Positions 1 through 64,000 of a stretch of 64,000 nucleotides of DNA are shown here, piece after piece. The DNA is from Alteromonadaceae bacterium. GTDB taxonomy: Bacteria > Pseudomonadota > Gammaproteobacteria > Enterobacterales > Alteromonadaceae. The DNA lies in NCBI GenBank assembly GCA_016765535.1, contig JAESPQ010000123.1:880-64879 (forward strand), written 5' to 3'. A program made the position numbers and the translations under genes. Under the pieces are notes generated by a model, which made no database searches, was not told the origin of the DNA, and worked only from the letters and a program-made list of their open reading frames with translations. Positions within the stretch are counted from its first letter, which is position 1. Every line of letters begins with the position of its first letter.

Positions 1-588
1 CTGATCGTCTAACGCCAAAATATGACCGACGATGACAGAAATAGGCCCACCTGAGGTAAAAACAATTATGTTTTTAACTTCTCTAGTACTGTTTTCGGCT
101 ATTAATTCGTTTAACGCAGTTACAGTCAATTGTTTAAATTGCTGCCATGTTTGCTTATATTCATCATCATGTTTACCAATAACCCAACGTTTTATTGCTT
201 GCGAAAATTCTTGTTGAAACACTTTATTACCTACTCGTACCGATTCACCTGAATGCTGAATAATAAAGTCTTGTAAATTTTGTTGGTTTTGCCATTGCTT
301 GTTATATTGCGCGAGTATATCAAGATGATCAAACTCGTTAAAACCTTGTTTAATAACTAAGTTTATGGGATTGGTGCTGATTTCTTTCAGATAATAGCCC
401 CTAAAAAAACATTCTGAGCTTTGTTTATGCCGTACTAATTCTCCGCGATAAGCTTTATCAATATTAGCTAGGTGTTGCCAATGCTGCCCTAATATTGTTG
501 TTTGTTGCTCTCCTAATGAAGAAAGCTGATCATAATTTTCACTGGCAAACGACGCTTGTCCGTGCCTAATTAAATAAATTGCTGACAT
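1..588 (-). CDS. histidine phosphatase (phosphoglycerate mutase-like) family protein; C-terminus lies beyond the window edge
   Basis: Not in the ORF track because it runs off the edge. Reverse translation from the ATG at 586-588 gives MSAIYLIRHGQASFASENYDQL (RHG catalytic motif) ... FTSGGPISVIVGHIL. The frame stays open to position 1. Confidence 0.75.
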   Translation of the reverse strand, partial: MSAIYLIRHGQASFASENYDQLSSLGEQQTTILGQHWQHLANIDKAYRGELVRHKQSSECFFRGYYLKEISTNPINLVIKQGFNEFDHLDILAQYNKQWQNQQNLQDFIIQHSGESVRVGNKVFQQEFSQAIKRWVIGKHDDEYKQTWQQFKQLTVTALNELIAENSTREVKNIIVFTSGGPISVIVGHILALDDQ

Positions 589-1245
589 GTTATATTCTCT
601 AAAAATTATTCTCTGAAAATAAAATTATTTTCGACCAAAATAGAGCAAATTAACCTGTTACCTTGCTGAGTTTTTTCATCATTATTTTTTGCCCTCAATT
701 AATTTCTTAATAATTAATGATATGCTGCAAGCAGTCATTAATCCAATGAATAACATTTATAGATATTTATTCATGTTATGCATAATACGGATAAAACAAA
801 AATTGATTTAGCGGTTGATGCGTTATTGCCTCCTGATGTTAATATTGGTCATCATGCCTTAGAGCATGGCAAATTAGTGGTGATGGTGTTCATCAATAAA
901 GATCATCGAGATATAAAAAACAAGCGTAGTTTCACTGCTTACTTTGTACAAAAACATTTATTAGTGTCGTCACAGGTGTAAGGTTCAAGCATTGAAAATT
1001 TTGAATTTGAACGTTTAGGTATACAACGTGAGGTGAGTTTACGTTACCAGCATTTACCTGCGGTCTGCCAAATTGTTGCCAATAGCTAAATGCCACTTAC
1101 ATTACCGTAAAGCTCCCCGCCATTGATATACATTTATATTGGCACAAAAATGCGGAGCAAGATCCTGCGAATAAATGGTAAAGAGAAAAATTGTTGTTGG
1201 CAGTTAAAGTAAAATAGCAAGTTAATAGTATAACTCGCTATTTAG

Positions 1246-1280
1246 GTAGGTCGACACGAGCGCAGCGAGGCTCGACAATG
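1246..1280. repeat. REP-like intergenic repeat, family A (GTAGGTCGACACGAGCGCAGCGAGGCTCGACAATG)
   Basis: Near-identical 34 nt copy in inverted orientation at 29547-29580. The 10 nt core GTAGGTCGAC is also present inside the MITE at about 22796-22805. Confidence 0.7.
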
Positions 1281-1296
1281 TAATATGAATTATTTA

Positions 1297-1773
1297 TTAT
1301 TCACCTGCCGCTTTTTTTTCTACTTTTTTCTTATAATCTTTACCCAGTGATTCAGCGATTTCTTTTGGCATGTAGTTTTCATCATGTTTAGCTAAAACTT
1401 CACTCGCCTCAAGTAAGGTAGCACCAACTAACACACCATTGGTAACTATGCCCTGACCTTCACGAAATAAATCAGGTAAAAGCCCATCGTATTGCACGGT
1501 AATTTTAGGGCCAATATCGACTAAATCAAAGCTCACTTTTAAGCTGTTAGCGTCACGCTTTACTGAGCCTGCAACCACCATACCACCAACACGAATACGC
1601 TGACCTAATGCGGGTTTCATACCGGTATCTTTTTTACCTTGTACAATTTCGGTGGGCGTATAATACAAATCAATATTTTGACTTAGTGCATATAACACAA
1701 GTCCAGCAACAGCACCTAAACCAATTAATATTGAACTGACAATAGCTAAACGCTTTTTACGACGAGGATTCAT
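1297..1773 (-). CDS. ccmE: cytochrome c maturation heme chaperone CcmE
   Basis: N-terminal membrane anchor, conserved heme-binding [10 protein letters not shown] motif, position in the ccm operon. Confidence 0.95.
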
Positions 1774-1801
1774 ACGTTAATTTACCTTAATCTGTTGAAA
1801 T

Positions 1802-2083
1802 TCACTTACTAATTTGTGTACTTTGTTTTACTGCGGCTTCAATCATTTCATCATTTATTTGAGGTTCATTTATGCCTTGTTCTTGCATATTCAATTCAGC
1901 CGCTTGACGAAGTCTTTGCTCGCGCTTTTGTCGTATCGCTATTTGCTCTAATACAGTTTTATTACGACGCACACTGGCGAACAATAAATAAACAATTAAC
2001 GCCGCAGACACACCGTATGAAAGCCACACATAAAACGCATAACCGCCCATATTTAAAAATTCAGCAAAACTATTAAATTGCAT
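1802..2083 (-). CDS. ccmD: heme exporter protein CcmD (with C-terminal extension)
   Basis: Single TM segment YAFYVWLSYGVSAALIVYLL. The start overlaps the ccmC stop by 1 nt. At 93 aa it is longer than typical CcmD. Confidence 0.85.
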   Translation of the reverse strand: MQFNSFAEFLNMGGYAFYVWLSYGVSAALIVYLLFASVRRNKTVLEQIAIRQKREQRLRQAAELNMQEQGINEPQINDEMIEAAVKQSTQISK

Positions 2084-2886
2084 TATTTAGCTCCCTGATT
2101 TTGGCTATGTTTGCCATGAGAATTACACGACATTGGTTGTTCTAACTCTAACGCATTAGCTGCTAATGTTCGCACCCAAGGACGCATACTGTTACGCGCT
2201 AATACTTCTGTACGAAAACGTAAGCAAACTAACGCAGCAATTAAAAATGAAAAACCCAATAAGCACATTAAAAAAGGCCAATACATCACTGCCGACATAG
2301 ACGGTGCGCCTAGCTTACTTACTGTGGCACCTTGATGCAGCGTATTCCACCATTCTACCGAATAATGAATTATCGGCAAATTAATCACGCCGACCAAAGA
2401 TAAAATCCCTGCGGCTTTGCCTGCTAAATTTTTATCTTCAAAAGCATTATGTAATGCGATAACACCTAAATATAAAAATAATAAAATTAATTCAGACGTT
2501 AAACGGGCATCCCAAATCCACCATGTTCCCCACATAGGTTTACCCCATGCAGCACCAGTGATTAGTGCGATAGCAGTAAAAACAGCACCAATAGGCGCCA
2601 TAGCGGCCGCAGAAGCATCGGCTAACTTTAGTTGCCACACTAAACTTGAAAGTGCGGCAATTGCCATAGCAAAATAAATACCCATCGCTAAAATGGCAGC
2701 GGGTACATGAATATAAAAAATTCTAAAGCTGTCACCTTGTTGATAATCGGCTGGTGCATACAATAAAGCCCATACTAGCCCAATAGTTAAAAACAACGCA
2801 CTTAAGCGAAATAACCAAGGTTGCAATTTACCGCAAAAGTTATAAGACACTTCGGGGTTTGCATAAGGATGTAACCATTTAAACAT
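2083..2886 (-). CDS. ccmC: heme exporter/heme lyase subunit CcmC
   Basis: Polytopic membrane protein with the tryptophan-rich WGTWWIWDARLTS motif. Confidence 0.95.
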   Translation of the reverse strand: MFKWLHPYANPEVSYNFCGKLQPWLFRLSALFLTIGLVWALLYAPADYQQGDSFRIFYIHVPAAILAMGIYFAMAIAALSSLVWQLKLADASAAAMAPIGAVFTAIALITGAAWGKPMWGTWWIWDARLTSELILLFLYLGVIALHNAFEDKNLAGKAAGILSLVGVINLPIIHYSVEWWNTLHQGATVSKLGAPSMSAVMYWPFLMCLLGFSFLIAALVCLRFRTEVLARNSMRPWVRTLAANALELEQPMSCNSHGKHSQNQGAK

Positions 2887-2887
2887 A

Positions 2888-3049
2888 TTAGTTTGTACTC
2901 ACTTTTAAAATAACACTAACGGCAGAACAAGGAAAAGCCAGCGTTAAAGAGCTTAATCGTAATCCCATTTAATTTGTACTCACTTTTAAAATAACGCTAA
3001 CGGCAGAACAAGGAAAAGCCAGCGTTAAAGAGCTTAATCGTAATCTCAT
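2888..3049. repeat. two tandem 81 bp diverged copies of the ccmB 3' terminus
   Basis: TTA(A/G)TTTGTACTCACTTTTAAA recurs at 2888, 2969 and 3050 (period 81). Each copy reads on the minus strand as ATG..TAA and encodes M(R/G)LRLSSLTLAFPCSAVSVILKVSTN. The CcmB C-terminus is SLTLAPFAVGAALKVSTN. Confidence 0.9.
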
Positions 3050-3808
3050 TTAATTTGTACTCACTTTTAAAGCAGCGCCAACTGCAAATGGAGCCAGCGT
3101 TAAAGAACCAAAAAATAGTGCGGCAATTATAGCAAGTTGCCCACCATAGGGTAAACCTAATGCTGCGGTATCAATAGCGCTAGTCGCAAAAATCAATACT
3201 GGAATATACAACGGCAACACCAATAAACTTAATAACACACCGCCTTTTTTAATACCAACCGTTAAGGCAACACCAATAGCACCTAATAAACTTAATACGG
3301 GTGTACCTAATAATAAGGTTAACATTAATGCACCATAACTCTGTTCATTTAAATGTAACAAAACAGCCAATAAAGGCGCAACAATGATTAATGGCAATCC
3401 TGTAATTAACCAGTGGGCGACAATTTTGGCTAAGACTAAAATAAACACAGGATGAGGACTTAGCAACATTTGCTCCAACGAACCATCACCATGATCGGCT
3501 TTAAATAATCGATCCAGTGATAACAACGTAGATAATAGTGCTGCCACCCAAATAATACCGGGGGCAATTCTGCTTAACGTACTCGCTTCTGGACCTATGC
3601 CTAAAGGAAATAAAGTAACGACAATAATAAAAAATAATAACGGATTTAAAATATCGTCTTTATGACGCAAAGCAATAGTTAAATCACGCTTAACCATTAA
3701 ATTAAAAGCGCCACGATAGGAAAGTTTATTGCGTGACTCTATCGTAATTGGCAAAGTGTTTTTTTCGCTATCATGTTTTTCAATTGAATTTTCGCTAGCT
3801 TTATTCAT
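3050..3808 (-). CDS. ccmB: heme exporter permease CcmB
   Basis: Six-TM hydrophobic protein between ccmA and ccmC. Confidence 0.9.
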   Translation of the reverse strand: MNKASENSIEKHDSEKNTLPITIESRNKLSYRGAFNLMVKRDLTIALRHKDDILNPLLFFIIVVTLFPLGIGPEASTLSRIAPGIIWVAALLSTLLSLDRLFKADHGDGSLEQMLLSPHPVFILVLAKIVAHWLITGLPLIIVAPLLAVLLHLNEQSYGALMLTLLLGTPVLSLLGAIGVALTVGIKKGGVLLSLLVLPLYIPVLIFATSAIDTAALGLPYGGQLAIIAALFFGSLTLAPFAVGAALKVSTN

Positions 3809-3828
3809 AAATTTAATTTCCTGCTAGC

Positions 3829-4515
3829 TTAATAAAAACGATACGCTAAAGTGATTTTTTTCAAATTTTCTTTAGCAATAGTTAAATCTTGATGGGTGGT
3901 TAAAACAACACAACCGCCCTGTTCTGCATGTTGTAAAAACAACTGTTCTAAATTGGCAACACCTTGTTTATCAATAGCAGTAAAAGGTTCGTCTAAAATC
4001 CAAATTTTTGCTTTATTAACCTGCTTTTGTGAAGAAAAAAGCCGAGCTAAAGCAATACGTCGATGTTGTCCTGCACTTAAATGCGACGCTAAACTATCTT
4101 CAAAGCCTAATAAATTAACTGTATTTAAGTTTTCATCTACCGTATCCGTATTTAAACCATGCAAGGCTAAATTAAAAGTTAAGTTTTCTGCCGCTGTCAT
4201 TTCACCTTTAACACCAGCTAAATGACCTAAATATAAAAGGTTTTGATGATATAATTCGCTATCATCATGAATATTTTGCTCTAATTTTTGTTCTTGTATA
4301 TTTGCACTAAAAAACACTTCGCCATCATAAGGTTGAGACAAACCCGCTAAAATACGCAACAAACTTGTTTTTCCCGCGCCATTAGGCCCTTCTATTTGCA
4401 CAATATCACCAGCATTTACTTGCAGATTTAATTGTTCAAACAAAATTCTATCTTCCCGAATACAGGTAAGGTTTTTAGCGCTAAGCAAGGGGAGTTTTTT
4501 AGACAATGTGATCAC
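3829..4515 (-). CDS. ccmA: heme exporter ATP-binding protein CcmA (GTG start)
   Basis: Walker [13 protein letters not shown] signature LSAGQHRR, Walker B WILDEP. The codon at 4513-4515 is GTG. Confidence 0.9.
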
Positions 4516-4817
4516 TTTACTATGGTTATTTCAATAATCGTTACTTATCTATCGTGATAAGTAAATGAACTAATGATCTTAATCACAAATCATAACGAAT
4601 AAAACACCCTCATGATTTGATTTAGATCTTACTAATTTAACCCAGATTACCATATTATTAGCCGCATAAAAATCGTAGGATAAATTTTGTTACGTTTTTT
4701 ATTGATGATATTAGTAAAGCCTAATGATCATCCATTGAATATAATGCTAGAATTGCGCAAATAATGAAAAGTAACCACTTTTGTAACTTTACACAGTAAC
4801 ATAATTCGGAGTAGTTA

Positions 4818-6836
4818 ATGATCCCTGAGCTAGGCCATTTTGCCTTAATTACCGCCTTAGCCTTTGCTATTTGTTTAGCCGTCATTCCAATGCTTGGCTT
4901 ATATACTAATCAACCTAAACTTGCTGCTTATGCAAAACCGTTTGCTTTCGCTTTATTTGCCTTTACTGCAATTAGCATTACTATATTGGGTTATAGTTTC
5001 GTTATTGACGATTTTTCAGTGTTGTATGTAGCAAGCCATTCTAATACTCACCTACCTTACTACTTTAAAATTAGTGCAGTTTGGGGCGGGCATGAAGGTT
5101 CGTTATTATTATGGATATTCTCATTAACTTGTTGGACATTAGCGGTAGCCAAATTTAGCAATAATGTTGATCAAGCCTTTATTACCCGCGTATTATCTAT
5201 TATGGGTATTATTGCCGTTGGTTTTATTGCCTTTACTTTACTCACTTCTAATCCTTTTGAACGTTTATTACCTAATATTCCTAGCGAAGGACGAGATTTA
5301 AACCCTTTACTACAAGATATTGGTTTGATTGTACATCCACCATTATTGTATATGGGCTATGTTGGTTTTTCGGTGGCTTTTGCTTTTGCGGTTGCCGCCC
5401 TATTAACGGGTAAAATGGATGCAGCATGGGCGCGTTGGTCACGCCCTTGGACAGTTGCCGCATGGTCTTTTTTAACCGTAGGAATTGCATTAGGGAGTTG
5501 GTGGGCTTATTACGAACTAGGCTGGGGCGGCTGGTGGTTTTGGGATCCCGTTGAAAATGCCTCTTTTATGCCTTGGTTAGTAGGTACTGCACTTATTCAC
5601 TCATTAGCGGTAACAGAGAAACGTGGTACCTTTAAAAACTGGACTATTTTATTATCTATTTTTGCTTTTAGCTTGAGTTTATTAGGCACGTTTTTAGTGC
5701 GCTCTGGCGTATTAACCTCTGTACATTCATTTGCTGCGGATCCTGAGCGCGGTATTTTTATTCTTTATTTACTCGCAACAACCATTGGCGGCTCTTTAAT
5801 TTTATTTGCCTTTAAGGCCAGTAATGTTGCTAGTTTTAGCCGTTTTGCTTTATATTCACGCGAAACTGCACTTTTAATTGCTAATATTATTTTAGTCACT
5901 GCAGCAGTTACCGTTTTGCTTGGTACGCTTTACCCGTTATTAGTAGATGCACTGCATTTAGGTAAAATATCAGTAGGCCCTCCGTATTTTAATGCGGTAT
6001 TTGTACCTATTATGAGTTTACTGTTTGTCTTTATGGGTATTGGCCCCCTTATTCGTTGGAAAAAAGCGAAAAAAGGTGAATTACGTAAACAGCTATCCTT
6101 AATATCTATTGGCAGTATAATTTTTGGTCTTGCTTTCCCATTTTTATATGCGGGTGAATTTAACTTAAAAGTAAGTATGGGCATTATATTAGCCTGTTGG
6201 GTTGCATTGGTTATTCTTAAAGAATTTCGTAATCAGCGAACCGCTAATCAAGGAAAATTACCACTAAGTCAATGGGGTATGACCTTCGCGCACCTTGGCA
6301 TCGCTATCACTATTGTAGGTATTACTTTAGTATCAAGTTATGAAAATGAAATCAATGTAAAAATGGCCTTACATGATAAGGTTGAAATTTCAGGTTATCA
6401 AATTGAATTTGAAGGCATTAAAAAAGTTATAGGTCCAAATTATAGTGCCGACCAAGGACAAATGAAGCTTTATAAAAATGAAAAATACATTGGTTTAATG
6501 CAACCAGAACGTCGTGTTTATCGAGTACAAAGTATGGGCATGACCGAAGCAGCTATTAACCCTGGTTTATTTAGAGATGTATATATTGCGCTTGGCGATC
6601 CGCTAGATAATGGCGCATGGTCAGTGCGTGTTCACTATAAACCGTTTGTCCGTTGGATTTGGTTAGGCGCATTATTTATGGGCTTTGGTGGTTTTCTCAC
6701 TATGCTAGATAAACGCTATCGCAGTAAAAGTAGTCAACAAGCAAAAACACGTTTACAAAATAGTGCAAACAAAACAAATACTGTAGCAACGGCTAGTACA
6801 ACTGCAGCAGCCCCGGCTTCATCAACGAGTTGTTAA
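4818..6836 (+). CDS. ccmF: cytochrome c heme lyase subunit CcmF
   Basis: 672 aa polytopic protein with the WWD motif WGGWWFWDPVEN. GGAG RBS upstream. Confidence 0.95.
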   Translation: MIPELGHFALITALAFAICLAVIPMLGLYTNQPKLAAYAKPFAFALFAFTAISITILGYSFVIDDFSVLYVASHSNTHLPYYFKISAVWGGHEGSLLLWIFSLTCWTLAVAKFSNNVDQAFITRVLSIMGIIAVGFIAFTLLTSNPFERLLPNIPSEGRDLNPLLQDIGLIVHPPLLYMGYVGFSVAFAFAVAALLTGKMDAAWARWSRPWTVAAWSFLTVGIALGSWWAYYELGWGGWWFWDPVENASFMPWLVGTALIHSLAVTEKRGTFKNWTILLSIFAFSLSLLGTFLVRSGVLTSVHSFAADPERGIFILYLLATTIGGSLILFAFKASNVASFSRFALYSRETALLIANIILVTAAVTVLLGTLYPLLVDALHLGKISVGPPYFNAVFVPIMSLLFVFMGIGPLIRWKKAKKGELRKQLSLISIGSIIFGLAFPFLYAGEFNLKVSMGIILACWVALVILKEFRNQRTANQGKLPLSQWGMTFAHLGIAITIVGITLVSSYENEINVKMALHDKVEISGYQIEFEGIKKVIGPNYSADQGQMKLYKNEKYIGLMQPERRVYRVQSMGMTEAAINPGLFRDVYIALGDPLDNGAWSVRVHYKPFVRWIWLGALFMGFGGFLTMLDKRYRSKSSQQAKTRLQNSANKTNTVATASTTAAAPASSTSC

Positions 6837-6839
6837 ATT

Positions 6840-7394
6840 ATGAATAAAGCAATACGATTTATCCCTTTAATATTAGTCATTATTCTAGGTGTGGTGTTAT
6901 ATCGAGGTTTATCATTAAATCCACAATCAATGCCCTCTGCATTAGTGGGTAAGCCTATGCCAGACTTTAAATTAACTACACTACTTGACGAAAACAAAGT
7001 GGTCACTAAAGCTGATTTAAAAGATGATATTATCTTGATTAATGTCTGGGCTACTTGGTGTGTATATTGTAAATATGAGTTTCCTGATTTGATTGATATC
7101 GTAAAAAAAGAAGGCATTACTTTATACGGAGTCAACTCAAAAGATGATCGTACAACCGCAAAGCAATGGATTGATAAATTAGGTAACCCCTATGTTTTTT
7201 CAATGTTTGATGAAGAAGGTAGTTTAGGCTTAGATATGGGTGTATATGGCGCACCTGAAACCTTTGTTGTTGACCATCACGGCATAATTCGCAAACGTTT
7301 TGCGGGCGTTATTAACCCAAATACTTGGCGAGTAGAGTTTAAACCCTTACTTGCTCAGCTTAAGCAAGAACGTTTAGCGGAACAAGGTAAATGA
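6840..7394 (+). CDS. ccmG: thiol:disulfide interchange protein CcmG/DsbE
   Basis: Thioredoxin fold with WATWCVYC active site and N-terminal anchor. Confidence 0.95.
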   Translation: MNKAIRFIPLILVIILGVVLYRGLSLNPQSMPSALVGKPMPDFKLTTLLDENKVVTKADLKDDIILINVWATWCVYCKYEFPDLIDIVKKEGITLYGVNSKDDRTTAKQWIDKLGNPYVFSMFDEEGSLGLDMGVYGAPETFVVDHHGIIRKRFAGVINPNTWRVEFKPLLAQLKQERLAEQGK

Positions 7395-7924
7395 TGATGA
7401 GCAAAACAATAAAACTCAAGACAGTATTTGGCACCGCTATTGCTTTAATTTCTTATTTATTAATCAGTTTTTCAAGTAATGCTAGCCCCGTAGAAACATT
7501 TAAATTTAAAGATGATATTACTAAGGTGCGCTTTCAAACACTAACTAAAGAGTTACGTTGTCCTAAATGTCAAAACCAAGATCTAGCAGATTCTAACGCG
7601 CCTATTGCTGCTGATTTACGTAAACAAATATACGCACAGTTAAATCAAGGTAAAAGCGATAAAGAAATCGTTGATTACATGGTTGCTCGCTATGGCGAGT
7701 TTGTTTTGTATCGACCACGGGTATCAAGCCTAACTTACGTACTATGGTTTGGACCTGCCATTATTTTATTTTTTGGCGCTATTATTGTGGTCGTTATTTT
7801 ACGCAAACGCACCACAAAAGAAGAAAGCAGCGAACTTTCTAGTGCTCAACAACAAAAACTAGAACAATTACTTAATGCAGATAATGATTCTGCTGACAAT
7901 TTACCTAAAGAAAACAATCACTAA
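7391..7924 (+). CDS. ccmH: cytochrome c maturation protein CcmH
   Basis: LRCPKCQNQ motif, signal sequence, C-terminal TM. Overlaps ccmG by 4 nt. Confidence 0.9.
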   Translation: MMMSKTIKLKTVFGTAIALISYLLISFSSNASPVETFKFKDDITKVRFQTLTKELRCPKCQNQDLADSNAPIAADLRKQIYAQLNQGKSDKEIVDYMVARYGEFVLYRPRVSSLTYVLWFGPAIILFFGAIIVVVILRKRTTKEESSELSSAQQQKLEQLLNADNDSADNLPKENNH

Positions 7925-9189
7925 TGATCACTTTATTAATTCTTATTATTACCTTTTTACTATTAATGCTAATTATTATATGGCGACCTTTTTTTCGAAC
8001 TATCAATAGTAAGCAAACTGCCGATAATATTTTGCGTGACCAAACTAATGTACAACTTTATCAAGAGCATAAAAGTGAAATAGAGCAAGATTTTGCACAA
8101 GGCGCTATTGACGATGAAAACTATCAATATTTACTTACTGAATTAGATAAAAGCTTTTTACAAGATATGACAGCCAACGAAAAAATAGCGGCAAAAGAAA
8201 AGCACAGTAAAAATACTTTATCACCTTTATGGCCAATTTTTATCACCTTATTCGTATTAGTTTTCAGTATTGCCCTATACCAAAAACAAGGTAGTTACTT
8301 AAAGCTTACGCAATCTCAACAACAAGCTCCACAACAAGCTCAACAATCGTCTGTTGGTAGTAGTGAACAGCAAGCATTAGCACAAGTGCAACAAATCAAA
8401 AAAGCACTAGAAAAAACACCTGACGATTCAAGTTTATGGTACGACTTAGGCCAAACAAGTATTAGTACTGGTGACTTTAATGGCGCGGTTAAAGCCTTTG
8501 ATCAAGTGATCAAACTTGAAGGGAAAAAACCTGAATTACTTGGGGCTAAAGCACAAGCACTGTATTACGGTAATGGTCAAAAAATCAGCAAACAAGTGCA
8601 AAAACTAATTGACCAAGCACTCGCGTTAGATCCACTTGATCCATCAACTAATGTATTGTTAGGTATGGATAATTTTATTCAACAAAAATATGAACAAGCC
8701 ATTCATTACTGGCAAATTATTGTTGATAGTGGTCACAACAATGTTAACGTAGAAGCATTAACTGGCGCTATTACCGAAGCAAGAAACAGATTAGCAATGA
8801 CAATAAATACCCGTTCTGTGGATGCTAATGCACCAACGCCTAAATTAACCTTAAACATTACTATAAGCGCTAAATTCAAACAACTATTGGCACAAAGTGA
8901 AGATAAAATTATTTTTGTTTATGCGACTCCTGCAGATGGTCGCAGAATGCCATTAGCTGCAATGAAAATTAAACTGAGTGACTTACCAATAACCATTTCA
9001 CTGACCAATTCACAAGCAATGAGCCCACAATTTAATTTATCTAGTGCTAAAAAAGTGCATCTTTACGCCATAGTATCGCAGCAAGGTACTCCTGGAATAA
9101 AATCAGGTGATTATAAAGCCGAACTTAACAACATTGCCGTAAATACCACTAAAACACTTGCTTTAGTCATTAATCAGCGCGTGCCCTAA
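7924..9189 (+). CDS. ccmI: c-type cytochrome biogenesis protein CcmI (TPR)
   Basis: Two N-terminal TM segments and a TPR-like C-terminal region. Its ATG overlaps the ccmH stop. Confidence 0.8.
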   Translation: MITLLILIITFLLLMLIIIWRPFFRTINSKQTADNILRDQTNVQLYQEHKSEIEQDFAQGAIDDENYQYLLTELDKSFLQDMTANEKIAAKEKHSKNTLSPLWPIFITLFVLVFSIALYQKQGSYLKLTQSQQQAPQQAQQSSVGSSEQQALAQVQQIKKALEKTPDDSSLWYDLGQTSISTGDFNGAVKAFDQVIKLEGKKPELLGAKAQALYYGNGQKISKQVQKLIDQALALDPLDPSTNVLLGMDNFIQQKYEQAIHYWQIIVDSGHNNVNVEALTGAITEARNRLAMTINTRSVDANAPTPKLTLNITISAKFKQLLAQSEDKIIFVYATPADGRRMPLAAMKIKLSDLPITISLTNSQAMSPQFNLSSAKKVHLYAIVSQQGTPGIKSGDYKAELNNIAVNTTKTLALVINQRVP

Positions 9190-9217
9190 GTAATGAAAAC
9201 CGAGTAAAAACAAGCTA

Positions 9218-10267
9218 ATGTCACGATTTAAAAGCCAAGGGCTAAATTTTTCATCGCATCATGACGAAAATAACAACCAGCATGTTGGTGTACTGTTAAC
9301 TAATTTAGGTACACCAGAGCAAGCGACACCAAGCGCGCTGCGTAGCTATTTACGTGAATTTTTATCTGATCCGCGTGTGGTAGAAATCCCACGTTTGCTT
9401 TGGTTAATAATATTACACGGTATTATTTTGCGTATTCGTCCAAAAAAATCAGCAAAGCTTTATCAAAATATTTGGACTAAGCAAGGCTCGCCACTAATGG
9501 TAATTAGTCGGCAGCAGCAAGCTAAAATCACGACTAAGCTTACAGAAAAATATGGTGACAACGTGCAAGTTGAACTCGCCATGCGTTATGGTAAACCGTC
9601 TATTGCGCAAGCATTACAAAAATTTCAACAAGCCCATATTGATAACATTGTAGTACTACCGCTTTATCCACAATATAGTGGTCCAACAACAGGCTCTACT
9701 TTTGATGCTGTTACCGATGAATTAAAACAATGGCGCTGGTTGCCTAGTTTGCATTTTATTAATGGATATCATAAAAACTCCCTTTATATTCAAGCATTAG
9801 CTAACAGTATAAAATCACATATAAAAGAACATGGTAAACCGGAAAAATTAGTCATTTCTTATCATGGCATGCCACAAATATTTCATGATTGGGGCGATCC
9901 TTATGCCGATTTTTGCCAACAAACCACCCAATTATTAATACCCGCACTTAATAACGCGATAGCTGACAAAGATATTTTGATGACCTACCAATCGCGCTTT
10001 GGTAAAGCACAGTGGTTAACCCCCTACACTGAGAATGTATTAACTGATTTAGCGGCACAACAGGTTAAACACATTGCTATAATTTGCCCTGCTTTTAGTA
10101 GTGATTGTTTAGAAACTTTAGATGAAATCGAACGTGAATATCGACAAATTTTTATAAATTCTGGCGGTAAACAGTTTACTTATATTGCCGCATTAAATGC
10201 GAAGGATGATCATATAGATGCTTTGATTGATGTAATTTCTCCTTATTTACCCAAAGAAAAAGTGTAG
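9218..10267 (+). CDS. hemH: ferrochelatase
   Basis: LLTNLGTP N-terminus, PLYPQYS and YQSRFG motifs typical of HemH. Confidence 0.9.
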   Translation: MSRFKSQGLNFSSHHDENNNQHVGVLLTNLGTPEQATPSALRSYLREFLSDPRVVEIPRLLWLIILHGIILRIRPKKSAKLYQNIWTKQGSPLMVISRQQQAKITTKLTEKYGDNVQVELAMRYGKPSIAQALQKFQQAHIDNIVVLPLYPQYSGPTTGSTFDAVTDELKQWRWLPSLHFINGYHKNSLYIQALANSIKSHIKEHGKPEKLVISYHGMPQIFHDWGDPYADFCQQTTQLLIPALNNAIADKDILMTYQSRFGKAQWLTPYTENVLTDLAAQQVKHIAIICPAFSSDCLETLDEIEREYRQIFINSGGKQFTYIAALNAKDDHIDALIDVISPYLPKEKV

Positions 10268-10315
10268 TTACCAATATAAAACAAGAGTAAAATAAGAATA
10301 AAACAAGAGTGAAAA

Positions 10316-11227
10316 ATGGCTAAAAGTACATCATCTCAATATAAAACACCACAAACTAAAAAAGCAAAACCACCAAAAACTCAGCAAAACAAACCGGTTA
10401 AAGTTTTTATGCAAGGTGAGCCATTATCTCCTTGGCGTGAACATATTCATGAAATTATATTTGAAGCAGATACACCCGCAGGAAAATTATTTGATATTGC
10501 TTTAATAGTTACCATTATTATTAGTGTACTAGCAGTAATGCTTAGCAGTGTTGAAAGCATCAATAAAGAATATGGACAATGGCTGACCTATTCAGAATGG
10601 GCTTTTACCGTTTTATTTTCTCTTGAATATATACTGCGTGTTATATGTGTCCGTAGACCTTGGCTATATATTAAAAGCTTTTTTGGTATTGTCGATTTAC
10701 TCTCTATTTTACCCAGTTATATCGCGCTATTTTTTGCTGGCGCGCAAACCATGATGGTTATTCGCGCTCTACGGGTATTACGTATTTTTAGAATTTTCAA
10801 ACTAGGTGAATACTTAGGCGAAGCGCATGCGTTAATACGTGCAATGCGTGCCAGTCGCACTAAAATTTTTATTTTTCTCTACACCGTATTTATCTTTGTC
10901 ATTATTTTTGGCTCTGCAATGTATTTAGTAGAAGGCAGCGAAAATGGCTTTAGCAGCATTCCAAAGTCTATCTATTGGGCAATTGTGACCTTAACCACGG
11001 TTGGTTATGGTGATTTAGCACCTCACACTAGTCTAGGACAAATGTTAGCATCAGCAGTAATGATCATGGGTTATGCCATTATTGCCGTACCAACAGGGAT
11101 TTATACTGCTGAATTAGCAAAAGAATATAAACGTGATGTAACTAATATTGCTTGTCAAAATTGCGGAGAAGAAGGACATGATAGTGATGCTAAATTTTGT
11201 AAGTATTGTGGCTGTTGTTTAGAATGA
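10316..11227 (+). CDS. voltage-gated-type potassium channel with C-terminal Cys4 zinc-ribbon tail
   Basis: S4-like segment IRALRVLRIFRIFKL (basic residue every third position), TVGYGD selectivity filter, C-terminal CQNCGEEGHDSDAKFCKYCGCC. Confidence 0.85.
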   Translation: MAKSTSSQYKTPQTKKAKPPKTQQNKPVKVFMQGEPLSPWREHIHEIIFEADTPAGKLFDIALIVTIIISVLAVMLSSVESINKEYGQWLTYSEWAFTVLFSLEYILRVICVRRPWLYIKSFFGIVDLLSILPSYIALFFAGAQTMMVIRALRVLRIFRIFKLGEYLGEAHALIRAMRASRTKIFIFLYTVFIFVIIFGSAMYLVEGSENGFSSIPKSIYWAIVTLTTVGYGDLAPHTSLGQMLASAVMIMGYAIIAVPTGIYTAELAKEYKRDVTNIACQNCGEEGHDSDAKFCKYCGCCLE

Positions 11228-11233
11228 AATTTA

Positions 11234-12208
11234 TTATAAACAGTCCAAGTTCAGCCATTTCCGCCAAATTATTGGGTATCTTTCAAGCCAATACCTTACT
11301 GCTTTTTCGGGTGTTACAGAATATTGTTTTTTAATCGCAGCAGCATCAGCATCAGCAATCATTTCACTAGTAAACTGTATTTTTTTTATTTTATCAAACA
11401 AACACAAATGTTGTTTGGTGAAATCATATGAAACAACTTTTTTTATCCATCCTTTTGATGGACTACCACAATCATGGGTCAAATGAGGGTTAATTCCCCA
11501 TTTACTATTACTTAAACAAGCGTCATTAAATTTTGGAAATTCAATAAATTCTCCCAATAATTTTTTATCAGTCCAATTAGGTCGCCAATTTAATAATACA
11601 ATCCCTTGTTTTTTTTGGTAGGCTGATTGTAATTTATGCCAAAGTTTATCTTCATTACCTAAACGTTTCACCACAAAAGGTAAACTTAAGGCTCTAATTC
11701 TCAAAATATCATCATTTCCCCAATGTCCAGTATAAAAAGTAGGTCTTTGAGTATCCGTATCTAGAAATAATTTTTTGCAATTAATCAATGCATGCCAATC
11801 AGGTAGTTGCGGACATTTTTCTTTTAAATAACTTGGAAACCACCATTCTTCGCGAGTACTAGCAAGGTGTTTACCTGCATCAATAATTCTATGATTTGCT
11901 AAAAACTCTTTGGCTTTACTTGACATGGTTCCTTGCCATACCGAGAATTGTACATCAACAACTCCTTGTGATAAAGCACCCCATTGATCTTTAACTGAAA
12001 TTTTTTGATAATTCACCTTATATCCATAATTTTGTAATAAGTGACCAATAACATGAGTTAATACTTGTTGAGAAGCCCAATCATTTTCAGCTAAGGTTAT
12101 AGTATTCTTCTGAGATAGAGCAAAACTAGAGTATAACGCACAGTATAGAATCAATACCAAAAAGAATATTGCAATAGAATAATATTTAATCGAGTTATAA
12201 TGGATCAT
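11234..12208 (-). CDS. glycine betaine/osmoprotectant ABC-type substrate-binding-domain protein (orphan)
   Basis: Signal/TM N-terminus and a ProX/OpuAC-like pattern (TLAENDWASQQVLTHVIG...). No adjacent permease or ATPase gene. Confidence 0.55.
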   Translation of the reverse strand: MIHYNSIKYYSIAIFFLVLILYCALYSSFALSQKNTITLAENDWASQQVLTHVIGHLLQNYGYKVNYQKISVKDQWGALSQGVVDVQFSVWQGTMSSKAKEFLANHRIIDAGKHLASTREEWWFPSYLKEKCPQLPDWHALINCKKLFLDTDTQRPTFYTGHWGNDDILRIRALSLPFVVKRLGNEDKLWHKLQSAYQKKQGIVLLNWRPNWTDKKLLGEFIEFPKFNDACLSNSKWGINPHLTHDCGSPSKGWIKKVVSYDFTKQHLCLFDKIKKIQFTSEMIADADAAAIKKQYSVTPEKAVRYWLERYPIIWRKWLNLDCL

Positions 12209-12290
12209 TATCTACACTAATAATTTGTATGATTCATAAAGCATAGCCTTTTATTAATAAACATTCTAAATTTTTATTATATTACAGACG

Positions 12291-12319
12291 AAAAAAACCA
12301 GTCAAAAGACTGGTTTTTT
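12291..12319 (-). terminator. rho-independent terminator hairpin at the end of the tRNA operon
   Basis: AAAAAAACCAGTCAAAAGACTGGTTTTTT, a perfect 7 bp stem flanked by A and T runs. A second copy lies at 12482-12511. Confidence 0.7.
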
Positions 12320-12335
12320 CTCTCTTCAAAAAATG

Positions 12336-12423
12336 TGGCGATTGCTCCGAAGTCGAACCTGCGACCGCCTGGTTCATAGCCACTTCTTTTCATCAAGAGG
12401 CTATCCAGCTAAGCTACGCGTCC
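12336..12423 (-). pseudogene. decayed tRNA-Arg-like copy
   Basis: Shares the 5' acceptor/D-arm and T-arm sequence with the intact tRNA-Arg. It has a ~11 nt insertion in the D/anticodon region, and the acceptor and T stems no longer pair. Confidence 0.7.
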
Positions 12424-12481
12424 GCGGTCTAAATAATTAATAGTGAATTTATCTGATATTTTAGTAAATAAATTTCAGACG

Positions 12482-12511
12482 AAAAAAAACCAGTCAAAAG
12501 ACTGGTTTTTT
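12482..12511 (-). terminator. rho-independent terminator hairpin (second copy)
   Basis: Same ACCAGTCAAAAGACTGGT hairpin with T-run, immediately downstream of tRNA-Arg copy 12528-12604. Confidence 0.65.
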
Positions 12512-12527
12512 CTCTCTTCAAAAGATG

Positions 12528-12604
12528 TGGCGGACGCGGCAGGAGTCGAACCTGCGACCGCCTGGTTCGTAGCCAGGTACTCTATCCAGCTGAGCTACGC
12601 GTCC
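12528..12604 (-). tRNA. tRNA-Arg(ACG)
   Basis: Reverse complement GGACGCGTAGCTCAGCTGGATAGAGTACCTGGCTACGAACCAGGCGGTCGCAGGTTCGACTCCTGCCGCGTCCGCCA folds as a 77 nt cloverleaf with anticodon loop CTACGAA. Confidence 0.95.
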
Positions 12605-12674
12605 GCGGTCTAAAATTTATTTTATTAGCCTTAATAGTAGCTAACTTTCATTATTTATCCACTTGAAAGAAAAG

Positions 12675-12768
12675 TGGCGGACGCGGTAGGAGTCGAACCT
12701 GCGACCGAAAGGGATCGTCGTAGCCAACTCTTTACCAACAAAAAGCTATCCAGCTGAGCTTTGTGTCC
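12675..12768 (-). pseudogene. decayed tRNA-Arg-like copy (94 nt)
   Basis: Intact T-arm and 3' acceptor. The anticodon region is replaced or expanded, and the 5' acceptor GGACACA no longer pairs with CGCGTCC. Confidence 0.65.
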
Positions 12769-12828
12769 GTAATAACCTTTATTTTATATCTTGGTCAAGA
12801 TAACCCACTTTATTCCTAAGAATAAAAG

Positions 12829-12905
12829 TGGCGGACGCGGCAGGAGTCGAACCTGCGACCGCCTGGTTCGTAGCCAGGTACTCTATCCAGCTGAGCTACG
12901 CGTCC
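12829..12905 (-). tRNA. tRNA-Arg(ACG), second identical copy
   Basis: Sequence identical to 12528-12604. Confidence 0.95.
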
Positions 12906-12940
12906 GCAATAACCTTTTTTTATATCTCGGTTAGAGATAA

Positions 12941-12998
12941 CGAACCTTGTTCGTAGCCACCTAATCCTGAATAATCTATCCAGCTGAGCTACGCGTCC
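12941..12998 (-). pseudogene. truncated tRNA-Arg-like fragment
   Basis: Retains the 5' acceptor/D-arm (GGACGCGTAGCTCAGCTGGATAG) and TTCGTAGCC. The T-arm and 3' end are missing. Confidence 0.65.
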
Positions 12999-13041
12999 GC
13001 AATAACCTTTTTTTATATCTCAGTTAGAGATATTAACAGAA

Positions 13042-13133
13042 TGGCGGTGAGCGAGAGATTCGAACTCTCGAACGGATTTAAAGCCGTTACTCCCTTAGCA
13101 GGGGAGCGCCTTCGGCCACTCGGCCAGCTCACC
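13042..13133 (-). tRNA. tRNA-Ser(GCT)
   Basis: Reverse complement GGTGAGCTGGCCGAGTGGCCGAAGGCGCTCCCCTGCTAAGGGAG...GAGAGTTCGAATCTCTCGCTCACCGCCA. Long variable arm, anticodon loop CTGCTAA. Same csrA-tRNA-Ser-tRNA-Arg order as the E. coli csrA-serV-argV cluster. Confidence 0.95.
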
Positions 13134-13374
13134 TTTTATTCTGTTTTCACCAGTTAAACTATCTTTTGTTATTACTTATAAAAAGTAAAAATAATCGACC
13201 GCCTCTCTAGTGGGTGCGAATATTAATGGATCTTAGAAATATGTCAAACACTTTTTTGCCTTTAATGACTGTTTGGCGAGAATTCGTGCAACAAGGTATT
13301 TTTTTAAGCACTTTATCAACAAATATCGCTAAATATAAACATGTTGTTCGTCACGGCTATAAAAATACAAGCGT

Positions 13375-13511
13375 AAAAAAACCAGCTATTCGCTGGCTTG
13401 AGATAATTCAAAAAATGAAACTAGAAGTTTCCTGCTTTTTCTGGATCATCTTTTTCGGCTTGAATACGCATATCAATTTCTTCACTGAGGATTATAGACA
13501 GAAATTTCTTT
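13375..13511 (-). pseudogene. partial duplicate of the csrA 3' end plus its terminator (frameshifted)
   Basis: 13375-13511 aligns with 13564-13693 (offset 189, then 182 after a 7 nt indel). The reading frame decays to ...KEISVYNPQ*. Confidence 0.85.
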
Positions 13512-13563
13512 AATAAAATGAGCATACATCTTTATTTTACTAACTCAAACAAATACTAAAAAC

Positions 13564-13586
13564 AAAAAAGCCAGCTATTCGCTGGC
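13564..13586 (-). terminator. csrA rho-independent terminator
   Basis: GCCAGC-TATTC-GCTGGC hairpin followed by a T-run on the minus strand, about 25 nt after the csrA stop. Confidence 0.7.
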
Positions 13587-13609
13587 TTGAGATAATTCAA
13601 AAAATGAAA

Positions 13610-13804
13610 CTAGAAGTTTCCTGCTTTTTCTGGATCATCTTTTTCGGCTTGAATACGCATATAAATTTCCTCACGATGCACAGAAATTTCTTTGGGTGCA
13701 TTAACACCAATACGTACTTGGTTGCCTTTCACTCCTAACACAGTGACAGTCACTTCGTCACCAATCATCAATGTTTCACCAACGCGACGTGTTAAAATTA
13801 ACAT
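13610..13804 (-). CDS. csrA: carbon storage regulator CsrA
   Basis: [48 protein letters not shown], canonical CsrA sequence. Confidence 0.97.
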
Positions 13805-13976
13805 CTTTTATCCCTTTTTTTTATGGTTAAAATTGAAATTCACTAAATTTATCTCTTCTCTATATTTACTAAGCTAGGCGTAAATATAAAGTTAGTATAA
13901 CATTAAATAAAAAACACGATAATTTGCTATTTTTTATTTTCAACTTAAAACTATTGTTCCAAACAATTATTTCAAA

Positions 13977-15212
13977 TTAAGTTAATAGCGTTAAATTAAA
14001 AGCATCATGCAATGCATCAAGCCCTTTAATTAAATCTATCTCATTAATTATAACAGATATATGTATTTCAGAGCTAAAAATCAAGCTAATAGTGATATTT
14101 TTTTGTGCTAATATTGAAAATACCATGTCAACTTGCGATTTTACACCAACACCTACTACCGAAAGTTTAGCAATATTTTCAACTATTTTAATAGTAGGTA
14201 AATGGTAAGTTTGCGTAACGTTTTGTAACACCGAAACGGCGTGCAACCTATCTCTTTTATGCAACGTAAAACTTAAGGATATTAACGGGGTAATAATTTC
14301 ACTTCGGCGGTTATGAAACGATTGATTGATCATATCAACGTCAATATTTTCGTTAGCCAAAGCGATAAATATTGCATCGACCACCTCGTTGGTAGGAATA
14401 TCACTAAGGCTAATCATAACTTCTTGCTGTTGGTGAACAACACTAGAAATATCTTGCTGTTTTAGCAACCATTCCTCATTCTGTTGATTAATCACTCGTG
14501 TGCCCTTACCCTCACAAAAGCTACTTAATACACGAATGGGTAAATTATGTCGCATCGCGTACTCTACCGAGCGGTTATGCAGCACTTTTGCGCCTAAATT
14601 TGCCATCACTAACATTTCATCAAAAGAAATACAGTCGAGTTTTCTCGCTGCTGGCACTACACGTGGATCGGCGGTATATATACCGTCAACATCCGTAAAT
14701 ATTTGGCACTCGCTGGCGCCCAGCGTTGCCGCGATAGCAATCGCTGAAGTGTCTGAACCACCACGTCCAAGTGTGGTAATATTTTTTTCAACATCAACAC
14801 CTTGAAAACCAGCCACAATCACTATTTGTTCTTGCTCTAATGATTGTAATAAGCGTTTATTGTCAATTGATTTAATGCGCGCTCGACCAAAGTGATTGTC
14901 GGTTAAAATACCAATTTGGTGAGCTAATAATGAAACCGCAGAATAACCGCGTTGAATTAGCGCAATTGCCAGCAAAGCAATGCTAGTTTGCTCACCTGTA
15001 GCCAGTAGCATGTCTAATTCACGATTTGATGGTTGCTTATCTAAAGAGTGTGCCATCGCGAGTAAACGATTAGTTTCACCTGACATGGCCGAAAGTACCA
15101 CAACAACTTGATGGCCTTGTTGCCGCGTTTTTATAATATTGTCAGCGACCGCTTCAATACGATTAAGGGAACCGACTGAGGTTCCCCCATATTTTTGTAC
15201 AATAATTGCCAT
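13977..15212 (-). CDS. lysC: aspartate kinase (monofunctional)
   Basis: N-terminal VQKYGGTSVG kinase motif, C-terminal ACT-like region. Sits between alaS and csrA as in pseudomonads. Confidence 0.9.
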   Translation of the reverse strand: MAIIVQKYGGTSVGSLNRIEAVADNIIKTRQQGHQVVVVLSAMSGETNRLLAMAHSLDKQPSNRELDMLLATGEQTSIALLAIALIQRGYSAVSLLAHQIGILTDNHFGRARIKSIDNKRLLQSLEQEQIVIVAGFQGVDVEKNITTLGRGGSDTSAIAIAATLGASECQIFTDVDGIYTADPRVVPAARKLDCISFDEMLVMANLGAKVLHNRSVEYAMRHNLPIRVLSSFCEGKGTRVINQQNEEWLLKQQDISSVVHQQQEVMISLSDIPTNEVVDAIFIALANENIDVDMINQSFHNRRSEIITPLISLSFTLHKRDRLHAVSVLQNVTQTYHLPTIKIVENIAKLSVVGVGVKSQVDMVFSILAQKNITISLIFSSEIHISVIINEIDLIKGLDALHDAFNLTLLT

Positions 15213-15218
15213 TAAAAG

Positions 15219-17825
15219 TTAAAGACGCTCTGCAAGCCATGCTTCAACGGTTGCTAAAGCCGCTGGTACGTTTTCTGGTTGACTACCACCTGCTTGTGCC
15301 ATATCTGGTCGTCCGCCACCTTTACCACCTACTTGCTGAGCAACCATATTCACCAATTCACCCGCTTTTACTTTACCAATTAAGTCTTTAGTCACACCAA
15401 CAATTAAACCAACTTTACCTTCATTGGGTGCAGCCAACATAATGATGCCTGACTGCATTTTGTTTTTAAGCTCGTCAACCATACCACGCAAAGCTTTTGT
15501 TTCAACACCTTCTAAATTGGCTATTAGCACTTTAATACCGTTAATATCTATCGCTTGGCTTAAAATATCAGCTCCTGCTTGTGCCGCTAACTTTTGTTTT
15601 AATGCATTAATTTCTTTTTCTAATGATTTGTTTTTAGTGAGCAACTGTTCAACTTTATCAGCCACACCACTAATATCAGATTTTACTTTAGCTGAAATAT
15701 TATTAAGCAATTGTGATTGCTGTTCAACATAGTTAATCGCCCCCGATCCTGATACGGCTTCAATGCGACGAATGCCTGCGGCAATACCAGATTCTGACAC
15801 TATTTTAATTAAACCGATATCGCCCGTTCGGTCAACATGAACACCACCACATAATTCAATCGAAGCATCACCTAACGTTACCACGCGAACTTCATCATCA
15901 TATTTTTCACCAAACAATGCCATTGCACCTTGCTCTTTGGCCTCATCTATTGGTAATAATTTCGTATTGCGTTGATGATTATGGCGAATTTCAGCATTTA
16001 CCATACGTTCAACTTGCTGCAATTCATCAGCCGTTACCGCTTCAAAATGCGAAAAATCAAAACGTAGTTTTTCGTCATCGACCAACGAACCTCTTTGCGC
16101 CACATGTTCACCTAGCACTTTGCGTAAAGCCGCATGTAATAAATGTGTCGCTGTATGGTTTTTAATAATGGCTTGACGGCGTTCAACATTAATTTTTGCA
16201 TTAACCCGAGCATTAACGCCTACATTAGTTTTTACTATGCCTTGATGAGCAAAGGCGTTACCTAATTTAGTAGTATTTTGCACTTCAAAACAAAGATCAT
16301 CACCAATATATAAAGTACCAGTATCACCAACTTGACCACCCGACTCAGCATAAAAAGGCGTATTATCGAGTACCACAACACCTTGTTCACCTGTCTGTAA
16401 TTGCGCCACTGACTTACCTGTTACAGCATCGAACAACTCGACAACTGTCGCCGAATACTCATGGTTAGTGTAACCTTTAAAATTAGTGACATGATCCGAT
16501 TTAAGCTGTTCATTATAATCAGTACCAAAGTTACTCGCTTTTTGCGCACGTTCACGTTGTAAACCCATAGCAACGTCAAAACCATTATGATCAATTTTTA
16601 ATTCACGTTCACGGGCAATATCTGCGGTTAAATCCGCAGGAAAACCATACGTATCATAAAGTTTAAATACATCTTCACCATGAATAGTATCACCAACCAA
16701 TTTGGCTAAAATATCCTCAAGTAAATTCATACCGCGATCTAACGTGCGACCAAATTGCTCTTCTTCAATGCGTAATAATTTTTCAATAATCGCTTGTTGC
16801 TGTACAAGTTCTGGATAAGCATCACCCATTTGCGTAATTAACGAGGCAACTAATTTATGGAAAAAATGCCCTTTCGCTTCCAATTTATGGCCGTGGCGAA
16901 TAGCACGGCGAATAATGCGGCGCAATACATAGCCTCGCCCTTCGTTTGACGGCACAACGCCATCAACAATTAAAAAGCTACACGAACGAATATGATCGGC
17001 AATAACACGCAGTGATTTATGTTCTAAATCATTACATTGTAATAAATTTGCAGTGTCTCGAATTAAGTTTTGGAAAATATCAATTTCGTAATTACTATGC
17101 ACATTTTGCATTATCGCAGCAATACGCTCTAGCCCCATACCTGTATCTATCGACGGATTTGGTAATGGTTCCATGCTACCGTCAGCTTGACGGTTATATT
17201 GCATAAAGACAATGTTCCAAATTTCAATAAAACGGTCACCGTCTTCATCAGGAGTCCCAGGAGGACCACCAAAAATATTTTCGCCATGATCATAAAAAAT
17301 CTCTGAACAAGGACCACAAGGACCCGTGTCACCCATTGACCAAAAGTTATCTTTAGCGCCAATACGAATAACACGTTCGGCTGGCACACCTATTTTTTCT
17401 AGCCATATTTTTTCAGCTTCATCGTCTTCTTCAAAAACAGTAACGGTCAATTTTTCTTTAGGAATGAGTAAAACTTCCGTTAAAAACTGCCATGCAAAAC
17501 TAATCGCGTCTTCTTTAAAATAATCACCAAAACTGAAATTGCCCATCATTTCAAAAAAAGTATGATGGCGAGCGGTATAGCCCACATTTTCTAAATCATT
17601 GTGTTTACCGCCAGCACGTACACAACGCTGTGCTGACGTTGCACGGGTATAACTACGTTGTTCTGCGCCCAAAAAGACATCTTTAAAAGGCACCATACCG
17701 GCATTGGTAAACAATAAGGTTGCGTCGTTACCCGGCACTAAAGAGCCACTTTTAACAACTTGGTGCTGTTTTGAGGCAAAATAGTCTAAAAATGCCTGAC
17801 GTACTTGTGCAGTAGATTTGATCAT
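15219..17825 (-). CDS. alaS: alanine--tRNA ligase
   Basis: 868 aa with class II catalytic core, HTATHLLH editing-domain motif and C-terminal DHHA1-like region. Confidence 0.97.
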
Positions 17826-17872
17826 TACTTATCCAGTTTTCTGTAAATGTTTAAATGCTAATTTTTAGTAAG

Positions 17873-18304
17873 TTACTTAATTAAGGCAAGTATTTGCTCA
17901 AACGAAAAACCACGGCTTTGCATAAAACGCAGTCGTTTTGCCTTATCTTTTTTATCTTTTATTTCGCTATCACCAAAGCGTTTATTATACGCAAGCTCAG
18001 CTTGAAGATACCAATCTATTTGTTGGTTTTTATATTCTTGGTTAATTATACTTTCACAAACGCCTTTTTGCTTTAATGCCTGTTTTATATATTGCCAGCC
18101 ATAACCTTTTGTTACGCGATGGCGCACAATACATTCAGCATAACGCTGATCGCTTTGATAATTATTTTGCTGAAGATGTTCAATAACGGGGGTTATATCG
18201 CTTAATGAATATTCTTTGGCGCGCAGCTTATCAACGAGTTCATTGGCAGAATGTTCTCGTCGTGATAAATAATTAATAGCAGAGTGTAAAACGTTGGTAT
18301 TCAA
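17873..18304 (-). CDS. recX: recombination regulator RecX (TTG start, start uncertain)
   Basis: 143 aa with helical-repeat pattern (YLSRREHSANELVDKLRAK...) immediately upstream of alaS. No recA gene follows upstream in this window. Confidence 0.75.
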   Translation of the reverse strand: MNTNVLHSAINYLSRREHSANELVDKLRAKEYSLSDITPVIEHLQQNNYQSDQRYAECIVRHRVTKGYGWQYIKQALKQKGVCESIINQEYKNQQIDWYLQAELAYNKRFGDSEIKDKKDKAKRLRFMQSRGFSFEQILALIK

Positions 18305-18416
18305 AACTAAACAAAATCAGGTGAAAGTAGTCTTTATTGGCTATTATTTTACCTAAATATATAACTATTACCACTGCTATAACAGCTTCAATAAGGTTAA
18401 AGTAATTTAAAGAGTG

Positions 18417-19304
18417 TTAATGATAGCTTAAATCAGCAACAACCGTTTTTAACCACTTTTCTTCATTGATAAACTGCCAAGACCACTGTTTATAATTATC
18501 ACCCAAACCTAAAATAACAATTTCTTGCTCGGTTTTACCTTCATTTAATAACTGACTAACACGTTTAATGCTATAGGCGATCATATCGGCAAAGGCTTGA
18601 TAGCGTTTTTTATCGGTTAATTTACCATGCCCAGGAATAATTACCACATCATCAGGAACTTGTGCTAATAATGTTTGCACTGCCGACAAATAGCCTTTAA
18701 CACTACCACCACGCTTTAAATCAATATAAGGAAAGCCCAATTCAAAAAATAAATCACCCGTATGTAATACATTCGCTTTTTTAAAATACACTGCAGTATC
18801 GCTATCAGTATGCGCGCTAGGATAATGAGTTAATTGTACTTCTTCATCAGCTAAGTGAATAACGATGCCATCTTGATAGGTAATGTCAGGTAAAAATTCT
18901 GCTTTTTTACCTTCATCAAGTAGGCGTTCTAATACATTTTGATGGGCAAAAATAGGCGCTTGGTGAGAGAAATAACCATTACTTCCCGTATGATCGCCAT
19001 GAAAATGCGTATTAATAATATACTTAATAGGTTGTTTACTAATGGATTGCATTGCGGTTTCAATGCGTTCGGCTAACGGCTCAAATTGATCATCAATCAT
19101 TATTAAGCCTTTATCGGTTGCCAACACACCAATATTACCACCCGCACCTTTAAGCATATAAACGTTATTGCGTGCTTTAATAACGTTTATTTTAACATTA
19201 TCAAATTCATTACTACTCGCCGCAGTACTCGTAATACTGAACATACTGATAACTAGAGTTAAACAAAGAGCAGTTACGCAAGGTATTGAACGGTATTTTT
19301 TCAT
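18417..19304 (-). CDS. secreted MBL-fold metallo-hydrolase
   Basis: Signal peptide and HFHGDHTG (HxHxDH) zinc-binding motif. Confidence 0.85.
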   Translation of the reverse strand: MKKYRSIPCVTALCLTLVISMFSITSTAASSNEFDNVKINVIKARNNVYMLKGAGGNIGVLATDKGLIMIDDQFEPLAERIETAMQSISKQPIKYIINTHFHGDHTGSNGYFSHQAPIFAHQNVLERLLDEGKKAEFLPDITYQDGIVIHLADEEVQLTHYPSAHTDSDTAVYFKKANVLHTGDLFFELGFPYIDLKRGGSVKGYLSAVQTLLAQVPDDVVIIPGHGKLTDKKRYQAFADMIAYSIKRVSQLLNEGKTEQEIVILGLGDNYKQWSWQFINEEKWLKTVVADLSYH

Positions 19305-19449
19305 GGTTATTATTCTTATAAATTGCCTTCGATGTTAACAAAGAATATAACATAAATTGTAGCGGTGTATAATTAGCTCCATTAAAAACAAAAATGGCTT
19401 CCAAAAGAAACCATTTATACGTTAAATTTACTCACTTTAACCATTAAAA

Positions 19450-19773
19450 CTAACTCGCTTTTTTACTACCACCCATGCATATTGGAGATATTGGCACGTC
19501 ATCGCTGTAATAGTCTTGCCATTCTTGTTGGGTATAAGTATGTAACGCTAGCGCATGAATTTTTTCAGCAAGTTCATCGGCCAAAATGCTATTAATAGCG
19601 CGATGACGCTTAATTAACCTTTCGCCTTCAAACTCTTTTGAAACAATTACTACTTTAAAATGAGACTCACTACCCGCAGGCACATTATGTTGGTGACTTT
19701 CGTTAACAACATCTAAATATAAAGGTGAAAAAGTGTTTAATAATTTTTGCTCAATTGTTGCTTCTACGGACAT
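19450..19773 (-). CDS. BolA family protein
   Basis: 107 aa with ESHQH...SHFKVVIVS...RHRAIN pattern typical of BolA/IbaG. Confidence 0.85.
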   Translation of the reverse strand: MSVEATIEQKLLNTFSPLYLDVVNESHQHNVPAGSESHFKVVIVSKEFEGERLIKRHRAINSILADELAEKIHALALHTYTQQEWQDYYSDDVPISPICMGGSKKAS

Positions 19774-19996
19774 GTTTTTTCCTTAGTGAAAATACTTTCT
19801 TATACTTTAACTCTAGTAACAATTTTCGATTATACCATCTATCTAGACGGCTAAAAAAGTAAAATATCGCTAAGACAATGTCATTATTGATAATTTAATT
19901 TAAGTTATTTTTCTTACTTGAATTCAAGCTAGCTACTGAGTTCTATTTTTGACACAATAGCCGTCTATTTTTGTTTAAAAACCATACTGTTAACTC

Positions 19997-21160
19997 ATGC
20001 AAAGTCCTTTTACCTTTAATAACAACCAGTTATCTTTATCTCGATTTCCCGTGGATAAAAACAACCCAACGTTGCAAGCATGGGATGCCGCAGATGAGTA
20101 TCTAATAAATTATTTATACGAAAATAATTTACTCAACAAAAATATAACAGCACTGATATTTAATGACTCTTTTGGTGCTTTAGCGCTAAGTTGCGCGCAA
20201 CAGCAAGTGTTTAGTGTTAACGACTCTTATGTTAGTCAACAAGGTTTACAACATAATTTGCAAGTAAATGAGCAGCAAATAGCTTTAACGACAAGCTCGT
20301 TAACCTTACTTAACAGCCTTGATGAATTACCAAAAGATATCGATATTATTCTTTATAAAATCCCTAAGAGTAAATCTTTATTAATTGAACAATTAGCCAA
20401 AATTTCAGTTCATTATAACGATAACACCTTATTTATTGCGGGCGCACGAGCAAAAGATATTCATAGTTCCACATTAAGGCTTTTTGAAAAACACCTCGGC
20501 ACTACAACAACATCGTTAGCGGTAAAAAAAGCACGTTTAGTTTTTTCTAACATAAATAACAAAACACTTACCGAGTCTTTATTTCCAACAACTTGGCCGT
20601 TAGAAAACACTAATTTTGTTATTACTAATCACGCTAATGTTTTTGCTCGTGAACAGTTAGATTTAGGCGCACGCTTTTTTTTACAGCATTTGCCGCTATT
20701 AAAGAGCAATGATCATGTTATTGATTTAGGTTGTGGCAACGGTGTTATTGGCTTGTCGTTATTAGCTAAACAAAAATTTAGCATACAAAGTTCTATTCAG
20801 CTTGATTTTATTGATGAATCGTACATGGCGGTAGCTTCAGCTAAGGTAAATATTGAACAAAATTTGCCAACACTTAAAATGCAATGTAATTTTATTTGGA
20901 CTGATTGTTTAACTGATGTTGACGCTAATAGTACTGATTTGATTTTATGTAATCCCCCTTTTCATCAGCAACATGCGGTAACCGATCATATTGCTTGGCA
21001 AATGTTTACCGGTAGTCATCGAGTGTTAAAAAAGGGCGGTGAATTACGTATTATTGGCAATCGGCAATTAGGCTATCATACTAAATTGACAAAAATATTC
21101 AGCAAGGTTGAAATAATTGCTAGCAACAAAAAATTCGTCATCATTAAAGCATTCAAATAG
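19997..21160 (+). CDS. rlmG: rRNA (guanine-N2)-methyltransferase, RlmG-like
   Basis: Two-domain 387 aa protein with SAM motif DLGCGNGVIG and catalytic NPPFH. Confidence 0.7.
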   Translation: MQSPFTFNNNQLSLSRFPVDKNNPTLQAWDAADEYLINYLYENNLLNKNITALIFNDSFGALALSCAQQQVFSVNDSYVSQQGLQHNLQVNEQQIALTTSSLTLLNSLDELPKDIDIILYKIPKSKSLLIEQLAKISVHYNDNTLFIAGARAKDIHSSTLRLFEKHLGTTTTSLAVKKARLVFSNINNKTLTESLFPTTWPLENTNFVITNHANVFAREQLDLGARFFLQHLPLLKSNDHVIDLGCGNGVIGLSLLAKQKFSIQSSIQLDFIDESYMAVASAKVNIEQNLPTLKMQCNFIWTDCLTDVDANSTDLILCNPPFHQQHAVTDHIAWQMFTGSHRVLKKGGELRIIGNRQLGYHTKLTKIFSKVEIIASNKKFVIIKAFK

Positions 21161-21183
21161 TTTATGCAATCATTAGGAAGAAA

Positions 21184-21756
21184 ATGAAACAGTTAACCAT
21201 AACGATACTTTTTACCCTGCTACTTGCAGCCTGTAGTAACACGCCAAAAGTATTGATCATAGCGCCAGAAAGTAACCACGCCTTCAATACTATTTATAGC
21301 GATAAAAGTGTCTCTTTGTTGGTGCAAGATTTCCGTGCAAATCGCCATATTATGCAAATTCTAAAAACCGATAAAGCCGCCGAAATAATTAACAGTAAGC
21401 AAGCAATGAAAGCGGTGGTTAAAAAGGCATTTACACAAATATTTACTCAACAAGGGTTAACCGTTTCCCTTGCTAATAACGACAATAAGGCAAATATTAA
21501 TCTTTATATCGACTCAGCCTTGATAAACGTACAGCAATCGTTAGTTAAATATAAAGCCAGTAATGAAATAGTGTTACGTGTTGCAATACAAAATAAAGAT
21601 AAAAAATTAAATAAAACATTTAGCATGCATGGTAAAAGTAATGGCCCGTTTAAAGCCGATTTAGCCGTTTTAGAACGTGATTTCAATCAACAATTAACTC
21701 GACTTATAAGCCAAATTGTTAACGATAGCGAAGTGCAGCAGTTTATTAAACAATAA
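21184..21756 (+). CDS. yajG: YajG-like lipoprotein
   Basis: Lipobox LLAACS and size of about 190 aa. The bolA...yajG...ampG neighbourhood resembles E. coli. Confidence 0.55.
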   Translation: MKQLTITILFTLLLAACSNTPKVLIIAPESNHAFNTIYSDKSVSLLVQDFRANRHIMQILKTDKAAEIINSKQAMKAVVKKAFTQIFTQQGLTVSLANNDNKANINLYIDSALINVQQSLVKYKASNEIVLRVAIQNKDKKLNKTFSMHGKSNGPFKADLAVLERDFNQQLTRLISQIVNDSEVQQFIKQ

Positions 21757-21804
21757 TAATTTTTCTTACGTAAAACCTAAAACACAGTAAATAGGATTGA
21801 ACCA

Positions 21805-22416
21805 ATGAAATTATCTTTATTAAAACGCCCTTTCATTACCGCGTTTATATTAATTTTTAGTATTAGCGCACCGATATTCGCAAAAAAAAATATTGCTATA
21901 GATCCCGATAATCTTTTTCCTAAGGTAAAATTGCAAACCTCAAAAGGGGTAATTATTGTTGAGTTAGATCGCGTAAAAGCACCAATAACCGTCGATAATT
22001 TTTTAACTTATGTCGTTTCTGGTGAATATAACAACACCGTATTTCATCGTATCATTGCAGGTTTTATCGCCCAAGGCGGCGCTTACGATAAAGACTTTAC
22101 TCTCAAAAAAAGTAATGGCGATATTGTGAATGAGTCGGGTAATGGTTGGAAGAATGTTACTGGTACTATCGCTATGGCAAAAGAAATGCGTCCTCACACA
22201 GCAAACCGTCAATTCTTTTTTAATCTTGCCGATAATAAAACCTTAGATCCTGGGCGAAAATGGGGCTATGCAGTATTTGGTAGTATTGTCGAAGGCGAAG
22301 AAGTAATCGAGGCCATAGGAAAAGTTAAAACTCATTATGATGAAGCTCTCGGTTGGGAAGATGTTCCTGTTACACCCGTATTTTTAATAAAAGCAACCTT
22401 ACTACCAGCAGAATAG
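21805..22416 (+). CDS. ppiA: periplasmic cyclophilin-type peptidyl-prolyl isomerase
   Basis: Signal peptide; FHRIIAGFIAQGG and MAK...ANRQFFFNL cyclophilin motifs. Confidence 0.9.
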   Translation: MKLSLLKRPFITAFILIFSISAPIFAKKNIAIDPDNLFPKVKLQTSKGVIIVELDRVKAPITVDNFLTYVVSGEYNNTVFHRIIAGFIAQGGAYDKDFTLKKSNGDIVNESGNGWKNVTGTIAMAKEMRPHTANRQFFFNLADNKTLDPGRKWGYAVFGSIVEGEEVIEAIGKVKTHYDEALGWEDVPVTPVFLIKATLLPAE

Positions 22417-22418
22417 TG

Positions 22419-22470
<52 letters not shown>

Positions 22471-22697
22471 TTTATCTAAAAAAAACACGGTATAATCAAG
22501 AAATTCACCTTAATATTTTTTAAATTATATTTTATGGCTAATTTATTGATTATATTAGCTAATACTTATTTAGTTACAGATTATACCAAAGTAGTATATC
22601 GACCACTTTGACAAACAGCGTTTTATCACCCATAACTTAAGCAAGCAAAAACTAAAAACACGCTAACATTAACCATTAAAGAATAACCATTAAACAA

Positions 22698-22854
22698 CAT
22701 GCCTATGTACTTGGTTCAGGTAGACTTGTAGCTTGTAGGTTGGGCTTCAGCCCATCAATTCATGTTATTTATTCTGCCTTTGACGACATAAATGTCGACC
22801 TACAGAAGAATTACCGAATTAAATAAGGGTTCCTGAGTTATCTGCATAGGCATG
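22698..22854. mobile_element. 157 bp MITE-like element with 10 bp perfect terminal inverted repeats and 8 bp target-site duplication
   Basis: TIR CATGCCTATG (22698-22707) and CATAGGCATG (22845-22854). Flanked by direct TTAAACAA at 22690-22697 and 22855-22862. The interior carries REP-like GTAGGTTGGGCTTCAGCCCATC and GTCGACCTAC. Confidence 0.75.
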
Positions 22855-22977
22855 TTAAACAACGTTAAATTAAAATAATAAATATTTCCAATCCCATACT
22901 GTTTTTTAGATGTGTGAGACATTATGCAATTGATGTATTTTAAAATCAGCAGTCAAAATTATTGACTAGAGGGATTT

Positions 22978-23307
22978 ATGATAATTGAGCAGTTTATCCA
23001 TGAAAAAACACTGCAACTTAATACTTATATAAAGGCTGTTTTAGCCAAAACTATTCATTACACCGAATTAGACTTATTTATTAATGATGTTATGGAAGAA
23101 TGGACATCTTTGTTAGTCACGGAAGAAAGCCCAAATAGTGCCCGTGAACGAGTCTTCTGGCATTTAATTCACGAATTATGCTTACATGGCGCACAAGCCT
23201 TACAGCATGACTTATTCCTAAAAAGCGAAGTTAATACTTGTATCGATTTTTTTGATGGCGTAGGTAGTTACCCAATCGACTGTATTGGCTGGCGTCCTAT
23301 TGCTTAA
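22978..23307 (+). CDS. hypothetical protein
   Basis: 109 aa ORF with ATG start. No motif recognised. Confidence 0.45.
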   Translation: MIIEQFIHEKTLQLNTYIKAVLAKTIHYTELDLFINDVMEEWTSLLVTEESPNSARERVFWHLIHELCLHGAQALQHDLFLKSEVNTCIDFFDGVGSYPIDCIGWRPIA

Positions 23308-23311
23308 TAAG

Positions 23312-25006
23312 TCAGGCTAGCTTTTTTTTTGCTTTAAAACCGATTCTAAATCCGCCCCAGTGTTTACCTTCAATAAATATTGGTGCTGAAATATCATGCA
23401 TTATTTCCCCGGTATCTCTTTTATAGGTTTGCAATAAAAATTTATCCGTATGTGCACCACAACGTATTCCTGTCGCATCAGAAAAAATACGCTTAGTACG
23501 ATTTTGAGCAAAATCTATTTGATAGTTCCCCGTTAATGGTTTAGAAAAACATTTATTATGGGTTGGAAAATAACCATTAATGTCAACCGCACCTGCATAA
23601 ATCATGGCATCAAACTTTGCCAACAAAGACTCTTGAACACTGGGTAAAACTTGATCGGTAAACTTATCAAAACTAGTGCTATGCTTTTGCGGATCGGTAT
23701 TCGCTATTTTATGATATCTAAAATCAAATAAATCACCCGTAGATATTTTTCCTTGCTTAATACTTTGCTCAAATATTTTCCCTACCTCATCTGCTGCAAA
23801 TTGCACTTGCTCAGACATAATTTCAATCAATGAATGGGTTTTAAAATCAGCTAATTGCACAAACACAGACTCAGTGCTGGTTGATAAACCTTGTGCTTGT
23901 ATTGAAACACTCTTAGTATCGCGACCTTTACTCAATAAAAAATCATGCAAGTTAGTAATAGATGAAGAAATAATGCTTGAGGTATTATCAAATTCTTGTA
24001 GCGCATGACTAATATAGCCGCTAGCATCAGAAGATTCGCTGGTTAGTTGACGAATATTATTAAGTGCACTAGACAGCTCGCCCATAGTTGTTACCACGGT
24101 GGACGTTTGTACAACAATTTGTGACATAACATTGGTAGTTTCTTCGGTTTCATCACTAATTTGTTTAAGCATTTGTGCTATTTGATCCGTTGCATCAGCC
24201 GTTTTCGAGGCTAACGCTCTTACTTCATCAGCAACCACGGCAAAACCTCGTCCTTGCTCTCCTGCGCGTGCAGCTTCTATAGCGGCATTAAGTGCTAATA
24301 AATTAGTTTGCCCTGATATACCATCAATAACTTCAGTAATGCTTTGTATTTCTATTGCTTTTTTTGATAACGATTTTATCTTTTCCGCCGCAGCGAGCAC
24401 ATCATTATGCAAAGTTTCGACAATATGAATGTTCGCATTAATATTTTCAGCGCCTTCGTCACTGGCTTTTACCGCCAAGTTTGCTTGTTTTGATGCAAGT
24501 GCCGCATTGTTATTAATTTCATTGGTACTCACTGACATTTGCTCTGCTGCGGTCGCTAACTGATCAACATCATCACTTGATTTATTAATCGCCGTATTTA
24601 ACTGCTCAAGAAAAAAACTTATTTCAGCGGCATTTATCGCTAATTCACTAGCTTGATTGTCTATTATTTTAGCCGAGGTATTGTGCTGCATCAGCTTATT
24701 AACAAGCAAATCAATTATATTACCGGCTGACTGCTCACTGTTAACGTTTGATAATATAGCGGAAATATCAGCAGGTATTTCATTTGATTGACGTAAGTGT
24801 AGGTGAGAAGTTAAATAATATTTTAATAGCAAGGCAAAAAATAGCGTTACTATAAAGCTAACACTTAACGTAATTTCTATATGCTTTTCAGCAAAAACGC
24901 TAAAACTATAAACATTAATAAAGGTGATCATTAATGCCGATAGTATGATCAAAATAATTGTTTTAGCATTCATCCGTGAATTCAAGGTTGAAATGTTACT
25001 CACCAT
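23312..25006 (-). CDS. methyl-accepting chemotaxis protein with a C-terminal extra domain
   Basis: Two N-terminal TM helices with almost no periplasmic loop. Conserved signalling hairpin [31 protein letters not shown]. About 170 aa follow the MA domain and end in [11 protein letters not shown]. Confidence 0.9.
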
Positions 25007-25261
25007 TACTTATTTTCCTAAAGTCGCAATAACCAAAAGTATCAATAAAGACTACTTTGACCACTACATAAAAACTAACCATCAATTAAATTCAAGTTAA
25101 ATAAATAGCAGTGTATTAACAACTAGACCTTAGTCTATTTTTTCGACCAGACTTTTTATTCCTGCTATTTTTAAGCATAAATACATTTTCTTTCATATAT
25201 CACTTCTGTCTGTAGCAAGTCTTTGCTAGGCTAGGAATAAGTTTTCCTCAGTTATTTATTC

Positions 25262-26881
25262 ATGTCATCAACACATTCTTTTCGCCAAGTTTTTGGTTAT
25301 TTTAAAGACCGTCGTCTACTCACTATATTTTGTTTTGGTATTGCCAGTGGTTTTCCTTGGGTAATGATAGGTTCGGCCATGAGTGGTTGGTTAAAAGACG
25401 AGGGATTAAGTCGCTCTAGCATCGGCTTATTTGGCTTGATTTTTGTTGCTTATAGCATTAATTTTTTATGGTCGCCGTTAGTTGATCGAGTAAGGCTTTA
25501 TAAATTAACGACTTTTTTAGGGCAACGTAAAAGTTGGATTGTTGTCACGCAATTCATCATTGTGCTCGCGGCTTTTCAATTAAGCCAACTTAATGTGGCA
25601 CATCAACTAAGTTTAATGGCGTTATTTGGACTAATTATTGCGCTTGCTGGAGCAACACAAGATATTGCTGTTGACGCTTATCGTATTGATATTTTATCGC
25701 AAGGTGTAAGCGGTGAAGAGGAAGCGAATTTAATGACCGCAGGCTCTGCCATGGCCACCTCTGGCTGGTGGACAGGCTATGCAGGGTTAGGTAGTATCGC
25801 TTTTATTTTGGTAGACCAACCCAATTGGCAGTGGTCGCAAGTTTATTTAGTGCTTGCTGGCATCATGAGTTTATTAATGATCACCGCTTTTATTGTTAAA
25901 GAACCCATTAATAATAGAGAAATCGAGCAAGCAGCTATTGAACAAAATTATCTTAACGCTTTACCGTATTTTGGTCATCGTCCGTTAGTTATTTTATTAC
26001 TGCTACCGCTTATTTTTTTAGCGATCATTTATGCTAATATTGGCTATCCTTATTGGCCTGAGTCGCTAATGAGTAACGACTATCGTTTTAGCTTTTTAAG
26101 CGTATTTATTGTAATGCTGTTAGTTGTTTTCTCTCGACAACTAGCGTTACTTAATAAAAAAATAAATAATGTTACTCATAGCCTAAAACCAAAACCAGTT
26201 ACACCTATTCATAAACTCACCGCTTGGTTACTAACAACCTTAGTAGCCCCTATTCAAGAGTTTTTTCAACGCAATGGCACAAAACTCGCACTGTCTATTT
26301 TATTATTTATCTTTTTATTTAAATTGGGTGAAGCTTATTTAGGACGAATGTCTATCGTGTTTTATCGTGAAATCGGCTTTAGTAATAGTGATATTGCTTA
26401 TTATTCTAAAATGATCAACTGGGCAGTCACCATAGTATTTTCATTAATCGGCAGCGTATTCACCATGCGTTATGGTATTTTAAAAGGATTATTTATTGGC
26501 GGCATTGCTATGGCATCAAGTAATCTGTTATTTGCCTTAATGGCAACGGTAGGACCTGACAAAGCATTATTTGCCTTTACCGTATTGGTAGATGGTTTTA
26601 CTTCGGCATGGGGTTCGGTTGCCTTTGTTGCCCTACTTTCAGTGCTATGTAACCGTACATTTACTGCTAGCCAATATGCACTAATGGCATCGCTTGGCAC
26701 TTTTGGCCGAGTAATGCTGGGGTCTTATTCAGGCATTATGGTAGATTATTTAGGTGGCAATTGGTCATTGTTTTTTGTGCTCACCGCATTAATGGTGATC
26801 CCAAGCTTGCTGTTTTTATATAGTATTCGTAAACCGCTTACAGAATTAATTAATCAACAACAACAAGTTAAATGTGATTAA
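25262..26881 (+). CDS. ampG: AmpG-family muropeptide MFS transporter
   Basis: Polytopic 539 aa protein with an AmpG-like N-terminus (LGIASGFPWVMIGSAMSGWL, WSPLVDR). Confidence 0.8.
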   Translation: MSSTHSFRQVFGYFKDRRLLTIFCFGIASGFPWVMIGSAMSGWLKDEGLSRSSIGLFGLIFVAYSINFLWSPLVDRVRLYKLTTFLGQRKSWIVVTQFIIVLAAFQLSQLNVAHQLSLMALFGLIIALAGATQDIAVDAYRIDILSQGVSGEEEANLMTAGSAMATSGWWTGYAGLGSIAFILVDQPNWQWSQVYLVLAGIMSLLMITAFIVKEPINNREIEQAAIEQNYLNALPYFGHRPLVILLLLPLIFLAIIYANIGYPYWPESLMSNDYRFSFLSVFIVMLLVVFSRQLALLNKKINNVTHSLKPKPVTPIHKLTAWLLTTLVAPIQEFFQRNGTKLALSILLFIFLFKLGEAYLGRMSIVFYREIGFSNSDIAYYSKMINWAVTIVFSLIGSVFTMRYGILKGLFIGGIAMASSNLLFALMATVGPDKALFAFTVLVDGFTSAWGSVAFVALLSVLCNRTFTASQYALMASLGTFGRVMLGSYSGIMVDYLGGNWSLFFVLTALMVIPSLLFLYSIRKPLTELINQQQQVKCD

Positions 26882-26950
26882 TTACTATTTATAACGTATA
26901 TTAAAATACCATCGTTTATAAAATATAATTGCCTCTAAATTTGGATAGAA

Positions 26951-27121
26951 ATGATTAAATTTTTCTTTTTACTACCTATTTTAATGTCTGCTATCTGGTG
27001 GTGGTTTTTAGATAACAAGGGTTACACATTAAAACAAGGCTTAAAAGGTTTTGCTTACATCATTGCTTTTAACGCCGTTATTATTGCCTTTTTTGTATTG
27101 ATGCTGTTTGTAACGCATTAA
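26951..27121 (+). CDS. small two-TM membrane protein (56 aa, below the ORF-track cutoff)
   Basis: ATG..TAA ORF MIKFFFLLPILMSAIWWWFLDNKGYTLKQGLKGFAYIIAFNAVIIAFFVLMLFVTH, followed by a hairpin terminator at about 27157-27185. Confidence 0.45.
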   Translation: MIKFFFLLPILMSAIWWWFLDNKGYTLKQGLKGFAYIIAFNAVIIAFFVLMLFVTH

Positions 27122-27212
27122 TACGTGATAATGCCTGTAAGGATATAAAATAATAAAACCAACATAAACTTGTTGGTTTTATTGTTAAAAACTCATCTCT
27201 TTAATCACTTTT

Positions 27213-27713
27213 TTAGAACTGATAACTTAAAATCACCCCACCATCAAAACGATTTACATTCGCGCGATTACTTTGCCCATATCCCCCTTCAAAACGAATT
27301 TTAACGCCTGAGTTGTGAACGCCTGAAAAATAATAACTGTAGTTTAAAGCTACACCATTGGTGGTTTCACTATCAAGCACTTCAAATAACGAACAGATAA
27401 ATTCACTGGTACTATTATTGGTAGTATCACTACAATGTGTCGCATCTCTAGAACCAATAGCACCCAAAGTAAAACCTAACGTTTGGTTATTACCCGATAA
27501 TTGTTGTTCAAACCCAAGTGAAAAACCGTAATCTAAACCCGCTTTAACGTTGGCAAAAAAACGTTGATCATCATTCATCGCGGGCATAGACACATCTAAA
27601 ACACTAACGAACGGATAACCTGTACCCGCAGAAAATTTTATCTCACTAGCTTTAGCACTAAAACTAAATCCCAAGATGAGTATCAGTAGTAAATTAAAAT
27701 GAAAGAACTTCAT
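27213..27713 (-). CDS. small outer-membrane beta-barrel protein
   Basis: Signal peptide, alternating beta-strand pattern, C-terminal ...ILSYQF aromatic terminus. Confidence 0.7.
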   Translation of the reverse strand: MKFFHFNLLLILILGFSFSAKASEIKFSAGTGYPFVSVLDVSMPAMNDDQRFFANVKAGLDYGFSLGFEQQLSGNNQTLGFTLGAIGSRDATHCSDTTNNSTSEFICSLFEVLDSETTNGVALNYSYYFSGVHNSGVKIRFEGGYGQSNRANVNRFDGGVILSYQF

Positions 27714-27802
27714 TGATTTCCTTATTATCTATTGAGAAAAACTCATTTTAGTTTACAGTTTAATAACAATTAAACAATATAATTTCATTCTCATTAGGTA
27801 AT

Positions 27803-27835
27803 AAAAAAACCTCACTGTTTTACAACAATGAGGTT
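27803..27835 (-). terminator. guaA terminator
   Basis: AACCTCA...TGAGGTT hairpin followed by T7 on the minus strand, about 40 nt after the guaA stop. Confidence 0.65.
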
Positions 27836-27876
27836 TAAATATTTATAATAAAGTTAAGTATATATTGTGAATAAAA

Positions 27877-29454
27877 TTATTCCCATTCAATAGTCGCTGG
27901 TGGTTTACCACTTATGTCATAGACTACACGCGAAATACCATCAATTTCGTTAATAATACGGTTAGACACTAACCCTAAAAAATCATAAGGTAAATGCGAC
28001 CAACGAGCGGTCATAAAGTCGATAGTTTCAACACAACGTAAACTTACTACCCAATCATATTTACGCGCATCGCCCATAACCCCAACTGAACGTACGGGTA
28101 AAAACACCGTAAAGGCTTGGCTTACTTTTTGGTATAAATCATGATTGTGTAATTCTTCAATAAATATAGCATCTGCGCGGCGTAGTAAATCACAATATTC
28201 TTTTTTCACTTCACCCAAAACACGTACCCCTAAACCAGGCCCAGGAAATGGATGACGATATAGCATGTCGTATGGCAAACCTAGTTCTAAACCAATTTTA
28301 CGAACTTCATCTTTAAATAATTCACGCAATGGTTCAATTAAACCGAGAGCCATATCGTCAGGCAAACCACCGACGTTATGATGAGATTTAATCACATGCG
28401 CTTTACCCGTAGCAGAGGCCGCAGATTCAATCACGTCAGGATAAATAGTGCCTTGTGCTAACCATTTTGCATTATTGAGTTTTTTCGATTCTTCATCGAA
28501 CACTTCAACAAAAACATTACCGATAATTTTACGTTTTTTCTCAGGATCAGCTTCACCTTTCATGCGATCTAAAAAGCGATCTTCAGCTTTAACATGAATA
28601 ATATTTAAACCAAATTTATCGCCAAACATATCCATGACTTGTTGGCCTTCGTTTAAACGCAACAAGCCATTATCAACAAATACACAGGTTAATTTATCAC
28701 CAATAGCTCGTTGCAATAACATTGCTACCACTGATGAGTCAACACCGCCAGAAAGCCCTAAAATAACTTCATCATCGCCAATTTGTGTTTTCATTTTGGC
28801 AATAGCATCTTCAATAATAGTGGCTGATGTCCATAGTTTTTCACATTGGCAAATAGTAACAATAAAGTGTTCTAAAATACGTAAACCTTGTTTAGTGTGC
28901 GTTACTTCGGGATGAAACTGTACGCCGTAGAATTTTTTATTTTCATTGGCTATTGCCGCAAAAGCACAGCTATCAGTTTTAGCAATCGTAGTAAAACCGG
29001 TAGGAATACTGGCAACTTTATCGCCATGACTCATCCATACATCTAAGAGTGCATTACCATTATCAGCAACATGGTCTTCAATAGCGTTAAATAACGCTGA
29101 TTTAGTGATAACTTCTACCGCAGCATAGCCGAATTCTTTATGTTCGCTACTTTGTACACTACCGCCTAATTGCTCAGCCATAGTTTGCATGCCGTAGCAA
29201 ATACCTAATACGGGCACGCCAGCATTAAATACATATTCTGGTGCGCGTGGAGAATTATTCTCTGTTACCGACTCTGGTCCACCCGCAAGAATAATACCTG
29301 TAGGGTTAAATTTTTTAATTTGCGCCTCGGTTACATCCCAAGCCCAAAGCTCACAATAAACACCAATTTCACGCACACGACGAGCAATAAGTTGAGTGTA
29401 TTGTGAACCAAAATCTAAAATTAAGATGCGATGATCATGAATGTCTTTGCTCAT
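27877..29454 (-). CDS. guaA: GMP synthase (glutamine-hydrolysing)
   Basis: [21 protein letters not shown] matches the canonical GuaA N-terminus. SGGVDSS PP-loop and C-terminal ...PPATIEWE. I moved the start from the track's 29523 to the ATG at 29452-29454, which has an AGGA RBS. Confidence 0.95.
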
Positions 29455-29546
29455 GTTTTTTCCTATCAATTTAGGTTGGGTTGATCCCAATAAAATAATG
29501 TAGATCGCCGCTTGCTGCGACAACTCAAGTTATACTGATTATCAAT

Positions 29547-29580
29547 ATTGTCGAGCCTCGCTACGCTCGTGTCGACCTAC
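29547..29580. repeat. REP-like intergenic repeat, family A (inverted copy)
   Basis: ATTGTCGAGCCTCGCTACGCTCGTGTCGACCTAC is the reverse complement of 1246-1279 with one mismatch. Confidence 0.7.
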
Positions 29581-29736
29581 AAAAAAGCCGATCTAAGCAA
29601 ATCGAGAATCATACAATCCTCATTATCTAGTTAAATTTAACAAAATAATTTTGTTCGAGAGCAAAGAAGAAGCGCGGAAACTAGTTTACTAATTGAGCAC
29701 TTCTGATGCTGATATCGTCAAAAAGATGAAGTTAAA

Positions 29737-31209
29737 TTAACTAGACCTATAGTTAGGCGCTTCTTTGGTGATGGTCACATCATGTACATGCGACTCGCCC
29801 ATGCCTGCTGAAGTGATCTTCATAAACTCAGGTTTTGTGCGCATAATTTCAATGGTTGCACTGCCTGTTAAGCCCATAGATGAACGTAAACCGCCCATTT
29901 GTTGATGAATAATTGCTGCAACATGACCTTTATAAGCTACACGCCCTTCAATACCTTCAGGCACTAATTTATCGGCTTCACCATCTGATTTTTGAAAATA
30001 ACGATCACTTGAGCCTTCTTTTTGACTCATTGCGCCTAATGAACCCATACCGCGATACGATTTATAATAACGACCTTGATATAATTCAACTTCACCAGGT
30101 GATTCTTCGGTGCCAGCAAACATGCTTCCAACCATCACACAATGCGCGCCCGCAACAAGTGCTTTAGCAATATCACCAGAAAAACGAATACCGCCATCGG
30201 CGATCACTGGAATGTCAGTCCCTTTTAAACCTTCAACCGCATCAGAAATAGCCGTTAATTGTGGCACACCTACCCCCGTAACAATACGGGTAGTACAAAT
30301 AGAACCTGGGCCAATACCTACTTTTACCGCATCAACACCCGCATCAGCTAATGCTTTTGCGCCAGCACCTGTGGCAACATTGCCCGCAATAATTTGTAAA
30401 TAAGGATAGGCTTTACGCGTGGCACTTACACGGTCTAATACACCTTGAGAATGACCATGTGAGGTATCAATTAATAATACATCAACACCAGCCTCAACTA
30501 AGGCTTCAATTCGCTCGTCTGTACCCGCGCCAACACCAACTGCAGCACCAACACGTAAACGACCTAATTCGTCTTTACATGCATTAGGTTTACTTTCTGC
30601 TTTTTGATAATCTTTAACGGTGATCATACCGATTAATTTAAAGGCGTCATCGACCATCAGAATTTTTTCAATGCGATTTTCGTGCATTAACCCTAAAATT
30701 TCATCACGGCTAGCACCATGTTTAACGGTCACTAATTTATCTTTAGTGGTCATCATTGCTGAAACGGGCTTACTTAAATTAGTAACAAAACGTAAATCAC
30801 GCCCCGTAATAATACCCACTAAATTATTATCGCCATCAACCACTGGAAAACCAGAAAAACCTAAGTCATCAGCTAAACGCATAATACTTTCAATAGAATT
30901 GTCTGGATTGACGGTAACAGGATCAGACACAATACCACTTTCATATTTTTTAACTTGAGCAACATTTTTAGCTTGCTCAGCAATGGTCATGTTTTTATGG
31001 ATAAAACCAACGCCACCTTCTTGAGCTAAGGTGATCGCTAAACGCGCTTCAGTTACTGTGTCCATAGACGCAGAAATCATTGGTACATTAAGATTTATTT
31101 TTCGAGTTAAACGGGTAGTTAAGTCGGCAGTATGGGGTAGTACCGTAGAATGGGCAGGTACTAATAAAACATCGTCAAAAGTTAACGCTTCTTGGGCAAT
31201 TCGTAGCAT
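29737..31209 (-). CDS. guaB: IMP dehydrogenase
   Basis: [11 protein letters not shown] catalytic loop, CBS pair insert, 490 aa. Confidence 0.97.
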
Positions 31210-31387
31210 CGCAACATCTCTCTAGCAAGGTGAATAGGGAGTAAATATTGCGGCAGAATTTTAACCGTTTTCGTGCATTAGGTAAACCAATATTTAGCTT
31301 TTTATTGAAAAAAATGCAGATCAGGGCCCACAACAAAGTTATACTACGCCTTACTTGAATTACTAATGATATAAAAACTAAACCTTT

Positions 31388-32713
31388 ATGACGCAACAGC
31401 ACATTTTACAAGTGAGTGAACTCACCAAAAAAGTACGTTTTCTTATAGAAAGTGAGCTTAATACGGTATGGTTAACGGGTGAAATATCTAATTTTATCGC
31501 GGCTAGCTCTGGTCATTGGTATTTATCATTAAAAGACAGTAAATCCCAAGTAAAGTGCGCGATGTTTAAAGGCAATAATCGTCGCGTTAGAATAACGCCC
31601 CGCAATGGTCAACAAGTGTTAGTGCGTGCAAAAGTATCATTGTATGAACCGCGCGGTGATTTTCAATTAATACTTGAGCAAATGGAAGATGCGGGTACTG
31701 GTTTATTACGGCAAAAATTTGAACAATTAAAAGATAAACTTGCGCTTGAAGGACTATTTTCACTTAGCCATAAAAACGCCTTACCAAGTCATATAAATTG
31801 TGTAGGTATAGTTACTTCAGCAACTGGCGCAGCAGTAAAAGATATTATCACGGTATTACAACGCCGTAATCCAAGTATATCAGTAATTATTTACCCGAGC
31901 TTAGTACAAGGCGATAATGCCGCCGCACAAATTAGCCAAGCGATAGCATTAGCGAATAATCGTAATGAATGCGATGTGCTTATTGTTGGTCGCGGTGGTG
32001 GTTCGTTAGAAGATTTATGGTGCTTTAATGAAGAAGCCGTTGTGCGCGCCATTTTTGCTAGCGCCTTGCCAATTATAAGTGCGGTGGGACATGAAATTGA
32101 TACCACCTTAAGTGATTATGTTGCCGATTTACGTGCCGCAACACCGTCAGCAGCCGCAGAATTAGTCTCGCAAGACAGCGGCGAACTATTAAAACTATTA
32201 CAGCATCTTCAACAACGCTTACAACACAGTATAAATCAAAAACAAGCACGCCAGCATCAGCAGTTATTAGCGTTACAACATCGTTTAGCACAAGTTCATC
32301 CTGAACAAAGATTACAGTTACAACAACAAAGATGTGATGATTTAACGCTACGTTTACAACAAGTTATTACTCGTGAATTAAAGCGTTTTAAGCAGCAACC
32401 CTTATATTTAGTTGAACGATTACAGCATTTATCACCCACAAAAAACATTCATTACTTACAACAATCCACTCAGCAATATCAACAACGTTTACAGGCAGCA
32501 ATGCAACATAAATTAAGTACTAGTGGTGATAAGTTTGCGGCGGTTATTGAACAATTGCATTTAGTTAGTCCGCTGGCAACCTTAGCGCGTGGTTATAGTA
32601 TTGTCCGTGATAAAAGTAACCAAACGATTAGTTCGAGTAAACAAGTGCAGAAGAATGAGACAATTAATATTCAATTAAATGATGGAACTATAAAAGCCAA
32701 AGTGATTGGTTAG
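31388..32713 (+). CDS. xseA: exodeoxyribonuclease VII large subunit
   Basis: N-terminal OB fold ([10 protein letters not shown]), [11 protein letters not shown] motif, Q-rich coiled coil. Divergent from guaB as in E. coli. Confidence 0.95.
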
Positions 32714-32726
32714 GCGGTTTAAGCAC

Positions 32727-33410
32727 TTAACCTTCATCACCCATCGTGGTTAATAGAAGTTTTTTTACTTTTTTACAATCCTTATCAGCAAAGCTTACCC
32801 CAATAGAAACCGCATTGGGTAATTGTTTAATATTACAAATGCTCACGCTTAATTCTAACGATCCTAGTTCTAAATAATCTTCAATCAGTAGCGGGCAATT
32901 TATTTCATGACTTAACGCAAGTTTTTCGCCACGTTCAATATAGAGCTGACAACCGCTGATAGATAAATCGGTAATTAGCACACGCCATTTTTTTTTGTTA
33001 AAAACAATAGCCGCTTTAATTTCGGTATCTATGCGAGTAAAGTGACGCAAACTTTGCAAACCAACTTCATTAGGAAATTCTAACACTAACAATTTAATAG
33101 GGTGCAGCACGGTTTGTTTTATTTTACTCGCAAAAGCGACTACTGCACCTTCATGCCCTTCAATAATACCTCGTACTGCCGTTTTAACTCCTTGCTTAAT
33201 ATGCACAGCAAAACTGCCGACTTTATTTGAATCAGGATATTGAATTAATACATAATTTTGCGGTAGATAACCAATAAAAGTAGTGCGATAACGTGCTTTT
33301 TGACCTGCTGGTGTTAAAATATCAAGAGTGATGGTAGAACCGGCTTGTAACAAACCTAAGTGTCGAGCTAAGCGATCTGCGGTAGTAACTTGTTTTTTTT
33401 CATCGACCAT
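32727..33410 (-). CDS. PilZ-domain c-di-GMP-binding protein (YcgR-like architecture)
   Basis: RHFTR (RxxxR) followed by DLSISGC (DxSxxG) in the C-terminal half, with a PilZN-like N-terminal half. Confidence 0.7.
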   Translation of the reverse strand: MVDEKKQVTTADRLARHLGLLQAGSTITLDILTPAGQKARYRTTFIGYLPQNYVLIQYPDSNKVGSFAVHIKQGVKTAVRGIIEGHEGAVVAFASKIKQTVLHPIKLLVLEFPNEVGLQSLRHFTRIDTEIKAAIVFNKKKWRVLITDLSISGCQLYIERGEKLALSHEINCPLLIEDYLELGSLELSVSICNIKQLPNAVSIGVSFADKDCKKVKKLLLTTMGDEG

Positions 33411-33529
33411 GAAGTTGAGAGAGTAATTAATTGGCAGGTACTATTAATTTAGCGCTTTTAATAGCAAAAATCCAATCATAGTGATTGGATTTTACAGCAA
33501 TGGCTTGTAACGGCATCCCTAAATACAGA

Positions 33530-35023
33530 TTAATCTTTTTTATAACCTTGTGTTGCTCTGGCTATTTTCTTTCTCTCGGTATAATTAAGCTTCTTTTTAC
33601 CTGCAAATGGATTACTGGTTTCCCTAAATTCAATACGAATAGGCGTGCCCATAATTTTTAACGATTTACGGTAATAATTCATCAAATAACGTTTGTAACT
33701 TTTAGGTAATTTTTTCGCCTGATTACCGTGAATAACAATTATTGGTGGATTATAACCACCTGCATGCGCATATTTTAATTTAATGCGACGACCTTGTGCC
33801 ATTGGTGGTTGATGATCAAATACTGCCATATCCAATATTTTAGTCACCATTGAGGTAGAAATACGTTTAGTAGCTGAGTCAAAGGCTTCTTCTACCGATT
33901 CATATAAATGTCCCACCCCCGTACCATGTAAGGCTGAAATAAAATGAATACGAGCAAAGTCGATAAATCCTAAACGGCGGTCAATTTCAGATTTAATTCT
34001 GTTTTTTACGTCTTCATCAAGACCATCCCATTTATTCACCGCTAAGACCAGTGAGCGCCCTGCTTCTAAAATAAACCCTAACAAACTTAAGTCTTGCTCG
34101 GCCAAACCTTCACGGGCATCAATAATCATTAAGCAAACATTCGCGTCTTCAATAGCGCGCAAAGTTTTAATCACTGAATATTTTTCAACAATATCAGTGA
34201 CATTTTTACGGCGACGAATACCTGCAGTGTCAATTAATACATATTCGCGACCATTACGTTCCATCGGAATATAAACACTGTCGCGTGTAGTGCCAGGCAT
34301 ATCAAAAACAACAACGCGGTCTTCACCTAAAATACGGTTAGTTAGTGTTGACTTACCGACATTAGGCTTACCAATAATGGCGAGTTTAATTTTGTCATCT
34401 TGTTGCGGTTCGTCAGCACTTTCATCAAGGCTTAGTTGTTCTAATTCTTCAACGCTTAATTCTTGTTCAAATTCATCCTGATCTTCATTTACGTTTTCAT
34501 TTGCATCTTTTGCAATTTGTTCAGCTAATTCTTCAATATGCGGTAACAGTGCTAAAGTAACTAATTGGGTAACACCGCGACCATGCGCAGCAGCAATTTT
34601 ATGTACCTCACCTAACGCCAACGAGTAAAATTCAGCGATTGCAGAATCAGCATCAATGCCATCTACTTTATTAGCCACTAAAAAAATACTTTTGTTTTGT
34701 TTACGTAAATGTTCAGCAATACTTTGATCGGCAGAGGTTAATCCTGCTCGAGCATCCACCAAAAATAATACTGCGTCGGCTTCTTCAATCGCCATAAGCG
34801 ATTGTTCAGCCATTAACGCATCAATACCTTCTTCATTGCCGTGAATACCTCCCGTATCAATAACAATAAAGGGGTGGCCTTCTACTTGCGCTTTACCATA
34901 TTGGCGATCACGCGTTAAACCGGGGTAATCGGCAACTAAAGCATCTCGGCTTCGCGTTAGACGATTAAATAAAGTTGATTTGCCCACATTAGGACGACCA
35001 ACAAGTGCTATAACAGGAAGCAT
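33530..35023 (-). CDS. der: ribosome-associated GTPase Der/EngA
   Basis: Tandem G domains GRPNVGKST and [10 protein letters not shown] set the start at the ATG at 35021-35023 (MLPVIALVG..., GAGG RBS) rather than the GTG at 35029. Confidence 0.95.
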
Positions 35024-35245
35024 GATCACCTCAAAAACTAATAAAACAAAACTTTATTTGGTTATGTCTATTATTTAAGTATATTAAATTTTTTAATTTT
35101 ATCGTCATACTGGTACTGAAACAAGTTAGGTATAACGACAGTGTAGTATCTTAAATGAACAACAATGTTCTAAGACTTAATAAATAAACAACGGCTCCAA
35201 TGCTTATTAACATGGGAGCCGTTTATAACTTTAGCCCAAAAACGC

Positions 35246-36439
35246 TTAAGGCGTTTTTATTGCTTCAATATCACCATCACGAGATTCAGCATAAATAATA
35301 CCTTTATCTACTATAGGTGTCGCGTAAATTGCACTGTTATCAACTTGATGACGAGCAACCATTTCACCTGTTTCTTTGTCTATCCAATGCAAGTAACCCT
35401 CAAAGTCACCAACAACAATATATTTACCCACCACAACAGGGCCAGTGACACCACGATTAGTTAGTAATAATTGGCTCCATTGTTCTAAACCATTAATACG
35501 TCCAATAGAATACACATGACCTTTAATGTCAGTTATATAAATATTATTACCTTCTAAAGCGATACTGCGATAAGAAGAATACTGGCGTTTCCAAACAATA
35601 CGACCACTGCGTAAATCAATTGCAGCTAAACTACCACGAGAAGAAATTGCATATAATTTATCACCAAAAACAATAGGTGAGCTGTCTATGTCAATAACAC
35701 GATCTAACTCAGTAGAACCGGTGGCATCGCCAAGCGCAGTCGTCCAACCTTCTTGACCAGACGTTAGCATATAAACAGTCATATCACCTGACGCACCGCC
35801 AACTAACACGCCTCCCGAAGCAATAACAGGTGAGCTAGTACCTCGTAGCGATAAAGGTGGTACTTCTTGTTCTATACTCCAAACTTCTTTACCGTCTTTC
35901 GCATCAAAGGCTTTAACTAAGCCCGACACGGTATTTACCACGACAATGCCAGAGTCAATAGCAGGAGCGGCAATAATTTCGCCTTTCGCTTCACTTTGCC
36001 ATAACAAGTCACCTGTTTTAGCATCTAACGCATAAAGTTCACCGTTTTCGCTACCAACAAAAACTTTATCCATACCCGCAACAACGCCACCAGATAACAT
36101 GGCTGACTTTCTGCTATCAAAAAATCCAGATTTGAATTTTAATGCACTAATATCGGTATGCCACTGCTCTTTACCCGTATCAATATTAAACGCGTAAACA
36201 TCACCATCACGATTTGCACTAAAAAGAGCACCATAAGCAACTGTCGACTTTAGTCGAGAAAAGTACCCATCAATGCCATCTATATTTTTAGACCACAACG
36301 TATCAACTTTAAATTGTTGGGTTATTTCAGGTAATTCAGCAACTTTGGTTGCTTCATCTTCATCATCCGTTGATGAACACGCCATTAAAGTACTAGAAAG
36401 CATTAATATTGCTAATAATTTTTTATTTATAAATTTCAC
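35246..36439 (-). CDS. bamB: outer membrane protein assembly factor BamB (GTG start)
   Basis: Lipobox LMACSS, repeated PQQ-like beta-propeller blades, der-bamB-yfgM-hisS synteny. Confidence 0.9.
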   Translation of the reverse strand: MKFINKKLLAILMLSSTLMACSSTDDEDEATKVAELPEITQQFKVDTLWSKNIDGIDGYFSRLKSTVAYGALFSANRDGDVYAFNIDTGKEQWHTDISALKFKSGFFDSRKSAMLSGGVVAGMDKVFVGSENGELYALDAKTGDLLWQSEAKGEIIAAPAIDSGIVVVNTVSGLVKAFDAKDGKEVWSIEQEVPPLSLRGTSSPVIASGGVLVGGASGDMTVYMLTSGQEGWTTALGDATGSTELDRVIDIDSSPIVFGDKLYAISSRGSLAAIDLRSGRIVWKRQYSSYRSIALEGNNIYITDIKGHVYSIGRINGLEQWSQLLLTNRGVTGPVVVGKYIVVGDFEGYLHWIDKETGEMVARHQVDNSAIYATPIVDKGIIYAESRDGDIEAIKTP

Positions 36440-36481
36440 ACATCACCCAAAGGTTAATTAAACAGCTAAAATTAAAAACGA

Positions 36482-37111
36482 TTAATCAAGCGCAATGGCT
36501 AAATCATCAATTTTCATTTGTAATACTGAGCTTGCTTTTAAACCATCATTATCAATTGCCGTTTGATAGGCTGTACGTGCTAAATCATTTTTACCTTGCA
36601 GTACATAAATATCGCCTTTTGCTTCTTCGATACTCGCAATAAATGATTCAGGCATAACGTTCGCTAAATTAGCTAACGCTTTATCGTACTGTTTTAATTG
36701 TGTTTGCAATTGCGCTAAGCGTATTATGGCAATGGCTTTTATGCCTGCATTAGGTGCTTTATCAATTGCCGTTTGTAAATATTTAACCGCTTGAGTGTAA
36801 TCTTTATGACTTAATACATTTTTCGCCATAGCGAATGCCGTTAATGAGGCATAGCTAGAATCTTTATGTTGCGCAATAAATACCGCTGCTTTTTGATTAA
36901 ATTCTTCCGGTTTCTTATCGGCTAATTCCATATTGACCATATAGGTATCCGCAGTTTTTTGTTGCTCAGCCAATTGATGATCTTGATAATAATTTAAACC
37001 GATAAAGCCAGAAAAACCGATCACTAAACCCGCAATTATTGAATTGCCATTCTCACTCCAAAAACTTTTAATCGCTTCTACTTGTTGTTCTTCTGTTTGA
37101 TAAATTTCCAC
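36482..37111 (-). CDS. yfgM: YfgM-family ancillary SecYEG translocon subunit (GTG start)
   Basis: MEIYQTEEQQVEAIKSFW parallels E. coli YfgM. Single TM segment plus a TPR-like domain. Confidence 0.85.
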   Translation of the reverse strand: MEIYQTEEQQVEAIKSFWSENGNSIIAGLVIGFSGFIGLNYYQDHQLAEQQKTADTYMVNMELADKKPEEFNQKAAVFIAQHKDSSYASLTAFAMAKNVLSHKDYTQAVKYLQTAIDKAPNAGIKAIAIIRLAQLQTQLKQYDKALANLANVMPESFIASIEEAKGDIYVLQGKNDLARTAYQTAIDNDGLKASSVLQMKIDDLAIALD

Positions 37112-37156
37112 AACTTAACCCTTTTAATTCTTTGTATTCGTTTTTATATTAACGGT

Positions 37157-38431
37157 TTATAATAATGTTTCTAAAAAAGCTGGCACTTGGTTAAAGTCCA
37201 TACTTTGCTGTTCTTTTCGTTCACGTAAATATTTAATAGTGACCTTTTGTGTCGCTATTTCATCTTCACCCAAAATAATCGCAATGCTAGCACCTGACTT
37301 ATCAGCGCGCTTCATTTGTTTTTTAAAATTACCACCACCACAATGACATTGAATGCGAATATCTTGTACTTTATCTCGCCACTGCTCAGCTAATTGATTA
37401 GCTTTAATATCAACACCATCGCCTAACATTGCCACATAAACATCAACTTGTGGACGAATATTTTGTGCTTTGTCAAGGCTAGTTAACATCAACACCAAAC
37501 GTTCAATACCTAAAGCAAAACCAAATGCAGGTGTTGCTTTGCCGCCTAACTGCTCAACTAAGCCGTCATAACGACCACCAGCACAAATAGTACCTTGTGC
37601 ACCTAAACTGCTAGTAACCCATTCAAATACAGTACGATTATAATAATCTAAGCCACGTACTAAGCGGTCATTTAACACATATTTTATGCCTGCCGCCTCT
37701 AAACGCTGACACAAACTAGCAAAATGCTGCTGCGACTCTTGCGTTAAATAGTCTGATAGCTTAGGTGCATCAACTAAAACTGCTTGCACCTCAGAATTTT
37801 TACTATCGAGTACACGCAAAGGATTACTATGCATTCTGCGTTTACTGTCTTCATCTAATTTTTCTTGATGAAGGGTTAAATATTCAATCAATGCTTCACG
37901 ATACTTTGCTCGTTCTTCATTTGAACCTAACGAATTTAGCTCTAGTGTGACCACGTCTTCGATGCCAAGTTCCCGCCAAAGTCGCGCAGAGAGCATAATT
38001 ATTTCAGCGTCGATGTCAGCACTAGCAAAACCAAAAGCTTCAATACCAAATTGATGAAATTGACGATAACGACCTTTTTGTGGACGTTCATGGCGAAACA
38101 TTGGCCCCATATACCATAAACGCTGCTCTTGGTTGTACAATAAACCATGTTGATTACCCGCACGCACGCAGCTTGCTGTACCTTCTGGACGCAAGGTTAA
38201 GCTGTCACCATTTCGGTCTTCAAAAGTGTACATTTCTTTTTCTACAATATCGGTAACTTCGCCAATAGAGCGCTTAAATAAAGCAGTAGACTCAACAATG
38301 GGCATACGTATTTCACTAAAACCATAGTTGCTGGCAACGCGTCTTAATACCGTTTCGACCATTTGCCAAATATTTGTTTCGTTAGGTAGGCAGTCGTTCA
38401 TGCCTCTAATTGCCTGAATTGCTTTACTCAC
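37157..38431 (-). CDS. hisS: histidine--tRNA ligase (GTG start)
   Basis: [10 protein letters not shown]-terminus and class II motif [16 protein letters not shown]. Confidence 0.95.
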
Positions 38432-38535
38432 TTAGCGGATTCTCTCTTACTGATAAAAAATGCAACGTGCATTATAGGCAGATTAAGGGTAAACGTAAAT
38501 AAAATTACCGTTTAATACGAAACAATATATTAAGA

Positions 38536-39039
38536 CTAATTAACCCAATCTTTACCTTTATTCGCCGCTAAAGAAATACATACCACTTCAGTATTGGTTA
38601 AACGATCTTGAAAACTTAATTTATTTTTGCGATCAAACAACACTAAAACATTTCCCGCCCCTAATAAAGTTGGCAAAATTCGTTTTAGGCCTGTCATTAT
38701 AGAAATTAAGCTACCGTCTTGATTTTGCACACGTAAACGCCATGCGCGCATACCTAACGTTTGTCCACTTTTAGCCCAAAAATAAACAAAGAAAAACACC
38801 ACCCAACCTAACTTCCATGCTTCATTAGTATATTTATAAAGAGTGTTTTGCATTAACACATCAATATCGTGTTGATAACCTGCCATATCGATAAAGCCAA
38901 ACTGAATCAATAAATAAAAAAGGCCAAACGACACCGCTCCTGCAATCATATAAACCGCCATAGCAATTAAAAAGTCATAAAACCAACCACCAAAACGACG
39001 AAAAAAACCAGCACGAGGAAAAACAGACTCAGCAGACAT
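38536..39039 (-). CDS. RDD-family membrane protein
   Basis: Three TM segments with the R...D...D pattern (FFRRFGGWFYDFLI...GQTLGMRAWRL). Confidence 0.7.
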   Translation of the reverse strand: MSAESVFPRAGFFRRFGGWFYDFLIAMAVYMIAGAVSFGLFYLLIQFGFIDMAGYQHDIDVLMQNTLYKYTNEAWKLGWVVFFFVYFWAKSGQTLGMRAWRLRVQNQDGSLISIMTGLKRILPTLLGAGNVLVLFDRKNKLSFQDRLTNTEVVCISLAANKGKDWVN

Positions 39040-39256
39040 AAAAATAACCCTACAAAAATTTGTCGCTAGTCTAGCAAAATTAACGACATTGTTGAATTTT
39101 ATCGCTGGCTATATTTCTTAAACAAGCAACCCAAGCAAATCATTTGCACAAATAACCAGCAAACAACGCTGTTAACTATAAAAACGGTTGCTTAACTGAC
39201 AAGTTTAATTATAATGCCAATCTCTTGAAAAGCTTATTACAAGCTCTATTCATAAT

Positions 39257-39295
39257 GCCGGTGTGGTGAAATTGGTATACACGACGGATTCAAAA
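39257..39295 (+). pseudogene. 5' half of a disrupted host tRNA-Leu(CAA) (attL side)
   Basis: GCCGGTGTGGTGAAATTGGTATACACGACGGATTCAAAA runs from the acceptor 5' strand through the anticodon loop, then diverges. Its anticodon-stem strand ACGGA pairs with TCCGT at 48037-48041. Confidence 0.85.
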
Positions 39296-39441
39296 AACAA
39301 AGCGTATTCGCTATGATTTTTGTAACTCATTGAAAGTTAAATTTCTTTCAATTAAAAATAAATAAAAATTGCTCGTAAAGTTTTGTAAAGTTTCTTGTGA
39401 AGTAATTTTACAAAACCTTATGTTTTAGGTTTAACCGTTTT

Positions 39442-39526
39442 GCCGGTGTGATGAAATTGGTATACATGGTTGATTCAAAATCAACTGCCTTCGGGCGTGG
39501 CGGTTCGAGTCCGCCCACCGGTACCA
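39442..39526 (+). tRNA. tRNA-Leu(CAA), complete, carried just inside the island's left end
   Basis: GCCGGTGTGATGAAATTGGTATACATGGTTGATTCAAAATCAACTGCCTTCGGGCGTGGCGGTTCGAGTCCGCCCACCGGTACCA, 85 nt. Relative to the split host copy it has compensatory D-stem (ATG/CAT) and anticodon-stem (GTTGA/TCAAC) changes. Confidence 0.9.
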
Positions 39527-39535
39527 CTAATAACA

Positions 39536-39566
39536 AGCCCTACTCTTAATTGAGTAGGGCTTTTTA
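39536..39566 (+). terminator. rho-independent terminator after the island tRNA-Leu
   Basis: AGCCCTACTC-TTAATT-GAGTAGGGCT, a 10 bp stem followed by TTTTT. Confidence 0.8.
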
Positions 39567-40004
39567 TTACATCAATCCTTTTTCATTTAGACTTACAAAA
39601 CCGTCCTCGCCAATAATAATATGGTCTAAAACCTTTATATCCAAAAGTTCAGCCACTTTCTGCATCCTCTTTGTAAATTGAATATCGCTTTGGCTTGGTG
39701 TTGGCACACCTGACGGGTGATTGTGCGCTAATATGACAGCAGGCGCGTTTATAATGACGGCTGTGCGTAATACTTCCGATGGCCTTAATGAAACTGAATT
39801 GACTGTGCCACTGGCGACAACTTCGTAATTCATAATGGTGTGCTGATTGGATAAGTTGATAACCACAAACTTCTCTTTTGGTTCAAACTTTAAGAAGTTA
39901 AATGCGCTATAAACTTTATGTGGTGCGTCAAGTAATTTGCCAGTGATATCACAATCAACTTGAGTAAACTTATAACGCACCTCTATTTCTCGTAAGATTG
40001 CCAT
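39567..40004 (-). CDS. RadC-like JAB/MPN domain protein
   Basis: HNHPSG JAMM-type motif in ...VILAHNHPSGVPTPSQSDIQFT. The 145 aa short form is typical of mobile-element RadC. Confidence 0.85.
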   Translation of the reverse strand: MAILREIEVRYKFTQVDCDITGKLLDAPHKVYSAFNFLKFEPKEKFVVINLSNQHTIMNYEVVASGTVNSVSLRPSEVLRTAVIINAPAVILAHNHPSGVPTPSQSDIQFTKRMQKVAELLDIKVLDHIIIGEDGFVSLNEKGLM

Positions 40005-40150
40005 TATCGCAAAGACTGCTTTTTGCCTTTACAATACGGGCATATCTGCCCACGACAATTCTGCTTGTTGCACGATACCATTTTGCATCTAACACAGATT
40101 TTAAGTAATCCCCACTTTTTACAGCAGGGACAGAAGCCCATCTGCGCCAT
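40004..40150 (-). CDS. 48 aa cysteine-rich (11 Cys) small protein, not in the ORF track
   Basis: MAQMGFCPCCKKWGLLKICVRCKMVSCNKQNCRGQICPYCKGKKQSLR. Both its start and its stop form TAATG overlaps with the flanking genes. Confidence 0.55.
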   Translation of the reverse strand: MAQMGFCPCCKKWGLLKICVRCKMVSCNKQNCRGQICPYCKGKKQSLR

Positions 40151-40587
40151 TATTTAGACTTTCTCGGTGGTGCTTTGATGGCATTTAACTGGTTACCTAA
40201 CTCACCATTTTTAACTGCTTCGATAATGGTGTTTAGTATTGGTAAAAGGTTTTCTTTTTTACCGACAGTTATCGCAGTTTTCCCCTTGGACAACTCTAAT
40301 GATTTACTTCCGTATTTTACTTCTAAGTAATAACAGTCTTTCAATTCATAAAACCAAGGTCGAATACGCTTAGGCACTTTAACTTTATTTTTCACGCCAC
40401 TCTCTGAATCTGTGACTATTTTGAACTTATAAGCGGTGAACTCAGTGTTTTCTAATAAACACTTCGCCATTTCTTGTTGTTCTGTGAGTTTTAATAATAA
40501 CTTACTTCGGCGCTTTTCGATTGATGATAGTTTTACTTTTTCTGGTTTAGTTGTAAGTGACAACTGGCTTAATAAAGATTTACTCAT
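40150..40587 (-). CDS. hypothetical lysine-rich protein
   Basis: 145 aa ORF with ATG start and a 1 nt stop/start overlap with the next gene. No motif recognised. Confidence 0.55.
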   Translation of the reverse strand: MSKSLLSQLSLTTKPEKVKLSSIEKRRSKLLLKLTEQQEMAKCLLENTEFTAYKFKIVTDSESGVKNKVKVPKRIRPWFYELKDCYYLEVKYGSKSLELSKGKTAITVGKKENLLPILNTIIEAVKNGELGNQLNAIKAPPRKSK

Positions 40588-40660
40588 TTGGCTCTACCTC
40601 TCGTTTAATGATTAAAACGATGGTAAAGCCGATGTGAAATGGTCGGCAACCTATATAGAA

Positions 40661-40972
40661 TTATTCTTTCGGTGTTTGATGCTCGCTAAGACAACGGTTT
40701 TGAATACCATAAGCCAGTGCTTGCCTAAGTGTATCAAGTTCGGTTTTTGCTTTAATGATGGTGGCACTATCACAGCCATCTAAATACATCGACTGCTTCA
40801 CCAGAGAATAATAAAGCATATTCATCACGGCAATGCCCGGCTGTTTATCGCTCGCCTTAACTACCGAATAATAGTTCGGTGCTCGACCTAAATACTCTCG
40901 GCTAAATTGATACCCTGTTTTACAGAGTCCCAAGTCTTTCAAACTCGCATATATCGCGTCTAAATCATTCAT
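40661..40972 (-). CDS. hypothetical protein
   Basis: 103 aa ORF with ATG start, heading the minus-strand operon that ends in radC. Confidence 0.5.
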   Translation of the reverse strand: MNDLDAIYASLKDLGLCKTGYQFSREYLGRAPNYYSVVKASDKQPGIAVMNMLYYSLVKQSMYLDGCDSATIIKAKTELDTLRQALAYGIQNRCLSEHQTPKE

Positions 40973-41275
40973 AGTTTCAGCCCTAAATCGTCGGTTGGTT
41001 TTTTACTGCCTAATATGGCTTGCTTGGCAGTATTTGGGGTTGGCTTACCTTATCTACTTGTATTTATCACTTGTGTTGAAAAATTAGCGAGAAAAATGAC
41101 TTTTAATAACGACTTGGAAAAATGAGTTTTGGGTGGATCGAGCGGCACAGTAATACTGGTGGAAAAAAGATTACGGAAAAAGGCTATTTTCATACAGTTT
41201 TTTACTGTTTTTTAGCGAAAAGAGATAAATAGAATGATAGGGAAATAAACATAAGCAATAAAACAAGGATTAGTT

Positions 41276-41899
41276 ATGAAGAAAATACGGAGATTAAAAG
41301 CAGCACCCAAAAGGCAATTTTTAGAAAAATTTTACCGAATGACTAAAGTTCAACAACAAGCAGTAGGTAGGCTAACCAATGGCAATTTCAAACCAGACTT
41401 GGCGGTGACGCTTACTTTTACCGAATGCCCATTTGACAGCAACGTCAACACGCACAACAAGCAACGAACTAATGACCAATATCATTTTTGTGATAAACAA
41501 TTTCGTAAATTGATGTGCCGCTTGAATAAGGCTTATATGGGTAGTCGATGGACTAAAGAAAACAAGCAAGATGTTATTCAGGTGTTTGCTGTTATAGAAA
41601 TTAGTAAAAATAACCGCTACCACTATCATCTTGCTTTTGAAGTGCCAACAACTAAAGCAAGCCTAACAAGGCAAAAACAAACCAAAGAGGAGTTTCAAGA
41701 TTGCATCATCAAACACTGGAATAGGTTTGGCTATGTGCATAAACCTAAAGACCCAAGTGATAAAAAGAAAACTCCAAAAGCAATACCTCAAATTAAGTTC
41801 AGAGATATTACCGATAACGGCTGGATTGAATACATTACTAAGGACTTACACAAAGACAGTGGCTTAGGCTACTGTGAGTATTCCAATTTTTCATATTAG
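41276..41899 (+). CDS. HUH-motif Rep-like protein (YagK/YfjJ, inovirus Gp2-like candidate)
   Basis: AVTLTFTE (motif I-like), RYHYHLAFE (HUH-like), WIEYITKD (Tyr motif). The 207 aa size and island context resemble the E. coli CP4-type yagK/yfjJ genes, from memory only. Confidence 0.45.
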   Translation: MKKIRRLKAAPKRQFLEKFYRMTKVQQQAVGRLTNGNFKPDLAVTLTFTECPFDSNVNTHNKQRTNDQYHFCDKQFRKLMCRLNKAYMGSRWTKENKQDVIQVFAVIEISKNNRYHYHLAFEVPTTKASLTRQKQTKEEFQDCIIKHWNRFGYVHKPKDPSDKKKTPKAIPQIKFRDITDNGWIEYITKDLHKDSGLGYCEYSNFSY

Positions 41900-42018
41900 T
41901 TCAAGTGGCATTCCATATTTACTATTAAGAGCAATTGACATCAATTTACACAAGGATAAGCCTACTGGACTGGGCTTTAATAGCGAAGCGTTGATAAAAT
42001 ATAATCCACTCTCAAGTG

Positions 42019-42054
42019 TTTCTCATAGTGCTTTCTATAGTGTTTCTCATCGTG
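42019..42054. repeat. three tandem 12-mers (iteron-like) downstream of the Rep-like gene
   Basis: TTTCTCATAGTG / CTTTCTATAGTG / TTTCTCATCGTG. Flanked by CACTCTCAAGT copies at 42007-42017 and 42127-42137 (120 bp apart). Confidence 0.6.
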
Positions 42055-42862
42055 GCTCACACAGTAAACTCAACAATGAATCCAATACAAAGTTATCAAC
42101 ACTTCGCCACACTAACAAATTTAATTCACTCTCAAGTATTAAAACAAAATCAAAAAAGGAAAAAACTAAACGCAAAGGCACTATTTAACGGGGCCTGCGA
42201 AGTTAAATATGGCAAAGTGTTTTTTGGTTGGCGTAGCCAGACAAATACAACCAACAGCAACAACAGCAACTCTAATAGTGCTACTAATAACAAAAGCCAA
42301 GTTAAGCCTATCCTTAACAGTATTTCCTGATACTCAACAGGATAAGCATAACTTTACTTTCCATTCGATAATCTCTCCTTTCTTAAATAAAACTAATCAC
42401 TAACGGCTAATAACGAGTATCTTGAACAAATAAGTTAGACACTTGCAGTAATAAACAAATAGTATTCAGTAAGGGGTTATGCGCTTACTGGTTTGCTCTA
42501 ATATCTCTGTGATATTGCTTGCCTCACTTATGCTCTTATTGACTAATAAGTGCGCGGAAATAACCTGTAATTTGTAAAGTGTAGAGGCGAGCAATAACAG
42601 CAAGTAAATTACAAATAAATAAATGACGTCAAATGCCGCCTTTAAGTATTATGTTGCCGCTATGGCGTTTGTTGTGTTTTAACTCGGATAAGGCGGCATA
42701 CAGCACGTTGAAAGAAGAAATAAAGCCGTTCACTTTGTGAACTTAACAAAACAAATCCAATTACAGCAAACCGTTTGCTTTATAATTTGTTTCACCACAA
42801 GGTGTTTCGTATTAAAAGAAGTTAAGGTGAAATAAACTAAGTAAAGTTGACTTGATATACCA

Positions 42863-43435
42863 CTAAAGCAAATTAGCCGCATTTAACAAAGTAGTTGGCG
42901 ATGTGGCTAAATACCTCGCCGTTGTTTGTATGTTGGCGTGGCCTGCTAATTCTTTTAGAATATGTATGCCAACGCCTTTATCAGCCAAGCCAGTTAAAAA
43001 ACTTCTTCTGCCACTATGGCTTGTGGCACTTTCAATTCCCGCATCTTCAAATATCGTCTTAATAATACTAACCATCGAATTTGGCGTAATAGCACAGCCT
43101 TTTTGACTGCGCAGTAATGGCGTGGTGCGCTTTAACTCACCTAATCCCATTTCTACATAATAAGCCTGTAATGCTGCGGCTAATTTATCATTGACGGCAA
43201 ACACACGACCCTTTTTGCCTTTTGTCTGTGCGGCACTCAAATTGACCATGGTTTTAACTTCACCGCTAACACTAAAAATATCACCAATAACAAGTGCGGC
43301 TATTTCTTTAGCCCTAAGCCCTGCTAAAAATGATAACTGTAAGGCAAGGCAGTTGCGTAAACTGTGGCGACCTGAGTTTGCTATGGCTAATGCACGCTTA
43401 AATTCATTACTTGATAACACTTTTGCTTGTTTCAT
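42863..43435 (-). CDS. catalytic-domain-only tyrosine recombinase (190 aa)
   Basis: GLRAKEI (Arg I), TKGKK (Lys), SHSGRRSF (HxxR), AGHANIQTTARYL (His/Tyr). No N-terminal core-binding domain. Confidence 0.8.
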   Translation of the reverse strand: MKQAKVLSSNEFKRALAIANSGRHSLRNCLALQLSFLAGLRAKEIAALVIGDIFSVSGEVKTMVNLSAAQTKGKKGRVFAVNDKLAAALQAYYVEMGLGELKRTTPLLRSQKGCAITPNSMVSIIKTIFEDAGIESATSHSGRRSFLTGLADKGVGIHILKELAGHANIQTTARYLATSPTTLLNAANLL

Positions 43436-43625
43436 CTATTTGCTGCCTTGTTTGCTAATAACCACTCTTTCACTGGCATTTATAGTAAATGATTGGATTA
43501 AATACGGCAGCCTTTTTGATTAGGTTTAATCGAGTAATGATTTCATCGCCTTAGCGCATAATCCAATCTTTTGTATATTTCCTGTGATTATTGAATGACT
43601 CATAAATAGGGTAAAGGGAGCGAGC

Positions 43626-43940
43626 ATGTACTTTTACGAAATACTAGAATCCAATTACCAACATAAGAAAAAGCAACTTACTGAAGCATTGAGTAGGGAA
43701 GAACTACAGAACAATGATTATTATGAACTCGGGGCTGAAAAAATAACATTACGCCATATTCATAATTTACGAAAATCTAAAGACCACGCAGACAGAGAAA
43801 AGAAAAAGCGGCTAGAGTTTTTACCTACTATGTATGGTCTAGAAGGGTCTTTGACCAATGACCAAAAAGTGGACTTAGAAAAGGCTAGAATGGATAATGA
43901 AACCAAGTTAAGTATAGAGCGCATCAAAGCATTGCAATGA
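43626..43940 (+). CDS. hypothetical charged coiled-coil protein
   Basis: 104 aa with AGGGAG RBS 7 nt upstream of the ATG. Convergent with the RT gene. Confidence 0.5.
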   Translation: MYFYEILESNYQHKKKQLTEALSREELQNNDYYELGAEKITLRHIHNLRKSKDHADREKKKRLEFLPTMYGLEGSLTNDQKVDLEKARMDNETKLSIERIKALQ

Positions 43941-43967
43941 GGAGATAAATAAAAACTTAACTACTCC

Positions 43968-44930
43968 TTAATAAGGTGTTGGGGTTTTGTGATTTCGAAT
44001 GCTTCGTGCCTTATCTTTAAATTTTGGTTCTATAGCGGAGAGTGAGTTAAGTCTGCCTAGGAGCCTATTTTTTAGGGTTTCTGGCATATAAGGGGTGTCT
44101 TTGAGGATTTTCCATTGTTCTATATCTTGATAGACATTTCTGTGCTGTTCGTTTTTAACAAATTGTTTGCCGTCTTTCAGTATGACGCCTGTAATTACCT
44201 TTGCATCATCCTTGGCGTATAGAACCGTTTTTACCGGATGTATTATATGCCCGTGACGTTCAACAATTCTCTTAATTGTTGATATAAATAATTTATTTAA
44301 TTTATCCCCTGAAAAAGTTATATCATCAACATAAACAGACATTTTTATATCATGCTTTACTGCTATTTTTTCTAATTCCAAAAACATCCCAATATTAGCC
44401 CACAAAGCCAAAGGCATACTTATTCTGCTACCTGTTGGAAGATGCTCATTATAGGTGCAAATTTTTGATAATATGTCAGATACATCTGAAGAACACTTCA
44501 TCTTTCTATTGAAAAAGTTAAATAAATGAGTCCTAGAGGTCGATGGGAAAAAAGAACGGATATCAGTTGTTAATACTTTATGGTGCCCTATATGGATGCG
44601 CGCATTCGTAATATGTGAGTGCTTCGCTCTACCAGAATGTACAAAATCTGGTATTTTTATCCGACACAAGAGACTGGCAATTCTCGTATGGACTTTATCT
44701 AACTCAAGGTTCGGGTGCTCAATTATCCGTTTTTTACCATTACTATTTACTTGCTCAAATACATTGTAATTGTCAGTATTTTTAATTAGAGCATTTAAAG
44801 TTACAGGTTCAAGTAAAAGTAAAGCCGCAAGTTTACGTTTAGTTGTTAGTTTATATAAAGGAGAGTCAGAAATTTCGTATGCTTTGTTTAATGTTTTAAT
44901 CTTAAACTTGGGTCTTTTTTGTTTCTTCAC
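43968..44930 (-). CDS. retron-type reverse transcriptase (GTG start inside the HTH gene)
   Basis: TTDIRSFFPS (motif A), LPTGSRISMPLA (motif B), YVDDITFS (motif C). Retron-associated signatures ITNARIH (NAxxH) and KVITGVIL (VTG-like). 320 aa with no extra domains. Confidence 0.85.
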   Translation of the reverse strand: MKKQKRPKFKIKTLNKAYEISDSPLYKLTTKRKLAALLLLEPVTLNALIKNTDNYNVFEQVNSNGKKRIIEHPNLELDKVHTRIASLLCRIKIPDFVHSGRAKHSHITNARIHIGHHKVLTTDIRSFFPSTSRTHLFNFFNRKMKCSSDVSDILSKICTYNEHLPTGSRISMPLALWANIGMFLELEKIAVKHDIKMSVYVDDITFSGDKLNKLFISTIKRIVERHGHIIHPVKTVLYAKDDAKVITGVILKDGKQFVKNEQHRNVYQDIEQWKILKDTPYMPETLKNRLLGRLNSLSAIEPKFKDKARSIRNHKTPTPY

Positions 44931-45213
44931 GCTCAGTTACCCATTCCATGATATTTAATATCTTTGCTGCAAAAAAACGTTTGAATTTTTCTGGTATTTT
45001 TTTCTTGTCTTCTAATGACTCTGAAAAGAAAACTAATGAAGACATAGGTATATCAAATTGCTTTGAATATTTTTCGAGCAATTCTACACTTGCTGGTTTT
45101 TTACCAGATTCAATTTCACTCAAATAAGATTTAGAGATAGCAAGACTTTCGGCTAACTCAACTTGTTTTAAATTATGAAATTGTCTAATAATCTTTAATG
45201 CTTTATTTATCAT
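44902..45213 (-). CDS. XRE-family helix-turn-helix protein
   Basis: LKQVELAESLAISKSYLSEIESGKK, a canonical HTH_XRE. AAGGA RBS. Its 3' end overlaps the RT start by 29 nt. Confidence 0.85.
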   Translation of the reverse strand: MINKALKIIRQFHNLKQVELAESLAISKSYLSEIESGKKPASVELLEKYSKQFDIPMSSLVFFSESLEDKKKIPEKFKRFFAAKILNIMEWVTEREETKKTQV

Positions 45214-45229
45214 GTGTATATTCCTTAAA

Positions 45230-45265
45230 AACTAAGGGGAACACTTGATATGAGCGCCCTTAGTT
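45230..45265 (-). promoter_or_regulatory. 9 bp-stem palindrome between the small ORF and the HTH gene (attenuator or operator candidate)
   Basis: AACTAAGGG (45230-45238) pairs with CCCTTAGTT (45257-45265) around an 18 nt loop. On the minus strand it is followed by TTTTT and the HTH RBS. Confidence 0.5.
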
Positions 45266-45413
45266 AACCGAAACAATTTAATAACCTCCAAATCCAATAC
45301 CCAACTCTCATTAAGAGTTTGATAGCAGTCCAGAGTTTTCGTCGTTTCTTCTTCTTTAGGTCTTCAGTATCAAGTGCCTGCCAATAATCATTAATTCTTT
45401 TTTGCATTTTCAT
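45264..45413 (-). CDS. small ORF (about 47-49 aa) with basic centre and hydrophobic Trp-rich C-terminal tail
   Basis: MKMQKRINDYWQALDTEDLKKKKRRKLWTAIKLLMRVGYWIWRLLNCFG. GGGAG lies 7 nt before the second ATG. The track's longer version starts at a TTG. Confidence 0.35.
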   Translation of the reverse strand: MKMQKRINDYWQALDTEDLKKKKRRKLWTAIKLLMRVGYWIWRLLNCFG

Positions 45414-45663
45414 GCTCCCATATTTACTGTTTCGCAAAATTGCTAGCAGTTTCGCCCAAATATAGGTGAGAGTTATTGGCAAATACCCCTCGTTTTACAC
45501 ACCGGGTTCGCCCGCGGTGTGTGTCCCCTACCAATCTTGCTACATAGTTAAGTTAAGTTATCTGATGAGCACATGTGGGGGAAAAAGGTTAGAGAATTCA
45601 AGATTCTCCTCGAATGCAAGCATTCAGTTCTAAATGGCGATTTTCTCTCTTTTCTTAATGACG
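45414..45663 (-). ncRNA. candidate structured leader / RT-associated ncRNA
   Basis: Downstream of a near-consensus promoter. It holds four consecutive hairpins, including the GC-rich ACACACC-GGG-TTCG-CCC-GC-GGTGTGT stem (45497-45522), and an (AGTTA)3 tract at 45546-45560. No ORF with an RBS. Confidence 0.35.
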
Positions 45664-45669
45664 CTTAAG

Positions 45670-45698
45670 ATACTAGAGGTAGTTTTCGTCGATGTCAA
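45670..45698 (-). promoter_or_regulatory. sigma70-type promoter for the small ORF-HTH-RT unit
   Basis: The minus strand reads TTGACA (45698-45693), a 17 nt spacer, then TAGTAT (45675-45670). Confidence 0.6.
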
Positions 45699-45726
45699 AT
45701 AAATTCGCAAATAGCGAACTTTTTGT

Positions 45727-46623
45727 TTAAGAAAAGCAATCAATATGTGAGATATGTATGAGGTTTTCTTTTATGCCTAAGTATATAAGCGCACTTAAGT
45801 GAGAGTGCTCATCTTCGGCATCATAGTAACTTAAATGCCATTGCACGGATTGTTTGTCGATATTGTTTACGATATTGGCAAAGTACTTAATATCTACTTC
45901 TGATATAGAGTGACCTAATACGTAAATATGCCTTATTGAATTTAACTTTTTAAAAAACAATTCGTTATCATTAATTAAGTCTTGAGCAGGTTTGAATGTT
46001 TTTTTAAAATAATCATCTACAATTCCATACCCCTCCATTACTCTAGTATCCCAGTCCTCATCAAATTGTATGTTAGCATTTTCAGTATAAGTTTTTGATG
46101 ATGACCAATCGTGCCCTAATACCAACTCACTATCCTTGTTTATTGCTTTGCCGTGTATATGTAATATTCGCTCGCATGGAACATCATAAATTTTATTTAA
46201 TGTATCGGTATAATTGAATGATAGAAAAAAAGCAGACGGTGAAATAACTTTAATTTTTTTCTGGGTTGGTATTCGTAATTCAAGTACCCAGTTAAGTAGG
46301 TGCCTTTTTAATTCTGAGGACAATGAGTCAGTGTATCGTTCAACCTCTATTTGAAAACTATGATGCCCACTATCACTCCAGTTTTCATCGCTGTATGATG
46401 CTAGATACTGCATTGCATCATCGATTAATGTATCAACATCCACACTTGATAATGCCGATTCAAGATTATTCCAGTTCTCTGAAATCATTAAATATTTTTC
46501 AATTGAGTCAGCAACATCGCAATCGATTAATTTGATGTATTCTTTAAAATCACTATAACGTGATTTTATTCCGTGATGAATATCGAAACCGTTACCTAAA
46601 ATATATAAAATATCATTCTGCAT
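45727..46623 (-). CDS. AbiH-family abortive infection protein
   Basis: MQNDILYILGNGFDIHHGIKSRYSDFKEYI, FNYTDT, HIHG and YVLGHSISEVDIKYF match the AbiH signature. I set the start at the ATG at 46621-46623, which forms a TAATG overlap with the integrase stop. The track's TTG at 46632 is less likely. Confidence 0.8.
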   Translation of the reverse strand: MQNDILYILGNGFDIHHGIKSRYSDFKEYIKLIDCDVADSIEKYLMISENWNNLESALSSVDVDTLIDDAMQYLASYSDENWSDSGHHSFQIEVERYTDSLSSELKRHLLNWVLELRIPTQKKIKVISPSAFFLSFNYTDTLNKIYDVPCERILHIHGKAINKDSELVLGHDWSSSKTYTENANIQFDEDWDTRVMEGYGIVDDYFKKTFKPAQDLINDNELFFKKLNSIRHIYVLGHSISEVDIKYFANIVNNIDKQSVQWHLSYYDAEDEHSHLSALIYLGIKENLIHISHIDCFS

Positions 46624-47912
46624 TACAGGCAACCACGTTTTTTATATTCAGCATTCCATTCATTCATCCATTTAGCCGTATCTTTGGCTAACTCTGCTTT
46701 TTCTTCTTCTGTATCTTGCACTATTAGTTTAACGGGGTCGGTATTTGTAAAATCAACACCCGATAGTTCATTAGTAAACATTTCAGGCATTACATGGCTG
46801 TAATGTTGCTCTAACATTTGAATACTCGTACCACATTGCTTAGCGATAATTTGTGCAGGTAATTGATTCATTAATTGCCATGTGATGTACGTATGCCTTA
46901 AGGAATAAAGTGTACGTTTACCACGTGGTGATTCTTTTAATTCATTCTCAATAATTAATTTATCAAATGCTCTGCTAAGTTCTTTTGTCTTACTGCCATC
47001 TTCTAATTTAAATAAAAGGTCTTTTGGTTTTCTGTTTGGAAAACGCTCTCTTAATCGTTCAAATGCCCACAATACTTCTTCACGGCATACTACTGTTCTA
47101 GCACCCGTGTGCTTTGTGGTTTTGCCTTTGCGAACTGTAATTAAAAATACAATTTTATCGTATTTCTGCCTTAGTTCTATATCACCCCAAGTTAAGTTTT
47201 CCATTTCAGTACCAGGTCTAATACCTGAGTAAACAGCAATATCCATATAGTCTTGTAATAGTTCACGTAACATATGAGTATTTTGTTTTCTGCTATTACC
47301 TATGAAACTAGGTAAGGCTGATATTAATTTTTGATATTCTTCTTTATTAAATGCAGCCTTGCGTTGACCATCAGACCCTGCAGAAGCAGTTAGTCTGGGT
47401 ATTTGAATTGGTAAAATCCACTTGTTTAATAGTGCTTCTTCAAAGACGCGCATCATTGCGGCGTTATGGTTGAGTAGGGTTGATTTGGCAGGTGTACGTT
47501 TTAATTGTTCAATACGCCAAACATCAAATTCTAATAATCGTTGATTATCAATGCTGGTGATATAATTGTTATCAAAGTACGGAATATGATACTTATTTAA
47601 TACGCCGATATAGTCATTGTATGACTGTTTTCCTGTGCCTTGTGCAAGTTGCTGTTGCATACGTTTAATTGCTAAATCAGCAACGCTTTTAAAGCGCTTG
47701 GTATTAATAGGAACGTTATTTTCTAATTTGAGTTTGTATTCGATAAAGTGCTGATGGGCGGCAGGTATTGCTTGTTCTAGGTCTTTCTTTTTTGTAGTCT
47801 TAGTATACCAATTACCATACAACACAAAGCGAGCATACCAGCGTAGGCTGTTTGCTTGTTTATATATGTATAACTCGTCAGTTATATCGTGTCGTGCTAC
47901 TTGTTTACTCAT
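46623..47912 (-). CDS. int: tyrosine-type site-specific integrase (P4-like size, 429 aa)
   Basis: C-terminal catalytic motifs LYSLRHTYITWQL (HxxR) and MLEQHYSHV (Tyr). Adjacent to the attR tRNA fragment. Confidence 0.9.
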   Translation of the reverse strand: MSKQVARHDITDELYIYKQANSLRWYARFVLYGNWYTKTTKKKDLEQAIPAAHQHFIEYKLKLENNVPINTKRFKSVADLAIKRMQQQLAQGTGKQSYNDYIGVLNKYHIPYFDNNYITSIDNQRLLEFDVWRIEQLKRTPAKSTLLNHNAAMMRVFEEALLNKWILPIQIPRLTASAGSDGQRKAAFNKEEYQKLISALPSFIGNSRKQNTHMLRELLQDYMDIAVYSGIRPGTEMENLTWGDIELRQKYDKIVFLITVRKGKTTKHTGARTVVCREEVLWAFERLRERFPNRKPKDLLFKLEDGSKTKELSRAFDKLIIENELKESPRGKRTLYSLRHTYITWQLMNQLPAQIIAKQCGTSIQMLEQHYSHVMPEMFTNELSGVDFTNTDPVKLIVQDTEEEKAELAKDTAKWMNEWNAEYKKRGCL

Positions 47913-48028
47913 ACGTAATTAAAGCACGATTATGGGATTACCGGCAAAGTGTTTACGTAAAGTTTTTGTAAAGTATGTATTAGGGTTTTTATCTGGTTGA
48001 ATTTACGGGGTTATTTTAAGCGCGTTAT

Positions 48029-48082
48029 ATTCAAAATCCGTTGCAGCAATGCGTGGCGGTTCGAGTCCGCCCACCGGTACCA
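48029..48082 (+). pseudogene. 3' half of the disrupted host tRNA-Leu(CAA) (attR side)
   Basis: ATTCAAAATCCGTTGCAGCAATGCGTGGCGGTTCGAGTCCGCCCACCGGTACCA. Joined to 39257-39295 it reconstitutes an 85 nt tRNA-Leu(CAA) with all stems paired. Confidence 0.85.
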
Positions 48083-48230
48083 TTATTTTTAACGATTAGT
48101 CCCTAAAATGACATGGTTTGTTATCTTAGTTTTTTTATTTACTTCCCTTTGTAAATAACCAGCTACCTCCTCCGACCTCTTTGTGTTAAATTAATATTCA
48201 ATCACTCTATTTAAAAATAAAATTAGCACT

Positions 48231-49043
48231 ATGACACTTATTAATTTTGCCCATGCTAATGGTTTTCCTGCGGGCAGTTATCATACTTTTTTTCAGTATT
48301 TTAATCAGGCTAACAACACTAGTAATACCACCACACCCTATAAAATGGTTGCGCTTGATCAATATGGACATAATAACCATTTTCCTGTGACTAATAATTG
48401 GCCGCATTTAGTTGAGGAATTAATTCATTTTGTTAAGCAACAAGGTGAACCTGTTATCACTATGGGGCATTCTTTTGGTGGGGTAATATCGTTTATTGCT
48501 GCTTGTAAACATCCTGAGTTATTTAAAGGCTTGATCATGCTTGATCCGCCCGTGATCACAGGGATAGAAAGTTGGGCAATTAAATTATTAAAGAAAACCC
48601 CCTACATTGACAATATTTCTCCCGCGAGTAAATCTAAAAACAGACGACAGTTTTGGCCTGCCGAAACCGATTTAGCCAAACAGTTTAGTCGTAGTAAATT
48701 ATTTAGTAATTTTGATCCGCGTTGTTTAAAAGATTATGTAAATAGTGGCGTTAAACTGAATAAAGAACAATTAGAGTTGGTATTTGACAGGCAAGTAGAA
48801 ACTGAAATTTTTCGTAATATGCCAACGAATTTAGCTAAATTTAAACAACAATTAAAAATACCTGCGGCATTGATCACGGCCAATCAAAGTGATGTGTCTC
48901 CCGCTTATTTTTTTAAACGTTTTGCTAAATTAAACAATAATATTGAGCGCTACCATATTGATGGTGGGCACATGTTTCCTTTAGAAAAACCAAAGGAAAC
49001 GTATGAGTTAATTGATAATATTATTAAGAGTTGGGGACTGTGA
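48231..49043 (+). CDS. alpha/beta hydrolase
   Basis: Nucleophile elbow GHSFGG, C-terminal GGHMFPLE (His). Confidence 0.8.
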   Translation: MTLINFAHANGFPAGSYHTFFQYFNQANNTSNTTTPYKMVALDQYGHNNHFPVTNNWPHLVEELIHFVKQQGEPVITMGHSFGGVISFIAACKHPELFKGLIMLDPPVITGIESWAIKLLKKTPYIDNISPASKSKNRRQFWPAETDLAKQFSRSKLFSNFDPRCLKDYVNSGVKLNKEQLELVFDRQVETEIFRNMPTNLAKFKQQLKIPAALITANQSDVSPAYFFKRFAKLNNNIERYHIDGGHMFPLEKPKETYELIDNIIKSWGL

Positions 49044-49055
49044 GTTTGGTGTTAG

Positions 49056-49075
49056 ATCCTGACCTGCGTCAGGAT
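49056..49075. repeat. REP-like hairpin, family B (ATCCTGAC-CTGC-GTCAGGAT)
   Basis: 8 bp stem. A second copy with a CTTC loop lies at 54247-54266. Both are followed by short tandem direct repeats. Confidence 0.65.
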
Positions 49076-49166
49076 GACGGTTTACTTCTCAAGATGACGG
49101 TTTTATTTGTCAAGATGATGGTAACGCATGACTTAACATTGTCACGACAGGAGTGTGTCTACAGTC

Positions 49167-50285
49167 CTACAGATGTTCTAAAATCAAACAACAAGCTGAA
49201 TAACCCGCACCAAATGAACACAATACTGTTTTATCACCCGCAACTAAGTCTTGATGATGTTTATGCAGCGCAATAATACAACCTGCTGAACTGGTGTTTG
49301 CATATTCATCTAAAATAATTGGCGCTTCAATAATACTCGGCACGCGACCTAATACTTTTTTAGCAATAAAACCATTCATATTAATGTTTGCTTGATGTAA
49401 ATACAGGCGTTTAATATCACCAGCGTTCAGTTGTACTTTATCCATTTGTGCCGCAATTAATTTGGACACCATAGGCAGCACCTCTTTAAATACTTTTCGT
49501 CCCTGTTGAATAAAATACTTATCATCAGCGTCAACCGTTTCAAGAGTACATTTGTTAATGTAACCAATATTACTACGAATGTTATTTGAAAATTGGGTAA
49601 TAGGTTGCTCTGCAATAATTTTAAATTGATGCTCACTGGTGGCTGTGCTTTCGTCTTCTAACACACTGGCGGTAGCCACATCACCAAAAATAAAATGGCT
49701 ATCTCTGTCACGATAATTAATTTGTGGTGATAATATTTCAGGGTTGATCACTAAAACCGTTTTTGCTGTACCACTACGAATCGCATTAGCCGCATTAATT
49801 AACCCAAAGGTTGCTGCGGAACAAGCAACCACCATATCAAATCCCCAACCGTTCGCGCCTAATGCATTTTGAATTTCAATAGCAATAGCAGGATAATAAC
49901 GTTGGGTATAAGCACAGGCGACAATAATTAAATCGACATCTGCTGGTTTTTTGTTGGCGGCAGTTAACGCTTGTTTTGCCGCTGCAACACCCATTTCAGC
50001 TTGTAAGGAAAGTTCTTCATTAGGACGTTCAACAAAGGTTGGACGCATAATATCAGGATTTAAAATATCATCTTTTGACATTACATAACGTTGTTTAATA
50101 CCTGAAGCTTTTTCGATAAATTCACTGCTTGAATATGATAATGCGGTAACTTCACCCGCTTCAATCGCTTGACTATTTTCAGCATTAAAGTTGTCAACAT
50201 ACTGATTAAAGCAGATAACTAATTCATCATTAGAAATTACATTAGGAGGGGTAAATAATCCCGTTCCGCTGATCACAACCGACAT
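49167..50285 (-). CDS. beta-ketoacyl-ACP synthase III family protein
   Basis: MSVVISGTGLFTPP N-terminus, thiolase-fold Cys region VVACSAATFG, C-terminal SFGAGYS. I set the start at the ATG at 50283-50285 (GGAG RBS) rather than the track's TTG. Confidence 0.8.
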   Translation of the reverse strand: MSVVISGTGLFTPPNVISNDELVICFNQYVDNFNAENSQAIEAGEVTALSYSSSEFIEKASGIKQRYVMSKDDILNPDIMRPTFVERPNEELSLQAEMGVAAAKQALTAANKKPADVDLIIVACAYTQRYYPAIAIEIQNALGANGWGFDMVVACSAATFGLINAANAIRSGTAKTVLVINPEILSPQINYRDRDSHFIFGDVATASVLEDESTATSEHQFKIIAEQPITQFSNNIRSNIGYINKCTLETVDADDKYFIQQGRKVFKEVLPMVSKLIAAQMDKVQLNAGDIKRLYLHQANINMNGFIAKKVLGRVPSIIEAPIILDEYANTSSAGCIIALHKHHQDLVAGDKTVLCSFGAGYSACCLILEHL

Positions 50286-50368
50286 AAAAAACTCCAATAA
50301 AACGACAACATTTTAGTTAAAATAATATTTAATCAACTTAGTATATTTTATTGTGTGCTTTATGTCGA

Positions 50369-52135
50369 TTAAGCAACTTCAGTTTTATTTTCAAATAAGT
50401 CCATGTTATTGCGTTCTAAATTACTACGTCGGCAAATAAATAAATTATTACCCGATACTTTTTTCGCTTCTAATTTTGCTTTTGAAGCTAAGTCGGCAAT
50501 TTGATGATATGAACTATAACTACAAATATCAGGTTTTATAGCGCCAATGGCTAAACTAACTAATGGATGAAAAACACGTTCTCCTCGTCGATTTAAAGAA
50601 TAATATCCTTGTTGATCAATATGTTCTTGCGTTAAAAAGGTTAAACTTTGTTTTGCAAAGTCAGCTAATATTGCTTCACATACTGTTTTTACATTGTCGT
50701 TTTTAAACATCACAATAAAGTCATCACCGCCAATATGCCCTACAAAACAATTGTTATTATTAGCATTTATAACAATACTGTTAGCCAGTGCTTTTAATAA
50801 TAAATCACCTTTAGCGTAACCATAAATGTCATTAAAAGGTTTAAAAAAATTCAAATCTAAATAAGCTAAATGAAAAGACTGTTGTTTAAATAACATGTGA
50901 TCAATTTCTTTTTCAATCATCACATTTCCGGGTAAACCTGTTAATGGGTTAGCATAACGAGCTTGCTCTAACTTTGAGTCGGTTATGCTTTTTAATAAAT
51001 CACGTGCAGACACCAAACCGCTAAAAAGTCCGTTTTCAACAGCAATAAAAGAATGGGTAAACTCTAAATTTTCTCGTGCGGTTAATAAGGCGCTTACTTG
51101 CTCTAAAGGCATGGTATGTTCAAGCATTAAAGGTTTGTGATCCATAATTTCAAGTGCACTTTTTTTAGAAAACAAAGATCGTCCATAAATATCAGAATAC
51201 AACTCCATTAATTCATTCCGATAAATCATACCAACAGGCTTTAAACCATCAAGTACAGGAATTGCATGAACATTATTGTTGTCTGTAAAAAGTTGATAAA
51301 TATAATTAGCACTTTGATCATAATTAACCGTTATTGCAGCCGACGCTAATACAGCAACAGTACCTAAATAAGGTTCATCTAAATAAGTTGAGTTAACATT
51401 TAAACTAGGATAATCGGTGGGTGGAAATTCACTAGGGTGAGCCAAAAAGAAACCTTGAGCATAAACCATTCCTAGCTCACGCAGTAACTCAAACTCTTCT
51501 TTAGTTTCAATACCTTCAGCAATAACATGAGCATTAGAGGTTTTGCCCAAGTCAAATAAAGTTCGCAAAAATTCTCGCTTCATTACATCTTTATCGCATT
51601 GGTCAATAAAATAACGGTCAATTTTAACGATATCAGGACGTAAATAGCTCCATTGTTTTAAGCCAGAATAACCCGCACCTAAGTCATCTATGGCAACATC
51701 AAAACCAAACTGGCGATATTTATCTAAAGCATTACGTAATAAATTATTATTAGGAAACGGATATTTTTCGCTAATTTCAATCACAACTTGCTGACATGAC
51801 AAACCAGCTTGCTCAACTAATTTAATAGTTTCGCCATTAGGATGGTCTTTATTAAGCATAACCGCAGGGCTAACATTAATAAATAATTTGCCCTGTAAGT
51901 TTAAATCAGCAAAGCGTGTAATAGCACTGGCACGACATAGTAGTTCTAGCTCAGACAATAAACCATGTGCAGTAGCTTGCTCAAACAATATATCTGGTGC
52001 ATATAGTGCTGAGTTTTTTGGACCTCGTGTTAATGCTTCATAACCAGCAACAATTTCACGATCTACATTGTAAATAGGCTGAAAAACCGTGGTAATTAAT
52101 TTTTCAGCAAGAATAACTTGTAATTGTTCTTTCAT
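50369..52135 (-). CDS. EAL - CBS pair - GGDEF-like signalling protein
   Basis: N-terminal EAL domain (FQPIYN...YEALTRGP, DDLGAGYSG), central CBS-like region, C-terminal cyclase fold with variant GGDDF site. Confidence 0.85.
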   Translation of the reverse strand: MKEQLQVILAEKLITTVFQPIYNVDREIVAGYEALTRGPKNSALYAPDILFEQATAHGLLSELELLCRASAITRFADLNLQGKLFINVSPAVMLNKDHPNGETIKLVEQAGLSCQQVVIEISEKYPFPNNNLLRNALDKYRQFGFDVAIDDLGAGYSGLKQWSYLRPDIVKIDRYFIDQCDKDVMKREFLRTLFDLGKTSNAHVIAEGIETKEEFELLRELGMVYAQGFFLAHPSEFPPTDYPSLNVNSTYLDEPYLGTVAVLASAAITVNYDQSANYIYQLFTDNNNVHAIPVLDGLKPVGMIYRNELMELYSDIYGRSLFSKKSALEIMDHKPLMLEHTMPLEQVSALLTARENLEFTHSFIAVENGLFSGLVSARDLLKSITDSKLEQARYANPLTGLPGNVMIEKEIDHMLFKQQSFHLAYLDLNFFKPFNDIYGYAKGDLLLKALANSIVINANNNNCFVGHIGGDDFIVMFKNDNVKTVCEAILADFAKQSLTFLTQEHIDQQGYYSLNRRGERVFHPLVSLAIGAIKPDICSYSSYHQIADLASKAKLEAKKVSGNNLFICRRSNLERNNMDLFENKTEVA

Positions 52136-52248
52136 TAGGAACTCCTCATTTAAAAGAAGTTTAAACAGCTTTGATGTCAGTTTTATGACTAATAAAAACT
52201 ATATTTATAATCTTTAATTAGGTGTATAAAATAAGTAAAAATATTATT

Positions 52249-53271
52249 TTATCTTTCGCTATTCCAATCAAATAAATAAGCACCTAAACTTAAAAATAGT
52301 ACGCTCATAATAGCAAGTACATACAAGTGGTAACTAATATCACTTAAACTCGCACCTTCGGTAATAATAGCGCGAGCACCAGCCACTAAATGAGTAAGCG
52401 GTAAGAACTCAGCAAACGCTTTTAAGCCATCAGGCGCGCCTTCTAAGCTAAACCATACCCCCGAAAGCATCATCATGGGCCATGTAGTTAAATTTAATAA
52501 GCCTCCCGTTAATTCTTCACTTTTACTACGACTTGCCACTAATAAACCTAAACTGATCAAACAAAAGGCGCCTAATGCGGCAACGATGAATAAGTCAAAA
52601 TAACTGCCAAGCATGTAAAAATTTAAAAAGACATTACAACCAATATACACACTAGAACTAATAAACATGACGATAAAAAGTCGAGAAACCAATTGCGCGC
52701 TAACAAACTCTAACGCCGACAAAGGCGTTGCTTTTAACCGTTTTAATACTGAATTTTTACGATAACGAACAATCACATAACCAACACCGAATAAACAACT
52801 AAACATCATGTTCATCCCTAAGATACCCGGTAATGCCCAGTCGATGTAACGAATACCCTTTCCTTGTGTTAACTGACGAGTAAAGCCGTGTTCGCTGGAT
52901 AAAAATATTTTTTCGACTAAATAACTTTTTGGCGAGTTTTCATTTACCCAATAGCTTTTTTGAGTAAAATCTACCACTAAATCAATACCATGTTGCGATA
53001 ATTTAAGCTCTGCTTTAGCTAAATGTTGATAATGAATAAAATCAATAAATTTAGTTTTTAAAAAAGCATCTGTATTTGCTTTTTGATTGATTGACTGAGT
53101 ATCTATAACACCAACTTTATACGCACTACGACCATTACCTGAAAAAATAAAAGAAAAACCGACAAGAAGTAATACCGGAAACAGTAAATTCCAACCGAGT
53201 GATGATCTATCACGAAAAAACTCAATATTACGCGCTTTAAATACGGCGAAAAAACGTTTGATGTTAAACAT
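52249..53271 (-). CDS. ABC-2 type transporter permease
   Basis: Six-TM protein downstream of an ABC ATPase gene. Confidence 0.8.
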   Translation of the reverse strand: MFNIKRFFAVFKARNIEFFRDRSSLGWNLLFPVLLLVGFSFIFSGNGRSAYKVGVIDTQSINQKANTDAFLKTKFIDFIHYQHLAKAELKLSQHGIDLVVDFTQKSYWVNENSPKSYLVEKIFLSSEHGFTRQLTQGKGIRYIDWALPGILGMNMMFSCLFGVGYVIVRYRKNSVLKRLKATPLSALEFVSAQLVSRLFIVMFISSSVYIGCNVFLNFYMLGSYFDLFIVAALGAFCLISLGLLVASRSKSEELTGGLLNLTTWPMMMLSGVWFSLEGAPDGLKAFAEFLPLTHLVAGARAIITEGASLSDISYHLYVLAIMSVLFLSLGAYLFDWNSER

Positions 53272-53318
53272 GTTTATCTCTTTTTATAAAATAAGTGACT
53301 AAAAACTAATGGCTAAAA

Positions 53319-54212
53319 TCAATCTCTTAATGAATGACCAGTAAGCTTTAAAAACAAATCATCTAAATTAGCTGACTTTACGTGTAAACCAGCAAGCGGC
53401 ACTTGTTTTTCTATTAAATAAGTTAATGTTTTTTCAACATTCTTACTTTTTATTTCAACTTGTTTATCAATTATTTGCCAATTATTTTTAATCATTAATT
53501 CATTAGGCACTTGCGCTTTGGGTAAATAAATAAAGATGTCACTAAAATGTTTTTGTAATAGTTGTGGTGGCGTACCTTGCTCGATCAATTTACCTTTATC
53601 CATTACCGCAATTTCATCACAAACATGTTCTGCTTCGTCCATATAATGAGTCGTTAAAATAATAGTTTTATGCTGCGCTTTAATATTTTTAATTAGCTGC
53701 CAAAAATTACGTCGTGCTTGTGGGTCTAATCCTGTGGTTGGTTCATCTAAAAAAACGATATCGGGATCATTAATCAACGCTAACGCCAATAATAAACGTT
53801 GTTTTTGACCACCTGATAATAAACGATTATTGCGATTTAAAAAGTCCTGTAAATCGCACATTTCAACCAAGGTTTGCTGAGCTATGGTGTGATCATAAAA
53901 AGATGAAAATAAATTAAGCGTTTCTTGTACTGTTAAAAAATCTTGCAAGGCAGTATGTTGAAATTGAATACCAATTTTACTGGCAATGTTTTTATTCAGT
54001 GCTTCACCATGATATAAAACCTCACCAGAGCTGGCCGAAATAATACCTTCAAGTATTTCAATGGTGGTAGTTTTACCTGCACCATTAGGCCCTAACAAAC
54101 CAAAACAATGCCCCGCTTTAATGGTAAAACTAACGCCGTCAACCGCTTTAACTATATTTTTTTTATTAATTTGATAATGTTTAACTAAATTATTAACCGT
54201 GATAATGGTCAT
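53319..54212 (-). CDS. ABC transporter ATP-binding protein
   Basis: Walker [10 protein letters not shown], signature LSGGQKQR, Walker B VFLDEPT. Confidence 0.9.
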   Translation of the reverse strand: MTIITVNNLVKHYQINKKNIVKAVDGVSFTIKAGHCFGLLGPNGAGKTTTIEILEGIISASSGEVLYHGEALNKNIASKIGIQFQHTALQDFLTVQETLNLFSSFYDHTIAQQTLVEMCDLQDFLNRNNRLLSGGQKQRLLLALALINDPDIVFLDEPTTGLDPQARRNFWQLIKNIKAQHKTIILTTHYMDEAEHVCDEIAVMDKGKLIEQGTPPQLLQKHFSDIFIYLPKAQVPNELMIKNNWQIIDKQVEIKSKNVEKTLTYLIEKQVPLAGLHVKSANLDDLFLKLTGHSLRD

Positions 54213-54246
54213 TTAAATGGTGCCTTTTGTGTGCTTGTCTTAATAA

Positions 54247-54266
54247 ATCCTGACCTTCGTCAGGAT
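54247..54266. repeat. REP-like hairpin, family B (second copy)
   Basis: ATCCTGAC-CTTC-GTCAGGAT, followed by a 19 bp tandem unit x2 (ACAGCTAGTAATA at 54268 and 54287). Confidence 0.65.
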
Positions 54267-54349
54267 AACAGCTAGTAATACAGGTGACAGCTAGTAATAT
54301 TAAATCACCACAAGGCTAGTCTCAGTAATTACAAACGTTAAAAACAAGG

Positions 54350-56575
54350 TCATGCTGAACTCGTTTCAGTATCTTCGAATTTCTTTTGGTAGTATTGCTG
54401 CATATAATCAACTAACTGCTGATTAAGGGCTTTTTTTCCTGTTAAATTAAATTGCTGGCAAACATCACTAACAGATCGTTTTTGCAATATGCGCGCAATT
54501 AATAATAACACCGCTTCATCATTAACTCCCTCATCAGCTAAATGTTGTAACAACCATAAATGTAAACTAAACACACAGCTATAATAAAGACGTTTTTTGT
54601 TAGCAAATGCATCAATATTTTGTTGATCAAATAAAGTTAAAGGTGGCAAAACATGATCAGAGGTATTTTGTAAAATCAATCGCACTAATTTAGTTGATAA
54701 ATGTTGATAAGCCTCACTCAATAAATAATGAAAACTGCGATAAAACTCTCGATTGAGTTCAGTTAACGTTACGGTACTTTTTATTGAAATAGCTTTTAAC
54801 AATAATGCAGAATGCTCACCACTGGCTTGATCTTTAGTAAAACCAATACGCATTAGTTTAAAATCAGCTGCTAACCAAAATTTAAGTAAACTGCAATTAG
54901 CACCAAAACTGGTACCTAAAAAATCAACCTGTTGCTGTTGCGCATAAGCAGATAATTGTGCTAAAAAATAGCGACCAATACCTTGTTGTTGTATTTGTGG
55001 ATGTACAGCAATACGCATAATGCGCAAATAACGGTAGTCAAAAGCTTGCTCAAAACCACAATGGTTGATTAACGATTGCGGTAAAAATTGATCTTTTAAA
55101 CGCTGCTGACCTTGTTTTACCCCTTGTATTACTTGTTGCTGACATTCGTTCGCACACATTCCTTCGCTTATTAACAAAGCAACTGCAACGATAACGCTTT
55201 CATGACTCAGACTAACAATAGTCACTTGTTTGTTATCTAACATCAACCTTAAATCACTTGGGCTAGTTTGATAATGAGCAGTAACTAGCACAGAAAAAAG
55301 CTGTGTTAGTAACTTTTCATTTTTAAGTAAATCTGCTTTATTATGCCGTATTAATGATAAGGAATTTAGATTAACTTGCTGCTGATTAAGTGGCTCAAGT
55401 TCAGCATTTAATAAACAGGCAAAAAAAACAAATTGTTCTAGCGGATCATTTTTTGCCCAGCGGATCGGCTGCTTAATATGTAAGCGTTTATAATTAGGCG
55501 TTTTACACTGTAAATGTTGCTGAAATTTTAACGCAAAACCTCGCCCTGCTCCTTCATAACCATGTTGTGTGGTCGCAAATACCACACGATGATAATGCTC
55601 AATAACCTTTTCCAATAAATAGACTGGAATTGCAGCGGCTTCATCAATAAGTAATAAGCTCGTTTGTGGCAGATCTTTTAACAAAATATCAATAGGGACA
55701 AAGGTGACCCGAGAAACAAGCTGATTTTTTAAATGAATATGAGCATAAGTCAGCTCTGTTTTACTGCTATTTTCTAGTTCTAAACTATGGGCTAATTGTG
55801 TGAAAAATATATCCACCGCTTGTTGATGTGGCGCGCATATAATAATAGATAATGCCTGTTCAGTATTTTTAATTAATTCAGCACAAGCTATGGCTAATGC
55901 CGAAGATTTACCACGACCACGATCTGCTGTTAAGACTAACGGACGATTACGATGACCTGTGAATACTTTTTGTACCGCTTTTACGGCTTTAAATTGTTCT
56001 CGGGTTTTACATGTTAAAGGAATAACTTCTATAGGTGAATTTTGTAACTCATTCGCCTTGGGGGAATTAATAATAAAGTTTTCAAAATCAGTCTTTTGTT
56101 CGATACCTTGTTCAAAAATAAGCGCATTTTTATCCGTTACGATTTGCTCAAAAAAACGTTGTAAAAACAAACTTTTTCGAATTAATACTGAATCATCTAG
56201 TGATTCCGGCCAAAGTAAAAACAACATTCCACCTGCACTAATAGTCCCTGAAAGTGCAGCGAATGCATCAATAGTTAATTGCTTATCATCAAAAACCAAA
56301 TATTGATACTGAGTACCTAAATAATGACGATAATTCTTTTTTGCTACCTTACTCTTGTTAAAAACAAGTTTATTATCGTTTAAAAAAAATAGCTTATCTG
56401 CACTATATATAGCCCAGCTTTCATTGCCCTTATTATGAGAATATGAATCAATAGTAGACAGCAAAGAATGCGCCCATGTTTTGCTACCAACCAACACAAC
56501 AAGTTGTCGATGCTGCTGCCGAAGCAATTTTTGTTTAGCTTGCTTAAACCATGATTGAAATTTTAAAGGGGACAT
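54350..56575 (-). CDS. tmcA: tRNA(Met) cytidine acetyltransferase TmcA
   Basis: 741 aa with helicase-like P-loop DRGRGKSSALAIA and a C-terminal GNAT segment (RIAVHPQIQQQGIGRYFL). Confidence 0.8.
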   Translation of the reverse strand: MSPLKFQSWFKQAKQKLLRQQHRQLVVLVGSKTWAHSLLSTIDSYSHNKGNESWAIYSADKLFFLNDNKLVFNKSKVAKKNYRHYLGTQYQYLVFDDKQLTIDAFAALSGTISAGGMLFLLWPESLDDSVLIRKSLFLQRFFEQIVTDKNALIFEQGIEQKTDFENFIINSPKANELQNSPIEVIPLTCKTREQFKAVKAVQKVFTGHRNRPLVLTADRGRGKSSALAIACAELIKNTEQALSIIICAPHQQAVDIFFTQLAHSLELENSSKTELTYAHIHLKNQLVSRVTFVPIDILLKDLPQTSLLLIDEAAAIPVYLLEKVIEHYHRVVFATTQHGYEGAGRGFALKFQQHLQCKTPNYKRLHIKQPIRWAKNDPLEQFVFFACLLNAELEPLNQQQVNLNSLSLIRHNKADLLKNEKLLTQLFSVLVTAHYQTSPSDLRLMLDNKQVTIVSLSHESVIVAVALLISEGMCANECQQQVIQGVKQGQQRLKDQFLPQSLINHCGFEQAFDYRYLRIMRIAVHPQIQQQGIGRYFLAQLSAYAQQQQVDFLGTSFGANCSLLKFWLAADFKLMRIGFTKDQASGEHSALLLKAISIKSTVTLTELNREFYRSFHYLLSEAYQHLSTKLVRLILQNTSDHVLPPLTLFDQQNIDAFANKKRLYYSCVFSLHLWLLQHLADEGVNDEAVLLLIARILQKRSVSDVCQQFNLTGKKALNQQLVDYMQQYYQKKFEDTETSSA

Positions 56576-56730
56576 AATTCGGACTTACAAGGTGACTCTA
56601 GACACAGATTGAGTATTAGTTTAACAAGCTCGAAAATAATTAATACTTAAAAATTTATTCTTTGCCCCTTGAAAAAAAGATCATTTGTACCTAAGTTCAA
56701 ACTATTAAGTTTATAAATGAGGATTATTTG

Positions 56731-56910
56731 ATGAGTGATAATTTTATCGACGTTGACGACTACGATGCTATTTCAGATGATAAAAAAATAAATTGGTCTG
56801 ATGCTGAGCATGCCGCCCACGATAAAGAAGTTCGTAAACGCATTGACGACTTATTAGAAAAAAAACGCCTCAAAGAATTACTTGATGATGAAGATGATTG
56901 GGATATTTAA
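56731..56910 (+). CDS. small acidic protein (59 aa)
   Basis: ATG at 56731 with a GAGGA RBS 7 nt upstream. The sequence D/E-rich...RKRIDDLLEKKRLKELLDD resembles a family of small envelope-associated proteins, but my recollection is weak. Confidence 0.5.
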   Translation: MSDNFIDVDDYDAISDDKKINWSDAEHAAHDKEVRKRIDDLLEKKRLKELLDDEDDWDI

Positions 56911-56974
56911 TATTATCTTCTCAATACGAAGGTTTTACCTTTTAAGCCAACAAATGATTGGTTTAACTAAACAA

Positions 56975-57006
56975 AGTGCTACAATTAATGTGTAGCACTT
57001 TTTTTA
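56975..57006 (+). terminator. rho-independent terminator
   Basis: AGTGCTACA...TGTAGCACT, a 9 bp stem followed by a T-run. Confidence 0.8.
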
Positions 57007-57042
57007 TTATGTTTATTTAATTAACAAGACAAACAAATCATT

Positions 57043-57711
57043 ATGACCTTTCTTGAAAAATTACGCTGTTTATTAACGTTTGGACAAGGTGTTGCCTTAC
57101 CTTTACCCGAAATCACCGACAATCAAGATCCTCTAGAATTATTTAAACACTGGTTTAACGATGCCCATAAAGCTGGAATATTATTACCCGAGGCAATGTC
57201 AGTAAGCACCTGTGGTAATAATGGGCAACCAAGCTCTCGTATGGTGTTATTAAAAGAATTCGACAAAAACGGATTTGTTTTTTATACCAATTACGCGAGT
57301 AAAAAAAGCCAACAACTTAGCGAAAATAGCAAAGTTGCACTATTATTTCATTGGAACGTATTGCAACGTCAAATACGTATTGAGGGTACCGTTGAAAAAG
57401 TAAGCACTGAGCAATCAGCCAATTACTTTCATAGCCGTGACAGAGGTAGTCAAATAGGTGCTTGGGCATCAAAACAATCTCAACAACTTAATAACGACAA
57501 TGAATTAAAAGAACGCGTTAGCCACTTTAATAAGCTCTACCCGCAAGGCGAAGTGCCGCATCCTGAATTTTGGGGAGGTTGGCGCGTAAAACCAACGTAT
57601 ATAGAATTTTGGCAAGGTAGAGCAAGTCGCTTACATGATCGGATTTGTTTTGAGAAATCAAGTGAGACAAGTGACAAAGAGCAATGGCAGCAATTTAAAT
57701 TGCATCCATAA
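57043..57711 (+). CDS. pdxH: pyridoxamine 5'-phosphate oxidase
   Basis: SSRMVLLK, RQIRIEG and IEFWQGRASRLHDR motifs. Confidence 0.93.
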   Translation: MTFLEKLRCLLTFGQGVALPLPEITDNQDPLELFKHWFNDAHKAGILLPEAMSVSTCGNNGQPSSRMVLLKEFDKNGFVFYTNYASKKSQQLSENSKVALLFHWNVLQRQIRIEGTVEKVSTEQSANYFHSRDRGSQIGAWASKQSQQLNNDNELKERVSHFNKLYPQGEVPHPEFWGGWRVKPTYIEFWQGRASRLHDRICFEKSSETSDKEQWQQFKLHP

Positions 57712-57724
57712 TTTTACACAAAAA

Positions 57725-57749
57725 AGGAAAGCATGCGCTTTCCTTTTAT
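57725..57749. terminator. bidirectional terminator between pdxH and oadB
   Basis: AGGAAAGC-ATGC-GCTTTCCT hairpin flanked by an A-run and a T-run, between convergent genes. Confidence 0.75.
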
Positions 57750-57785
57750 AATTCTATAGCCAATTAAATTAGCTAACTAACCATC

Positions 57786-58916
57786 TTATCCTACCAACGA
57801 AAGCAATACCCCTGCAGCAACAGCTGAACCTAGTACACCTGCCACATTGGGCCCCATGGCGTGCATTAATAAAAAGTTATGAGGGTTAGCTTCTAAACCG
57901 ACCTTATTCGCTACTCGTGCCGCCATTGGTACCGCTGAAACTCCCGCCGCACCAATTAGTGGATTAATTGGTATTTTCGAAAACTTGTTCATCAGTTTTG
58001 CCATTAACACACCGCCAGCAGTGCCGATTGAAAATGCAATTGCACCCAAAGCTAATATTCCTAGTGTTTGTATATTTAAAAACGCTTCTGCACTTAGCTT
58101 TGATCCAACACCTAAGCCTAAAAAGATAGTGGTAATATTAATTAACTCATTTTGCGAAGTAGAGCTTAAACGGTCTACCACACCAGACTCACGCATTAAA
58201 TTACCTAAACAAAACATACCGACTAGTGGTGTTGCCGCAGGTAAAAAGAAAATAGTTGCTAGCAATACTGCCAGTGGGAAAATTATTTTTTCAACTTTAG
58301 TCACATGACGTAGTTGTGCCATTTCAATTTTACGTTCATCTTCAGTGGTTAATGCGCGCATAATAGGTGGTTGAATAATTGGTACTAAGGCCATATAAGA
58401 ATAAGCCGCTACCGCGATAGCACCTAGTAAATCTGGTGCTAATTTAGAGGCTAAAAATATTGCCGTGGGTCCATCAGCACCACCAATAATAGCAATGGCT
58501 GAGGCATCTTTTAAGGTGAATTCAATGCCCGGCACTGCATTTAAGGCAATAGCACCAAACAAAGTAGCAAAAATACCTAACTGAGCTGCAGCGCCTAATA
58601 ACAACACTTTAGGGTTCGCAATCAACGAACCAAAATCGGTCATTGCGCCAACGCCCATAAATATAATTAATGGAAAAACGCCTGTGTGAATACCCGTTTC
58701 ATATATATAGTGTAGTAACCCACCCGCTTCAGTAAAACCAGCTAGTGGAATATTTGTTAATATTGCACCAAAGCCCATCGGTAATAATAATAAGGGTTCA
58801 AAGTCTTTGGCAATGGCAAGATACAGTAACAAGCCCCCCACTGACATCATGATCACTTGACCAAAGACAAAATTAGCGAGGCCTGTTGATTGCCATAACG
58901 TATTTAATAATTCCAT
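57786..58916 (-). CDS. oadB: oxaloacetate decarboxylase (Na+-pumping) beta subunit
   Basis: 376 aa polytopic protein directly downstream of oadA. Confidence 0.9.
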
Positions 58917-58924
58917 AATATCCT

Positions 58925-60703
58925 CTACGACATACTAATTAAGGCATCACCAACACTTACTGCGTCGCCTTCTTTAACATGAATTGCGGTAATAGTACCT
59001 GCATTAACGGCGCGAATTTCTGTTTCCATTTTCATCGCCTCCATAATAATAACCACATCCCCCGCATCTACATGTTCGCCCTCTTCAACAACCACGTTAA
59101 AAATATTGCCGGCTAGTGGTGAATTTAAAGTTTCATCAGCGGTAACCGAAGCCGACTGCTTTAACACTTCGCCACCTGAACCTTTACCCGGTGCTATGCT
59201 GTCTAAAGTGCCACCAGCAGCAACTACAACGTCATATACTTTACCATCTACTTTTACAGAATAACTTTCAGGTAAAGTGTTACAAGTAACAGCACTGTTT
59301 GCATTAACATCGTCTTTGCTTGGCACGGGTTCAAAAGCATCAGGGTTATTGCGATTTTCTAAGAACTTCAAGCCAATTTGCGGAAACAAGGCATAAGTTA
59401 ATACATCATCAATACTTTCATCGGCAAGGGTTATATTTTTCACTTTTGCCAACGCTTTTAATTCGCCCGTTAACGCATCAACTTCTGGCGATAATAAATC
59501 AGCAGGTCGACACGTTATAACCTCGCCACCATCTAAAACACGCGCTTGTAATTCGGCATTGACCGGAGCTGCAGTTGCGCCGTATTCACCTTTTAACACA
59601 CCCGCAGTCTCTTTGGTGATCGACTTATAACGTTCACCTGTTAAGATATTAAGCACCGCTTGCGTACCAACAATTTGTGACGTTGGCGTAACGAGTGGAA
59701 TATAACCTAAGTCTTCACGCACTTTAGGGATTTCAGTTAACACTTCATCAAGACGATCCGCTGCACCTTGCTCTTTTAACTGATTTTCCATATTAGTTAA
59801 CATGCCACCCGGCACTTGTGCGAGTAAAATACGCGCATCAATACCCCGTAAACTTCCTTCAAATTTGGCATATTTTTCACGTACATTTCTAAAATAAGCT
59901 GCGACTTCAGCTAATTTTTCTAAATCTAAGCCGGTATCGCGCGCAGTACCTTCAACCATGGCAACCACCGTTTCTGTCGGTGAATGCCCATAAGTCATAC
60001 TCATTGACGAAATTGAGGTATCAATCACATCAATATCAGCGTCTATAGCTTTCATGTGTGTAGCAATACTTAAACCAGTAGTGGCGTGGCAATGTAAAGA
60101 GAGTGGTAAAGCAACGGTTTCTTTTAAACGACCAATTAATTCAGCAGCATCATAGGGTTTTAATAACCCTGACATATCTTTAATACAAAGAGAATGGGCT
60201 CCCATGTCTTCAATTTGTTTTGCCATGGTCAACCAGCCTTGTAAAGTATGAACAGGGCTTTCGGTATAACTTAATGTACCTTGCGCATGTGCGCCTACTT
60301 TAACCGCGGCTTTAATTGAAGTTTGTAAATTACGAACGTCATTCATTGCATCGAAAATACGAAAAACATCAATACCATTAACATGAGCGCGTTCAACAAA
60401 TTTTTCGACCACATCATCGGCATAATGACGATAACCTAAAATATTTTGTCCGCGAAAAAGCATTTGCTGCTTAGTATTGGGCATCGCTTTTTTCAATGCG
60501 CGTAAACGTTCCCACGGATCTTCGCCTAAATAACGAATACACGAGTCAAAGGTAGCTCCACCCCAAGATTCAATTGACCAATAACCCACTTCATCAAGCA
60601 ATGGTGCAATAGGCAGCATATCTTCTAAACGTAATCGTGTGGCGAGTAGCGATTGATGGCCATCTCTTAATACCACTTCGGTGATCCCTAACGGCTTAGT
60701 CAT
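58925..60703 (-). CDS. oadA: oxaloacetate decarboxylase alpha subunit
   Basis: N-terminal carboxyltransferase (VLRDGHQS) and C-terminal biotinyl domain with [10 protein letters not shown]. Confidence 0.95.
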
Positions 60704-60714
60704 TGGTTTTTCTC

Positions 60715-61005
60715 CTATTGCTTGGCTTTTAGATGAGTTTTATTAATTGATAAATTAGTGTGCTGTTGACGATATTGCGTTACCGCACCAGTAATAGCAG
60801 CAACAATAGCAGGTGAAACGCCATTACTAAGTGTGGATTTACTTACGAACTTTTTTACTTTAGTTTGCACTACAGGGTCAGGAAATTTTTTCGCTAGCGG
60901 GGCTAACACAAAATTAATAATAAAAATTAATAACCCTAAGAAGGCATAAACAAACACCATGCCAACAAACAATAAAGTACCCGCTTCAATAAATAACTGG
61001 TTCAT
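60715..61005 (-). CDS. oadG: oxaloacetate decarboxylase gamma subunit
   Basis: [26 protein letters not shown] single TM. The ATG at 61003-61005 has an AAGGTGGA RBS. The track start at 61035 is probably too long. Confidence 0.8.
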
Positions 61006-61540
61006 ATTTTCCACCTTAGTCAAACTATCGTACAAAATTTAACAATTAGAATAATCACTCCAATTGTTAAAAACAAATTTAATTTACCTGTTTCAGAAAA
61101 ATAATTATTCGTCAATAGATAAAAACACCATTATTGGGTTTTTATCTACTTTTTTATTATAAATATTCACTAATTATTGAATGATATATTTTGTATACAA
61201 TAAATTCTCTTATTTAAAAGGGGTCTTAATAATATTGCATGCAAAATACATTATTTATTATTGATAGATAAAATGAATAATGAACATTAATAAGAGTGAT
61301 GATTATCGAGTAATACTGTTTTTATTTAGTATAAAAATAACAACAAAACCACTTTTAGTTAGGATAAAAGTGACTGGATAGATGAATAATCGAAGATTAA
61401 TAAGGAACAAACCAGGTACAATATTTAAATAAACTTTTAATTTATAGTTCAACAAAGTCTATGGTGAATAATTCGTTATAAATACTCGATGAGGCTAATA
61501 CACTATTAATAGTGCCTGACCTACCTTACCAGAGCGAGAT

Positions 61541-61590
61541 TTACACTCGCTAGAATTAACGACCTTGCTCGGCCGCACACCCCTTTTATT
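61541..61590. repeat. GC-rich ~50 bp dispersed repeat, copy 1
   Basis: TTACACTCGCTAGAATTAACGACCTTGCTCGGCCGCACACCCCTTTTATT. Near-identical direct copy at 61981-62030. A partial tail copy (CACCGACCCCTTTTATTC) lies at 61957-61974. Confidence 0.8.
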
Positions 61591-61854
61591 CTGACCATGC
61601 TGTGATTATTTTCCATTTGAGAGGGTGTCTTTGATTTTTTCCTCTTAAATTCAAGTGCGAGGCTTTATATTCACAGATGATAATTAAGATATGAAACATA
61701 TTATATAGACAGCCATACTTATTTTTAACTAAATTACCATGCTTAACATCATGACTCAATTGATAAAAAATGGGCAACTGCATTAACGGTGTTCAAGTAA
61801 GAAAAACTCACCAAAAAGTTCAAACGTAGTAAGGAAAAAATAATTAGCGGCTAA

Positions 61855-61896
61855 CAAAAAAGCCAAGGCAGCTACTAAGTTAACTGCTTTGGCTTT
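61855..61896 (-). terminator. rho-independent terminator (minus strand)
   Basis: AAAGCCAAGGCAG...CTGCTTTGGCTTT, a 13 bp stem with one G-U pair. The preceding A-run on the plus strand gives a T-run on the minus strand. Confidence 0.65.
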
Positions 61897-61980
61897 GTGC
61901 ATTTTTTATTTAATAAAAGAGTAAATAAAAACCAAATGAGATTTATTCTCAAGTGTCACCGACCCCTTTTATTCTTTTAC

Positions 61981-62030
61981 TTTCACTCGCTAGAATTATC
62001 GACCTTGCTCGGCCGCACACCCCTTTTATT
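61981..62030. repeat. GC-rich ~50 bp dispersed repeat, copy 2
   Basis: TTTCACTCGCTAGAATTATCGACCTTGCTCGGCCGCACACCCCTTTTATT. Confidence 0.8.
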
Positions 62031-62173
62031 TAATTTTTAAATTTTCGTTTTATTTTTCATTCACTCAAGCTTGGAAATCCCACAATAACTTGATAAATCA
62101 AACATTTCTTTTAACAAAGCTGTCTGACCAGTATATGTAACTATATTATTTATTGTATGAATAGTTAAGCTAG

Positions 62174-62554
62174 CTATATTTTCAACAATAAGGTAGAGCA
62201 TTTTTGAACATACTCAGAATGTTCAACTTCAATGGAGCTATAATTCGACGTTTCAGAAATTAATTCATTTGCTTGAATTGAGTTTAATAAATAAATTGAA
62301 ATCGCTCCTCCTAAAAATGGTCCTTTTATGTTATTCCTAGCTACCCAATCCTCACTCAGGCTGATAATAATAGTAACATGGTCAGTTTGATCTCCATTCA
62401 TACTCATTTCACTATCTAAAGGAATATAAAAGGGAATACCATCGATGATAAATTTATATTTTGTATTTTCACTAGGTATTACACCGCTTAATTCTGCGGC
62501 AATTGTAACATTGAAAAAAAACACAATAAGAAAAATAATGTTTTCATTAATCAT
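62174..62554 (-). CDS. putative immunity protein for the adjacent Rhs toxin tip
   Basis: 126 aa with N-terminal signal/TM segment, starting 16 nt downstream of the toxin-tip stop. Assigned by position only. Confidence 0.45.
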   Translation of the reverse strand: MINENIIFLIVFFFNVTIAAELSGVIPSENTKYKFIIDGIPFYIPLDSEMSMNGDQTDHVTIIISLSEDWVARNNIKGPFLGGAISIYLLNSIQANELISETSNYSSIEVEHSEYVQKCSTLLLKI

Positions 62555-62569
62555 ACCTCCATAATAATT

Positions 62570-63253
62570 TTATTTTTTGTTAATATAGCTATAATCAAAA
62601 TTTGCTACCTCAAGCGCTAATGAAACATAACCTACCGATTTAAAAGGAATTGATAGAAAAACGCCGCCTATAGCCACTGTACCTTTCAATAAAAGCGCTC
62701 CTGCTTGAGCTTGAATTCTGGTTCTGTTTTTACTCGTGTATATAATTTGAACCATATTTCTCATGGTTCCTATTCTAAGTGTTGAAAAAGCTTTTGTAGA
62801 ATGCTCAAAAGCTTGCAACTCTTGTCGATTCATTAACGGAATAATTTCCATAATGTCATTATAATTTTTCAACAAGCTTAACGCCTCACTAATTTGATCT
62901 AAAGCAGCGTCAATTTTTAAAACTTTTTTTCCTGTGGAATATCCTTTAACCCCTTTCTTATACTTATTATACCAACTATTAATTTTAGCCTGCCTAGATG
63001 ATTTACTACTGACACCACTTCCGCCTGAAGGACAGTCTAAATCACCTCTACAAGTAAAACCCTTGGCTTTTGGAACCATACCAAAGGGATCTACATACTT
63101 ATACGGATTATTATTCGCATAAACGTACCGGTTAAAACTATGAATATCTCTGAACCCAATCGGATCATTACTATAAAACCGCCCGATCTCTGGATCATAA
63201 TATCGTGCGTTTACTGACCCTGACGCACACTTTTGCTCACAAAAGTATTTTCC
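62570..63253 (-). pseudogene. orphan, 5'-truncated Rhs/YD-repeat core end plus C-terminal toxin tip
   Basis: The frame is open from 63253 and reads ...ARYYDPEIGRFYSNDPIGFRDIHSFNRYVYANNNPYKYVDPFGMVPKAKG... This is the Rhs core terminus with the PxxxxDPxG boundary, followed by a ~165 aa unrecognised tip. No upstream ATG or Rhs body. The track ORF 62570-63079 starts at an internal Met. Confidence 0.75.
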
Positions 63254-63449
63254 CTAACCACTTCAATCATTTAAAGAACAATTTCCTAACGGATCATTAC
63301 ACTATCAATTTTTTGCCCTAGATGCACTTTTTCTGGTGTGATTTTTATCGCTAGAAGTCGTTAATTTATCTGGAGAGGTAAAATATTTTGAAAAGAAAAT
63401 ATGACACTCAAATATTAACAGCAAGCAGTTAATATTTGAGCATCGAGGA

Positions 63450-63758
63450 TTAGTAAGCGAGTACTTCTAAGCCTTTATTAGCGACTAAATTTAATAATTT
63501 AAGTGATGTGCCTTTGGGCGATTTACCACCTTGCTCCCACGACCTAACAGTCGATGGACTGGTATTTAAGTAAGCGGCAAAGACACTTTGACTCACATGA
63601 GCATTTTCACGAATAGCTTTGATATGCGCAGCATCATAACGCTCAACTTCAGGTAAGCATAAAACATCAAATTCTCTCATGGTTTTAACGTCCATGACTC
63701 CTGCATCGGTTAAGCCTTTGGCCGTGCCGTGCATGACATCTAAAATACTATTACTCAT
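63450..63758 (-). CDS. HTH-type antitoxin (XRE-like C-terminal HTH)
   Basis: ...IRENAHVSQSVFAAYLNTSPSTVRSWEQGGKSPKG. Overlaps the upstream toxin gene by 8 nt. Confidence 0.75.
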   Translation of the reverse strand: MSNSILDVMHGTAKGLTDAGVMDVKTMREFDVLCLPEVERYDAAHIKAIRENAHVSQSVFAAYLNTSPSTVRSWEQGGKSPKGTSLKLLNLVANKGLEVLAY

Positions 63759-64000
63759 GATTTTTTACCTCTATTAATTCACTGACTTCAATGGCTTGTT
63801 TAAGCTGTTTATCTGAATAGCTCAATAAATCTTTCGCCATTAATTTCAGTGCTTTTAACTCTTTTTTATCGATATTATCTTTTTGGTTTTTCGCAAAACC
63901 GAACATGAAAAAGGATTTATCATCCACCTTAAAGGCAATAATAGTACGCAGTCCTCCGCGTTTGCCTTGCCCTTGAATGGCGGCACGTTTCTTATAAACA
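63751..64000 (-). CDS. RelE/ParE-superfamily toxin, N-terminus beyond the window edge
   Basis: Not in the track (edge). Reverse translation gives ...GKRGGLRTIIAFKVDDKSFFMFGFAKNQKDNIDKKELKALKLMAKDLLSYSDKQLKQAIEVSELIEVKNHE*. Confidence 0.7.
   Translation of the reverse strand, partial: VYKKRAAIQGQGKRGGLRTIIAFKVDDKSFFMFGFAKNQKDNIDKKELKALKLMAKDLLSYSDKQLKQAIEVSELIEVKNHE

Follow-up and report, generated by a model that had tools for sequence, protein, structure and literature searches.

An integrative island splits a tRNA-Leu(CAA) gene in the anticodon loop and carries a complete tRNA-Leu(CAA) of its own

The window analyzed here is a stretch of 64,000 nucleotides from an Alteromonadaceae bacterium (contig JAESPQ010000123.1), in which two fragments of a tRNA-Leu(CAA) gene lie on the forward strand at either end of an integrative island of 8,741 bp (39296-48036). 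When the left fragment (39257-39295, 39 nt) and the right fragment (48037-48082, 46 nt) are joined, ARAGORN calls an 85-nt tRNA-Leu(CAA) with the D stem GTG/CAC and the anticodon stem ACGGA/TCCGT; neither ARAGORN nor Rfam calls a tRNA at 39257 or 48037. The joined tRNA is identical at 85/85 positions to an uninterrupted tRNA beside the orthologous RDD gene in the related genomes L226 and L227 (77% amino acid identity between the RDD orthologues) and at 84/85 positions to the tRNA of Colwelliaceae bacterium 6471 (L010), and because of these intact matches in relatives we take the split gene to be real and not a product of chance. The 5′ half, which is the host side of attL and whose last base is the end of the anticodon loop, matches the intact L226/L227 tRNA at 40/40 positions of its 5′ part, and around the 3′ half, the host side of attR, identity extends over 60/60 positions (48029-48088) of tRNA and flank. 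That the two fragments are one split tRNA-Leu(CAA) had been proposed in a sequence-only reading of this DNA, and both the call on the joined sequence and the perfect match in a relative bear this out. A probable −10 box (TATAAT, 39210-39215, forward strand) can be read in the sequence upstream of the 5′ half and would belong to the promoter of the host tRNA-Leu gene, which has been retained at the left junction; the arrangement TTGCTT-16 nt-TATAAT is also kept upstream of the tRNA in the relatives L224 and L222. The box does not figure in the list from our consensus scan because its −35 element matches at only 3/6 positions.

The two junctions have exactly ATTCAAAA in common (39288-39295 on the left and 48029-48036 on the right, both on the forward strand), that is, the 7-nt anticodon loop TTCAAAA plus one base. 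The earlier claim that the junctions share only anticodon-loop sequence therefore stands, with one correction: comparison of related elements revealed that the core conserved across the family is the 7-nt loop itself, and that the eighth base is coincidental. In at least 30 related integrase loci, TTCAAAA marks the right junction, and each of these loci has arm repeats in the interval from the integrase start to this core. Since nothing but the anticodon loop is common to the junctions, neither of them rebuilds the tRNA. On the left, the element-side arm of attL (P′ arm) is a 146-bp spacer (39296-39441, forward strand) containing the tandem repeat GTAAAG-N4/5-GTAAAG (arm-type repeats at 39375-39391, with an inverted copy at ca. 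39404-39414); a period-10 array (TRF) and the inverted repeat I4 are also reported in this spacer. On the right, the element-side arm of attR (P arm; 47913-48028, forward strand) has tandem arm-type repeats at 47957-47974, and this second copy sits between the integrase start and the junction. The motif GTAAAGTTTT(N)GTAAAGT gave 2 matches, versus 0 expected, in the 64-kb window, and these lie only at the two element ends, while homologous repeats of the form TTTGCAAAG-N2/3-TTTGCAAAG occupy the equivalent position in dozens of related loci. Around attP there is also an imperfect inverted repeat (CGCGTTAT ... ACAAAGCG).

A complete tRNA-Leu(CAA), the putative replacement copy, is located within the island at 39442-39526 (forward strand). 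It scores 53.5 bits against the Rfam tRNA model (threshold, 29 bits) and is the sole intact tRNA-Leu(CAA) in the region, no other having been called by ARAGORN within the 64-kb window. The gene starts 146 bp inside the left end, ca. 50 nt past the left-arm repeats, and is followed by a terminator-like hairpin and T-run (39535-39562, forward strand; an 11-pair stem with 6 G-C pairs); the consensus scan found no strong promoter directly upstream of it. It is identical to the split gene at 71/85 positions, and the changes in its D and anticodon stems are compensated. In these respects, the island tRNA is as it was first described: complete, with compensated stems and its own terminator. The accompanying argument, that the standard model (host 5′ plus element 3′) fails since GTTGA cannot pair with TCCGT, fared less well. 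Despite one mismatch and two G-U pairs, ARAGORN still calls a tRNA-Leu when the 5′ half of the island tRNA is combined with the 3′ fragment on the right, and because this hybrid is accepted, the stem-pairing argument is weaker than the observation that the displaced 5′ half runs into a non-tRNA spacer, which holds.

The right end of the island is occupied by a 429-aa tyrosine integrase (46623-47912, reverse strand; Pfam PF00589), whose gene lies 116 bp from the right junction and is transcribed away from it. This protein has 507 full-length homologues at E ≤ 1e-10, and the catalytic-region motifs are invariant among the 14 that were aligned. Its stop codon is overlapped by a gene for an AbiH abortive-infection protein (45727-46632, reverse strand; Pfam AbiH, E=2e-67; PADLOC AbiH). 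PADLOC also recognized a type VI retron, defined by a clade VI reverse transcriptase (43968-44930, reverse strand; RT_VI, E=3.6e-100) with an adjacent HTH accessory gene (44902-45213, reverse strand; HTH_VI, E=6.4e-38). The ORF-poor stretch at 45214-45726, in which there is no Rfam match, is a candidate msr/msd site. Further to the left are a 190-aa tyrosine recombinase consisting of the catalytic domain only (42863-43435, reverse strand; Pfam PF00589, E=1e-24; PHROG integrase) and a Rep-like protein (41276-41899, forward strand; a weak match to the ORF2/G2P family, Pfam E=1.2e-6), 3′ of which lies a repeat-rich stretch (41997-42142) that could be an origin. DUF6626 (40661-40972), DUF6641 (40150-40587), and RadC-like JAB (39567-40004) proteins, identified by Pfam and NCBIfam, are encoded on the reverse strand. 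No excisionase was recognized in the island using Pfam, PHROGs, and NCBIfam, and there are no structural, packaging, or lysis genes, the PHROGs matches being confined to integrase, regulator, RadC, reverse transcriptase, and unknowns. Among 50,697 phage records, the best match to the integrase has 25% identity over 65% of its length; judged by such sequence comparison, the integrase family is absent from phage records. Given a cargo of a type VI retron and AbiH, we regard the element as a small phage-defence island rather than a prophage.

We consider it probable (at roughly 85%) that an integrative island split the anticodon loop of tRNA-Leu(CAA) without rebuilding the gene, and that the loss is compensated by the complete tRNA-Leu(CAA) that the island carries. 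According to this model, the tyrosine integrase would have recombined attP with the 7-nt anticodon loop of the chromosomal gene (attB), bringing in the ca. 8.74 kb at 39296-48036; because attP and the tRNA have only the loop in common, a dead 5′ half would be left on one side and a dead 3′ half on the other. The integrase presumably catalyzed this insertion and binds the tandem arm-type repeats which flank the core on both attP arms. The island tRNA, with its own terminator, would replace the lost gene, and when integrated it would lie downstream of the retained host promoter, which may drive read-through into it. It is probably expressed and charged and may be needed for fitness, although in E. 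coli the tRNA-Leu(CAA) isoacceptor (leuX) is dispensable. The island may also still be able to excise, in which case the circle would have the junction ...GCGCGTTAT-ATTCAAAA-AACAAAGCG..., although a scan of viral contigs for this junction yielded no match.

The relatives bear directly on where the spacer and the second tRNA came from. In L226, L227, L224, and L010, a single intact tRNA-Leu(CAA) lies beside RDD, with neither a spacer like that at 39296-39441 nor a second tRNA, so the scenario that had been set against the insertion at the outset, in which the spacer and the tRNA at 39442 are ancestral chromosome, was looked for in these relatives and was not found. A related idea is that the host had a tandem tRNA-Leu(CAA) pair, with the spacer and second tRNA being host DNA and a tRNA-less element having inserted or rearranged around them. 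Tandem pairs of this tRNA do exist in some Photobacterium genomes (L023, L087, and L108). However, such a pair predicts a spacer containing the 3′ half of the first copy, whereas this half is in fact 8.7 kb away, beyond the integrase; moreover, the spacer has the arm-type repeat of the integrase-proximal end. With single copies in the RDD-orthologue relatives as well, we find this explanation scarcely credible. The empty site that had been predicted (RDD, tRNA, hydrolase) was recovered in part: RDD and an intact tRNA are indeed adjacent, but in the nearest relatives the hydrolase adjoins DUF3545 and transaldolase, and homology to the window starts only at ca. 48160. Since synteny with the nearest relatives is lacking on the right chromosomal flank, a later rearrangement beside the 3′ half is possible. 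Neither an excised circle nor an empty site was found in the same population, where contigs with identical flanking proteins are all occupied or broken nearby.

A search of other genomes for insertions in tRNA-Leu recovered the left-end layout (a 5′ half ending in GGATTCAAAA, a spacer, and a complete tRNA-Leu(CAA)) in seven more, namely, Catenovulum maritimum, an Algicola MAG, Vibrio europaeus, Shewanella olleyana, a Motiliproteus MAG, Photobacterium profundum, and the metagenome contig L222. Their spacers are ca. 100 to 185 bp long and contain element-specific tandem repeats; spacers, repeats, and replacement tRNAs all differ. S. olleyana provides a second complete element, in which the tRNA halves are 17.5 kb apart (contig positions 83632, the end of the 5′ half, and 101113, the start of the 3′ half), join to form a valid tRNA, and are accompanied by a 56%-identical integrase at the right end, beside the 3′ half. 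More than 30 homologous integrases directly adjoin a displaced tRNA-Leu(CAA) 3′ half, and tandem right junctions are present in L135 and L152/L197. Taken with the intact gene in a relative and the arm repeats at both ends, this recurrence upholds the original proposal of a single anticodon-loop insertion with an element-borne replacement tRNA. It also weighs against the possibility that the island was once of the canonical, tRNA-regenerating kind (attP with the 3′ part of the tRNA and a hybrid gene at the left junction) and later decayed, the intact tRNA being of unrelated origin. In favor of such a history, the Islander (PMC4383910) and tycheposon (10.1101/2020.12.28.424599) reports indicate that most tRNA-targeting islands regenerate the gene, and the right flank of our locus is rearranged relative to the relatives. 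Yet the last base of the anticodon loop is precisely where the 5′ half breaks off, the right junction opens with the identical loop sequence, and, across the integrase family, the attP-side sequence immediately preceding the core showed no tRNA homology. Decay events independent of one another would not yield a single layout (an exact breakpoint, then non-tRNA spacer, then a complete tRNA) in seven more genomes whose spacers are unrelated, and we therefore view a decayed canonical island as very improbable.

A more serious alternative accepts the insertion as proposed but holds that the island is now an immobile fossil, its tRNA having become the host's tRNA-Leu(CAA) and the two halves being relics. 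L222 exemplifies such a fixed state: there, a spacer and a replacement tRNA come after a chromosomal 5′ half, then a restriction-modification pair and housekeeping genes, and no integrase or 3′ half is left within 9.3 kb. The lack of a recognizable excisionase and the recovery of only the occupied site from several samples point the same way. Nevertheless, we think it unlikely that this island is already a fossil: the integrase ORF has its full length and can be aligned with its homologues from end to end, with the invariant catalytic-region residues in place; compared with the intact gene in L226, neither tRNA half and neither core copy has acquired a mutation; and both sets of arm repeats are intact.

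The mechanism that we propose is not new. It matches tRNA-dependent lysogeny, first described in 2024, with experimental proof, for actinobacteriophages, including mycobacterial ones (Fionnbharth, LeBron, Gaia, and others; Guerrero-Bustamante and Hatfull, mBio 2024, PMC10865867), and is found here in nonphage islands with an unrelated integrase. In the actinobacteriophages, the common core is 8 to 17 bp, no tRNA is rebuilt at either junction, and the cognate tRNA is on the element; phage Gaia has an 8-bp core in tRNA-Leu-CAA and a tRNA next to int (PMC10865867). As in those phages, our island has a tyrosine integrase gene by attP (with a presumed catalytic role), an attB inside a tRNA gene, arm-type sites flanking a short attP core (8 nt), and a complete cognate tRNA (53.5 bits). 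The carrier, however, is a small defence island without virion genes and not a temperate phage, and the host is a marine gammaproteobacterium. Furthermore, unlike in the actinobacteriophages, the replacement tRNA immediately adjoins the P′ arm, with the retained host promoter upstream of it, in 8/8 cases seen.

In the Williams 2002 classification, phage HP1 reportedly belongs to an anticodon-loop class, with crossover in the 7-nt loop and the anticodon stem serving as symmetric attB flanks. Our island shares with this class the crossover in the 7-nt loop, the anticodon stem as attB flanks, and a displaced 3′ fragment (48037-48082) at its far end. Canonical islands, though, regenerate the gene at attL from the 3′ portion of the tRNA that their attP contains, whereas here the only tRNA homology in attP is the loop and there is, in addition, a displaced 5′ half, unrestored by any island 3′ part. 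Islander-type islands have a displaced 3′ tRNA fragment that marks the distal end and island sequence that restores the tRNA (PMC4383910); in our case, the intact tRNA is a distinct gene, complete with a 5′ half of its own, and lies 146 bp away. Tycheposons (Hackl et al., bioRxiv 10.1101/2020.12.28.424599) have attachment motifs of ~40 nt which are partial tRNAs and restore the gene. They resemble our islands in that they occur in marine bacteria, have tyrosine recombinases that each target a single tRNA, carry a replication module along with cargo for defence or niche adaptation, and accrete serially at one tRNA, but no complete replacement tRNA is reported for them in 10.1101/2020.12.28.424599.

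The first 39 nt of the island tRNA are identical (39/39) to the chromosomal 5′ half in the sister lineage L222/L223, which suggests that the host tRNA gene is turned over by these islands; in L222, that 5′ half is itself split and followed by another replacement tRNA. In the closest relative by RDD (88% identity), only 72/85 positions of the tRNA are identical to the split gene of the window, compared with 85/85 and 84/85 in more distant relatives (77% and 61% RDD identity, respectively). In S. piezotolerans, the displaced host 3′ half together with its adjoining flank is matched at 95% identity over 65 nt by the S. olleyana island tRNA. One tentative possibility, to which we would give somewhat less than even odds, is that islands serially replace the chromosomal tRNA-Leu(CAA), with the tRNA of a decayed island staying behind as the host's only copy and becoming the target of the next island. 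The tRNA-carrying strategy recurs in integrase-bearing islands of marine Gammaproteobacteria, and if serial replacement does take place, the tRNA-Leu(CAA) sequence at a conserved locus would reflect island traffic and not host descent.

The tRNA-Leu(CAA) gene in the window is genuinely split. The only tRNA-Leu(CAA) that ARAGORN called in the region is at 39442-39526, and it made no call at 39257 or 48037; when the segments 39257-39295 and 48037-48082, which are separated by 8,741 bp, were joined, the resulting 85 nt were folded as one tRNA-Leu(CAA), with the D stem and anticodon stem that the sequence-only reading had claimed for them. Comparison of the junctions also bore out its claim that ATTCAAAA alone is common to both. 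In a metagenome contig (L226) and a MAG contig (L227) whose RDD gene product is 77% identical to that of the window, an uninterrupted tRNA occupies the same place beside RDD and is 85/85 identical to the joined halves, and this identity runs on for six bases beyond the CCA end; in Colwelliaceae bacterium 6471, the match to the joined halves is 84/85. The gene at 39442-39526, inside the island, proved to be as first described, namely, a complete tRNA-Leu(CAA) whose D and anticodon stems carry compensated changes, with a variable arm of its own and a terminator-like hairpin (39535-39562) 3′ of the gene. Of its 85 positions, 14 differ from the joined gene, and it scores 53.5 bits on the Rfam tRNA model (threshold, 29); the Rfam search returned the tRNA and no other RNA family.

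The 64-kb window contains exactly two copies of the tandem repeat GTAAAG-N4/5-GTAAAG, where none would be expected by calculation. One (39375-39391) lies in the 146-bp spacer that separates the 5′ half from the intact tRNA; the other (47957-47974), in the same orientation, falls in the interval from the integrase start to the right junction. Arm-type integrase-binding sites in both arms of attP would be expected to show such a pattern, which connects the spacer, and with it the adjacent tRNA, to the element and not to the chromosome. The reconstructed attP additionally contains an imperfect inverted repeat (CGCGTTAT ... ACAAAGCG) on both sides of the core. That the two genes are instead a tandem tRNA pair native to the chromosome is contradicted both by the arm repeat in the spacer and by the relatives, which carry a single tRNA.

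The sequence-only reading had suggested searching other genomes for the element in tRNA-Leu, and the layout was found in seven. A scan of a genome collection with the tRNA 5′ half gave at least 119 loci; among the matches listed, whose counts are not representative frequencies, the tRNA is intact in most, commonly with an RDD gene adjacent. In at least six of the matches listed (Catenovulum maritimum, an Algicola MAG, Vibrio europaeus, Shewanella olleyana, a Motiliproteus MAG, and Photobacterium profundum), the 5′ half stops at GGATTCAAAA and is followed by ca. 100 to 140 bp of unrelated spacer, with element-specific tandem repeats at the far end of the spacer (TGCAAAG, TGTAAAG, GTGTAGAG, TTTATACA, and similar), and then by a complete tRNA-Leu(CAA). 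The seventh case, L222, comes from a relative of the window's own host and has a spacer of ca. 185 bp. Left ends were thus observed in eight elements only. The S. olleyana element, of ca. 17.5 kb and with different cargo, is a second complete one: both of its ends are on a single contig, with the last base of the 5′ half at 83632 and the first of the 3′ half at 101113, the two join into a valid tRNA-Leu(CAA), and an integrase 56% identical to that of the window adjoins the 3′ half. A canonical island that decayed after integration would not reproduce this layout, and it leaves unaccounted for the identical exact breakpoint and complete tRNA in eight genomes. Two other loci depart from this layout; in L110 (a Colwellia MAG), the break falls after the anticodon stem, so a different site was used, and in L099 (Vibrio sp. 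nBUS_14), the tRNA is split at the loop and no tRNA follows within 6.8 kb.

The 429-amino-acid tyrosine integrase at the right end of the island is transcribed away from the right junction. Marine Gammaproteobacteria, among them Shewanella, Colwellia, Thalassotalea, and Alteromonas, encode 507 homologues of it (E ≤ 1e-10). Three genome loci, and no fewer than 30 of 80 metagenome loci, share one order from the integrase start: TTTGCAAAG-N2/3-TTTGCAAAG, ca. 55 bp, a conserved ...CTCTT-like motif, TTCAAAA, and the tRNA-Leu(CAA) 3′ half, and the common core across the family is therefore the 7-nt anticodon loop. No left end was found within 10 kb of the integrase in the 80 metagenome loci; the sole full tRNA-Leu(CAA) among them (L164) was rejected as a candidate, as its branch is divergent and has a different junction, of the T-arm type, so that it resembles a canonical element. 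Searches with the integrase recovered one distant relative (40% identity) from viral contigs; in phage and plasmid records, the only close match was a truncated copy, carried by an Alteromonas mediterranea plasmid. In branches with ca. 50% identical integrases (L133, L146, L150-L153, L169-L193, and others), the right junctions carry other tRNA 3′ halves, either that of tRNA-Phe(GAA) after TTGAAAA or that of tRNA-Leu(TAA) after TTTAAAA (L133), and target switches therefore follow single-base changes in the 7-nt overlap. The retrieved loci of the tRNA-Phe-targeting branch contained no split tRNA-Phe 5′ halves; in three of them (L146, L150, and L151), the displaced tRNA-Phe 3′ half has ca. 14 extra nt in the T arm (GTCCCTGCCGGTAACCGTGAGTCACGATCCCGGG) compared with other loci. 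Two serial right-junction copies, consisting of arm repeats, core, and an identical tRNA-Leu 3′ half, occur in L135 and on contig Ga0210042_1000002 (L197 and L152, ca. 25 kb apart), which is the pattern expected if a second island had entered the replacement tRNA of the first, leading to nested or tandem accretion.

No virion, packaging, or lysis genes were found within the 8,741 bp. A type VI retron (RT_VI, E = 3.6e-100; HTH_VI, E = 6.4e-38) was identified by PADLOC within 43968-45726; an adjoining ORF-poor stretch of ca. 500 bp (45214-45726) could be the home of its msr/msd RNA. The abiH gene (45727-46632) overlaps the integrase stop codon, which suggests that the two are cotranscribed. A RadC-like protein, DUF6641, and DUF6626 are also encoded between the tRNA halves, along with a weak match, in the region 41276-42142, to a filamentous-phage-type Rep initiator (ORF2/G2P type). 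The stretch 3′ of the latter is rich in repeats (12-nt tandem units at 42010-42054 and 24-nt repeats at 41997 and 42117, 120 bp apart) and could be the origin of the excised island. A second tyrosine recombinase, of 190 amino acids and with a catalytic domain only (42863-43435), has a weak relative in L099, whose tRNA is split too. Elsewhere in the window, an unrelated tRNA cluster [Arg(ACG) twice and Ser(GCT)] lies at 12528-13133 on the minus strand. Cargo in the other elements is diverse, including restriction-modification genes, an OLD-like ATPase, and an inovirus-like module, and the conserved unit is integrase, attP, and tRNA. In P. profundum (L104), inovirus-looking genes, encoding a Zot-like ATPase and a small ssDNA-binding-like protein, stand beside the replacement tRNA.

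Under the mechanism that we propose, the integrase would recombine the anticodon loop with an attP that has no tRNA homology past the loop, the two halves of the host gene would be left stranded, and the island would provide a complete cognate tRNA. In the integrated island, the tRNA also sits downstream of the retained host promoter. Its expression by read-through from that promoter is plausible, because the TATAAT at 39210-39215 is kept in relatives and no terminator lies between it and the island tRNA. The tRNA-Leu(CAA) isoacceptor is dispensable in E. coli.

This mechanism is already known as tRNA-dependent lysogeny, shown experimentally in mycobacteriophages in 2024 by Guerrero-Bustamante and Hatfull (PMC10865867). 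As defined there, it involves a tyrosine integrase, a core of 8 to 17 bp, a tRNA that is not reconstituted, and a phage cognate tRNA needed for survival of the lysogen; phage Gaia targets tRNA-Leu-CAA through an 8-bp core, and the authors foresaw the strategy beyond their own phages (PMC10865867). The term appears to have been taken up in a paper on Sinorhizobium prophages, among others. The island has the structural features of this strategy, and its host may likewise depend on the island tRNA. Unlike the mycobacteriophages, the window element is not a phage, and its integrase is unrelated to that of any sequenced phage (best match, 25% identity). It also lacks what defines tycheposons and canonical Islander-type islands, in which a partial tRNA of ca. 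40 nt in attP makes the gene whole again. We found no description of this marine island family (Shewanella, Alteromonas, Vibrio) in the literature. What is new is the type of carrier, the clade, and the integrase family.

The empty site had been predicted to read RDD, intact tRNA-Leu, hydrolase. The RDD side of this prediction held, in that relatives have an intact tRNA there; the hydrolase side did not, as the nearest hydrolase relatives (76 to 85% amino acid identity) have the order transaldolase-DUF3545-hydrolase and lack the tRNA. To the right of the island, the chromosome shows no synteny with relatives (L216-L221 and L121/L122 were compared), with homology to the window starting at ca. 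48160, and the stretch beside the tRNA 3′ end (48083-48166) is rearranged or hypervariable. Two contigs from other samples, encoding an identical hydrolase, both begin at 48167. When the flanking hydrolase and RDD were looked up as exact proteins, each match was at an occupied site or on a contig that breaks at 39296 or 48167, and the circle junction had no match in viral contigs. The island may no longer be mobile, given that the same population yields neither an empty site nor a circle junction; against this, the integrase is undamaged, and so are the two cores, the two tRNA halves, and the two sets of repeats.

In L222/L223, a lineage with 83% RDD identity to the window, the chromosomal 5′ half matches the window's island tRNA at 39/39 positions. 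At that locus (reverse-complemented L222, ca. 10870-11190), a spacer comes after the 5′ half, then another replacement tRNA, an HpaII-type restriction-modification pair, and the housekeeping genes parE to tolC, with neither an integrase nor a 3′ half within 9.3 kb. The arrangement resembles a decayed island, a fixed remnant whose tRNA would now be the host's copy. In L224, the closest relative by RDD (88%), the tRNA matches the window's split gene at only 72/85 positions, whereas more distant relatives have the same tRNA as the split gene. The island tRNA of S. olleyana, in turn, is 95% identical over 65 nt to a host 3′ half that lies displaced in S. piezotolerans and to the flank beside it. 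Taken as a whole, these observations point to possible exchange between the tRNA-Leu(CAA) genes of islands and those of chromosomes, a reading we offer tentatively and consider slightly less probable than its opposite; if true, it would provide a concrete route to horizontal tRNA-gene replacement.

Mapping methods keyed on an intact tRNA and a displaced 3′ fragment would set the left boundary of these islands ca. 185 bp inside its true position and overlook the dead 5′ half. With a short-core attP, an element need not match the tRNA sequence of its host, which may explain how one integrase family spans Vibrio, Shewanella, and Motiliproteus and how its branches were retargeted to tRNA-Phe(GAA) and tRNA-Leu(TAA), tRNAs with a single-base difference in the loop. 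A phage phenomenon described in 2024 reaches non-phage defence islands and the Gammaproteobacteria, and the combination of tRNA targeting without reconstitution and a cognate tRNA on the element therefore seems to be a general design and not a peculiarity of actinophages.

Follow-up and report, generated by a model that had tools for sequence, protein, structure and literature searches.

The segment between positions 43968 and 45718 of the window (the whole 64,000-nucleotide stretch of DNA that was analyzed) is almost certainly a complete Type VI retron of Colwellia piezophila (Table 1). Type VI retrons have been defined by a clade 3 reverse transcriptase (RT) and a helix-turn-helix (HTH) protein of the Cro/C1 type (91 to 110 amino acids [aa], cluster 2_1), whose gene usually lies upstream of the RT gene or overlaps it, and by a small accessory protein (SP) that is also encoded (Mestre et al. 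2020, PMC7736814). Every defining feature of this type, as given by Mestre et al. and by the PADLOC families RT_VI and HTH_VI, was found at the Colwellia locus, and the gene order (ncRNA, SP, HTH, RT) is the same as the published one. The kind is already known, having been classified in 2020 and dissected in 2025-2026, and the locus adds one member to it. A first-pass annotation of this DNA had pointed to a retron-type RT accompanied by an XRE-HTH protein, to a small ORF whose product ends in a hydrophobic tail, and to a promoter-proximal RNA with structure; all of these are present on the minus strand. Its proposal of a new, uncharacterized RT-based system fails, because the RT and the HTH protein both fall inside Type VI over their full length and the known set of partners matches exactly; the profile-HMM placement that it had suggested as a check thus puts the RT in a described family. 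The fuller explanation that we favor, a Type VI retron that works like Retron-Vpa2 and whose HTH protein also represses its own promoter, has a probability of roughly 0.6.

Table 1. Elements of the Colwellia piezophila locus, in window coordinates
Feature	Position	Strand	Basis or remark
Type VI retron unit: operator (predicted), promoter, hyRNA with SP gene, HTH, RT	43968-45718	minus	
Retron RT, 320 aa, GTG start	43968-44930	minus	PADLOC RT_VI, motifs
Cro/C1 (XRE)-type HTH protein, 103 aa	44902-45213	minus	PADLOC HTH_VI, Pfam HTH_3
Predicted hybrid RNA (hyRNA), ~437 nt	45227-45663	minus	homology, covariation, MFE
CAAGTGTT, pairs with GGCACTTG (45371-45378, SP codons 10-13)	45240-45247	minus	closes the SP-coding arm
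SP gene, 47 aa, MQKRINDYWQALDTEDLKKKKRRKLWTAIKLLMRVGYWIWRLLNCFG, predicted toxic effector	45264-45407	minus	conserved ORF, SP profile
Anti-SD strand CCTATATTT (45458-45466), then second GGGCGAA (45451-45457)	45451-45466	minus	covariation
ncRNA strands of two long-range helices	45474-45490	minus	covariation
Short perfect hairpin CACACCG...CGGTGTG, loop GGGCGAA (45507-45513)	45496-45523	minus	candidate template of the msDNA 5' stem-loop
Long imperfect hairpin with C-run/G-run base, main candidate msd (msDNA template)	45524-45587	minus	position
msr-like hairpins GAATGC/GCATTC (45612-45625) and GGAGAAT/ATTCTCT (45591-45609)	45591-45625	minus	covariation
a1-like arm AGAGAG, tentatively paired with a2-like CTCTCA (45467-45472)	45645-45650	minus	89% of cells paired
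Promoter, sigma-70 type: TTGACA (45693-45698), 17-nt spacer, TAGTAT (45670-45675)	45670-45698	minus	consensus match
Palindrome TTCGCTATTTGCGAA, predicted HTH operator	45704-45718	minus	5 nt upstream of the -35 box

The RT matches PADLOC RT_VI with an E value of 3.6e-100 over profile positions 1 to 278 of 279, with RT_III-A as the second-best PADLOC family (1.7e-44), and the nearest solved structure is that of the retron Ec86 RT (1.3e-15). Motifs A, B, and C and the two retron signatures named in the first-pass annotation were located between aa 107 and 248, as ITNARIH at aa 107 to 113 (NAxxH, with NARIH at 109 to 113), TTDIRSFFPS at aa 121, LPTGSRISMPLA at aa 164, YVDDITFS at aa 200 (YVDD at 200 to 203), and ITG of the (I/V)TG type at aa 246 to 248. 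Residues N109, A110, H113, T247, G248, and D202/D203 are unchanged across 30 relatives, and, as judged from the sequence, the catalytic motifs (YVDD, NAxxH, and (I/V)TG) are intact. The ORF coordinates agree with the earlier observation that the GTG start lies 29 nt within the HTH gene, giving an overlap of 29 nt. Single-protein queries were insufficient to reach relatives of the unit: such a search of genomes matched only Colwellia piezophila NZ_KB905161.1, and one of metagenomes gave no match. Relatives were reached with an RT alignment as the query. The RT has 354 relatives at an E value of ≤1e-20. The NCBIfam retron models (St85, Ec67, and TIR) scored far under their cutoffs, so NCBIfam holds no name for this retron type.

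The HTH protein matches PADLOC HTH_VI (6.4e-38, profile positions 1 to 91 of 92), Pfam HTH_3 (3.1e-11), and PADLOC Control_protein (1.2e-7), and its nearest solved relatives are PezA, a PbsX-family regulator, ClgR, C.BclI, and SinR. Its gene lies directly upstream of the RT gene or overlaps it in 121 of 136 related loci; in the remaining loci, the contig end cuts the locus or the RT is distant.

The mini-ORF of ~48 aa seen in the first reading is real and conserved, with 47 aa as the likely length. An equivalent ORF of 44 to 56 aa that ends 27 to 54 nt ahead of the HTH gene is found in 110 of 113 loci (the distance from the SP stop to the HTH gene is 50 nt in Colwellia), and the Colwellia SP matches a profile of 70 other SPs with an E value of 1.2e-13, the best of 2,000 shuffles reaching 1.2. 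The likely SP start is the ATG at 45407, 7 nt past GGGAG. Starts giving 72 aa (TTG) or 49 aa (ATG) are disfavored: of 76 loci, 74 have a Shine-Dalgarno (SD) sequence ahead of the short start, and the reading frame above this ATG is unconserved, with a median open length of 11.5 codons. For the Colwellia lineage, the evidence favors a conserved SP product of the short form, ~47 to 56 aa. The SP has a net charge of +8 and a C-terminal helix with a hydrophobic moment of ~0.6. An acidic C-terminal tail found in most relatives is missing in Colwellia and its two closest relatives, where the stop comes ~20 nt earlier; since this short tail is common to relatives with RTs 65 to 70% identical, it is a maintained trait of the lineage. 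By analogy with Retron-Vpa2 and Retron-Sen3, the SP is predicted to be toxic, and the idea that the small peptide is the effector agrees with experiments on these two relatives (10.1101/2025.10.22.683967; 10.64898/2026.04.27.721009).

Upstream of the SP gene lies a leader of ~255 nt holding only mechanical ORFs, in keeping with the ORF-free leader of ~250 nt described earlier. An Rfam scan of 43.0 to 47.0 kb at an E value of ≤10 gave only chance matches to snoRNA and Xist and no curated family. The predicted hyRNA, taken to be a single transcript because there is one promoter, has a minimum free energy (MFE) z-score of -2.9. A sequence profile built from 25 relatives covers the Vibrio parahaemolyticus locus L010 nearly end to end (E = 7e-13, nhmmer) and matches an Escherichia coli locus at 6.7e-28. 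Nine hyRNA helices have covariation support. Two helix sets were tested, with 92.3% and 83.7% of cells paired; slid controls gave 37 to 52%, and none of 500 shuffles was as high.

The first-pass annotation had found no msr/msd region with a1/a2 repeats, which reflects the limits of reading by eye: comparison among relatives brings out a GAGAG/CTCTC pair, msr-like hairpins, and a long msd-like stem. The two msr-like hairpins have 89% and 92% of cells paired, and five pairs in each helix are altered on both sides. At the position of the candidate msd, a hairpin of 41 to 89 nt occurs in 25 of 25 relatives, with unrelated sequences, and is the positional counterpart of the 63-nt msDNA region of Vpa2. 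It is followed in 25 of 25 relatives by a perfect stem of 7 to 13 bp with a GCGA-type loop and differing stem sequences, which parallels the 23 additional nt that the Vpa2 msDNA has at its 5' end. The a1/a2-like pairing shows three compensatory pairs (e.g., GGGAG/CTCCC and GAGAA/TTCTC) among 25 sequences; since its arms are mostly invariant, covariation backs it only weakly, and it is put forward tentatively, perhaps as a pseudoknot with the long-range helices or as an alternative to them.

Further helices involve the SP start and coding region. The anti-SD strand pairs with AAATATGGG (45417 to 45425), which contains most of the SP Shine-Dalgarno sequence, with 82% of cells paired and 9 of 9 pairs altered on both sides; for the three riboregulator helices taken jointly, the value is the 83.7% given above, compared to 37 to 48% in their slid controls. 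In another helix, TGCCAATA (45474 to 45481) pairs with TATTGGCA (45379 to 45386, SP codons 8 to 10), with 99% of cells paired and 7 of 8 pairs altered on both sides, and the CAAGTGTT/GGCACTTG helix has 88% of cells paired and 6 of 8 pairs altered on both sides. The ncRNA also reaches past the SP stop, where CCCT (45235 to 45238) pairs with AGGG (45487 to 45490; 97% of cells). The two GGGCGAA copies covary, with 6.36 nt shared within loci versus 5.31 between loci (0 of 2,000 permutations as high). After CAAGTGTT come CCCCTTAG and a T-run near 45227, a putative terminator; the 25 relatives conserve GTGTTCCCCTT with a T-run behind it. The 9-bp palindrome reported in the first pass is present (45257 to 45265 and 45230 to 45238, overlapping the SP stop) but is not a conserved helix, having 51% of cells paired, as in slid controls; its 3' arm belongs instead to the conserved AGGG/CCCT pairing.

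The TTGACA-N17-TAGTAT promoter proposed earlier is the best promoter-like match between 43.8 and 46.8 kb (10 of 12 consensus positions) and predicts a transcription start near 45663. The invariant palindrome TTCGC-N5-GCGAA is the most informative block upstream of the unit among 56 distinct loci; 57 of 91 non-identical loci have it, TTGAC follows it in every case, and the TTGAC box is conserved among relatives at a constant offset from it. Of the 84 distinct loci in which 400 nt or more of sequence precede the SP start, 56 carry the palindrome, and 51 of these have an HTH protein at least 53% identical to that of Colwellia; the other 28 lack it, and in 27 of them the HTH protein reaches at most 49% identity. 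That the palindrome tracks the HTH clade suggests that the HTH protein also autorepresses the promoter. Of 56 loci, 23 have a second site, GTTGAC-N5-GCGAAC, fused with the -35 box, and in many relatives a second degenerate site lies in the spacer. The clade with the E. coli and Vpa2 HTH proteins has no palindrome common to it; L010 has a different one, TCAAGTTGCA-N6-TGCAACTTGA, at the same position. On these sequence comparisons, the odds lean slightly toward a Type VI HTH protein that binds DNA in a sequence-specific manner and represses the promoter of its own retron.

Such an arrangement recalls type II toxin-antitoxin modules with an autorepressing XRE antitoxin (e.g., PezA-PezT) and the controller (C) proteins of restriction-modification systems: a small XRE-HTH gene shares an operon with a toxin gene, and a palindrome adjoins or overlaps the -35 box of the protein's own promoter. 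[quoted passage not shown] Neither mechanistic preprint mentions transcriptional control by the HTH protein (10.1101/2025.10.22.683967; 10.64898/2026.04.27.721009). If it occurs, Type VI retrons would gain a layer of transcriptional control, and the toxicity and msDNA rise in HTH mutants could be due in part to transcriptional derepression. The candidate operator at the promoter is directly testable.

Retron-Vpa2 is a Type VI retron of V. parahaemolyticus (Zhang et al., bioRxiv 10.1101/2025.10.22.683967). Its hyRNA of ~470 nt has three arms, the 3' end folding back, and its msDNA consists of 63 nt plus 23 nt of 5' extra sequence, the latter being required for activation; msDNA is seen only upon a trigger or upon loss of the HTH protein, and a 7-nt direct repeat has been proposed as the docking site for msDNA (10.1101/2025.10.22.683967). 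Trigger-dependent msDNA, msDNA-dependent SP translation, SP toxicity, and abortive infection have been shown only for Vpa2 (10.1101/2025.10.22.683967). We took L010 to be Vpa2, as it encodes a 55-aa SP with K15, I39, F43, and F45 and an HTH protein with R7, with the caveat that its RT reads YVDD where the Vpa2 paper writes YADD. Both loci have a promoter, a hyRNA (msr-msd plus SP gene), an HTH gene, and an overlapping RT gene; identity to the Vpa2-type locus is ~50% for the RT and ~46% for the HTH protein. In both, the hyRNA has three arms, with the SD sequence and start codon in stem-loops and the 3' end folded onto the ncRNA, an msd of a long and a short hairpin, and a 7-nt direct repeat. 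One Colwellia GGGCGAA copy lies in the candidate msd loop and the other in the riboregulator loop, as in the Vpa2 mechanism. Both SPs are short, with a basic center and an aromatic hydrophobic C terminus, but in the profile comparison the similarity of the two scored 13 bits, which is the level of decoys and not significant, and their proposed relation rests on position, composition, and surrounding RNA. The Colwellia locus differs from Vpa2 in host and mobile element; unlike the Vpa2 SP, its SP ends right after the hydrophobic helix, without a GGDT-like tail, and its C-terminal helix is strongly amphipathic, a property that has been described in Sen3-type SPs but not in Vpa2.

As read from the sequence and the comparison with relatives, one promoter drives a predicted hyRNA of ~440 nt carrying the msr-msd template and the gene for the 47-aa cationic amphipathic SP, with the overlapping HTH and RT genes following. 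The SP Shine-Dalgarno sequence is locked within the conserved anti-SD helix, and SP codons 8 to 13 and the region past the SP stop are paired with the ncRNA. By analogy, a translational switch like that of Vpa2 is somewhat more likely than not at the Colwellia piezophila locus. If the locus behaves as Vpa2 does, RT, HTH protein, and hyRNA would form a resting complex in which the HTH protein restrains reverse transcription and the SP is untranslated, and phage recombination proteins or inhibitors of RecBCD would lead to accumulation of msDNA, presumably templated, again as in Vpa2, by the long hairpin together with the short one that has GGGCGAA in its loop. The TTCGCCC in the 5' stem-loop of the msDNA could then pair with the second GGGCGAA beside the anti-SD strand and open the riboregulator; the SP would be made and, on the Vpa2 precedent, growth of the infected cell would stop (abortive infection). 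To this we add on our own account that the HTH protein may also bind TTCGC-N5-GCGAA at the -35 box, keeping the operon autorepressed.

Gene order alone leaves the mechanism unfixed, since Retron-Sen3, with the same order, works differently. In Sen3, of the cl2075 lineage, both ssDNA and SP are made constitutively, with the HTH protein as a post-translational antitoxin (Garcia-Rodriguez et al., bioRxiv 10.64898/2026.04.27.721009); cl2075 is one of the Type VI SP clusters, the others being cl2760, cl3272, cl3897, and "Large" (Mestre 2020, PMC7736814). If the Colwellia retron worked this way, the HTH protein would neutralize a constitutively made SP, and phage inhibition of RecBCD would free the toxin at an unchanged level of ssDNA. 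We consider this unlikely. Sen3 has been characterized experimentally, and, by its published description, the cl2075 lineage shares with Colwellia the SP-HTH-RT gene order, a structured ncRNA no farther than ~280 nt from the SP start, sequestration of the SP ribosome-binding site, long-range pairing of the ncRNA with the region past the SP stop, RNA structural selection on the SP codons, and an amphipathic C-terminal SP helix, which in Sen3-type SPs is the proposed HTH interface. Moreover, PezA, the closest solved relative of the HTH protein, is both antitoxin and repressor, and an SP from a Yersinia P2 prophage is 49% identical to that of Colwellia. Against it, cl2075 SPs are 75 to 79 aa long with an N-terminal extension of ~25 residues (10.64898/2026.04.27.721009), and, judged from this published description, the extension is absent from the Colwellia SP, whose 47 aa are near the 55 of the Vpa2 SP. 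The SD-sequestering helix and the covarying 7-nt repeat also argue for msDNA-controlled translation, yet cl2075 RNAs sequester the SD sequence too.

A retron that is decaying or silent, carried as passive island cargo without present function, is very improbable. The loss of the acidic SP tail would fit such decay, but the tail is equally short in the relatives described above, all three ORFs (SP, HTH, and RT) are uninterrupted, the catalytic residues of the RT are invariant, and the promoter, predicted operator, SD helix, and both GGGCGAA copies are intact. An RT module outside the known classes, possibly with AbiH as its effector, has next to no likelihood. AbiH (Pfam, 2e-67) is encoded on the strand of the unit and upstream of it, 6 nt from the operator palindrome, and the leader has no Rfam family, but both proteins match Type VI profiles over their full length, and the leader and SP share homology with the hyRNA at the Vpa2-type locus L010. 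The abiH gene overlaps the stop codon of the integrase gene, and, downstream of abiH, a separate promoter serves the unit. In 10 related loci with called genes that were inspected, AbiH was beside the unit in none, and the upstream neighbor varies, including a 134-aa unknown protein, an integrase, a Cap4 nuclease, phage genes, and a HipA locus. This synteny rules out AbiH as a partner, and with it the earlier suggestion of AbiH as an effector candidate; going by sequence context, it is an unrelated neighbor.

With the Type VI assignment, the gain for classification is small, namely one further member, from a deep-sea Colwellia, of a family of hundreds. The covariation map is independent and comes from a non-cl2075 lineage, and it confirms the published hyRNA design in the sequestration of the SD sequence, the helices between ncRNA and SP codons, and the covarying 7-nt repeat. 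In Colwellia piezophila, the unit belongs to an 8.56-kb island that has integrated at tRNA-Leu; the carriers of Type VI retrons include small tRNA-integrated islands as well as P2-like and Mu-like prophages. The host of the locus is a piezophilic and psychrophilic marine bacterium.

The RT matches the PADLOC profile RT_VI over its full length (3.6e-100; second best, RT_III-A at 1.7e-44), and the HTH protein matches HTH_VI, also at full length (6.4e-38). With Pfam, the RT gives a weak RVT_1 match and the HTH protein an HTH_3 match, and against the NCBIfam retron models the RT scores far under the cut-offs. Type VI retrons were defined by clade 3 RTs, a Cro/C1 HTH protein of 91 to 110 amino acids, and small accessory proteins (Mestre et al. 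2020, PMC7736814), and two members, Retron-Vpa2 (10.1101/2025.10.22.683967) and Retron-Sen3 (10.64898/2026.04.27.721009), have since been dissected. Their gene order (promoter, structured ncRNA, small protein [SP] toxin gene, HTH gene, RT gene; 10.1101/2025.10.22.683967 and 10.64898/2026.04.27.721009) is exactly the order found here. Judged by sequence, the locus is another Type VI retron and not a new system; the type was classified in 2020, and its mechanism was dissected in 2025-2026. The first-pass annotation had called it a candidate uncharacterised RT-based module and proposed profile-HMM placement of the RT as a check; that reading fails because the RT belongs to a family already described, and the partners of that family are those seen at the locus.

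The anatomy that had been read from the sequence was otherwise recovered, including the 29 nt shared by the RT and HTH ORFs (ORF listing and direct reading), and all parts of the unit are intact. The predicted promoter is the top promoter-like match across 43.8-46.8 kb, and the quoted RT motifs were located at amino acids 107 (ITNARIH), 121, 164, 200 (YVDD), and 246 (ITG). The public RT annotation (P0001, 310 amino acids) appears, from its length and 97% query coverage, to begin 10 codons 3' of the GTG (44901-44930). Among 30 relatives, K8, K10, and I11 (numbered on the longer form) hardly vary, an argument for the GTG start that overlaps the HTH gene.

Features of the retron unit and its island (window positions)
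Feature	Position	Partner strand or second copy	Strand	Remarks
RT ORF	43968-44930		-	320 aa, GTG start; ORF listing, direct reading
HTH ORF	44902-45213		-	103 aa; ORF listing, direct reading
Small ORF (SP)	45264-45407		-	47 aa, end at 45264; ORF listing, direct reading
Leader			-	~255 nt; direct reading
Promoter TTGACA-N17-TAGTAT	45698-45670		-	10/12 positions
Promoter palindrome TTCGCTATTTGCGAA (TTCGC-N5-GCGAA)	45704-45718		-	5 nt 5' of -35 box; equivalent sites in related loci L002-L128
a1/a2-like GAGAG/CTCTC	45645-45650	45467-45472
msr-like hairpin 1	45620-45625	45612-45617
msr-like hairpin 2	45603-45609	45591-45597
Long imperfect hairpin	45524-45587
Short perfect hairpin	45496-45523
GGGCGAA repeat	45507-45513	45451-45457		copy one in loop of short hairpin; copy two directly after anti-SD strand
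AGGG/CCCT	45487-45490	45235-45238
TGCCAATA/TATTGGCA	45474-45481	45379-45386		partner strand: SP codons 8-10
GGCACTTG/CAAGTGTT	45371-45378	45240-45247		first strand: SP codons 10-13
Anti-SD/SD	45458-45466	45417-45425		strands enclose two small hairpins
9-bp palindrome	45257-45265	45230-45238		overlaps SP stop codon
tRNA-Leu(CAA)	39442-39526
Repeat of tRNA 3' end	48029-48085			just past integrase
Identical core of repeat	39496-39527	48052-48083
ORF adjoining tRNA	39567-40004			145 aa; RadC-like by eye only
AbiH ORF/integrase stop overlap	46623-46632			10 nt, from first TTG of AbiH

We fetched 135 related loci. With the window locus included, 121 of 136 have the HTH gene immediately 5' of the RT gene; in the rest, a contig end cuts the locus or the RT is ≤35% identical. 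Conservation of the mini-ORF and of the leader in such loci had been suggested as a further check. An ORF of 44 to 56 amino acids, ending 27 to 54 nt before the HTH gene, is present in 110 of the 113 loci with enough upstream DNA, and its products have a basic middle part, with an aromatic, hydrophobic helix at the C-terminus. Against a profile of 70 SPs, from which the window and its nearest relatives were excluded, the window protein scores 1.2e-13 (best of 2000 shuffled decoys, 1.2). We therefore read the mini-ORF as the SP gene, so that the earlier guess of the small peptide as effector appears a good one, this being the toxin gene in the Vpa2 and Sen3 order. The predicted SP has an amphipathic C-terminal helix (hydrophobic moment ~0.6) and a net charge of +8; it is 49% identical to the SP of a Yersinia P2 prophage and has no significant sequence similarity to the Vpa2 SP.

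A 72-aa reading from a TTG was rejected in favour of 47 amino acids, because 74 of 76 distinct loci have an SD ahead of the short ATG, and the open frame 5' of that ATG has a median length of just 11.5 codons. The 25 additional codons (45408-45482) reach into the ncRNA helices. The SPs of cl2075, the SP cluster of the Sen3 lineage, are 75 to 79 amino acids long, and ~25 of their residues form an N-terminal extension that lies outside the structural core (10.64898/2026.04.27.721009); by analogy between that description and the 72-aa ORF, their published starts may be over-extended. In the window and its closest relatives, L002 and L003, the SP stop lies ~20 nt earlier than in most relatives (45264-45266; columns 530-560 of the alignment described below), so that these SPs have no acidic tail (e.g., FFEGGDE); the RNA element GTGTTCCCCTT farther downstream is retained.

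For the leader, 25 diverse loci were aligned between the predicted start of transcription and the ATG of the HTH gene and analysed with RNAalifold and explicit pair counts. In two helix sets, 92.3% and 83.7% of cells are paired, versus 37-52% with the partners slid by 1-3 columns; none of 500 shuffles reached the observed values, and changes on both sides occur in 27 of 39 and 18 of 18 pairs, respectively. These results support the helices listed in the table. The stretch from hairpin 2 to AGGG also folds, in every relative, into a long imperfect hairpin of 41 to 89 nt, unrelated in sequence, and a perfect 7- to 13-bp hairpin with a GCGA-type loop. Inspection by eye had found no msr/msd repeats; the comparison gives msr-like hairpins, the long hairpin, and, tentatively, an a1/a2-like pair that is mostly invariant. 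On this covariation, the leader is a predicted retron ncRNA fused to the SP gene. The 9-bp palindrome pointed out earlier is present in the window and is not conserved in relatives; its 3' arm is part of a conserved GTGTTCCCCTT-plus-T-run element.

A V. parahaemolyticus locus (L010) encodes a 55-aa SP with K15, I39, F43, and F45 and an HTH protein with R7. We treat it as Vpa2 because the Vpa2 study mutated just these residues (10.1101/2025.10.22.683967), with the caveat that its RT (3001-3960) reads YVDD at amino acids 201-204 where the preprint gives YADD. The sequence profile of the 25-locus alignment covers L010 (model positions 21-437, E=7e-13) and matches an E. coli locus at 6.7e-28. The Vpa2 hybrid RNA has three arms, with SD and start codon in stem-loops and the 3' end folding back (10.1101/2025.10.22.683967), a description that the window helices fit. 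Likewise, the long and short hairpins parallel the Vpa2 msDNA, which comprises 63 nt from a long stem-loop and 23 nt at the 5' end forming an essential stem-loop (10.1101/2025.10.22.683967). A 7-nt direct repeat is the proposed msDNA docking site (Zhang et al., 10.1101/2025.10.22.683967); here it is GGGCGAA, and its two copies co-vary within loci (0/2000 permutations as high).

If the window retron works as Vpa2 does, the anti-SD helix would block SP translation until phage recombination functions, or inhibition of RecBCD, allowed msDNA to build up; the msDNA 5' stem-loop would then pair with the second GGGCGAA and open the riboregulator, and the SP produced would arrest the cell. The main rival is the mode described for Sen3, with constitutive ssDNA and SP, an HTH protein that acts as a post-translational antitoxin, and monitoring of RecBCD (10.64898/2026.04.27.721009). 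The amphipathic SP helix and the PezA-like HTH protein are compatible with that mode, whereas the short SP and the co-varying repeat speak for the Vpa2 mode; sequence separates the two incompletely.

The promoter palindrome is the most conserved block 5' of the unit (56 distinct loci). Neither the sequence of its arms nor the 5-nt length of its spacer varies, whereas the RNA helices of the same loci change freely with compensation; 23 of the 56 have a second site (GTTGAC-N5-GCGAAC), fused with the -35 box. Whether a locus carries the palindrome follows the HTH clade: the HTH protein is ≥53% identical to the window's in 51 of 56 loci with the palindrome and ≤49% identical in 27 of 28 without it. 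Vpa2 has a different palindrome, with 10-bp arms, at the same position. By analogy with XRE antitoxins and R-M controller proteins, the palindrome is probably the HTH operator, through which the HTH protein would autorepress the retron promoter. The words operator, palindrome, autoregulation, and DNA-binding are absent from both Type VI mechanistic preprints (Vpa2 and Sen3), and this predicted operator is the point that is new relative to them.

The two copies of the tRNA-Leu(CAA) 3' end look like attL (39496-39527) and attR (48052-48083) of a small integrative island of 8.56 kb. Besides the retron and the 145-aa ORF adjoining the tRNA, the island carries a Rep-like gene, genes for a 190-aa tyrosine recombinase and a 429-aa integrase, and AbiH (Pfam 2e-67). 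If the first TTG of abiH is its real start, int and abiH could be co-transcribed, apart from the retron, which has its own promoter 3' of AbiH. Among ten inspected loci with called genes, the gene 5' of the unit varies (a 134-aa unknown, an integrase, a Cap4 nuclease, P2-like or Mu-like phage genes, a HipA locus), which argues that AbiH, once an effector candidate, shares the island with the retron without being its partner.

In L002 (1681-2085) and L003 (1679-2083), a common 134-aa gene without a Pfam match lies ~600 nt 5' of the HTH gene and immediately ahead of the retron promoter, where the window has AbiH. A metagenome contig (L008) carries a 325-aa RT gene twice in inverted orientation (3001-3978 and 6356-6978) with mirrored neighbour genes; the inverted duplication is either genuine or a product of misassembly. 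In this clade, Type VI retrons are often located within Mu-like and P2-like prophages, among morphogenesis genes (L009, Shewanella sp. M16, Mu-like; L011, E. coli; L012, Yersinia; 47 IMG/VR contigs), the P2-like call resting on neighbouring GpA, portal, terminase, GpR, and tail S genes; unlike these prophage-borne relatives, the carrier in the window is a tRNA-integrated island.

Follow-up and report, generated by a model that had tools for sequence, protein, structure and literature searches.

The minus strand of positions 45414-45663 very probably encodes the non-coding 5′ portion of the hybrid RNA (hyRNA) that belongs to a Type VI retron, made up of an msr-msd arm and a riboregulator, within the 64,000-nt stretch of Colwellia DNA that we analyzed as a whole (the window). 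A preliminary description of the raw letters had proposed a template or regulatory non-coding RNA at the position of an msr-msd, and this proposal is borne out by the Type VI genes of the locus, by helices that covary across homologous loci and by alignment to the Vpa2 hyRNA. By analogy with that system, a dual role of the RNA as template and as regulator is supported, and the element, judged by the same likeness, is an anti-phage element of the kind first described in preprints of 2025-2026. Two features extend the earlier reading: the RNA continues through a 47-aa ORF, making it a hybrid RNA, and a conserved 7-nt repeat has one of its copies in the loop of the fourth hairpin. Its anatomy, conservation, covariation and homology to Vpa2 are observations of the present work.

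The gene order is ncRNA, SP, HTH and RT. We took the definition of Type VI from the classification of Mestre et al. 2020, and found both a Cro/C1-type HTH gene overlapping the start of the RT gene and a small accessory protein ORF upstream of the HTH gene. The retron reverse transcriptase gene (320 aa, 43968..44930, minus strand) was recognized by Pfam RVT_1 and by the PADLOC profile RT_VI, which was covered over its whole length (3.6e-100, 332.8 bits); the runner-up profile was RT_III-A (1.7e-44), and the best 25 of the 44 PADLOC families matched were all retron RT families. Its translation shows the motifs YVDD, NAxxH and ITG. The HTH gene (103 aa, 44902..45213, minus strand; PADLOC HTH_VI 6.4e-38, Pfam HTH_3 3e-11) shares 29 nt with the RT gene, which starts at 44930. 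Going by its sequence, the locus (RT_VI, HTH_VI and the SP ORF) is a Type VI retron, and it sits on an 8.6-kb island inserted at a tRNA-Leu gene of the Colwellia genome.

Across both strands of 45100-45800, a single promoter-like site was found, a sigma-70-type promoter (TTGACA-17-TAGTAT, 45670..45698, minus strand) just upstream of the region, which agrees with the minus-strand transcript postulated in the preliminary description; the plus strand of this interval held no such site. From the promoter spacing, transcription is predicted to start near 45663, and this one promoter (45698-45670) would drive a ~440-nt transcript spanning the hairpins, the riboregulator and the SP ORF. A palindrome read from the sequence, GUUCGC-UAUUU-GCGAAU (45703..45719, minus strand), lies directly 5′ of the −35 hexamer and is the probable operator site for the Cro/C1-type HTH protein of the retron; of 52 distinct homologous loci, roughly 30 carry a palindrome of the form (A)GTTCGC-N5-GCGAAC(T) at this position, as read from their listing. 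We left a 6-bp hairpin, UCUUAA-GCGUCA-UUAAGA (45653-45670), out of the structure because it shares positions with the −10 region and with the predicted start, and is therefore probably not fully transcribed.

All four stem-loops proposed earlier for the minus strand were found where they had been placed, in both the MFE and the centroid structures of ViennaRNA, and the GC-rich patch that had been remarked on in AT-rich surroundings is real as well, with a GC content of 0.48-0.49 at 45450-45599 vs 0.27-0.31 in the flanks. Hairpin 1 (H1; 45611..45626, minus strand), U-GAAUG-CUUG-CAUUC-G, is msr-like, with a 6-bp stem UGAAUG/CAUUCG and a CUUG loop; its pairing reaches 92.8% over the 49 loci aligned with MAFFT and 98.8% over the 56 of the model-based alignment, in which four of its six pairs changed on both sides. 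Hairpin 2 (H2; 45591..45609, minus strand), GGAGAAU-CUUGA-AUUCUCU, is likewise msr-like and is closed by an invariant G·U pair; it is 95.7% and 96.8% paired in the same two alignments (49 and 56 loci), five of seven pairs changed on both sides, and RNAalifold predicted it de novo. Controls with slid partners were only 39-57% paired for these two hairpins, which, as in other retrons, would be the RT-binding part.

Hairpin 3 (H3; 45524..45582, minus strand) is an imperfect UCCCC.AC.../...GU.GGGGA helix with a C-run/G-run base, and we regard it as the candidate for the main part of the msd, the cDNA template. In 52 loci this segment measures 47-134 nt and its sequence is not conserved, yet it forms a single hairpin in 48 of them, as expected of an msd. 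Its position matches that of the long Vpa2 stem-loop on which a 63-nt msDNA was mapped (bioRxiv 10.1101/2025.10.22.683967). Hairpin 4 (H4; 45497..45522, minus strand) is GC-rich, ACACACCG-C-GG / CC-CGGUGUGU, with a loop GCGAA lying within GGGCGAA. Without any alignment, a hairpin of ~8-13 bp centred on GCGA was found in 49 of 49 loci, with unrelated stem sequences and a mean of -18 kcal/mol (z = -3.5); in the model-based alignment H4 is 95.3% paired, and all eight pairs changed on both sides. By comparison with Vpa2, it would template the 5′-terminal stem-loop of the full-length msDNA.

Folding energy gave a marginal signal when taken alone, as the 250-nt stretch reached z = -1.92, with 8 of 200 shuffles as stable; the full 461-nt transcript reached z = -3.54, with none of 100 shuffles as good. 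The decisive evidence for the structure is comparative, and it comes from the covariation check that the preliminary description had called for: H1, H2, H4, the long-range helices P0, L and IR1/IR2 and the stem that sequesters the ribosome-binding site all covary over ~50-90 homologous loci. Absence of the region from otherwise syntenic RT loci had been named as evidence against the proposal, and of the 100 loci searched with the model made from the window only, 89 carry it at the syntenic position and in the same orientation. Pooling H4, L and the riboregulator stems R1 and R2, 88.5% of cells are paired (shuffles 56%, slid controls 36-41%), covariation is scored at 0.73 (shuffles 0.20, slid controls 0.06-0.09), and 41 of 41 pairs changed on both sides; kinship among the sequences inflates such shuffle and permutation statistics, so these figures are not probabilities, and the model-based alignments are biased towards the structures used to build them. 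The covariance searches used two single-sequence models. The MAFFT alignment misplaces the H3 and H4 stems, whose sequences are unrelated, and its counts for them (10-67%) were not used; RNAalifold on this alignment recovered H1 and H2 only.

Homology to a characterized element, in sequence and structure, came from the same searches. The covariance model built from the window alone (model R1), run with filters off, matched positions 1866-2048 of locus L137 over its full length (32.7 bits, E = 1.2e-7), and we took L137 as the Vpa2 locus from its 55-aa SP with K15, I39, F43 and F45; the Vpa2 loci were missed with default filters. At the gathering threshold, Rfam gave no family match in the region in a scan of the whole window, and a permissive scan (E up to 10) of 45150-45750 gave two chance-level matches, both outside 45414-45663.

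The opposite strand of the 250-nt stretch folds about equally well (z = -2.28), and the UUCG loop read on that strand had raised the idea of an antisense RNA against the mini-ORF region; the perfect tandem repeat (TAACT)3 at 45546-45560, in the H3 apex (3.0 copies, 100% match in Tandem Repeats Finder), had likewise suggested a template for a repeat-synthesizing RT. We consider either of these extremely improbable. The repeated and conserved motif belongs to the minus strand, where GGGCGAA occurs twice and is conserved as GGCGA. Read from the plus strand, the closing G·U pair of H2 (55 of 55 loci) and the closing U·G pair of H1 (51 of 55) would turn into A·C mismatches, and the U·G pairs that are frequent in R1 and L would be mismatched as well; the invariant wobble pairs, together with the plus strand's lack of a promoter, argue against an antisense RNA. 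The TAACT repeats lie in the hypervariable H3 apex and are absent from the closest relatives (L126 and L046, with RT identities of 70% and 65%), as they are from every other locus inspected. By its profile scores, the RT is of retron Type VI and not DRT-type, and neither a UG/DRT-clade RT nor a conserved repeat template of the DRT2/DRT9 kind was found at the locus.

Three long-range helices tie the retron RNA together. P0 joins GAGAG (45645..45649, minus strand), which is followed by a conserved UCGCC motif (45640-45636, minus strand), to CUCUC (45468..45472, minus strand), and closes hairpins 1-4 as an a1/a2-like helix. The ACTCTCA motif that contains its 3′ strand is near-invariant in the homologue alignment, and seven covarying variants were found (GAGAG/CUCUC, GGGAG/CUCCC, GAGAU/AUCUC, GGGAU/AUCCC, GAGCG/CGCUC, GGAUG/CAUCC and GAGAA/UUCUC); duplexes within the same locus average -7.8 kcal/mol vs -5.85 ± 0.21 with permuted partners (0 of 5000). 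IR1 (AAAACGAGGGG, 45486..45496, minus strand) pairs with IR2 (CCCCUUAGUUUUU, 45227..45239, minus strand), past the SP stop codon in a terminator-like hairpin with a U-run (45239-45259, minus strand), and so links the 3′ end to the first arm; this pairing is seen in the MFE of the full transcript, and same-locus duplexes average -11.9 kcal/mol vs -9.4 ± 0.23 with permuted partners (0 of 5000). Equivalent inverted repeats have been described for both Vpa2 (bioRxiv 10.1101/2025.10.22.683967) and Sen3 (bioRxiv 10.64898/2026.04.27.721009). Helix L pairs UUUGCCAAUAA (45473..45483, minus strand) with SP codons 7-10, UUAUUGGCAGG (45377-45387); it is 85.4% paired over its 11 pairs in the model-based alignment, all 11 changed on both sides, and its variants include GCCAAUAA/UUAUUGGC, GCUGGU/ACCAGC, AACCAAAAA/UUUUUGGUU and GCUGUUCA/UGAACAGC.

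P0 crosses both L and IR1/IR2, the order along the RNA being P0-5′, IR1, L-5′, P0-3′, L-3′ and IR2, so that no single nested fold holds all three, and the RNA must form a pseudoknot or else switch between two states. As a switch, the RNA would alternate between a ‘retron’ conformer, in which P0 would close the msr-msd for priming, and a ‘locked mRNA’ conformer, in which IR1/IR2 and L would clamp the toxin ORF; reverse transcription, or removal of the template by RNase H, would flip one into the other. We regard this switch as rather unlikely when it is joined to the speculation, taken up below, that the HTH protein reads a motif shared by promoter and msDNA.

The riboregulator hairpin (45415..45466, minus strand) consists of an outer stem R1 (CCUAUAUUU / AAAUAUGGG) and an inner stem R2 (45426-45450). 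R1 buries the first 3 nt of the SP Shine-Dalgarno sequence GGGAG (45415-45419) and is 93.3% paired across 87 distinct sequences; R2 is 83-88% paired, and every pair of both stems changed on both sides. At the Colwellia locus, R2 is degenerate next to that of the nearest relatives. A small hairpin of the MFE structure, GCAU-GAAA-AUGC (45404..45415, minus strand), holds the SP start codon (AUG, 45405-45407), with weaker comparative support (74.6% paired). The repeat GGGCGAA occurs in the H4 loop (DR1, 45507-45513, minus strand) and again between R1 and R2 (DR2, 45451-45457, minus strand), placing one 7-nt copy in the msd and the other in the riboregulator. DR1 and DR2 share the same 5-nt core in 57 of 74 distinct loci vs 35 ± 2.3 on permutation, and the cores vary jointly at both sites (e.g., GGCGA, GGTGA and AGCGA). 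Such covariation is a prediction of the model in which cDNA anneals to the riboregulator, a model which is itself a proposal.

The coding part of the hybrid RNA is the SP ORF (47 aa, MQKRINDYWQALDTEDLKKKKRRKLWTAIKLLMRVGYWIWRLLNCFG, 45264..45407, minus strand), a candidate toxic effector by analogy, which is basic in its centre and hydrophobic and W-rich at its C-terminus. A homologous small ORF stands in the matching position at all 89 loci with a model match. Published SP clusters are cl2075, cl2760, cl3272 and cl3897.

Some of these features would also suit a plain structured leader or attenuator that controls transcription or translation of the SP-HTH-RT operon and is not copied by the RT, as the RBS-sequestering hairpin and, after SP, the terminator-like hairpin with its U-run are classic cis-regulatory elements. 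Furthermore, six Type VI retrons gave no detected msDNA under standard conditions, in the account that a citing preprint gives of Khan et al. 2025. However, the homologous Vpa2 region is a mapped msDNA template, and Sen3 makes RT-dependent ssDNA. That H3 stays a hairpin while hypervariable in both sequence and length is typical of an msd and odd for an attenuator, and a simple leader would have no evident use for the covarying P0. We thus consider a plain leader improbable and favor a template RNA that is also regulatory.

The closest characterized relative of this hyRNA is that of Retron-Vpa2, a Type VI retron of Vibrio parahaemolyticus, for which Zhang et al. (bioRxiv 10.1101/2025.10.22.683967) described the hyRNA architecture, 7-nt direct repeats and IR1-IR2 pairing. 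In addition to the msDNA on the long stem-loop, they reported a 23-nt 5′ stem-loop essential for SP translation; basal msDNA was undetectable, activation was msDNA-dependent, and the dead RT was not toxic (bioRxiv 10.1101/2025.10.22.683967). The Colwellia locus has the same gene order, the msr-like hairpins, the long msd hairpin, a GC-rich hairpin whose 7-nt loop repeat recurs in the RBS-sequestering hairpin, and inverted repeats that link the region past the SP stop to the first arm. Its repeat, GGGCGAA twice, corresponds to GGACGAA twice in Vpa2, the core differing by one base. The two RTs are, however, only ~51% identical; the SPs are weakly similar (47 aa here vs 55 aa in Vpa2, 36% identity over 33 residues, E = 0.006), and the probable operator palindromes differ (GTTCGC/GCGAAC vs GTTGCA/TGCAAC). 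Vpa2 has been characterized by experiment, whereas the Colwellia locus is known from sequence alone.

For the Colwellia host, we infer transcription, msDNA synthesis, triggers and SP toxicity from the preprints. The hyRNA would run from P0 (GAGAG/CUCUC) through H1 and H2, the msd (H3 and H4), IR1 and the riboregulator to the SP ORF. If it worked as in Vpa2, the RT, the HTH protein and the hyRNA would form a complex in which reverse transcription is kept low; a phage that inhibits RecBCD or brings recombination proteins would let cDNA from H4 and H3 build up. The 5′ stem-loop of this cDNA, carrying the complement of GGGCGAA, would anneal to the second repeat and open the riboregulator, SP would be translated, and the infected cell would stop growing. 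Such a device would resemble a toehold-type riboregulator, with its RBS and start codon in hairpins and an exposed DR2 placed for a complementary strand to open the stem, but it would differ from trans-activated switches in that its proposed activator, instead of a separate sRNA, is DNA reverse-transcribed from the same RNA.

The two preprints disagree on the role of the DNA, as msDNA controls translation in Vpa2 (bioRxiv 10.1101/2025.10.22.683967), whereas Garcia-Rodriguez et al. found for Sen3 an RT-dependent, debranched and constitutive ssDNA together with a protein antitoxin (bioRxiv 10.64898/2026.04.27.721009). By analogy, a Sen3-type variant in which ssDNA and SP would both be produced constitutively, and in which the HTH protein would be the antitoxin of SP, is about equally likely here as the Vpa2-type course. 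Like Sen3 and the cl2075 lineage, the locus has several stem-loops in the ~280 nt that precede SP, a long internal stem-loop whose centre is not conserved, an SP RBS that is sequestered, pairing of IR1 with IR2 on either side of the SP ORF, and RNA structure within the SP coding region. In addition, its SP resembles that of Yersinia aldovae (47% identity, E = 2e-7), Yersinia being a genus of the cl2075 lineage, more than that of Vpa2. It differs from Sen3 in the length of H3 (59 nt vs ~166 nt for Sen3 SL3) and in its nearest RT relatives, which are marine (Shewanella and metagenomes, 57-70% identity) and not from Enterobacterales. The metagenome scan gave no matches with the single RT protein as query and gave matches with an RT alignment as query.

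Both preprints also bear on whether this is a canonical msr-msd, whose abundant 2′-5′-branched msDNA would act as an antitoxin until phage infection. The locus has much in common with canonical retrons such as Retron-Eco1/Ec86: a promoter-proximal structured RNA, complementary a1/a2 strands flanking the msr-msd (P0 here), conserved msr-like hairpins, and a long, variable msd hairpin to be copied by a retron-clade RT with the motifs NAxxH and (V/I)TG. Against this stand the undetectable basal msDNA and msDNA-dependent activation of Vpa2 and the debranched ssDNA and protein antitoxin of Sen3, as well as the lack of toxicity of the dead RT in Vpa2, where msDNA activates the toxin rather than neutralizing it. 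The Colwellia RNA also departs from the canonical form by running into the toxin ORF and pairing with it through L and IR1/IR2, by the lack of an Rfam family match, and by the fact that no branching G could be assigned from its sequence. We therefore judge a canonical arrangement very improbable and retain the Type VI hyRNA reading.

Reading of the raw sequence alone correctly picked out the template RNA of a Type VI retron, a type for which the 2020 classification reportedly identified no ncRNA. To the two lineages studied so far, this work adds a psychrophilic marine member (Colwellia) and an independent alignment of ~90 loci. Rfam is without a model for the Type VI hyRNA, and the intergenic region and the 47-aa ORF would at present go unannotated. 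We recommend that the locus be annotated as a Type VI retron, with both its hyRNA and its SP toxin named.

The half-site GCGAAC of the probable HTH operator is the same hexamer as in the H4 loop (GGGCGAAC). One may speculate that the HTH protein might read a single motif in the promoter DNA and in the msDNA or the hybrid that it forms with RNA, coupling autoregulation to triggering. We considered whether the repeats imitate the operator half-site, but the clades with GGTGA repeats keep a GCGAAC operator, and Vpa2 combines GGACGAA repeats with a GTTGCA/TGCAAC palindrome. Repeat and operator thus do not covary, suggesting that the likeness of GGGCGAA and GCGAAC is probably coincidental.

The hairpin-dense leader at 45414-45663 on the minus strand is flanked by the stop codon of an AbiH abortive-infection gene (45727-46632, minus strand; Pfam, 2e-67) and a short ORF encoding SP, a 47-aa candidate toxin (45264-45407, minus strand), which is directly downstream. 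On the same strand, a 103-aa Cro/C1-type HTH gene (44902-45213; PADLOC HTH_VI, 6.4e-38) and a 320-aa reverse transcriptase (RT) gene (43968-44930; PADLOC RT_VI, 3.6e-100) identify the locus as a Type VI retron, a category from the classification of Mestre et al. 2020. A sigma-70-like promoter, TTGACA-17-TAGTAT (45698-45670, minus strand), is the only such site within 45100-45800. As judged from its sequence, the leader constitutes the non-coding portion of a Type VI retron hybrid RNA (hyRNA), in which the pairing P0 and hairpins H1 (45611-45626) and H2 (45591-45609) would form the msr-like part, H3 (45524-45582) and H4 (45497-45522) would form the msd (45497-45582), and the pairing IR1, helix L and a riboregulator hairpin (45415-45466) would link the template to the toxin mRNA. 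Since these parts match those of a hyRNA (msr-like part, msd and riboregulator), the main reading of the preliminary description, a template or regulatory ncRNA, is supported. The element is real and functional-looking, and its kind has already been described in two 2025-2026 preprints; it has no match in Rfam to a curated RNA family.

The preliminary description located the four hairpins, the (TAACT)3 tract and the GC peak exactly. Thermodynamic folding, which it proposed as a check, bears out the full 461-nt transcript, whose stability clearly exceeds that of shuffles (z = -3.5), but not the 250-nt stretch, for which stability by itself is not convincing (z = -1.9 on the minus strand and z = -2.3 on the plus strand). 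Comparative evidence came from 138 loci encoding RT relatives (34-70% identity) in genomes, metagenomes and sequencing-run assemblies; relatedness among these sequences inflates all the pairing statistics to an unknown degree, and the figures are not probabilities. When the 5′ domains of 49 loci are aligned with MAFFT, H1 and H2 are 92.8% and 95.7% paired, respectively, with many two-sided changes, and the RNAalifold de novo prediction includes both. A covariance model of H1 and H2 (80 nt), derived solely from the window sequence, retrieved 56 loci, in whose alignment 97.7% of cells are paired, compared with 81% in shuffles and 39-57% with slid partners.

The 3′ module was modeled from a single sequence of 166 nt (window 45367-45532) that contains H4, helix L, which pairs the leader with SP codons 7-10, the RBS-sequestering outer stem R1 and the inner stem R2 of the riboregulator, and a start-codon hairpin. 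This model matches 89 of 100 loci. All of these hits are full-length, lie on the same strand as the RT and come immediately before the HTH gene, the syntenic position. Paired cells reach 88.5% (56% in shuffles, 36-41% with slid partners), the covariation score is 0.73 (0.20 and 0.06-0.09, respectively), and all 41 pairs show two-sided changes in the model-based alignment. Because such alignments lean towards their own structure, H4 was also tested alignment-free, and the 44 nt around GCGA fold as a hairpin of roughly 8-13 bp in 49/49 loci, with unrelated stem sequences, a mean of -18 kcal/mol and z = -3.5. P0, in which GAGAG (45645-45649) pairs with CUCUC (45468-45472), has seven compensatory variants, and its own-locus duplexes beat permuted partners in 5000/5000 permutations, the same result as for IR1 (45486-45496) with IR2 (45227-45239), located past the SP stop codon. 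Covariation across homologous loci is thus found for H1, H2, the 3′ module and the long-range pairings. P0 crosses helix L (45473-45483/45377-45387) and IR1/IR2 in sequence order and, as all three have comparative support, they imply either a pseudoknot or two alternative conformers, which goes slightly beyond both preprints. A terminator-like hairpin with a trailing U-run (45239-45259) comes immediately after the SP stop codon and overlaps with IR2; it could determine the 3′ terminus of an abundant hyRNA and also lower read-through to the HTH and RT genes.

Two further suggestions of the preliminary description are not supported. H3 varies from 47 to 134 nt with no sequence conservation, and in 48 of 52 loci it folds as one hairpin; the (TAACT)3 tract, proposed as a repeat template, is real but lies in its hypervariable apex and is absent from relatives with 70% and 65% RT identity. 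The invariant G·U closing pairs, a repeat on the same strand and the absence of a plus-strand promoter speak against an antisense RNA from the plus strand.

That repeat is the heptamer GGGCGAA in the H4 loop (45507-45513), identical to a second copy (45451-45457) within the unpaired sequence that separates R1 from R2 in the hairpin burying the SP Shine-Dalgarno (GGGAG, 45415-45419, minus strand). Both copies change together across loci, with shared cores that include GGCGA, GGTGA, GACGA, AGCGA and TGCGA, and in 57 of 74 distinct loci both sites have the same 5-nt core, compared with 35 ± 2.3 on permutation. R2 is degenerate at the Colwellia locus in the window. A third, partial copy, GCGAAAC within UUUUGCGAAAC (45429-45435), takes the place of the R2 3′ strand, a position with a clean 6-8-bp stem in the closest relatives, L126 and L046.

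Zhang et al. (10.1101/2025.10.22.683967) describe the Retron-Vpa2 hyRNA as ~470 nt comprising msr-msd and a translationally repressed SP toxin ORF, bound in an RT-HTH-hyRNA complex, with inverted repeats connecting the RNA 3′ end to its first arm. Its msDNA comprises 63 nt from a long stem-loop, plus a 23-nt 5′ stem-loop under RecBCD inhibition, and SP translation needs the latter. Conserved 7-nt direct repeats occur in two loops, one of the msd and one of the riboregulator, and those authors propose that the cDNA copy of repeat 1 anneals to repeat 2. The V. parahaemolyticus locus in our set (L137), whose 55-aa SP carries K15, I39, F43 and F45, residues mutated in the Vpa2 study, has the same architecture as the Colwellia locus, with GGACGAA as its repeats. 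The Colwellia-window model missed L137 under default filters and aligned to it full-length with filters off (E = 1.2e-7). Full-length Vpa2 msDNA is 86 nt, as is Colwellia H3+H4 (45497-45582), a positional correspondence only. A Vpa2-type mechanism, one of two published options, would fit the riboregulator, the perfect 7/7 match of the repeats and their covariation. The other is that of Retron-Sen3, for which Garcia-Rodriguez et al. (10.64898/2026.04.27.721009) report a conserved ncRNA whose internal stem-loop is long and variable, sequestration of the SP RBS, IR1-IR2 pairing around SP, constitutive ssDNA and SP, the HTH protein as antitoxin and RecBCD inhibition as trigger; the Colwellia SP, closer to the Yersinia-type SP (47% identity) than to Vpa2 SP, may favor this option.

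A palindrome, GTTCGC-N5-GCGAAC (45703-45719), abuts the -35 hexamer and is probably the operator of the retron HTH protein. On our reading of the locus listing, it is kept in roughly 30 of 52 loci, at the same position in L002, L005, L046, L047, L126, L130, L133 and others; in several loci the spacer from -35 to -10 holds an additional (A/T)AGCGAAC half-site, and in E. coli-type and Vibrio loci the palindromes are different or absent. Term searches of the Sen3 preprint gave no mention of an operator or palindrome and the Vpa2 preprint sections consulted do not discuss one; this putative operator also goes slightly beyond both. Its half-site GCGAA(C/U) (45703-45708) resembles the H4-loop repeat GGGCGAAC (45507-45514), but GGTGA-repeat clades retain the GCGAAC operator, and in Vpa2 both the repeat and the operator site are different; without covariation, the resemblance is probably coincidental. 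The AbiH gene, which shares this strand, stops 8 nt upstream of the palindrome, so that the two defence systems are packed head to tail on the island described below.

The RT region is 99.1% identical to Colwellia piezophila ATCC BAA-637 (NZ_KB905161.1), with 38 mismatches in 4348 nt (43583-47930), clustered at 43585-43963 and 47436-47806. The ncRNA is identical, and SP has one synonymous change (45333). Given these mismatches and the abrupt end of similarity at 43583, just downstream of RT, the window represents a related genome with the same element and not the reference genome. The 3′ half of a tRNA-Leu (CAA) gene (39473-39529) is repeated 8556 nt away (48029-48085), with 82% identity over 57 nt and a nearly identical 3′ part, and the copies look like attL/attR of an 8.56-kb integrative island carrying RadC, DUF6641, DUF6626, a Rep-like gene, a truncated integrase, the Type VI retron, AbiH and a full integrase (46623-47912). 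A 190-aa integrase fragment with the catalytic domain only (42863-43435) and a 104-aa plus-strand ORF that matches no family (43626-43940) lie just downstream of RT, where C. piezophila similarity decays, suggesting a recombination scar. Elsewhere in the set, a relative with 57% RT identity (L133/L134, MZ568827.1) lies within the structural gene cluster of the Shewanella Mu-like prophage MuM16-1, as noted in PMC8541194, and a metagenome contig (L128/L129) carries two inverted RT gene copies with mirrored neighbouring genes, which may represent a genuine inverted duplication or an artefact of assembly.
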